Below are positions 1 to 64,000 of a stretch of DNA of 64,000 nucleotides, in pieces; within the stretch, counting starts at the first letter, position 1, and each line of letters starts with the position of its first letter. The position numbers and the translations under genes were made by a program. A model generated the notes under the pieces. That model saw only the letters and a list, made by a program, of their open reading frames with translations, was not told the DNA's origin and ran no database searches. The DNA is from Leucoraja ocellata (lineage: Eukaryota). The DNA lies in NCBI GenBank assembly GCA_036785375.1, contig JAWMAR010000048.1, forward strand, positions 6,510,001-6,574,000, given 5' to 3'.

Positions 1-1093
1 TCTGGACCTAAGCTGCTTCTGACTGTTAACAAATAGGAAGCATATTTGTGCAATCGACTGTTTGCATTAAACGTATATTACAGAGTGAGAAATTATTAAC
101 TTATTTAACATATTTTCGTCAGAAACTTCATGTACGTACGCAGCTGAAATGCTGATTTTTGTAGTGGAGAATAAAGTACCAGTCTAATTCAGAAGGAAGC
201 TTAATACTCTTCAGTCTTGTGGAATAGATGCTAATCCTCAGCAGGGTACATTCTAGGAGTATGTTCATGACAAACCTCATTGCTATCCAGTCTGTCTACT
301 CAACACTAAAATTGGATAATGTTGCCAAAATCTGTCTCGGTATTGATAACCATTGATTATTAACATATATTAACTTAATGTGACAAATAAAAGTGATTAC
401 GCTTAACCTTAAATGCTAGTTTGAATTACTTTTGCCCTTTTGAGTTTGGCCATGCTTCAATCGTCACAAAGTTAAATTAACCATCAGCTGTCCTCACTTT
501 GAAAATTTCTTCCTGATTCTATCCTGATTCTCAGATGCAGACGTAAACATGTCAAACTAACTGTTTGTCAGTTATGCCTAAATCATCATTCTTAAGGACT
601 TGCAGCATAACTTTTTATATCTCCACGATTATTTTAAGAGAATGGTGATGACTGGGCTTTTTTTGCCAACCACTTATTTCTATTCCTCTGAGACATTAAG
701 ATTGAAAACATCTTCACAGCTGTGTTTCCTGCCTCCCTACTTACTGTATCTGGCTCACAAAGTCCAATATTCTCCAGCAACCTCCCCACTCCATTCGGGT
801 TTCTCTTGTCTCTCCTCATGACTTCATGGGTTTATTTTATCCATGAAACCCACCTTCATTTTCAAATCAACTGCTTTTTCAAAAAAGGCTCTGACTTAAT
901 TCTTTCGGACTATCAGTCCAAGTTAGAGTTAGAGTTTACAGTTTATGATTGTGGTACGGTTTCATTAATCCTTACTTATCTTAAACATGGCTCCAGTTAT
1001 GAACTCTCAGATTCGTGCTATTGCCTAAAGTGCTAACATTTCTACTGGTACTGCTGCTGGTATTCCTCGATCACACCAGGGCCATTATGAGTT

Positions 1094-2517
1094 TAATGGG
1101 CCTGTCCCACTTAGGCGACTTTTCAGGCGACTACAGGAGACTCTGCGGTTGCCACATGTTCGCAGATGGTTGCTGGGGAGTCGCCTTCATGGTCGTGAAG
1201 AGTTCCCGCATTCTGGGAACTAGTCACGGCCTCAATATGGGCGCCACAACTTTTTCAACATTGAAAAATTAGTGGCGACCAGAATGAAGCCGCCAAGGAG
1301 AGTAGCGAAAATTCTCGTGCCATAGGTGGGTCGCCAGGAGGTCCTAGTGGGTTGCCAGGAGGTCGAAGGTTCTCGTAGGTTCTTGTAGGTTGTAGTTGGT
1401 GCTGACCGGTGAATTTCATTGGCTCATTGGGGGAAAAAAACGTAAGCAGTAGTTTTCAGAACCAAGGATAACCGACGGTAATGTTAATGTCCGCCGAGTT
1501 TCACAGCCGTGAATCTCTGGCTTCTTAAAAGTTGTCTCCACTCTTTCTCCCTCCTTCTCCCCCCTCTTTTAAAGGACTTATCGTACAATGTGCTTTCACC
1601 ATCTTAATTACAGCGCCAACCTTCCTGTTCATCGCGGTGTGTGTCTGTATCACCTTGGCTTTGCACCGTGTGAATTTCACTTGGACAGCGCTCCACCCGC
1701 TTGCCCTGTCCCCTGCCTGCATAACTGGCTGGTGAAGGAAGCGGTGTGTGTGTGTGTGTGTTCCACTCTGACAGTTGTCGGGCTTTCAGGCGAATGCTGG
1801 CGACTTGTGTGTGTGTGTGTGTGCGTTCCATTCTCACTGTCGCCGTTCCAGTTGCTGGTTTTTCAGGCGACTGCCGGCAACTTGACAGTGTTTAAGAGGG
1901 AACTGCAGATGCTGGAGAATCGAAGGTTACACAGAAAAGCTGGAGAAACTCAGCGGGTGCAGCAGCATCTATGGAGCGAAGGAAATAGGCAACGTTTCGG
2001 GCCGAAACCCTTCTTCAGACTGATCAGGGGTGGGGGTGGGTGGGGACAAGAAAGGGAAAAGGAGGAGTAGCCGGAAGGCTGGAGGGTGGGAGGAGACAGC
2101 AGGGGAGCTGAGGAAGGGGAGGAGACAGCAAGGACTAACAGAATTGGGAGAAGTCGATGTTCATGCCCCCGGGGTGCAGACTCCCCAAACGGAATATGAG
2201 GTGCTGTTCCTCCAATTTCCGGTGCTGCTCGCTGTGGCCATGGAGGAGACCCAGGACAGAGAGGTCGGAGGCGGAGTGGGAGGGGGAGTTGAAGTGCTGA
2301 GCCACCGGGAGGTCAGCTAGGTTATTGCGGACCGAGCGGAGGTGTTCGGCGAAACGATCGCCCAACCTCCGCTTGGTCTCACCGATATAGATCTGCTAAC
2401 ATCTAGAGCAGCGGACGCAATAGATGAGGTTGGAAGAGATGCAGGTAAACCTCTGTGGACAACTTGACAGTCGCTGGCAGTCGCCTGAAAAATCGTCTAA
2501 GTGAGACAGGCCCATTA
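1094..2517. mobile_element. Non-autonomous DNA transposon (PIF/Harbinger-like MITE) interrupted by a Penelope-like insertion
   Basis: Terminal inverted repeats taatgggcctgtcccacttaggcga ... tcgtctaagtgagacaggcccatta, TAA/TTA termini; internal (GT)n tracts. Confidence 0.75.
1890..2459 (-). mobile_element. 5'-truncated Penelope-like retroelement: GIY-YIG endonuclease C-terminus plus 3' region with hammerhead-like motif
   Basis: Minus strand reads RFTCISSNLIYCVRCSRC*QIYIGETKRRLGDRFAEHLRSV...VAQHFN...HRKLEEQHLIFRLGSLHPGGMNIDFS; flanked by direct repeat caacttgacagt. Confidence 0.88.
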
Positions 2518-4059
2518 TTCCTCTGATTTAATTGTTGAACAGAGGTGGAATATTATGTAGTCTTTTTTACATCTGCTATTCTGTATTTAGTTGTAACCAT
2601 TGCACTTGCAGCGATATATTTATTTGTGGAATTATGGAGTCTTTCTCTTGACCACTTCCTCCTCTGCTATAGTGTACTGCCATTTGATCTGAACATCTGA
2701 AGCTAATGTTCATTTGGGTGCCAGGGTGTGTCAAAAGCAATGGCAACAACAAAAATAATTGAACTGGAAAAGTGGAGCAGATGATTTTGTTCTGCAACTT
2801 TTAAAAGAGTAGAAGATAGGAATAATGCAAATGCCTGTACTCTGATTTTGATCTTTCAATTTCCAAGAAATTCTTTAGAAAGGTGAAAAGGGAAACATGG
2901 AGAGAAATGTTTTTCACGGTGAAGGAAGTGCAGTAGTAGCACCCTCTCCCAATAAAACAATGTGATTTCTCCAGGACAAAATAATTGCATATGCAGCGTT
3001 TTGTTTGATACAAATTCTCTAAATAAAATCTATGTTAATCTCTGAGAGCAACGTGGCCACTAAACTTGATTGACATAGGAATTTCTTATTCATTCCCACT
3101 CTGGCTAATTATTGCATCGGCAGTATACACAGCCAATTCAGAATTGAGTTCTTGGGTAATTAGGAAGTGGCTGAATTAATATTATTGTGACTGCCAATTT
3201 CAAGTTATTTTTTTTGAAGGGATGACTGCAGTACAGTACAAAGAAGTTACTGTTGTATTGATTTCCTCTGTAAGAGGCTGCTATTTACAGTTAACACTTG
3301 GCATCTATTGGGTGATTACTGAGATGCAGGAGGCAAATGGAGATATTGGCAGATGTTCAAACTAGTAAGACATAACCAGTGACATCCTGCAGGTGCTCAA
3401 AATCCCCAAATGTGACCAGTGACATCTCTGACATCTCGACTATTCACTATTTATTAATGACTCGGTATATGGTATCGAGAGCCAGATTTCCTAAGTTGCT
3501 AATAATGCGAAGATAGTTCTTAAAAGCAATGTATTGAATGCATTAATTTACATAGGAATGTTATTGGTTGAATGGGAAGGAATGGGTTTCAATGTAGACA
3601 AGTGTGAAGTTATCAACCAAAAATGCGTTCAAAGTAGAATAGAAGGTGTAAAAATAATTATTTTAATTAATAACCACTGCATAATCTTGGATTTCATAAT
3701 TTTTCCCATAATCCATGAAAAATGAGACAATAAAAATAAATGATTTGACTGCAGAGAAGTACTGATTCTTTGGCACCCAGACAGGATTCATCCATTACAA
3801 TATCACGCTGAATATCATTGATTTAAAAACATAAAATTCTGGAAATACATAGCGGGTCAGGTTGCATCTGCTGGAAGAGAAACAGAGTTAATGTTTCAGG
3901 TAGAGAAGGGTCATCTTTACTTTTATTTCAGATGTCCAGCATCGAATTTCTTTGAATAGTAGCGACCTTGCAGAAGTGACTATTCAGTTGCCTAGATACA
4001 ACTCTTTATGTTTGTATAACTCCTGAAAAGTGAGTACAATGCATACTGCTTATTCAGTG

Positions 4060-4330
4060 CAGAGGAGCTTGTGAGGCACCACGGGAGGTGATGTCTTTCA
4101 GAAATGAGAACTTTTAAACTAAGGCCCTGTTTTGGATCTCTATTTTAAGGCAAAGAAGTTTACAGGGCAATTATTAATCTTTAGGACAGATTATTTTGAG
4201 GATAATCACATTAGTGCACTGTCCACATTAGGCCATCGTCTTTCATATAGAATAATAGTCCCAACATTAAAAAAGTAATTTTAAAGCAATTTGGGACATC
4301 CCATAAAAGGCGCCGTGTAAATATGTTATT
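4060..4330 (+). mobile_element. Degenerate Deu-domain SINE (SacSINE1/AmnSINE1-like)
   Basis: gggaggtgatgtctttcagaaatgagaacttttaaactaaggccctgt resembles the Deu core; ends in L2-like ttgggacatcc...aaaggcgcc...taaat. Confidence 0.55.
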
Positions 4331-5767
4331 TCTGTAATAAATGAGAGAGATGGTAAAGATCACAACTGTGAAATTTTGTATTTATTTAATGCTTACATAT
4401 GTGTTTTACAGCACTGCATGAAATCCCATGCAGATGTATTTGTAAAATGTCCTGTTTTAATGCCAAAATTCCACTTATTGACTGCTAATGGCTTTCTTTT
4501 AAGTAAAAATACAATCCTCTGAGAATTTAATTTTTATAAACGTACAAAATAATTTACATTTTCACAGTACATTTCATGACTGAAGGCTATACCAAACCAC
4601 TTTGATATGAAGTTTTCTTGAAATGTTGGTATATAAAAAAACATGTAGCACAGTCCGAAATTTGATTTGTGAAGGAATGGGCAGAGACAACATTTTGAGT
4701 TGGGACACTTCTTAAGACCAACGAAGGATCCTGATCCGAAATGTTAGCTGTCTACTCTGTGTGCTCTTCATAGATTCTACCTGATCCTCTGAGTTCCTCC
4801 AGCATTTAGTGTTTTGATCAAGATTCCAGCATCTGCAGTTCCTTGTGTCTTTGTAATTACATTTTATGGATTCTAGTTTTGAGGACTTGGAAAATGACTT
4901 TCTGATTTATTCACAATGTTGCATTTGGATTAGCATTGTTAAAATGAGAGCAATATAGCCTTGAGCTGATATCGGTAAATGTTGTGCATGCCACTCCCGT
5001 CAACAAACAATTACTTTTTGTAGTGTTCTGAATTAGTTGGTTACGCAGCATTTAACAATGAATCGCCCTACTGTTTTAATTTTTTGAAGTGACCCATTCT
5101 TGTAATGTATATTCAGTTTAATTTGCATATATCAGTTTAAAAGCCTTGTGCCTTTTAGTTCTTATTTTTAAATGCTTTGAGCAGTTAGTTAGTGACACCA
5201 GGAGGTAAAATGCAGTTCTGCAGTGCGAGCAGATTTCAGTCATTCGGTTGTGTTGCACCAGTAAAGATTGTTGAAATAGCTTTTTCTCTATTAAAATTAA
5301 ATCTGATTAAAATTAAGTCTGCTCCAACCCCAAAAACACGAAAGACATCTGGAATCTTAAATACACAACTAGATTTCTTTGCAAAGCTATTATGGTGAGA
5401 AACTGAGCCCCCAGTACAAATCTCTGATCACATCCGGCCAGCGATGAGGCTTCTCATTGCCATTCTCTGTCTCCTGCTTCCATAATAATTAAAACCCATA
5501 TTATAAGATTACCTCCAATTTTAAGCACATGTACAGTTTCCTGTGGAACCATATTATTTTCTGCAAGTCCAGAATGACTAAATTAAATTGGTGTTAACTT
5601 AAATATTGTTCATAACAACCACGTCATGTATTGTTCAGATTAATAGAAAATGAATTAATCAGAAAGGGATTGTGAAGTTGTTGGTGTCTGTGAGACATAT
5701 GTTTTAAGAAAGGGGAGAGTGTTCCGAGGAAGTATATGAAACTAAATCCTATATTTTTGTTTTTCAG

Positions 5768-30134
<24,367 letters not shown>

Positions 30135-33100
30135 AGTACGCCAGTCCTTTTGAAGCTGTTAGGAACACTACGGAAAGGAATTTCTGCAAGCATCAGAATG
30201 AGTGGCGCACTGTGTAACTGAGAGAACTAACAATTCACTCACACGGGTGCTATAACTTACGAATGATGTAAAGACGCTGATCGCTCAGAAACTGAAAGGC
30301 AGCAGGATTTCGAAAAGAGGAAACCGGGGAGCTCAAGTAAAGAAGATACTGACAGACAGAAAAATGGACCTGTTTCAGTTGTATCATACATTTTTAAGTT
30401 GTGTGCTTGAAACTTTATTTCAAAAACTTTGCACAGTGAACGATGACAGATCCTTGCACATTTCACTTCCTTATATTCTTTTAACCATTCACCCTCATAA
30501 AAATGGTCCAACGGAAATGTTTCATTCTTCCAAAAGCTGAAACTGACGTTTAAAAATACTGGATGCTAAACTAGAAATAGGTAATTTTCTAGCTTGAGTA
30601 TTCCTTTTTTATCAACTCTTTCAGCGCAGACAGTAACTGTACTTGGTGCGTTTTGATCAAATCAGATTATTTTTATCTATATTTTGTTAAAAGAATTGTA
30701 TTCCTCAACAATATGATAGGTAACTGTTTTTAGGAATATTTACAACAAATCTTGTTCTATTGTGATGAATCCTTTAATACTGCAGTCATGTTTTGGCTCC
30801 AAAATTAACATTGTAGTCATGCTCAAATGTTCGTTTTACGAACAGCTTGAGGTAAGGTATCCTCTATTTATTCCTTGAATTCCACTTCACAATGCACATA
30901 AAACAAACATCAATTTTTACAGAATTAATTTAAAAATATGAGCTGAATGTATAGAAACATGAAAGTGTCTTTCAGCACTCAAAGACTGATCCATTCGGAG
31001 TCCAGCGTTGAAAGAGTTAATGGAGGACAATTGACAGACATTGCTGCTGAGGTGATTTTTTTTTTTTCCTCCTCAGTCTTACTTTGCTGTAAATCGGGTT
31101 TGTCTCCGAATCTCCTTGTTCCCTTGCCACCTTTCCCTTAGCTGGGATCCGATAATAGCAGACATCCGTGAAGCACCCAATCTCAAGAAAACTAGAGAAA
31201 TGTGCCAAGTGTGAAACTGGTTTACATGACAATTTACGGGCAAGACCATTCCAAGAGACTAAGCATATTAAGTTATGAAATTTTATGATATTTACATCCA
31301 TGTTTTAACAATTTGCTGAAAAGTTTTTGCCTTTTTGTTTCGGGATGCTGAATTGAGGTTATTTTTAATTAAGTTCATGAAGGCTTCTGAAGACATGAAT
31401 AAGCAAAAAAGGAAATTATTTAAACTGTGTTAGTGCCGTCAACATTAAGGAAGATTCTGGAACTTTAAACGGGAGCCGTGTATGAGTTTAAACCATACAT
31501 TGTTAAACCATACATTGAATTCCATGTTCTTCCGCCCCTTTTCAAATGAGACATTTATTCCTTTTCTTGTATTTGATGATCTTAAATTGTGTAGATTTCA
31601 AGCTAATATTGTGTGGCTACAAATCAAAATAGTTTGATAACAACAATGGTGTAAACACTCGTAGAAATTAATTCATTTTTACGTCGGGTAACTAAAGGAA
31701 TTGTGACCAATATCATGTCTGTTTTAAGTCCATGTTAAGGATTTGAGCAAAATCAAGTCTACTTATTAGTGCTTTTTCTATGTCGCTGTTGATCACTACT
31801 GAAAAGTTTAGACACCTGCTCTAAAGATTCATTTTGAAGAAACAATTTTTATTTTATAATTGGGGATTAAACAAAATCCCTGTGTTCTACAAAAATCACA
31901 GCTTTCAGCTCATTGCAGTCTCACTGAACCTAATAAATCTTGCATAAATTCAAGAAAAAATTAAAAGCATATTGCACTCATTGATTTTACACAGTGACCA
32001 ACCAATTCAAATCTTTAATCAATGTAGCATAGAAATCAATTTCTTTGTCTAAAACATTGGATTTTATTTTCAATATTATTGAAGCAGAACTGAATTCTCA
32101 GTCTCGGATACTACAGTTTGGCAAAGTGTGTGGAGAAGGTTTGGGGAGAGTTATATTTTATAGCCTAGAAAGGGGATTTCAATTTCACTGATATGACAAA
32201 AGAATTACATTTTCATAATATTTCAGTGCTGATTGCATATAAAAGTTGAGTGCTTGTCAACAATATGTTGTCTCGTGCTATTAGACATCAGAGAGATTTA
32301 CTTCTACATTTATTAATGCACTGTATTTAAGCAGTTTTTATATCTAAAGTTCTCCCTAATTTATGGGTCCATGATATAATTTAAAGTCCTTTCCAAATAT
32401 TATTCCTTGATTATTATTTTTTGTAACTATTACATTGACGTAACCTGACACTAAATTTATAAAGTACACGTTATGAATTTTTTACTGCTAACTCTAGTAA
32501 ATCCTAGAGAGATATCTAGAACAATTCTCTGCCTTTTTGCTTGAATTAGCAGCACCATGAAATAATGTCATATGAGTGGTTACTGTGTTCTTTGCAAATT
32601 GATTAATTTTCTTTATATAACCCTTTAACTCAGTAGGTACCTGATTGTTTGATGTACAGATGATCACTGATCACTAAAATTAATTTTCCAAATTGGGCGT
32701 GTTAAGTTGCACGTTGCCAGTAAGATTCCCTTCCGTACAAATCCCAAAGCAAAAGACGTGCGTTTGACGATAAAGGAAGCGTTTCAAATCAGAGCTGGAA
32801 TCGTGGTTTTCAATTGAATTTTGAAATTGATACTGAATGTTAGGGTTTTTTTTAAACTTGGTCACTTGATTACTTAAGAAATATTTGGATAATGTGAAAT
32901 TGGCATTTACTGGTTTCAAAGTTGTGCTGCAAAGAATATTGTTGTTTTTACCACTAACTTTGGAAAACATTTTAATTCTATGGGATTAAACAGACTAAAT
33001 GCTAATTTTATGTCACCGCATTCCAGCAGCTGAGATTTCTGCGCAGTTTCAATTGTAATGTCAATTTTGTTGTGTAAAAATGCAAAACCATGTATTTCCT

Positions 33101-36100
33101 TGCAGTTTTAGGATATTATATCTTGCAAATGCACGGACGTTACAGTTTTAAAACTTGCGTGCACAGGCGTTCTGGATGTTATGCAGTAAGATAGAAAGTT
33201 CTGAAAAAAACTTTCAGCTCTTTCTTTCTCTGATGTTCTAAATTTGGAACACAGACGTCACAATGACTTTTCTTTCCCAATCCCATAACGGACTAAGCCA
33301 AGGACAACAGAAAAAACAAAGTGACTGCAGGAACTTATGTGTTGCAAGTTTTAGAAGAAAAATCAGCAGTTTCAAAAGAGAACAGAATTCAAGGATTATA
33401 ATTCTGAAATATTTTGTGAAACATAATACAAATATTCAATACAGCCTGTACATTGTAAAGTAAAATTATAATTCTGCAGCATAAGATGAATCCAGGATGA
33501 TGATACTTTGTTCGGTCAATATTAGCTGGTCTGGCAAGTTACTTTCAGAAGCCACAGTGATGAGGAAAGAGTTGAACATTTAATCTTATAGCACTTTAAC
33601 GTTAAACACTAATTGTCCAATGTTCCAAAAGTAAGATATAATTGCAGTACTTCAAATTAACAGTTATTAAAATGCAGGTTACTATTATGTACATAACTGG
33701 CAGAGAAGGGGAAATTAGTTTGGCATTCTTCAACTAAATAGCAATTGGCTACAGAGAAACATTTGATGGTAAAGTTGGGCATTGAGAGGGGGGGGGGGAA
33801 TGTTTTTAATCATTGATTTTTAACTAACTAATAATAATAATACATTTATTTTATGGGCGCCTTTCAAGAGTCTCAAGGACACCTTACAAAATTTAGCAAA
33901 TAGAGCAAAAACATGTAAGCGGAATGATATAAATAGTAAAGACATCACCAGTACACAAATTCTTAACTGAATGACAAATATAAATGCAACAAGATCATAA
34001 AGGCAGAAAACATTTTAATATATTGATTTTACATATAAAATACAATGTGTTTCCACTTAATTTTTTTTAATGGATTAATTGCATTGTAGAACAAAGTAGT
34101 TTGGGTAGGTTATGAAATCTATGCACCTTTCAGAACCATCTCTGTTAGAAAATGGGAGGATAATTGAAGACCATATTTACAAAGAAGTATGTTCAGGGTT
34201 TCCCCCCCCCCGGATTTGTTTCCATCTAATCCTATGGCAAAAGAACACCAGCCTATCTAAATTGAAATTTATAAACCTTGGATGTAAATCAACAAAGTGT
34301 TCAGGTCGAACTTCCATTTCGATAACACATTTCACAATCGCGTGTGCCCCAAATGCAGCCAATTCAGTATATTTGAGGTCTTGCCACAATTGTAGGAAGT
34401 ACAACAGCTAGTTTGTCCCATAATAACAAAAATGGAAGCACACAGCAGTTCAGGCAGCATCTAAGGAGAAGTCTGAGATTATCAGAACATACATAAGGTC
34501 AGTTTTTCTAAGCAGTAAATTTATGTGTGTTAAATGAGTATATTGGAAGACCTGATGCTATTGTTTGATAGGAAAGATTTGGTGTGAAATATTTCTATTT
34601 TAAAATTCACTCTTTTGGCTTAGCCCAGAGGAATGAACTTAAATCTTATAAACTGAATTTATGCTGATGCAGTTCTCATTTTGTCAGTCACATAGAATGG
34701 AAAAAAATGCTTCAATGGTTAGAAGACATTTACAGACTTTTTACCAGGCCAAAATTTTGCACAAATGAATGCATTGGATGAATTGGGACATTTGTGGTAA
34801 ATAGAACGAGGAGAGGAGGTTCATAGATGCTAATTATTCCTCTGTTGCAATAGAAATATCTTGCTCGTTGAACTCCGATTTGTTGCTGTTTTGGATGAAG
34901 TTCTTCAATTCTGGTGTGACTGTAATGCTGCTGTTGCCAGTATCAGTGCTGAAAAATTAATATAAAAATTGAGATTATTAGTTGCTGATTTTCAAAATCT
35001 AGGGATTGTTTGGAAAAAATTTCAGAGCATATTTTCTCAATCATTGCAGAACCATATCTAATGTTTAGTCTTTGTATAACGCATTACAGAGGTTATTGTG
35101 TTTTCAAACAGTGAAATCATTCTCCAGGTTAGGGTGGGAGAGGAATAGGAGAATCAAGTATGTTTTGTTTTCTTCTGCTCCTATCTGTGATATGTACTCA
35201 CTGGAACTGAAGGGAGTAAAAAAATTACTCAGCAAGATGTGGTAAAGTCTGTCTATAAATGAATAGCCATAGCTCTTTCTTCGTTCTCTGATGCTCTAAA
35301 TGTGTTGCTTCATTAAGGAAGACAGATATGATTGCCGTGCAAATCTTAATTGAGAATTGAATCTGACTGCACTGGTTGAAGCTAAAATATGTACGATCAG
35401 TGAATGTTGCCAGCTTCATGCGTATTGCAGTATTTTGGTGCACTTATTGCATGTCCACACTTTTGTCCCAGTGATAGTTTAAAGGGTTGGCTTTATTGAT
35501 GGAGTACTGGAAGTAAAACATAATTAATTTACCTCAGCTGATGGTGTGTCTGCCCTTAAAATTATTGAAGTGCTGTAGAAATACTTGGGGTATACTCCCC
35601 TCTCTGCCATTCTTGCATTTCTGCGAAGAAATTATTTTGGGAAAGATCTTCTGACCCCACCAAATTAGCATTTAACAGTGCTGCCGTTGATTAAATTTGG
35701 GCTTGTTTTTTCTTTAATGACGTAAAATTCCTGCAGTGCATTGATTAGTGTAAATTATGAGGACGTGCAAACGATAGGCAGGGAAGAATGGGGTAAGACT
35801 TGAATGCGTGTAACACCATTTGAAATAACCGCTTGCTTTTTGACCTCTCGAAATAGTAGCGGCCTGACTATTTAGATGATTATTTCTGTGAAATGATGGT
35901 ATACGTGGAGCTAAAAGAGGAAATGAGGGGAGAGGACCAAATTCAGATTTCAAGTAAAAGATCACTAAACTGAGGAGACGGAACATTCATTTACACCTGT
36001 GGATTCCTAATATCTTTTCAATTCCTTTCTTTGAGTGATTTATGTTCTGCAAGAACCCTATGTCCGTGGGCTCAGTCAATGACCAAGTAAATCACTCACA

Positions 36101-37110
36101 CATATATTGGTAGATTAATTGTTTGCCACTGGACCTGACAGGTAGTGGTATGATGCAAGTAAGCAATGGTGAAAGTCCATTGATGCTAACATCTATTTTG
36201 AAGCTATTTTTAATCCTTTGGTTGGCCAATGCAATGCAGCATTGCAAATAACAACAGCATCTCACTGTATTAATCTAGTGATTTTTGCCTATATAATTCC
36301 AGATTAAGGAAAACTACTGTATAATATATAATAACCCTAGAGTTTTCTAACGTGTCTCCTAAATTTATATAATGACAGAAATATAACTGCAATAATCATA
36401 GCTTAATAAATATTGGATGATGCAATTTTAGCCAACCCTTATTTCACTTTCCCCTTGTAATATTGAACAAAAAAGTGCCATTTCCAATATAACTTGCAGT
36501 TGTGTAGCTTTCTTGCCGTTTGTTAACAATATCCACACCAAGATTGTCTGATAAAGAGAAGTTACCCATGAGAGTTAGAGGTTCTACACTGACTTTTGTG
36601 GGCTTTTCTGGAATAATTTTTTTAAAGATAGCACTCCTGAAGGTGAAAGCTCTGTAATAGTCAAAAGGTTCAAAGCTGCTTTGCTCCTTTCTTGAAACAC
36701 ACCCAGTCTTTTATGTAAGAGATCTGTCCTTTTTATTTTCTGTAATAAACTTACTTTTGCAAATTAAATTGTTTTGACACATATTTATTAACTAGTAACT
36801 AATCTGAGGAAAATTTATTGCTGTATTAACTTTTTCATTGTTGCTGCTAAAGTCTTTTAGCACCAGTTTTGTCGTGAACAGTGTATAAAATCTTTGTTTT
36901 AACTGTGAATCGAGGTATTTTTTATTATTGATGGTATTGAATGAGGTATGGACTGAATTTGATGGCTGGTAGTTGAGTAGATGTTGGACTCAAGGCCACA
37001 TTCATTTTTGTTACATGCAATAAAATTTGAACTTTAAATATCTGTGCTGATTTGAATTTCTTGGTTCGATCTTAATACTTTTTGAACATCAACAGAACAC
37101 AATAAAGCAC
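30135..37110 (+). other. Probable long 3' UTR of SMURF1
   Basis: AT-rich and almost free of the repeats that fill the introns; AATAAA near 36744, 37019 and 37101. The end point is an inference. Confidence 0.45.
33826..33960 (-). mobile_element. Short L2-clade LINE/SINE 3' tail
   Basis: Minus strand aaggtgtccttgagactcttgaaaggcgcccataaaataaatg followed by (tat)n. Confidence 0.55.
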
Positions 37111-40100
37111 GTCTTAGAATGAAGTAAAAAATACAAAATCAAGTTTTAAGTTTAAATATATTATTCACTACAACAAACCTCTTGCTAAACATGGACATGT
37201 ACTTCAAGAGCCCTCTTTCTTTGTGCTACCTAGGATCATATCTAATATACTGTAGAATACAGAATTCTCATTCAGCCATATCAGACTACATTATATGATA
37301 TAGGATTATACTTTGTAAAAGGTTGGGGTGTAAATTGACTTGTTTATTAATGTTATTGCAATTACATTTTTAAAGTGTAATTTTAAAGTGCGGTTTTTGA
37401 CTAAACTGCATTAGGAAATCCTAAAATTATTTTTTTGTCAAGAAGGTTTCCTGCTTGATTCTCCAGGTCATAATGGGAGAGTGAAAATCATTTAAAGATG
37501 AAAAACAAAAAAAAAGCATTTATGTGCAAATATTTAGAGCTTTTTACATTACAACTTTAGTGTAAGGAAACTGTTTAACACAATGTCATTATTGTACATT
37601 CCAGCACTTGATTTGTTTTTGTCTGTTAATCCTGATGAGTGCAGTAAAACGAAGAATAGTGTGATTAACAACTTCACATTTCAGTAAAGTACCTTAAACT
37701 GCATCATTGGATGCATTCCCACCAATAATTGCAGTGTTACTTTTGGCACTTTTTCTTTATGTGTCTTAAAATATACCTACCTGTTTCTTAAAGAAATTTC
37801 CTTTTATGCTTTCCATGGGAAAGCAAGAGGGCTGAAAGATGTCAGGAATCTGTAACTAACAATTCCAGCAACAGTGAAGAAGGGTCTCGACCCGAAACGT
37901 TACCCATTCCTTCTCTCTAGAGGTGCCTCCTGTCCTGCTGAGTTACTCCAGCTTTGTATTGTATTATACTACGATGTAACATTTATTTTTAAAAAGTGGA
38001 TTGGGTTATGAATAATCCAGTGAATGTGTCAGTCCACCAAGGTCCCAAGAATTCAAGAATACTGGAAGACAAGACTTCTGTAGTTGAAATAAGCCCATCA
38101 GAGAGATTGATTCCACACTTATGGAGCCCTTTAATTATTTTTCCAACAGCAATAAAAGATCTCTCCAAAATACTTCATGATAGAAGTTAGATGAATAATT
38201 ACCTAAATTGATAACATTGTTAATAAAGGAATATTTGTAATTTGAAGATCCATTAACAAGATAAAAGTGATCACGGTATCAATACTCAATGTTCAGAGTA
38301 TCACCAATAGGCTACTTTATTTTTTAATAATAGGCAAAGTTAACTGAATTAGGCAGATAATTTATTTTCTCATCTTTTTTTTCTTTTAGAATAGTTTATA
38401 ATTCCAATGGCATATGACGTGCAAGATGTAATTCTCACAGTGAGTAACATTACATGTGTTTTTAATTCAAAGCTATCTTGGTTCCAGGAAATGATATCTG
38501 AAAATCATGGGAATGTATGCTATATGTGTACATGGGATGTAAGTCGCTGTGGTGTTTCATAGGCTGGGCAAGTACTGCTGATGGTTCCTGGGACTTTATG
38601 AGGGTCCACAGTGTTAAATGGTGCAATTGCAATAAGAATTATCACAATTATCAACATAACAGGAAGGTTATAGTGTGGAAAGAGGCTACTCAGTCCAATG
38701 TGTCTGCACCAATATGTCTGATTTATTGAATTCTTGTTTATTATACATCTGAGTATCGTGTTTACAGTCCTGATATGCTGCTGCAAGTAAGAATTTAATT
38801 GTTCCATTGTCAGTACATTTGACTCTTGATCAGCTCAATTCGTGAGCAAATCAGATTACACTGGTTCAAGTTAAAACATGTACAATCAGTGACTGTTGCA
38901 AGCTTCTTGCAAATTCCAGTATCCCTCTTTGCATGGTGTTTTATTTATCATTTCTACTACTTAGTCAGTTCCTTCTTGAATGAAACGAGGGAATCTGCCA
39001 CTACTACAACCCTCAGCAAACATTTGCAGACCCTGCCCATACCCCAGGGGCACAATAAAGTAGAAATATCATCTCATATCACAATGAGTTGTTTTGCCAA
39101 TCACTTTCACTCCTCACCCTTTGGTCAATAGGAGCCTACTCCATCCGTTCAGCTGCTCTTTGTAATTTTAAGGTTTTTTTCAGATCCCCTATTGACCTTT
39201 TCAGTTCTAAAGAGAATGATTCCAACTTCTCCAGTCTATCCAGGCAACTAAAGCCCCTCATCCATGGAATAAAAATTGACTTGACAGGATGGTGAAGGAG
39301 GTGTTTGGCATGCTGATCTTCATCAGTCAGGGATTTGAGTCCAGAAGTTCAGATGTCATGTTATTGTAGACTCCAGTGCCTGCAAACTCTGACCATGCAG
39401 AAGCAAAGATCACAATGGCTGGTGAGATTAATCCGAACATAATGACACAGTGAGTGATCCTTCACTTTTATAAATCATTCCGAGGCAAGTTTGTCTTTGA
39501 CTGCCAGAATTGTCCCTTGTTAAACTGTTTTTTTTCTTTAGTTAGAAAATATACCGAGCACGTATCAACCTGAGATTATCTAAGATTAGTGCTATTTCAA
39601 GTTTTCATTGTTAAGGTTTTATAAATAAAATGTAAATACTCATACTCCCAACTATATATCGGCCCAAACAAGTCCAGTAGAAGGTCAACTTTGATTAGGG
39701 TTTGCAGAAGTAAAATTGGGTTTTCGGGAGTCTAACACTGAAGCTTCCCTGACCTTAGACACAAAATGCTGGAGTAACTCAGTGGGTCAGGCAGCATCTC
39801 TGGAGAGAAGAAACGGGTGACGTTTCGGGTTGAGACCCTTCTTCCCTGACCTTTTTCTCGTTGGATTTCTTGGGACCAGAAATCTCACGTTATAAATTTG
39901 AGATGATCTAGTGCCAGGAATACTAATGTTGTTGACTTCATTTCCCAGTGCCTAGTGATTTTCCCAATTGTGGTGCACAGTAAGGTCTCATTCTCCTGCG
40001 GTATCCATTAATACTGGAGGATTTTGTGTCCTATCCCCAAGGTCTCAAATAATTAAATGAAAACCTCAATCATGTTATGAATTAGTCTTGGACGTCACCA

Positions 40101-40249
40101 AAAACAACTATTTTTCCACTCATTCGTATCCTGAGAAACCTCGCTTCCTTTGTAACAATGGAGTATTGTATTTAGTTTAATATATTTGATCTAACTAAGA
40201 TAAAACCAGCAGCTCATTATTATTTTGAGTGGCATCAGTTTCATACCAA

Positions 40250-40720
40250 ATTAGTCATATGAAACAGAAACAGTACCTTCGGCTCAACTCACCCATGCCA
40301 ACCAAGATGCCCCTTCTACACTAATCTTGCCTGCCTGCATGAGGCCCATATCCCACAAAACCCTTCCTATCTATGTTCCTGTCCAAATGTATTTGAAATG
40401 TTGTTATTGTACCTGCCATGACCACCACCTCTGGCAGCTCATACCATATAACCATCATTCTTACTGTGGAAAAAGTCACCTCACAAGTTCCTATTAAATC
40501 CCCTCTCAGCTTAAACCTGTCGCCCTAGTTTTTGATTCCTCTACCCGGGTGAAATACATTATGCATCTACACAATCTATTTCCCTCTTACACACCTCTCT
40601 AAGATCACCCCTCAGCCTCCTGCACTCCAAGAAATAAAGTCCTAACCTGCCCAACCTCTCCCTGTAGCTCAGACCCTCAAGTCCTGCCAATGTCTTTGTA
40701 AATTTTCTCTGCAATTTCCA
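40250..40720 (-). mobile_element. CR1 LINE 3' fragment
   Basis: QRKFTKTLAGLEGLSYRERLGRLGLYFLECRRLRGDL in ORF 40559..40843. Confidence 0.8.
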
Positions 40721-40910
40721 CCTTAATAATTCTGGAATTGGGATAATTCGGATAGAGAAGGCAGGCACCAGCAGCATCCCTACTATATCCCCTGGACACC
40801 TGACAGCAATGGGCCTGGACTTTGAGTGGAAAAACCTTGACATGTTTTATTCAAGACGTGTTTTATAATTAATCCCACATTCCCATTGACAGTGAAATCA
40901 ATAGCCATTA

Positions 40911-41500
40911 ATAGACTATAGACAATAGATGCAGGAGTAGGCCATTCGCCCTTCGAGCCAACACTGCCATTCAATGTGATCATGGTTGATCATCCCCAAT
41001 CAGTACCCCGTTCCTGCCTTTTCCCCATATCCCCTGACTCCGCTTTCTTTAAGAGCCCTATCCAGCTCTCTCTTGAAAGCATCTAGAGAACATGCCTCCA
41101 CCGCACTCTGAGTCAGAGAATTCCACAGACTCACAACTCTCTGTGAGGAAAAAGTGTTTCCTCGTCTCTGTTCTAAATGGCTTATCCCTTATTCTTAAAC
41201 TGTGGCCCCTGGTTCTGGACTCCCCCAACATCGGGAACCTGTTTCCTGCCTCCAGCGTGTCGAAAACCCTTAACAATCTTATATGTTTCAATAAGATATC
41301 CTCTCATCCTTCTAAACTCCAGAGTGTACAAGCCCAGCTGCTTCATTCTCTCAGCATATGACAGTCCCACCATCCCGGGAATTATCCTTGTAAACCTACG
41401 CTGCACTCCCTCAATAGCAAGAATGTCCTTCCACAAGTTAGGGGACCAAAACTGCACACTCCAGGTGTGGTCTCACTAGGGCTCTGCACAACTGCAGAAA
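40911..41500 (-). mobile_element. Younger CR1 LINE 3' fragment
   Basis: QFWSPNLWKDILAIEGVQRRFTRIIPGM...RTRGHSLRIR; tail (ctattgt)n on minus strand. Confidence 0.9.
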
Positions 41501-42379
41501 GAAACTGATGTTATGGCCCATTTAATATCCAGGATGGCAAGTCATGGGAAACTCATGCCAATATTTCTATGAGAACCAAAATGTCACCGGGCCCACAGAT
41601 TTTATATTTGAGAAAAGGGTAACTATAGATTCCTACATCATTAGGAGGTCACTGATCCATCACGTTTGTGCCCACTCCCACAAATCGCTGTGCAATTAGC
41701 CATGATCCTCTTGCTTTTTTTCCCATAACCCTGCCAAATATCTTCTATCAAGTAAACATCCAGTTTCCTGTTAAAAAATATTACTTGATCTGCTTCCTTT
41801 TTAAACCGCATATGCCAGATTACAACAATATGCATCATACCAAAGCCCCATATTTCCTTGAAGATTTTATTTTGCTTATTGTATCTCAAAAGCAGTTTGC
41901 CAACTCATCTGCCAAAGGAGTTGTGTTTCCATATTCACGCTGTACATCAAACGCAGAACAGTGCAGCTCAGGAACACCATGTCTGAGCTGAACATGATGC
42001 CGTGTTAAAATAATCTCTGCCTGCAAATGATCCATATCCCTCCATTCACTGCATATCCACACATCTACTGTATCTAATAGCCTCTTAAATACCACTATGG
42101 TATCCTTAAATACCACTATGCTGCCTCCAACGTCACCGTGAGAGGGCATTCTGGACACCCACCACTCTGTGTTTAGAAGAATCTTGCCCCGCACATCACC
42201 CCACAGCTTATAATGTTAGACATTCAATTAATGCTATAATCAATGCAACTAATGCACAAAGGAATGCATTCAACTAAAAAATAATCATCAGATGATGCAT
42301 CACTGGCAAGGCCATCATTTATTGACACATGAACACCTCTCATCCTCCCATTCAGCACCTTTATGAGCATACCTCTCAT

Positions 42380-42700
42380 CCAATTTCCATTTCACAAGCC
42401 TTATTCAATATCTCAAACCTGCCACTTTGCCACCATCATCATGACTAAACACATTTCCCTCCTCTCCAGATTCCCATGGACCTACTTCCCTCCACAAACC
42501 TGTGATCCAATCATTCCCAACAACGCTGCTCTTCCAGTGATACCTGCCTGTGTGTGTGAGTGTAGGAGGTACAAGGCCTGTCCTTTCCTCTCTACACTTT
42601 GCAGAGCCCAAACACACAGCTCATGTGAGTGAAGATTGCTTGTAATTCTGTCAACTGTTCATGCATGGTCTTCTCTACTTTAGAAAGACCAAATGATCTC
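42380..42700 (+). mobile_element. Highly decayed Penelope-like fragment
   Basis: CECRRYKACPF and ggtcttctctactttagaaagaccaaa (GLLYIGETK-like) remnants. Confidence 0.4.
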
Positions 42701-43717
42701 ACAAGGAAGCTCATGAGTCATAGCAGTAGAATTAAGCCATTTGGCCCATCGAATCTGACCTATCTTTCTCAACAATTTTCAAGAGAATTTCCTTAATGGC
42801 ATTTTCTTCCTCTAAACCATCCTCACCTCATAATCCTTCTACTCTCCTCCTGGTCGGATGAAAGGTCTCTCCTGGAGAGTCACTGATTATGTTTCTGCTC
42901 TATATTAAACACCATTCTCGTGCTTTTAGCTATTCAATAAAATAATACGTGTTTTGGTTTCTGATGCTTTCATTTCAATTTGTGTAAATAATGCAGAGGT
43001 GGTTTTGTTACTATTTAAAAAAAACTATCAAGCAATGAGATGTCTCATCAAAATAAGCAATATTTTTGAATACATTTCAAAAGATTTGTTTATTTTCAAT
43101 AAATGAAAGGGTACTTTAGAGCTTTTAAGTCAAAGCAGATTTTTAAACCAGTCCAAACATTTGTAAAAATTGTTTTTTTGTATTTTAAATGAATGACTCT
43201 CTTCCTAGATTCCTGTTCTCTTTGAATTGAACCTTATTAGGAAACAAATTATTTTAATAATTTTACATTTAGGGAAGGAAGCTGAAAAACTAATATGAAT
43301 GACTGGCCAACATGCCAAGATGATCGAAGATAGACACAAAATGCTGGACACAAATGCAGCGGGTCGGGCGGCATTTTTGGAGAAAAGGAAGATGATCAAA
43401 ATGATCTTTTTTAACTGATCTAAATGGGTCAAGTCATGACACAAGATGTCGTCTCTGAAAGGGTCGCAAATGGGCAGAGAAACACAAGGAGCTGCAGATG
43501 CTGGAATCTTCACTCTGAAGATGTGTCCCGGACTGAAACATCGTCAGTCGATTCCCTCCAGAGATGCTGCCTGACCCATGCACTTTGTGTTTAGCAAATA
43601 GGAGGAACAGAATTATTGTTGACTGTGGTCCACGGATAAAGGAAAATAATTTTATAGATAAATTCCATATCTGTTATACTCACATACTTAACGCATAGGC
43701 CTCCTCTGTAGCTGGTT

Positions 43718-44752
43718 TTAAGTGTACGATAGACTCTCTGTGCACGGATGATGTCCAGAAGACGTTGATCTTTGGGACAAAACCCTGTGGCATTTCCTTT
43801 TGGAGAACTTTGCCTTTTGGTTCCTCAGATACTCTTTGTAATTTTTTGTCAGTAAGGTGTAGAGGAAAGGATTGATGCAGCTGTTGCAGTATGCCAGGCA
43901 AGTCACAAACAAATTAACGATGGCAACTGTGGTGGGAGAAATAGTTGCAGATTCAATGTAGAGATGAAACAATTGCCATACCCAAAAAGGCAAGTAACAG
44001 ATATCATATATTAGGACAATCCCAAAAATCATATAGAGGATTTTCAGCTTTGGTGCCTTTGTCACTTCCTTCCTGCTTTGGGATGTCCAGTAAGTACGAG
44101 CTAACTTTATGTATAAGAATCCAATTAATATCCCTGGAGTCAGTATACAAGTATTAAAAAGCACAGTCAGATAGATTCTGTAAGTATGTTTTGGCCATGT
44201 GGAGCCGCACATGCGTTTTATTGTCCCGTTCTTGGCAAATTCTCTGAGATCGGTCATTATCATCGTAGGAAGGGCAAGGAGAATGGAAACCAGCCATACC
44301 ACACTAATGATGACCCTCCTGTAGCCGTTGTTTTTCCTATACGTCGTCAGGGGTTTCACCACTGCTAAGTATCTCTCAATGCTCATGACAGTCAATATGA
44401 AGATGCTGGCGTGCATAGTCAGGAAGTCCAAGCTGAGCAGGAATCTACAGCCAAGTTCTCCAAAGTACCAGTCCTTCGCAAAGTAGGTGCACACCACAAA
44501 TGGGATGGTGGTGAGGTAGAGGAGGTCGGCCAAAGCCAAGTTTACTATGTAGGTGTACATGGAGCCAGTGAACCTCATGGACAAATTCATCACCACCAGG
44601 ACGTAGACATTGCCTATAACTCCCATCAAACACATGGCGCTCAGAATGGTCCCCAGCAATATTGTCATCAGTTTCTCATTCACTGGGGCTGAAGAGGAAA
44701 AGTTTCCAGTGGTGGACAAGTTACTCTGAGTGCCAACACCTGTCACCTCCAT
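43718..44752 (-). CDS. UTS2R: Urotensin-II receptor family GPCR, intronless CDS, 344 aa (subtype not assigned)
   Basis: Seven hydrophobic segments; NLALADLLYL, GCRFLLSLDFLTMHASIFILTVMSIERY, CYLPFWVWQL, YCNSCINPFLYTLLTKNY are urotensin-receptor signatures. First ATG at 44752 (the ORF track starts at a TTG), in-frame TAG upstream. Confidence 0.9.
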   Translation of the reverse strand: MEVTGVGTQSNLSTTGNFSSSAPVNEKLMTILLGTILSAMCLMGVIGNVYVLVVMNLSMRFTGSMYTYIVNLALADLLYLTTIPFVVCTYFAKDWYFGELGCRFLLSLDFLTMHASIFILTVMSIERYLAVVKPLTTYRKNNGYRRVIISVVWLVSILLALPTMIMTDLREFAKNGTIKRMCGSTWPKHTYRIYLTVLFNTCILTPGILIGFLYIKLARTYWTSQSRKEVTKAPKLKILYMIFGIVLIYDICYLPFWVWQLFHLYIESATISPTTVAIVNLFVTCLAYCNSCINPFLYTLLTKNYKEYLRNQKAKFSKRKCHRVLSQRSTSSGHHPCTESLSYT

Positions 44753-45469
44753 ATCCAAATGCCGTTCCTTCTAAACCAAACACTTTTGCATCAATTCACC
44801 TACAATATTGTCAACAAAGATTATTTCTACGCTGGCAAATCAGATCAATAATACTACCCAGATGATATATATTAATCAAGAGTGAGTCAGAGTTTTTTTA
44901 TTGTCATAGGTCCCAAACAGAACAATGTCATTCTCACTTGCAGTTTGCTCCATTTTAACATAATGTCCGCATTGTGTCTTCTGCTCAACGCGTCGTTAAT
45001 CAAATAAGAGGAGACACCAAAAACCGCAGATGCTGGAATCTTGAGCAAAGCGCTAAGTGCCGGAGTAACTCAGCGGGTCAGGCAGCATCTGTGGAGGGAA
45101 TGGACAGACAACATTCAGAGTTGAGATCTCTCTTTAAAAAAAAAAAAATCCCAACCAAAGAAGAGGTGGATTCGAACGAATAAATATACTTGTTCCAACA
45201 AATGATTTGGACTGTTGAAGATATTTCGACAGCGGTTTCTTCCGTCCACGGATGAGTTATAACACTGAAATGGCTCCCCTCTCGAATTCGACAAAGTGCG
45301 GACGTTGAATAACTTAAAGTTTTGAAGTGAACTCTCCGCTGCAGCGATGTATCGTTTCAAGAGCGACTGACGCCCGCAACTTGGTGTCAATTCCTCAGTG
45401 GTCTTTGAGTGCGGAAAGGCCGACGAGGTTAGATGCAAACTAGACGAGAAGCCTGGAGAATCAGATCCC

Positions 45470-45787
45470 TGTTCTTAGACACTGTCCTGGAAACAGCCCA
45501 TTTGACCCACCGAGGCCGCTCCGACCAACGATCACACACTAACGGCGCACTCACATTATCCAACACACTAGGGACAATTTACAATTTTATGAAAGCCAAA
45601 TTAGCCGACAACCCTGCACGTCTTTGGGGTGTGGGAGGAAACCGGAGCACCCGGAGAAATCCCACGCAGGTGACGGGGAGAACGCACAATCTCCGTGCAG
45701 AGACAGCACCCGAAGTTAGGATCGAACCCGGGTCTCTGGCGCTGAGTGTGAGGCAGCAACTCTACAACTGCACCACTGTGCCGCCCC
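45470..45787 (-). mobile_element. tRNA-derived V-SINE (HE1-like)
   Basis: Minus strand: A box ggcacagtggtgcagttgt, B box gggttcgatcct, V-domain gttctccccgtcacctgcgtggg...ccgggtgctccggtttcctcccacac. Confidence 0.85.
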
Positions 45788-46929
45788 TTTTTTTAAAAAA
45801 AGGAACAATGATAATGATCTTTCCGCAGGGTGCAGTTGGGTAGTTTGGCTCGGTGCCTTTGCCCAGATGTTACCCAATAACTAGTAGACGGGACACGTGT
45901 TTCAGATTCGATGTCGCTGGAGGCAGCAGCCGTGGGAAAGTGTCTGGGAGATTTATGTGTCTCCCGCCTCCGCTCACAGTCTTGGCACTGGCAGTCAGTC
46001 CTGTGTTCCACAGCTCCCACCGCCCGGCACTCACACCGTGAACACCTCGTGAAGGTACATAGACGGTAGACCCTTCATCTGAAGTTTAGCATCGTGTCTA
46101 ACTTGAAACCTCTATGGGTGGGGGGGTGGGGGGGGGGGGGGGGGGTGAGTCTTTCCTTTAACGGGGGCTCGCTGCACACCCGCGCTCTCCACTGTGGTCC
46201 CCGCGGCAATGGAAGGGTATTGTGGGCGTGGAGGTTGCAGCCGGGGCAATGTGCGAGTCTGGTAGGGGAGCGCTGAGATGTGGAGCTCGGGGCAGTTGGT
46301 AACATGTTTGCTTGTGAAACAATAATTGAACTCTAAGTGTAAACAAATAAAAGCCCCAATGTGTTTACTTACTTGATCCGTGAGCGAAGCAGGATGTGAA
46401 ATACTAGAGGTGCGGGGTCGCCGCGTTTGGCAATAACTGCACTGGTACTGATGCTGTTACTGGCAGGGGGGGAAACTGGATCTGATTAAGGGTCTCTATC
46501 CGAAACGTGACCTTTTCTCCAGGTCCAGATGCCACCGGACCCGCTGAGTTACTCCAGCATGTTGTGTTTATCTTCGGTGTTAACCTGCACCTGCAGTTCC
46601 TTCCTCCACACTGCAGTTGTCGGTATGGTTTTACATGGAAGTGCCGAATCTTCTCACATACCCACCGACATGCTTTAATCAAAATCACCAGGCCTTCCTG
46701 CTGGTGAATATTGTGTGTGTTACTTTTAATTTTTTAACTTTTTGATTCTGGTGGAAAGGTCAATTGACAAGATGAATTTTGAATGGCCACCTCCTATGTT
46801 GTTATACATTAAGATTTTTTAAGATAAATTAAGGTAAAGTAGGAAGGTAAAGTTCGCCTTGCCAGCGCCAAATTGGCAAACGATCACTTCTATTGTTATA
46901 TACACAACAATACTCCATTAAACATATGA

Positions 46930-47352
46930 CTTGTACACTCTGGAGTTTAGAAGGATGAGAGGGAATCTTATTGAAACATATAAGATTGTTAAGGGTTTGG
47001 ACACGCTAGAGGCAAGAAACATGTTCCCGGTGTTGGGGGAGTCCAGAACCAGGGGCCACAGTTTAAGAATAAGGTGTAAGCCATTTAGAACGGAGACAAG
47101 GAAACACTTTTTCTCACAGAGAGTTGTGAGTCTGTGGAATTATCTGCCTCAGAGGGCGGTGGAGGCAGGTTCTCGGGATAGTTTCAAGCGAGAGCTAGAT
47201 AAGGCTCTTAAAAATAGCGGAGTCAGGGGATATGGGGAGAAGGCAGGAACGGTGTATTGATTGGGGATGATCAGCCATGATCACATTGAATGGCGGTGCT
47301 GGCTCGAAGGGCCGAATGGCCTACTCCTGCATCTATTGTCTATTGTCTATTG
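46930..47352 (+). mobile_element. Young CR1 LINE 3' fragment
   Basis: ORF 46931..47260 YTLEFRRMRGNLIETYKI...RTRGHSLRIR...FFSQRVVSLWN; tail (ctattgt)n; same family as 40911-41500 and 56427-56640. Confidence 0.9.
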
Positions 47353-49679
47353 ACTTAATTCTTTCGTTACACGCAATAAATAGATATTAAAACAATAAGC
47401 CCGACACCAATATTAACACCAACATATTTTTGGTTTTGAGAAGAAGATGCAACAGGTGGTGAATCTGTGGAATTCTTAGCTGCAGACGGCTGTGGAGGCC
47501 AAATGGATACTTTTAAGGCAGAGATAGATGGATTCTTGATTAATACGGGTGCCAGGGGTTGTGGGGAGAAGTCAGGAGAAATGGGGTAAGAAATGAAAGA
47601 TGATCAGCCACGATTGAATGGCGGAGTAAACTTGATGGGTCGAAAGGCCTAATTCTGCCCCTATCAGTTATGAACGTAAGAAATTAAAAAAGATCACCAA
47701 GTAGTTCACAAATTCAGAATTCCTGCGCAAAAGGCAGAAGAATGGTTAACGATGCAGTGATATTGCAATAGGAATTCCCCCTCTGCTGGGAGACATTATA
47801 TGTGTGATGCACGCGGACCTCTTCTTTGTAACTTGGATTCTCTGCCCTCGCGCATTGCTACATCGGCTGGTGAAGTACAAGTAGTTTTGATATAACTCGA
47901 TGGTTTCATTCCAAGAAACCTTGCGTTATAGAAAATCGCATCATAAAAAAAACAAGTGTCAACAACGAGCAAAAGTTGGTTGGGTGCTATAGAGTTTCAG
48001 ACTTGCAGCAACAAAATTATTTTTCCTGCATGAGTTTATAAAAAAATTAAGGTCATTTTAGCAGTTATTTTTTTTTGTTACTGAAAGTTAAATATACAAA
48101 AGGCTGCGTGGTACATTCTCTAATGGAGTATCAATGCACAAGTGTCAATAGAGGTGATCACGGGTCAATGGAGGCCAGCGGTGAAACTGACAAACTGTTC
48201 TTAAGAGGCAATGTTAGCTGATAACTGCAGGGGGGGGGGGTATAAGACAGCTTGTTTTCTGCTTGTCAACCTGCAAAGTATCTCTTAAGTGGTTTAGTTC
48301 CCTAATTCAGCAACTGGACTATTTAGTTTAGTTTATTTATTGTTATCTATATCGAGGTATAGTGAAAAGCTTGGCCTGCATGCTATCCGGTCAAATCCAG
48401 ACACAAAAAGCTGGAGTAACAGGGGGGCAGGCAGCATCTATGGAGAAAAGGAATGGGTGAGGTTTCGGGTCGAGACGTCTGAAGAAGCGTCACCCATGCC
48501 TTCTCTCCAGAAATGCTGCCTCTTAGTTACTCCAGCATTTTGTGTCTGGCTATGAGTACAATATATTACTCTTCTGGAACAGCAGTCAGAGAGTCGCCAC
48601 ATGTGGGTGCTTAATTTGCAACTTTAATGTCTCTCAAAAGTCTGATCTTGGAAAAGCACGTTGTGAGCAAGAACCTGTTGCATAAGGAAAGCCCCGTTGT
48701 GTTAATTACAAGGGGACACCATGTAGAAAATGGGTCTGCAGGATAGGACACTTGGACAACTGGAGAAGAGACTGATTGATGCAGAGATCCAGGGTTTGGA
48801 TGCTGAACATGTTTCTGTGCAGTACAATGGATCTGTGCTGGACATTGCTTCATCATCAGCACTTTGAACAGGGCTGTGGCTTGGACAACTGGAGGGAAAA
48901 GATCATTGGTTTTTTAAACGGAAAACTATATTTTGTCGTAATTAACATTGACAACGAAGTGGAAAGTATTTCTCCATGGATGAAGAAAGAGAAACTATGT
49001 GAGTGGTGACGAGTATTATTGGTTAGAACGTAGAACATAGAGTAGTATAGCACAGGAACACAATGTGCCGAACATAATGTCAAGCTCAACTAATCTCTTC
49101 TGCCTGCTTGTGATCCATGTCCCGCCATAGCCTGTATATCCATGTGCCTCTTAAATGCCACTATTGTATGCTTCCAGCACACTGCACCAAACCAAACTAA
49201 ACTAAACTAAACTAATCTATCCCCCTAGCAGCGCATTCTATGCATCCCCACTCTCCTTTTCAAAATAAACTTGCCCCACATGTTTCCTTTACACTTCCTT
49301 ACCTTAAAGCTTTCTAGATCACTCTCTGCTGGAGATATTCTTGCTCATAAATTCATAAGTTATAGGAGCAGAATTCGGCCATTACTCCACCAAGTCTACT
49401 CCGCCATTCAACAATGGCTGGTCTACCTTTCCCTCTCAACCTCATTCTCCTGCCTTCTCTCCATAACCCTTTACAGCGTTCCTAATCAAGAATCTATCAA
49501 TCTCCACTTTAGAAATATCACTGACTTGGCCTCCACAGCCTACTGTGGCATGAGTTCCACAACTTGGGGTGAGGGGTACCGAGGAGGACAAGTGGAAGTG
49601 AGACGGGGAGGGAGGTGTTCCTTAAAATGGGAGAATTCAAAAATGTTGGACTGTCTGAAGAAGAGGGAGGTGAACAAAT

Positions 49680-49990
49680 GAATGAATAGGTTTATTGGCC
49701 AAGTATTCACATACAAGGAATTTGCCTTGGTGTTCCGCCCGCAAGTGACAACGACACACGTGACAGTTAGGAATGACACATAAAACATTATACATTAATA
49801 ATAAAACATTATTGATTAAACATATGAATTAAATAAAATACCAGAGCAAAAGAAGGCTACAGATTTTTGGTTATTGACTCGTGGATAAAAACTGTTTTTA
49901 TGTCTGGCTGTGGCAACTTTGACAGTCCGGAGTCGCCTTCCAGAGGGAAGTGATTCAAAGAGTTTGTGGCCAGGGTGAGAAGGGTGAGTT
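49680..49990 (-). mobile_element. Rex/Babar-type LINE 3' end
   Basis: HPSHPGHKLFESLPSGRRLRTVKVATARHKNSFYPR in ORF 49816..50022; (attc)n tail. Confidence 0.78.
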
Positions 49991-51474
49991 GTTTCAGGGA
50001 GTGATTTCCAGGGCTTGATCAATTGAGGTGCATAATCATCAACAGCAGGTAACTGGCAGGTAAATCAGCCCATTCTATTCACATGATATCAAGAAATGGC
50101 AGAGTGTATTGGTTACAGCAAAGACTATGCACCCTGAACATGTCTGGCTGTGGTCCTAACAACGTGATGTATCTAGTTACAAACACAGTTACTGTCACAA
50201 CATAGAAGGTAAAAGCTCAGCGGTATACTTCAGTCATCAGCTGATGGACGCAAGGTGCTGTTTACCATGCTATCCAGGACCATTTGCTCATTTGAAACAA
50301 ACTTTCTCGCCAATGCTCAGACGGGGGGCACTAAGACAATTTGACCTCATTTGAGCCAAGATGGACTCAGCAGTCGAATTCCAGGAGAGAGGCAAATGTG
50401 ACAACTGTTGGAACCAAGAACACATTTGGCCAGGTGTGACCAAAGGAGTATAAGAAAGGTAACAATCACCGGGAAACAGGCGGGAAAAAGGAAAACGTGA
50501 TTAAAGTCAACTTGGAGAAAAATAAGTTTTGATAGATGGCCAATAGCCTGAACGCTGTGAACATTGCCCCCCCCCCCCCCCCCATGTTCCTCACAGTGTT
50601 CAGAGTTCTAGATCCGATTATTCCAACTGTTTCATCAGTAATCTTAATTCCATTTTAAGGTAGAAGCCTGGACATACTCTAATTACATAATGCTCAGCAT
50701 ATTTGCAGCTTCTCAGAGAGTGAAGACATTCGTGGCTATATCAGAGGTCGTTAGATAAGTGGCTTGTAGCATTGGCAAGTGGTCGCCCTTGACCAGGAAC
50801 TCCAACAGCCACACAGAATGGTGCCAAAGAACATGTTAGGGGATGGTACCTTTGGCATTCCATGGCATCTCCGGCATCTACAAGGTATAGGAACATAGAA
50901 CAGTACAGTGGATAGACACAAAGTGCTGGAGTAACTCAGAGGATCAGGTAGCATCTCTGGCGAGTAAGGATGGGTGACGTTTTGGGTCCGGACCCTTCTT
51001 CAGACTGTCTCACCTACCCACCCTTTTTCTCCAGAGATGCTGCCTGGCCTGCCGAGATACTCTAGCACTTGTGTCTATCTTTGGTACAAAGCAGCATCTG
51101 CTGTTCTTTCTTTCTATACAGAACAGCGCAGCTCAGGAACGGGCCCTTCGGCCCACAATGTTTGTGCCGAGCATGATGCCAAGCTAAACTGAACTCATCT
51201 GCCTGTACAGGATCTATTCCCCCCGCATGTCCATGTGCCTATCTAAAAGCCACTTAGACACCACTGTTGTATCTGCCTCCATCACCACCAAGGCAAGGCA
51301 AGGCATTGCAGGCCCCCACTATGCTCGTGTGAAATACTTGCCCCGTACATCTGCATTGAAGAGGAAACAACGTCTACTCTTTATATAATAACCCTCGACA
51401 CTTTGTAATCCTTGACACCAATAAAGCTCGCTATCCATATACTATCTACATGCTTGGGTAGTGGAGAAAAAAAA

Positions 51475-51620
51475 ATCCCAATTTACAACGACCCAAGTTA
51501 CCTGCAAACCTGCACGTCTTTGGAGTGTGGAAGGAAACGGGAGCATCCGGAGAAATTCCACGCAGGTCACGGGGAGAACGTACAAACTCCGTACAGACAG
51601 CACCCGTAGTCAGGATCGTG
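51475..51620 (-). mobile_element. V-SINE fragment
   Basis: V-domain nearly the same as in 45600-45720. Confidence 0.75.
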
Positions 51621-52121
51621 GAGAGAAACGAGGAACTGCTGATACTGCTTTATATAAAAGGCCACAAAGTGTTGGAAGAACTCAGCATCTAGCACAACCC
51701 AATGGTAGGAACATTGAATATTCCAATGTTAGGTCAACTCTACAGAATAACCCCCCCCCCCCCCCCCCCCCCCCACTCATACACACAAAACACTCCCTCC
51801 CCTCCGCTTCATTCCCCCGTGGCCTGGTTCCAATAATCTGCCTGTCAAAACCGCCAATCACCTATGTCGACATGACCCCCGCGCCTGGTTCTGCCTCAAC
51901 CCTTGTCCACTTTCCTTCTCGCTGCTACAACCAGTCTGAAGAAGGGTCTCGACCCGAAAGGTCGCTCACCCTTGTTCTCCAGAGATGCTACCTGACTCGC
52001 TGAGTTACTCCAGCACTTTGTGTCCATCTGAAGGGGGGTTTGTGCAAGACAAATCTCAGCATCAAAGCGAGCTCTCACGGCGCCACGGTGGCGAGCTCTC
52101 ACGGTCCCACAGGGTGGAAGA

Positions 52122-53750
52122 ATGTCAGTGAGAAGCAGGGCGTCGTTGCTGGCGCTCCTGCTGGGCGCCGCGCTCTTCTCCTCTGCGGGGAATCGCGGCT
52201 CAGAAGCGGCCAAGATCCTGGCCGTGCCCGCCGACTGGAGCCACTGGATCATCATGAAGACCCTGCTCCTGGAACTGGTGGCGAGCGGGCACCAGGTGAC
52301 GGTGCTGAGGAGCAACGACTCGCGGGGGTTGGAAACAACATCCGAGGATTTCACGCTGGAAACTATCCTGGTGCCGGCAGCTCAGGCGTACAGAGCGCGG
52401 AACGCGAGCGAAATCCGTGACATTGTCTTTAACTCGCTCTACGTGGAAGACGGCTTCCTCTCCAGCCTCGCCGCCGCCCGCAGCATGTATGCCTCACTCC
52501 TCTTTAACAATGAGGTGACCATCCCGGCCATCCGCGCGTTGTTTGACGACCGCGCACTGTTGCAGCGACTGAAGGGAGCAGGGTTTGACCTGACTTTAGC
52601 CGACCCTTACCATGCGGCCGGGGCCATGTTGGCACAGGTACTGGGCACGCCGCTGGTGTTCTTTGGCAGGTGGATGATCACCGGGGATCTCCACTTTAAC
52701 TTGGCTCCGTCGCCACTTTCCTTCGTGCCCGTGGTAAATTCCCGCTTGTCGGACAGGATGTCGGTGTGGGAGAGGATGAAGAACGTGTTGATCTATGGGA
52801 TGTCCAGATTCACAAGTTACTTCTACATTTACCCCGCCTATAACGAGCTGTGTCGGCGTTACCTGCACAGCGACATCACGGTGGAAGAGCTTTATGCCAA
52901 GGCTGACATGGTCCTGATGAAGGTTGACTTTGCCTTTGATTATCCCCGGCCCACCATGCCAAACCTGGTTTACATCGGGGGTGTTCAGTGTAGCGCGGGC
53001 CGCCCGCTCTCTGCTGAACTGCAGCGGTTCATGGACGGTTCTGGGGACCAAGGGGTCGTGATCTTCTCCTTGGGAAGTGTGGTGAGCATCTACCCACCAG
53101 AACTGGCGACTGAATTGGCGGCGGGACTGGCCCGCCTGCCCCAGAGAGTGGTCTGGCGCTTGGTTGGAGACGCGCCATCCACCTTAGGGAATAACACCAA
53201 GGTGATGAGTTGGCTTCCTCAAAACGATCTGCTGAGTCACCCGAAGACCAGAGCCTTCATCACCCACGGTGGGGAGAACGGGCTCTACGAGGCCATTTAT
53301 CACGGCGTCCCTCTGGTCGGCATCCCAGTTTTATTCGATCAGTACGACAACCTTCTGCGCCTCAAAACGCGAGGGGCGGCGATCATGCTGGACTTGGCTC
53401 ATTTAACAAGCGATGTGATCTTCCAGGCGGTGAAGACTGTCATCGAGACCCCTTCCTACGGGGAGAACATGAAGCGAATATCCGCCTTGCACCGGGATGT
53501 CCCGCTGGAACCCAAAGAGCTGGCGGTCTTCTGGATTGAATACACCATTAGGCACCGAGGCGCCGCTCATTTGGGAGCCGCGGGCACTGAGTTGCCCTTC
53601 TATCAGTACTACCTGCTGGATGTCATCGCCATCCTCGTTGCTGTGTCGACGCTTGCCCTTTATCTGGCGTGTAAATTGCTGATATTTTTATTCGTCAAAA
53701 TGCAATCAGTTGGAAGAAGGACAAGGACTAAATTGAAGAAAGTAGATTGA
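52122..53750 (+). CDS. UDP-glycosyltransferase (glucuronosyltransferase family), single coding exon, copy 1, 542 aa; UGT5-like architecture
   Basis: Signal peptide, catalytic SHW His and ADP Asp, signature WLPQNDLLSHPKTRAFITHGGENGLYEAIYHGVPLVGIPVLFDQ, C-terminal TM and KKVD ER-retrieval motif. Confidence 0.95.
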   Translation: MSVRSRASLLALLLGAALFSSAGNRGSEAAKILAVPADWSHWIIMKTLLLELVASGHQVTVLRSNDSRGLETTSEDFTLETILVPAAQAYRARNASEIRDIVFNSLYVEDGFLSSLAAARSMYASLLFNNEVTIPAIRALFDDRALLQRLKGAGFDLTLADPYHAAGAMLAQVLGTPLVFFGRWMITGDLHFNLAPSPLSFVPVVNSRLSDRMSVWERMKNVLIYGMSRFTSYFYIYPAYNELCRRYLHSDITVEELYAKADMVLMKVDFAFDYPRPTMPNLVYIGGVQCSAGRPLSAELQRFMDGSGDQGVVIFSLGSVVSIYPPELATELAAGLARLPQRVVWRLVGDAPSTLGNNTKVMSWLPQNDLLSHPKTRAFITHGGENGLYEAIYHGVPLVGIPVLFDQYDNLLRLKTRGAAIMLDLAHLTSDVIFQAVKTVIETPSYGENMKRISALHRDVPLEPKELAVFWIEYTIRHRGAAHLGAAGTELPFYQYYLLDVIAILVAVSTLALYLACKLLIFLFVKMQSVGRRTRTKLKKVD

Positions 53751-53839
53751 TTGTCAGTGCCAGTCGGTCTATTGATCATTCGGACACTCTCGCACCTCCT
53801 CACACCCATCTCTTGACCATCACCCTCTGTTTAGAAGAA

Positions 53840-54560
53840 GCGGCCTGAAGAAAGGTCCCGACCCGTAGCGTTACCCATCCATGTTCTAAATGCCTGTTCT
53901 AGCACGTTGTGTCTTTTTTTATCTGCAGTTCTTTGTGTCTGCAGTCTGAAGAAGGGCCCCCGACACGAAACATCACCTATCCTCGTTCATCAACGATGCT
54001 GCTTGACCCGCTGAGTAACTTCAGCTTACAAGATTTCAGCTTCTGCAGTTCTTTGTGTCTTCGTTTTATGCCCCATTGCCGAATCTCCTCAAGGTATGCC
54101 TACTTTGAACAAGGGGCTGAAGGAAGGTCTCGATCCGTAACCATCTACACGGATGCGGCCTGTCCCGCTGAGTTACTCCAGCACTTTGTGTCTTTTTATT
54201 TGTAAACCTGCATCTGCGGTTCCTTGTGCCTTCCTTCTGAAGGAGGGCCCCGACCCGAAATGTCACCTTTCCATAGATGCTGGCTGACCCGCTGAGTTAC
54301 TCCAGCACTTTGCGTCCTTCCCACGTTGAAGAGGTTTTCTTCCTAAATCCGGTGAGAGTTCTGTGAGACCCTCTCTCACCCCCCCCCCCCCCCCCCACCC
54401 TCCATGATCCCCGTTGTTCTGCTGTTGTCTCACCGTGTTCTGACCCAGCCTCGCTCCTGCAGCATCGGGACGCGTCCCGCCTGGAAACGTCGCCCGCCCC
54501 CTCTCTCCACAGACGCCGCCTGAACCGCTGAGTTACTCCAGCACTTTCTGTTTTGCTCCA
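53840..54560 (+). repeat. Tandem cluster of 4-5 degenerate Penelope-derived short repeats
   Basis: Repeated ctgaag(a/g)a-ggg...ccc-gaaa...gatgctgcctgacccgctgagttactccagc units. Confidence 0.75.
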
Positions 54561-54868
54561 GTGTTCTTCGTTTGCAGGTGAAGCCGGACCACGGGCTGAA
54601 TTGGTGGTCAAATGCATCATGAAGATTTACTAAAAATAAATTAAACATGAATGCAGAAATGCCATAAAAACAAAAAAATAAAAAATTCAACACATTGAAA
54701 AGATTTGTAGGAACTATTGTTTTTTGACCTCTCTCCCTTACACCTGCCCCTCTTTGCGCTACTGAGGTGACTTGCTGAACCTGTGCCTCGTGTTATCAGA
54801 TGCAGTCTTAGAGTGCTAGATGATTGAGTGGTCGAGTCAGAGTCATGGTCATATAGTCACAGAGTGGT

Positions 54869-55071
54869 NNNNNNNNNNNNNNNNNNNNNNNNNNNNNNNN
54901 NNNNNNNNNNNNNNNNNNNNNNNNNNNNNNNNNNNNNNNNNNNNNNNNNNNNNNNNNNNNNNNNNNNNNNNNNNNNNNNNNNNNNNNNNNNNNNNNNNNN
55001 NNNNNNNNNNNNNNNNNNNNNNNNNNNNNNNNNNNNNNNNNNNNNNNNNNNNNNNNNNNNNNNNNNNNNNN
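54869..55071. other. Assembly gap (203 N) inside a (catagagt)n-like simple repeat
   Basis: Run of N; both flanks are gagtcata-type repeats forming the tail of the minus-strand CR1-type end at about 55140-55400. Confidence 0.97.
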
Positions 55072-56216
55072 GTCCTAGAGTGATAGTCATCGAGTGATAG
55101 AATCATAGGGTTAGTCATTCATAGAATCTTAGAGTTATAGTGATGGAGTCATAGAGTCATACAGCGTGGAAACAGGCCCTTCGGCCCAACATGCCCACAC
55201 CAACCAACATGTCCCATCTACACTTGTCTCATTTGCCTGCGTTTGGCCCAATACCTCAAAGTCTTTCCTATCCTGTCTAATTGTAGCTTAAACGTTACAA
55301 TAGTCCCTGCCCCAACTACTTCCTCTGGAAGCTTGTTCCATACACCCACCACCTTTTGTATGAAAAGGTCACCCCTCAGATTCATATTAAATCTTTCCAG
55401 TGTCACTTAAAAGCACCGTAAATATTCCCCCTCATAAGCCCAGTCGGCAGATATAGCATCAGAATTGGTGCAAAACTGCAGGAGGAGGCTGGCTCCTCGC
55501 CGGGGGGAACCCGACGTTGCAATGACAACGGCAAAGGTCTGTCACCGAGTTGGGAATTCCGTGTGAGCTCATCCTTGTGAGGGAACCCTGGCCTTTCCCA
55601 CAGCTGCACGGGGAAATGCTGGCATCCAGATGTGGAAACGCCGGATTTCCTCCCACACTGTAAAGAGAAACTATGCATAAATGTAATTCGGGATCGTGTT
55701 TATAATTAGTAATGGCCGGGATAAAGCAATGAGCGTTCAAGGGAAGATTGAAGGATTCTAATATCGAAACTACAAATAACGTGTGGTCACAGTGGTCCCT
55801 TGTTGGTCCTTCACGCAGAGGGCTCCACCCTTCCTTGGTCATCTCTTCCCCAGCCAACAATCGACCGTTGTGGGCTCCACCTTTCCTTGGTCATCTGTTG
55901 CCGCCCGGCCCTGCTTTGTTCCTGCCTTTTCTTACCTCCAGTTCCCTCCCCTCTACTTTCAATCTGAAGACGGCACCTGTCTCGAAACTGTCACCCATGA
56001 TGCTGCCTGACCCGCTGAGTAACTCCACCACTTTGTGTTCATCTCCGGTTTAAACCGGCACCTGCAGTTCCTTTCTACACACTGACATTTGACATTTGCA
56101 GACGTTCGGGCTATTTTGCAAGGAGGAGGTCGCGTGTGCAGGAGCGCGCCGTGAGCCCAGCCCAGTGACACAGGGTCACGTCTGTGCTCCACAGATGTAC
56201 CGGTGACAGCAGAGGG

Positions 56217-56230
56217 CCACTGGGGGGCGC
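56217..56230 (+). promoter_or_regulatory. Candidate CTCF site
   Basis: ggCCACTGGGGGGCGCa differs at one position from the CCASYAGRKGGCRS core; lies in a CpG-rich non-repeat block. Confidence 0.45.
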
Positions 56231-56426
56231 AACGGACCTTGTGTCACTCGGCTGGTTCACGTTGCTCCACTGAGCACCCGCCAGTGTAACCAAGTTCGGT
56301 GTATATACACACATTCAACTTTTTTTTTTCGCCCGCTATCTACTATGTTTACATATTCTGTGGGGCTGCAGCAAGCAAGAATTTCATTGTCCTATCTGGG
56401 ACATATGACAATAAAACTCTCTTGAC

Positions 56427-56640
56427 GTGTCTGTGGAATTCTCTGCCTCAGAGGACGGTGGAGGCAGGTTCTCTGGATGCTTTCAAGAGAGATATAGACA
56501 GTGCTCTTAAAGATAGCGGAGTCAGGGGATATGGGGAGAAGGCGGGAACGGGGTACTGATTGGGGATGATCAGTCATGATCACATTGAATGGCGGTGCTG
56601 GCTCGAAGGGCCGAATGGCCTACTCCTGCACCTATTGTCT
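56427..56640 (+). mobile_element. CR1 LINE 3' end
   Basis: LWNSLPQRTVEAGSLDAFKRDID...GYGEKAGTGY plus conserved 3' UTR. Confidence 0.85.
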
Positions 56641-57567
56641 TGATTCTCTTGAGATGTGACAAGACATTGTGAGATCAATTTTAAAGTGACCCGTGCAAAA
56701 CCAAAGCATAATGTTGCTAAAGACTGACACAAAAAAAGCTGGAGTAACTCAGCGGATCAGGCAGTATCTCTGACCCTTCTTCAGACTTCTCCACCCGAAA
56801 CATCACCCGTTCCTTCTCTCCAGAGATGCTGCCTGTCCCGCTGAGTTGCTCCAGCTTTCTGTGTCTACCTTCGGGTTATACCAGCATCTGCAGTTCCTTC
56901 TTGCTCATATTGTTGCTAATATTGTTCAAGGATATTTCATGGCATATTAAAAGAAAGCACATTCCCAGCCAACACACAAGATGCATTCCCGAAGATAGAC
57001 ACAAAGCGCTGGAGTAACTCAGCGGATCGGGCAGTGTCTCTGGAGAACATGGATGGGTGACGTTTCGGGTCGGGGCCATTAGACGGGTCGTCTGCAGAAG
57101 TTCTAAGTTCTAAGTCACCTATCCATGTTCTCCAGATATACTGCCTGACCCGTTAAGTTACTCCAGCACTTTGTAATTTTTTTATTTTGCACCTGTAGTT
57201 CCTTGTTTCTACTCTGTAGAATTCATCCGTGATTGGTTTTAACTGGTCAAACGTTAAACTACAAATGTATTCTGTTTAAGCTGCACTTTGATGTGATGAC
57301 AAGTTGCCTGTTCTTGGCAAATGTTTTAATATTGCACAACTCGGAGCAAGTGTAAACTAGAAATCTGAAGTAGGATCGCACCAGAAACCCATTTATCGCT
57401 TATCCATGTTCCCCAGAGATGCCGTCTGACCCACTGAGTTACTGCAGCCGTTTGTGTACATCTTTGGTATAAACCAGCATCTGCATTTCCTTGCAAGAAA
57501 GGGACAAGAATTTATAGCGCCATAGAATATTCCTGCTTCCTCCCCGTTTGAAATCACCTTAAAAAAA

Positions 57568-57882
57568 AAACCCTGTCTCACGGTGGGAGTCGACCCACGA
57601 GTGACCCCGAGTTTAAAACAAATTAAACTCGTAATCACGTACAATGAACGTAGCGGGAACGTCGGAACTCTTGGACGCAACTTAGCGACTCGTGGCGCCA
57701 ACGGCAGGTACCCGTGAAACTTGTTAACTCTTGAACAATTTCAAACATGTTTAAAGTTTTCCGCGAGTCAAATTTACTCCTGAGATTAAAAAAATTGAAA
57801 CATTTAAACTCGTTGTAAGAACGTAGTGACCCGCGAGTTTACCGTAGTGACTCGTGAGTAACTCGTGGGTTTGGCCCGAGTG
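57568..57882. mobile_element. Harbinger-like MITE (right end eroded)
   Basis: Starts aaaccctgtctcacgg; acccacgagt...actcgtgggt inverted match near both ends; CpG-rich. Confidence 0.5.
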
Positions 57883-58200
57883 CCAGAAGTGAAATGTTGA
57901 AGATTAGTCAGATCTTAATGGAAATTTTTCAGAGAAGGAGCAAAAAGCACTCACCGGGGATCTGAGAAAAGAATGAACCATGCAGTGTGGTGAAAGAATT
58001 TGTAAAACTATTCAATTCGAGTTAATTTCACTTATTTTGCTTATGTAGAAACGACAAATGATTTAATCGGCGGTTCAGCGGGATGTGTTCAGTGGTGGCC
58101 AGTTGATAACTAACCAGGAAGTGTAATTCGATCCCAAAGGTAGGAATAGGTTGGGATACAAACATTTGTTTCCTGGTTGGGATACAAACTTGGTGGAAGA

Positions 58201-59811
58201 ATGTCAGTGAGAAGCAGGGCGTCGTTGCTGGCGCTCCTGCTGGGCGCCGCGCTCTTCTCCTCTGCGGGGAATCGCGGCTCAGAAGCGGCCAAGATCCTGG
58301 CCGTGCCCGCCGACTGGAGCCACTGGATCATCATGAAGACCCTGCTCCTGGAACTGGTGGCGAGCGGGCACCAGGTGACGGTGTTGAGGAGCAACGACTC
58401 GCGGGGGTTGGAAACAACATCCGAGGATTTCACGCTGGAAACTATCCTGGTGCCGGCAGCTGAGTCGCGCAAAACGCGGAACGCGAGCGAAATCCGTGAC
58501 ATTGTCTTCAACTCGCTCTACGTGGAAGACGGATTCCTCTCCAGCTTCGCCGCCGCCCGCAGCATGTTGAGCTTATTCCTACTCAACAAAGGGGTGACCA
58601 TCCCGGTCATCCGCGCGTTGTTTGACGACCGCGCACTGTTGCAGCGACTGAAGGGAGCAGGGTTTGACCTGACTTTAGCCGACCCTTACCATGCGGCCGG
58701 GGCCATGTTGGCACAGGTACTGGGCACGCCGCTGGTGTTCTTTGGCAGGTGGATGATCACCGGGGACCTCCACTTTAACTTGGCTCCGTCGCCACTTTCC
58801 TTCGTGCCCGTGGCAAATTCCCGCTTGTCGGACAGGATGTCGGTGTGGGAGAGGATGAAGAACGTGTTGATCTATGGGATGTCCAGATTCACAAGTTACT
58901 TCTACATTTACCCCGCCTATAACGAGCTGTGTCGGCGTTACCTGGACAGCGACATCACGGTGGAAGAGCTTTATGCCAAGGCTGACATGGTCCTGATGAA
59001 GGTTGACTTTGTCTTTGATTATCCCCGGCCCACCATGCCAAACCTGGTTTACATCGGGGGTGTTCAGTGTAGCGCGGGCCGCCCGCTCTCTGCTGAACTG
59101 CAGCGGTTCATGGACGGTTCTGGGGACCAAGGGGTCGTGATCTTCTCCTTGGGAAGTGTGGTGAGCATCTACCCACCAGAACTGGCGACTGAATTGGCGG
59201 CGGGACTGGCCCGCCTGCCCCAGAGAGTGGTCTGGCGCTTGGTTGGAGACGCGCCATCCACCTTAGGGAATAACACCAAGGTGATGAGTTGGCTTCCTCA
59301 AAACGATCTGCTGAGTCACCCGAAGACCAGAGCCTTCATCACCCACGGTGGGGAGAACGGGCTCTATGAGGCCATTTATCACGGCGTCCCTCTGGTCGGC
59401 ATCCCAGTTTTGGGCGATCAGTACGACAACCTTCTGCGCCTCAAAACGCGAGGGGCGGCGGTCATGCTGGACTTGGCTCATTTAACAAGCGATGTGATCT
59501 TCCAGGCGGTGAAGACTGTCATCGAGACCCCTTCCTACGGGGAGAACATGAAGCGAATATCCGCCTTGCACCGGGATGTCCCGCTGGAACCCAAAGCGCT
59601 GGCGGTCTTCTGGATTGAATACACCATTAGGCACCGAGGCGCTGCTCACTTGCGAGCCGCGGGCACTGAGTTGCCCTTGTATCAGTACTACCTGCTGGAT
59701 GTCATCGCCATCCTCGTTGCTGTGTCGACGCTTGCCCTTTATCTGGCGTGTAAATTGCTTAAAGCTTTACTTATCAAAATATCTTCAGGTGGGAAGAGGA
59801 AATTGGACTAA
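58201..59811 (+). CDS. UDP-glycosyltransferase, single coding exon, copy 2, 536 aa
   Basis: Near-identical to copy 1; ATG at 58201 (the ORF track starts at an upstream TTG); signature ends PVLGDQ; tail KRKLD (KxKxx). Confidence 0.95.
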   Translation: MSVRSRASLLALLLGAALFSSAGNRGSEAAKILAVPADWSHWIIMKTLLLELVASGHQVTVLRSNDSRGLETTSEDFTLETILVPAAESRKTRNASEIRDIVFNSLYVEDGFLSSFAAARSMLSLFLLNKGVTIPVIRALFDDRALLQRLKGAGFDLTLADPYHAAGAMLAQVLGTPLVFFGRWMITGDLHFNLAPSPLSFVPVANSRLSDRMSVWERMKNVLIYGMSRFTSYFYIYPAYNELCRRYLDSDITVEELYAKADMVLMKVDFVFDYPRPTMPNLVYIGGVQCSAGRPLSAELQRFMDGSGDQGVVIFSLGSVVSIYPPELATELAAGLARLPQRVVWRLVGDAPSTLGNNTKVMSWLPQNDLLSHPKTRAFITHGGENGLYEAIYHGVPLVGIPVLGDQYDNLLRLKTRGAAVMLDLAHLTSDVIFQAVKTVIETPSYGENMKRISALHRDVPLEPKALAVFWIEYTIRHRGAAHLRAAGTELPLYQYYLLDVIAILVAVSTLALYLACKLLKALLIKISSGGKRKLD

Positions 59812-60091
59812 ATTGAAGAATTAAGGAGTGATGTGCGGTGACAGGTGAATTGTTGGCAGCTACGTTTGCATTGCACCAGATTTTGCATTCCAATATAACC
59901 ACGGATAACAATCTGCATTTTATTCTCAGATGGCTATGTGGTCAATGTTTCAATGATTCAAAGATGGGTTCTTGTCACATGTAGCCAAGTGCAGTGGAAT
60001 GCTTTATTTTGCATACAAGCCGGTAGAATCATTAAGTAGGCCTCACCTCAGCAGTACAAGTGTCGCTACGTTTTAGCGTTGTCGATTTGCT

Positions 60092-60119
60092 CTGAAGAAG
60101 GGTCTCGACCCGAAACGTC
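60092..60119 (+). ncRNA. Minimal type I hammerhead-ribozyme-like core in a Penelope-derived repeat
   Basis: CUGAAGA-A-GGGU(CUCG)ACCC-GAAA-CGUC; conserved boxes and stem II intact, stem I pairing poor, so activity is doubtful. Confidence 0.5.
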
Positions 60120-60184
60120 ACCCATTCCTTCTCACCAGAGATGCTGCCTGTCCCGCTGAGTGACTCCAGTATTTTGTGCCTATC

Positions 60185-60372
60185 TTATCCCACTTTGGCA
60201 TCCTACACACTAAGGGCAGTTGGCAGAAGCTAATTAAAACCAAGATGCCGCTTGTCTTTGGAACGTGGTAGGAAACCGGGGCACAGAGAGAACGTGCAAA
60301 CTCCATATAGACAGCGCCCAGGGTCAGGATCGAAACCGGGTCTTTGGTGTTGTGAGGTGGGCGGCTCCACTG
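60185..60372 (-). mobile_element. V-SINE (internally deleted)
   Basis: Minus strand acccggtttcgatcctgaccctgggcgctgtc...ggagtttgcacgttctc. Confidence 0.75.
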
Positions 60373-62366
60373 TTCATCATGTGTGAACACAATGACATGG
60401 TGGGGAAACGGCAAAGGTTGGTAGACCCCAACCAAATCCCTGTACATCGGGCAATTGTGGCATCAATCAGGCTACTTTGCTAATCCTCACTTTAGATCCA
60501 GCCAGCACCTTATTATAACCTCTGCCAGCCAAGCACCCAAAGGCGAGAAGTTCCATTCTCCTTATTGATACATTGATATATTTAAGAGGGAGTTAGATGT
60601 GGCCCTTGTGGCTAAAGGTATCAGGGGGTATGGAGAGAGGCAGGTACAGGATACTGAGTTGGATGATCAACCATGATCATACTGAATGGCAGTGCAGGTT
60701 CGAAGGGCCGAATGGCCTACTCCTGCACCTATTTTCTATGTTTCTATGTTTCAAAGGGTACGAGTTTTTAAAATTAATTATTGCATTCCCCATTATCCAA
60801 TCCTACACGTGTAGATGCTGGTTAATACACAAAAGGACACAAGGTGCAGGAGTAACTCAGCGGGCCAGACAGCATCTCCGGAGAACATGGGCAGGCGATG
60901 TTGCAGGTCAAGACTCAACCCTGATGAGTTACTCCAGCATTTTGTGTCTCTCCAAGGCTATTGCAGCCACTTTGACGTTGAGGAGTCGTTATAAAGTAAA
61001 CATGAGTTGTATTTCTGCAATTCCATTCACGGCTTTAGTGAATGTTCTTTAGAACATTCTTTGGAACATGGAAGAGCACAGCACAGGAATAGGCCCTTCA
61101 GCCCACAGTATCCAGAACATGGCTTTAGTGACTTCAATCCCATTGGATTTCATTGGAGACTCTCAGACAATCTTTAATTGGGTTTTATCTTGCACTAAAT
61201 GTTATTCCCTTGGTTATGTATCTGTACACTGTGGATGGCTCGAATGTAAATCATGAGTTGTTTTTCTGCTGACTGGTTAGCACACAACAAAAGCTTTTCA
61301 CTGTACATCGGTACACTAAAAATAAACTAAACTACAATAAACTAAACTAAACTAAACAAACCTCCTGCAAACATCGACAGGTTGTGAAGTGGAGATCATC
61401 ACAGGTTGCAACTGATGCTTCCTCTTCTAAACAGAACATAATTTTACATAATTCCACTTTTGGCAGCTCTACCTCCACCTACCACATAATTCTTCTTATA
61501 TGCTCTGACCTTCTCCTATTTGGACATTATGTACTGGTTACCAGAACAATTTAACAATGTGCTTTCTTTTCATTGTGTTAGTTTTCTTTCATAAGCATTG
61601 AAACAGGATAAATGTTAGATTTGATGTTGATTTGTTCTGGTAATAATGGCTTAGCTGTTGTTTCCGAAGCATTTCATAAACCTTGCAGTATATTGCTCTG
61701 ACCTGTATCCAGCATTACTTCTTACAGAACTATTTATCTTATGACATTTGGCATGTTGCTATTTGTGTGAAATATGTTGTGAAAGAACAAATTCCCCAGC
61801 CCCATTAAGCAAGTTGGATCTGATCTCCGTAACTAAGTGAACACGCAAGGGAGAACCGCAACTGATCGCAATATTCTTGTAAAAATGGCAAAGCCACAGT
61901 GTTGTGACAGTACTTGTAGGAACGTCCATGGAAGGTAAGGTTGTGTCGAATAGGAAGATTATAGACCCATTAGACTGCAGATGCTAGAATCCTGAGCAAA
62001 AAAAATAACAAACTTCCGGAGGAACTGAGCATCTGTGACGGAAAATGGAGAACTTCTAATTCTGAAGAAGGGTCCCAACCAGAAATGTTATCCATCCGTT
62101 TGCCTGTACAGATGCTGCCTGACCCATTGAGTTCCTTGCACAGTTTATTATTTGCTTCAGATTCCAGCAACTGCAGTTCTCCAAACTCTCATCTAATGAA
62201 ATGACCCCCAAATTAAAATTCTTCCTTGGCCTAAAACTCTGATTGTTAACGAGGATGACACATTTGCACCAATACGGACAGACTGTGGCCTGTGGATGAG
62301 GAAGTTGAGGATGCAATTGCAGAGGGATGCGCAGAGATCCAGACCTGAGAGCTTGGTAACCAGCTT

Positions 62367-62961
62367 CAAGTCAAGTCAAGTCAAGTCAAGTCAAGTCAAG
62401 TCAAGTCAAGTTTATTTGTCACATACACATACGAGATGTGCAGTGAAATGAAAGTGGCGATGCTCGCGGACTTTTGTGCAAAAAGACAAACAACCAAACA
62501 AACTATAAACACAATCATGACACACATATACCTTTACATAATAAATAATGGAAGGAAAAACGTTCAGTAGAGTTAGTCCCTGGTGAGATAGGCATTTACA
62601 GTCCAAATGGCCTCTGGGAAGAAACTCCTTCTTAACCTCTCCGTTCTCACCGCATGGCAACGGAGGCGTTTGCCTGACCGTAGCAGCTGGAACAGTCCAT
62701 TGCAGGGGTGGAAGGGGTCTTTCATGATATTGTTGGCTCTGGAGTTGCACCTCCTGATGTATAGTTCCTGCAGGGGGGCAAGTGAAGTTCCCATAGTGCG
62801 TTCGGCCGAATGCACTACCCTCTGCAGAGCCTTCTTGTCCTTGACAGAGCAATTCCCAAACCAGATGGTAATGTTCCCCGTCAAGATGCTTCCCACCGCC
62901 GCTGCGTAGAAGCACTGGAGGATCCTCGGAGACACTCTGAATTTCCTCAATTGCCTGAGGC
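62367..62961 (-). mobile_element. Young Rex1/Babar LINE 3' fragment with (CTTGA)n tail
   Basis: ORF 62573..62989 LRQLRKF...FY...SILTGNITIWFGNC...ALQRVVHSAE...DPFHP...LFQLLRSGKRLR...RLRRSFFP; perfect (tcaag)n at 62367-62410. Confidence 0.9.
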
Positions 62962-63209
62962 TTGGAGGGGATGATGGTATTAAATTCACAGATGTGACCT
63001 TTGATTAAATTTTTAAGTTTTCACTTACTGTTTATTTCAAAGTTTAGTGGGCCTGAGCTTAAGGGTCACCAGTGATAAACCTATTAAAGAATTGAGGAGG
63101 CATTTCTTCGTGCAGAGAGTGTTCAGAATGTGAGTGATACCAGGGTGAAGGAAGGGCTGAGCAGTATAACACAAGCATTTCATGTGGATAGTGGATAACT
63201 ACAAGAGGG

Positions 63210-63400
63210 AGTTGGCAGAGCTGCCGTGTCACTGCGCTGGAGTCCCACATTCAATCCTGACCTCAGGAGCTATCTGTGTGGAGTTTGCACGTTAACCCTG
63301 TGACCGGGTGGGTTTCCTCCAGGTGCTCTGGTTTCCATCAACATTCCAAAGGCTTGTTGGTTGATTGGCCCTCTGTAAATTACCCCTAGTGTGTGAGATG
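63210..63400 (+). mobile_element. V-SINE, cut at its 3' part by an LTR element
   Basis: tgtgtggagtttgcacgtt...gtgggtttcctccaggtgctctggtttcc V-domain. Confidence 0.75.
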
Positions 63401-63405
63401 ACATA

Positions 63406-63613
63406 TGTAAATTGGTTATTGCATGTGAACCAATCAGAGTAATGTACTGACACTAACTCCACCTTACTGTACACTTTATATTAACACTCACTTCCCATAT
63501 TACGTAGTTACACTGGTGGTAGAGATGAACTAACAATGTATTGTACTGTATCATTATAACCGATGATTAAAGCTGACTTTGAACACCAGACTGTGTCTGT
63601 ACAGTTGTCTACA
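63406..63613 (+). mobile_element. 5' LTR of a Gypsy-type retrotransposon (about 208 bp)
   Basis: TGTA...TACA ends, CCAAT (about 63430), TATA-like tttatattaa (about 63475), ATTAAA (about 63565), directly followed by PBS TGGTGTCAGAA (complementary to the tRNA-Leu 3' end). Confidence 0.75.
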
Positions 63614-63696
63614 TGGTGTCAGAATAGCTGGAAGTTACCCATTGCATCTGTCGATTGGTTTTATTTGCATTTTATTAGTCTTGATCTTTTACTCCG

Positions 63697-64000
63697 ATGG
63701 CTCACTCGTGCCGCAAACCAACACAGCTCATCTTTGATGCAGACATAGGCGAGCGATGGAGGCTCTTTGAAATTGACTATGATCACTACATCAATATCGT
63801 CCATCGCAATGATCCAGATGAAGTCAAGGCATCGCTCCTGCTCAACCTAGCTGGACCCGAGGCTATGATTCGCGCGCAAACCTTCGACCTTGTGCAAGCG
63901 GTGCTCGATGGGAACGGCCAGGCGGTGGTCCCAGCTGAGACGATGCGCAACCCTAAAGGGCTGCTACGTAAATTCCGTGAGCTATGTGACCTGCCATCGA
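63697..64000 (+). CDS. Gypsy/Ty3 gag N-terminus, open to the window edge
   Basis: MAHSCRKPTQLIFDADIGERWRLFEIDYDHYINIVHRNDPDEVKASLLLNLAGPEAMIRAQTF...LLRKFRELCDLPS; no stop in 101 codons; W..F...Y / K..LL...G.EA / L..KF...C pattern of Gypsy gag. Confidence 0.75.
   Translation, partial: MAHSCRKPTQLIFDADIGERWRLFEIDYDHYINIVHRNDPDEVKASLLLNLAGPEAMIRAQTFDLVQAVLDGNGQAVVPAETMRNPKGLLRKFRELCDLPS

Follow-up and report, generated by a model that had tools for sequence, protein, structure and literature searches.

The closest described systems combine variable and near-constant regions in different ways. Birth and death has been described as the way UGT repertoires evolve, with little role for gene conversion, which was found not to predominate in Ugt1 and Ugt2 (PMC1885805). 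Vertebrate UGT1A carries a variable acceptor-binding N domain with hypervariable regions on a near-constant C domain (PMC1885805), a combination produced by splicing, which joins one of several variable first exons to a common set of exons. Teleost Ugt5 genes have a single coding exon, lie in tandem clusters and are likely of retro-origin; we found no report of Ugt5 gene conversion in the accessible part of that paper (PMC2819257). Outside the UGTs, the mammalian tandem paralogues TLR1 and TLR6 group by orthology in their N-terminal ligand-binding part, while a C-terminal part of ~300 residues is homogenised in each species independently (PMC2077338). The Drosophila transporter pair CG18281/CG17637 shows the Teshima-Innan signature, in which divergence peaks persist under conversion (PMC2588116).

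Here we analyzed a window of 64,000 nucleotides from the skate Leucoraja ocellata (contig JAWMAR010000048.1, positions 6,510,001 to 6,574,000; coordinates below are those of the window), which contains two closely similar UGT genes. We consider it likely that these are old tandem paralogues whose coding block has been repeatedly homogenised by conversion, with selection probably keeping three islands that are predicted to differ in substrate preference. Conversion tracts would span the region from the 5′ edge of the exon to about codon 519, overwriting new mutations slowly relative to the closest species split and fast relative to the genus split. Conversions that erase an island would mostly be selected against and would sometimes become fixed, as the Amblyraja mosaics and the loss of F405 described below suggest. 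As in CG18281/CG17637, clusters of locus-grouping sites sit in a species-grouping background, and their position is shared by sister species; the islands differ from those of the fly pair in recurring at the same residues in distant lineages, skate and sawfish, and in being sometimes exchanged. Compared with TLR1/TLR6, nearly the whole ORF is homogenised and the islands are residue-scale.

ORF A (52122..53750, + strand) encodes 542 residues and ORF B (58201..59811, + strand) encodes 536. Both are uninterrupted with one coding exon each, as in Ugt5, and each is a complete gene, with no variable first exon spliced to shared exons as in UGT1A; the two probably represent an old tandem duplicate of intact skate UGTs. 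Each matches Pfam UDPGT (PF00201) over its full length, including the C-terminal signature (E values 5e-143 and 2e-144), and each has the vertebrate UGT hallmarks His41, Asp161 and D406-Q407, a predicted N-terminal signal helix and a predicted C-terminal membrane helix. ORF A ends in a dilysine-like tail, KKVD, and ORF B in KRKLD, the ancestral tail type, which is also present in rays and sharks. An AlphaFold model reached a mean pLDDT of 89.9 and matched TuUGT202A2 (Z 32.4, rmsd 3.2, 415 aligned residues); an earlier model built from a 25-row alignment (pLDDT 44.5) was discarded. The vertebrate UGTs matched in the PDB were C-terminal domains only; in the structure matches, identity to human UGT2B C domains was 51-54%. 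The window pair appears distinct from teleost Ugt5, falling in a separate old clade with sequences from sharks, lungfish, amphibians, coelacanth, bichir, gar and tarpon (100/100), which is sister to the named UGT5E/G genes plus elasmobranch arrays in a tree whose outgroup is UGT2 only, with no UGT1 row.

The first-pass annotation had estimated about 22 amino-acid differences before the tail, 14 of them in residues 88-136. A gap-free alignment of codons 1-519 gave exactly these counts (22/519 residues; 14 at sites 88-92, 116, 123-126, 128, 130, 131 and 136), and such clustering within 49 codons was matched in 0 of 100,000 permutations. Synonymous differences outside the patch were as few as described, at 6 rather than the estimated 7, with 3 more inside (9 codons in all). 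The hundreds of identical bases it mentioned were confirmed by a longest identical tract of 354 nt (52934..53287 in A, 59013-59366 in B, + strand), a run that is not significant inside codons 137-519 alone (p 0.09). What had been described as a single patch resolves into two micro-islands. Island 1 covers codons 88-92 (QAYRA in A, 52383..52397; ESRKT in B, 58462..58476; both + strand), in a predicted loop preceding helix 95-106. Island 2 covers codons 116-136 (52467..52529 in A; 58546..58608 in B; both + strand) on predicted helix 112-142, and codons 123-131 alone hold 11 nucleotide differences. A third small island occupies codons 404-405 immediately 5′ of the UGT-signature DQ (L, F at 53331..53336 in A; L, G at 59410..59415 in B, where three neighbouring nucleotides are unlike A; both + strand). 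The suggestion that the pair itself has a variable-N/constant-C design did not hold: once the patch is set aside, N and C halves are homogenised to the same degree (3/205 versus 5/229 residues differ), and the C half carries its own divergent site, 405.

The homology shared by A and B begins exactly 9 nt upstream of the ATG. At the A locus (5′ edge 52110..52121, + strand) the block starts at 52113, right after a CAG at 52110-52112 that could be a splice acceptor for a 5′ non-coding exon of the Ugt5 kind, and contigs from three other organisms likewise start at 52113; at the B locus (58192..58200, + strand) there is no AG immediately before it. The 400 nt upstream of A and B align at chance level (99/1000 shuffles scored equally high), the flanks share only dispersed repeats and no unique homology, and the spacer (53751..58191; dispersed short repeats, 203 N at 54869-55071) shows no collinear match to the outer flanks on either side. 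The reported absence of visible flank homology stands for the upstream and unique flanks, and flanks alignable at ORF-like identity, the mark of a simple recent duplication, were not found. It fails downstream, where homology extends ~95 nt beyond codon 519 (62/92 columns alike; 0/2000 shuffles equally high). The tails and adjoining 3′ flank (53679..53790 in A; 59758..59860 in B; both + strand) are only ~67% alike, which implies that the duplicate is old; a one-base offset in reading frame gives A its longer tail. By comparison, only 3/225 four-fold sites differ between the ORFs. The idea that one gene arose next to the other as a retrocopy was rejected: in 144 kb around the pair, the 342 nt upstream of B gave nothing beyond 13-nt hits, and no fused upstream exon was found. 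Likewise, no third close copy that could have donated a patch lies within 144 kb around the pair; a genome search gave next matches of ≤46% identity, a floor given its stricter initial screen.

Leucoraja erinacea has proteins of 542 and 536 residues with patch alleles and tails matching A and B. Amblyraja radiata has four full B-tail proteins and two fragments, P0123 (N-terminal, A-type) and P0126 (C-terminal, with the A tail), which are taken, at the protein level and from their consecutive accessions, as one gene at the A locus. Since both loci occur in L. erinacea and, by tail type, in A. radiata, the pair is not an assembly chimera. Elsewhere, this assembly does contain copies that resemble false duplications (two C26 pairs without a single codon difference; C640 versus C79), but falsely duplicated alleles are extremely improbable here, with unrelated flanks, both proteins in L. 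erinacea, and both island-2 alleles at near-equal depth in read runs X1 (16.5/14.8) and X3 (16/17.5), the shared ORF having ~2x flank depth in X1. The absence of an island-1 bubble in X1 and X3 was left unused, as contigs may collapse small bubbles. In RNA run X24 (~5% of reads), depth was zero across most of the ORF, with ~4 reads at one site.

Between genera, the prediction of the first-pass annotation held: patch sequences cluster by locus and backbone sequences by genus, so that the two regions give different trees. In the backbone tree P0126 groups with the Amblyraja B copies (94/86), and in the patch tree P0123 groups with window A and Leucoraja A (93/88). In 8/8 quartets with Amblyraja, all 6-7 locus-grouping sites lie within 85-140 and all 2-6 genus-grouping sites lie outside (Fisher p 0.0006-0.028; the quartets have sequences in common and are not independent). 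The split of sites by locus and genus, together with the age of the duplicate, makes gene conversion well supported as the homogeniser, and we regard conversion or a similar non-allelic exchange as very likely. At shallower depth, the window and L. erinacea show 16 locus-grouping sites (3/16 outside the patch) and 0 species-grouping sites, so conversion leaves no visible trace there.

This last result would also fit a young skate duplication without conversion, after which the patch changed rapidly by adaptation and the flanks were replaced. Whether the tree is built from backbone or patch, the skate copies all fall into a single clade, and backbone pS (6/349, 1.7%) is of the same order as between-genus divergence: orthologous flanks diverge by 1.2% (run X1), 2.6% (X5) and 3.6% (X11), in a comparison dominated by dispersed repeats in which most coding differences are not displayed, and backbone pS is significantly below the last of these (p 0.03) and not significantly below the second (p 0.21). 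We nevertheless consider a young duplication very unlikely, given that the homologous tails and 3′ flank are far more divergent (~67% alike) than the 1-5% seen among skates, and that the Amblyraja-specific residues A8, A187 and M392 are found in its proteins of both types. Alternatively, chimeras could be made and homogenised by unequal crossing-over, accompanied by birth and death of copies, in place of short-tract conversion, and copy number does vary (~5 copies in Amblyraja, ~fivefold depth in X5, one ORF contig plus an apparent A-tail remnant in X11). Against it, the window and L. erinacea retain two genes that differ in upstream flank or tail, double events would be needed to leave internal islands bordered by identity on either side, and the genes of the array described below lie in both orientations. 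We judge crossing-over, too, to be distinctly unlikely as the source of the pattern.

Are the islands kept by selection? Patch and backbone differences between the paralogues (14:8) exceed the ratio in three orthologue pairs (21:98, 6:18 and 16:48; p 3e-5, 0.016 and 0.002), so ordinary hypervariability is insufficient. Moreover, a sawfish pair differs at 14/490 sites, four of which (90, 91, 405 and 421) coincide with window sites (p 0.002, uniform null). The chief alternative is that conversion is real and the islands are mechanical or neutral, a tolerant helix having drifted until its mismatches now halt heteroduplex tracts. The patch region does evolve 1.7-2.6 times faster between orthologues as well, and synonymous divergence is also elevated in the patch (4/34 versus 6/349 in the backbone, p 0.007; pS 0.12, and 0.34 in codons 123-131, similar to the tails), which a neutral conversion barrier would produce equally. 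The dN/dS check proposed in the first-pass annotation gave a patch pN/pS of 1.30, not significantly above 1 (p 0.78). On the other side, the differences in island 1 are all nonsynonymous (6, against 0 synonymous), the sawfish pair differs at the same sites, and the three-base island at 404-405, though small for a barrier, carries an F/G difference that recurs across four genera of batoids. Site 405 differs between paralogues in skates, sawfish and stingrays, with F and G both present in Pristis, Mobula, Hypanus and two skates. We therefore regard the neutral account as unlikely and maintenance by selection as reasonably probable; selection on the patch, as first suggested, stays plausible, although pN/pS lends it no significance and pieces move between loci. 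Amblyraja P0125 is a mosaic of an A-type island 1 and a B-type island 2, G405 is present in every Amblyraja protein, and in run X15 the only island 2 seen is of A type, on mosaic contigs adjoining B-type flanks. Sharks, lungfish and most amphibians also carry G405. The skate patches all fall within a single clade (99/97), so patch alleles are not traceable to loci across batoid orders.

The patch may contribute to acceptor binding, and the islands at 88-92, 116-136 and 405 would change acceptor or donor fit. We hold the chances of an altered substrate range, as predicted, to be evenly balanced. By offset from the catalytic Asp, S121, N124 and I125 of UGT2B17 presumably correspond to residues ~130-135 here. 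The window protein aligns without gaps to sheep UGT2 from 126 to 161. The change S121Y/N124S/I125N abolishes androgen activity of UGT2B17 (PMC12807465), and the UGT1A1 pocket residues listed in the available part of PMC1885805 do not include island 2. Literature searches on the residue before DQ and on UGT2B17 regiospecificity gave no usable report. With 98% identity outside ~15 residues, the natural pair offers a ready means of finding out experimentally which residues determine acceptor specificity in vertebrate UGTs.

The variable-N/constant-C architecture instead fits a 13-gene array of single-exon UGTs, in both orientations, on contig C79 of the same genome. At four-fold sites, its N halves differ at 14-27 of ~52 positions (26-52%) and its C halves at 3-6 of ~112 (3-5%), with a divergence step near residues 240-270. 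Across sharks and rays, lineage determines the grouping of N halves and taxon that of C halves; AU tests, with groups defined only after a first tree was inspected, rejected skate monophyly for N (p 3e-10) and the N-lineage clade for C (p 4e-5). Both systems show one region grouping by locus and another by species (between genera for the window pair, across orders for C79), with homogenisation at synonymous sites. The array resembles TLR1/TLR6 in its locus-grouping N part on a homogenised C part, though those are receptors in one pair and C79 is an enzyme family of 13 genes, and we found no report of such a pattern for UGTs in the literature. It also resembles UGT1A in its variable acceptor-binding N domain and near-constant C domain. 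The same conversion process, confined to the C-terminal half, likely explains it. By a slight balance, we favor a splice-free counterpart of the UGT1A design in sharks and rays, built of arrays of single-exon UGTs in which conversion keeps the donor-binding half species-uniform beneath acceptor-binding halves that, in one lineage or more, predate the divergence of sharks and rays; the window pair would be its extreme, with only a few specificity residues left, including a batoid-kept F/G switch by DQ. If so, the islands would indicate directly which residues set substrate choice. Conversion confined to one region of the gene would give the single-exon UGTs of elasmobranchs a second way of building a variable-N/constant-C repertoire, and both trees of whole genes and assignments of orthology would be misled by it.

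Finally, ORFs A and B are GC- and CpG-rich, as initially described (GC3 0.72-0.73, CpG o/e 0.87). The corresponding values for the neighbouring GPCR ORF are 0.57, which was read on the + strand and so is not a codon GC3, and 0.36; across 22 further intronless UGT ORFs from this genome, GC3 is 0.41-0.51. In C79, GC3 is 0.50-0.53 in C halves versus 0.42-0.47 in N halves. These values are consistent with GC-biased conversion; the C26 pair shows a GC trend opposite to that of C79.

The pair consists of two uninterrupted UGT open reading frames on the forward strand, ORF A (52122–53750; 542 aa) and ORF B (58201–59811; 536 aa). Codons 1–519 contain 36 nucleotide differences between the two, of which 21 fall within codons 88–136 (the patch; the remaining shared ORF is the backbone), and 22 amino-acid differences, 14 of them inside the patch; nine codons differ synonymously, six of these outside it. 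None of 100,000 permutations equaled this clustering, bearing out the first-pass annotation's claim that differences concentrate in residues 88–136. What it had drawn as a single patch, however, splits into island 1 (residues 88–92), with six nonsynonymous and no synonymous changes, and island 2 (residues 116–136), where codons 123–131 carry nine nonsynonymous and two synonymous changes. Immediately before the DQ of the UGT signature, three consecutive bases differ and form a third, very small island, so that residue 405 is F in A and G in B. An AlphaFold model (112 sequences; pLDDT 89.9) has a GT-B fold similar to TuUGT202A2 (Z 32.4, rmsd 3.2, 415 aligned), with island 1 in the loop preceding helix 95–106 and island 2 on helix 112–142.

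Identity between A and B runs from 9 nt before the ATG, starting in A right after CAG, to codon 519. For 95 nt further the two remain homologous with a frame offset (62 of 92 columns alike), and both tails end in what we take to be a dilysine-like motif. Each ORF also has its own short direct repeat just where the shared block starts, with a 14-nt unit ahead of A (52065–52112) and a 15-nt unit ahead of B (58149–58189).

Because false-duplication-like copies exist elsewhere in this assembly, we checked whether the pair is an artefact. It is real, and not the assembly chimera that the first-pass annotation had raised: L. erinacea has both protein types, and contigs from sequencing runs X1 and X3 hold both island-2 alleles at near-equal depth. 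Contigs from X1, X5 and X11, all from other organisms, start where the shared block does, at position 52113, and X1 contigs break at codons 404–405. In X5, depth over the ORF is ~5x that of the flank, with single depth on the A tail, and the island-1 letters encode residues found in Amblyraja B proteins.

The closest proteins to A and B are from skates: XP_055507022.1 (542 aa, 99% identity with A) and XP_055507021.1 (536 aa, B type) in L. erinacea, and six Amblyraja radiata entries (XP_032896128–133). Sawfish, Mobula and Hypanus each have at least two paralogues; in this protein search, two catsharks and Heptranchias have one locus apiece. A 28-row tree, with UGT2 as sole outgroup, places A and B in an old clade with sharks, lungfish, amphibians, coelacanth, bichir, gar and tarpon (support 100/100). 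Since this clade is sister to named UGT5E/G plus elasmobranch arrays, the pair classifies by sequence as Ugt5-like.

Gene conversion between A and B is well supported. We built quartets with Amblyraja, taking P0123 (N part) and P0126 (C part) as A type and each of four full proteins as B type. In 8/8 quartets, locus-grouping sites (91, 116, 123–126, 130) fell exclusively inside the patch and genus-grouping sites (8, 187, 271, 392, 421, 489) exclusively outside it (p 0.0006–0.028, the quartets overlapping). In agreement, the backbone tree, from which P0123 was excluded, joined P0126 to Amblyraja B copies (support 94/86), and the patch tree, without P0126 and P0129, joined P0123 to the A copies (93/88); fragments P0045 and P0136 were excluded from both. 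The patch thus groups by locus, as predicted, and the backbone by genus. Between the window and L. erinacea we found 16 locus-grouping and no species-grouping sites; conversion is therefore slow at this depth. Relative to the window, flanks differ at 37/3074 positions in X1, 94/3670 in X5 and 125/3516 in X11 (listed aligned pieces, short repeat pieces omitted), the same order as backbone pS between A and B (6/349). Because the tails are ~33% apart while backbone pS is this low, the duplicate appears old by its tails but young by its body, which is the signature of conversion. A simple recent duplication, the alternative set against conversion at the outset, fits poorly with these tails and with the flanks, which past the tail homology have only dispersed repeats in common.

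Selection is likely acting on the islands, which are candidates for altering substrate range. In its favor, the 14:8 patch-to-backbone ratio is higher than in each of three orthologue pairs compared (p 3e-5 to 0.016); four of the 14 differing sites in a sawfish pair coincide with A/B sites (p 0.002, a significance overstated by the uniform null used); and position 405 has both F and G among the paralogues of four batoid genera, as it does in the window. Human UGT2B10 has F at the equivalent position, and 2B7, 2B15 and 2B17 have A. Differences in a Rhinophrynus pair (P0014/P0019) number 13/51 in the patch vs 10/394 elsewhere. This pair and one from Xenopus tropicalis (P0031/P0247; 4/55 in residues 85–140 vs 5/393 elsewhere) belong to the same clade as A and B, and their differences likewise concentrate in residues 85–140. 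Positions 121, 124 and 125 of UGT2B17 presumably correspond to ~130–135 in A and B. Mutations at those UGT2B17 positions are reported to abolish androgen activity (PMC12807465). Against selection, patch pN/pS (1.30) is not significant, synonymous divergence is raised in the patch too, Amblyraja P0125 is a mosaic of both islands, no Amblyraja protein retains F405, and the island-1 states that accompany F405 and G405 in skates are not those seen with them in sawfish and Mobula. The UGT1A1 pocket residue list of PMC1885805 does not include island 2, which counts against a specificity role. Over 57960–60050, X11 has one ORF-long contig plus an A-tail piece departing the ORF near codon 488, and run X15 has only A-type island 2, adjoining B-type flanks; these patterns may reflect lost copies or exchanged islands in other skates.

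The first-pass annotation had also likened the pair to the variable-N/constant-C design of the UGT1A locus. That design does not describe the window pair but fits a single-exon UGT array in the same genome (C79:7548000–7864000, 7.55–7.86 Mb; both orientations), where a genome search found 13 full ORFs (L004–L006, L008, L009, L011–L014, L016–L018, L022) and broken copies. Among four N-lineages, 14–27 of 50–53 four-fold sites differ over residues 30–250 vs 3–6 of 110–114 over residues 291–519, with a step near residues 240–270. Since neutral sites are homogenized, purifying selection alone is excluded for the C halves. In FastTree trees of these genes with 52 public elasmobranch array proteins, skate, stingray and shark N halves cluster by lineage and C halves by taxon. 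Further trees and AU tests used 27 rows picked from 69, with groups chosen after those first trees were seen: one N lineage includes both sharks and rays (support 100/97), a single skate N clade is rejected (p-AU 3e-10), the C halves of 8/8 skate genes group together (99/99), and the skate-plus-stingray N lineage is rejected for the C half (p-AU 4e-5). Copies on contig C640 differ from their closest C79 genes at 67 codons, 44 of which carry states of another paralogue, as ongoing exchange predicts. The array's N halves are old and divergent, its C halves almost uniform, and it is the clearest case of this design.

The A/B feature is real, and the mechanism proposed for it is known from TLR1/TLR6 (PMC2077338) and divergence peaks under conversion (PMC2588116). 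For UGTs, PMC1885805 reports hypervariable N-domain regions and does not find conversion to predominate in Ugt1 or Ugt2, the dog Ugt1a7-a11 group excepted; PMC2819257 describes Ugt5 as single-exon genes with shared 5′ non-coding exons. We found no report of this UGT form in literature on ugt5 conversion, elasmobranch ugt5 and UGT concerted evolution by domain, most subscription journals lying outside the search.

Five C640 loci (L003, L007, L010, L015, L021) are 1–28 codon differences from C79 genes, and UGT pairs on C26 (6.82–6.85 Mb vs 7.20–7.22 Mb) show none; both sets are probable false duplications or haplotigs. At C7:4648000–4781000, ~17 tandem matches span only residues 29–226, with C-terminal pieces at one end. 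The arrangement resembles variable first exons clustered as in UGT1, and this skate may therefore have both designs. The window also holds a single-exon rhodopsin-family GPCR (43718–44752, reverse strand; PF00001), presumably resembling the urotensin-2 receptor by its motifs, and, at 10900–11450, a GC-rich island containing an extended run of CAG/GCA-type triplets, which probably belongs to another gene as its promoter or a 5′ exon.
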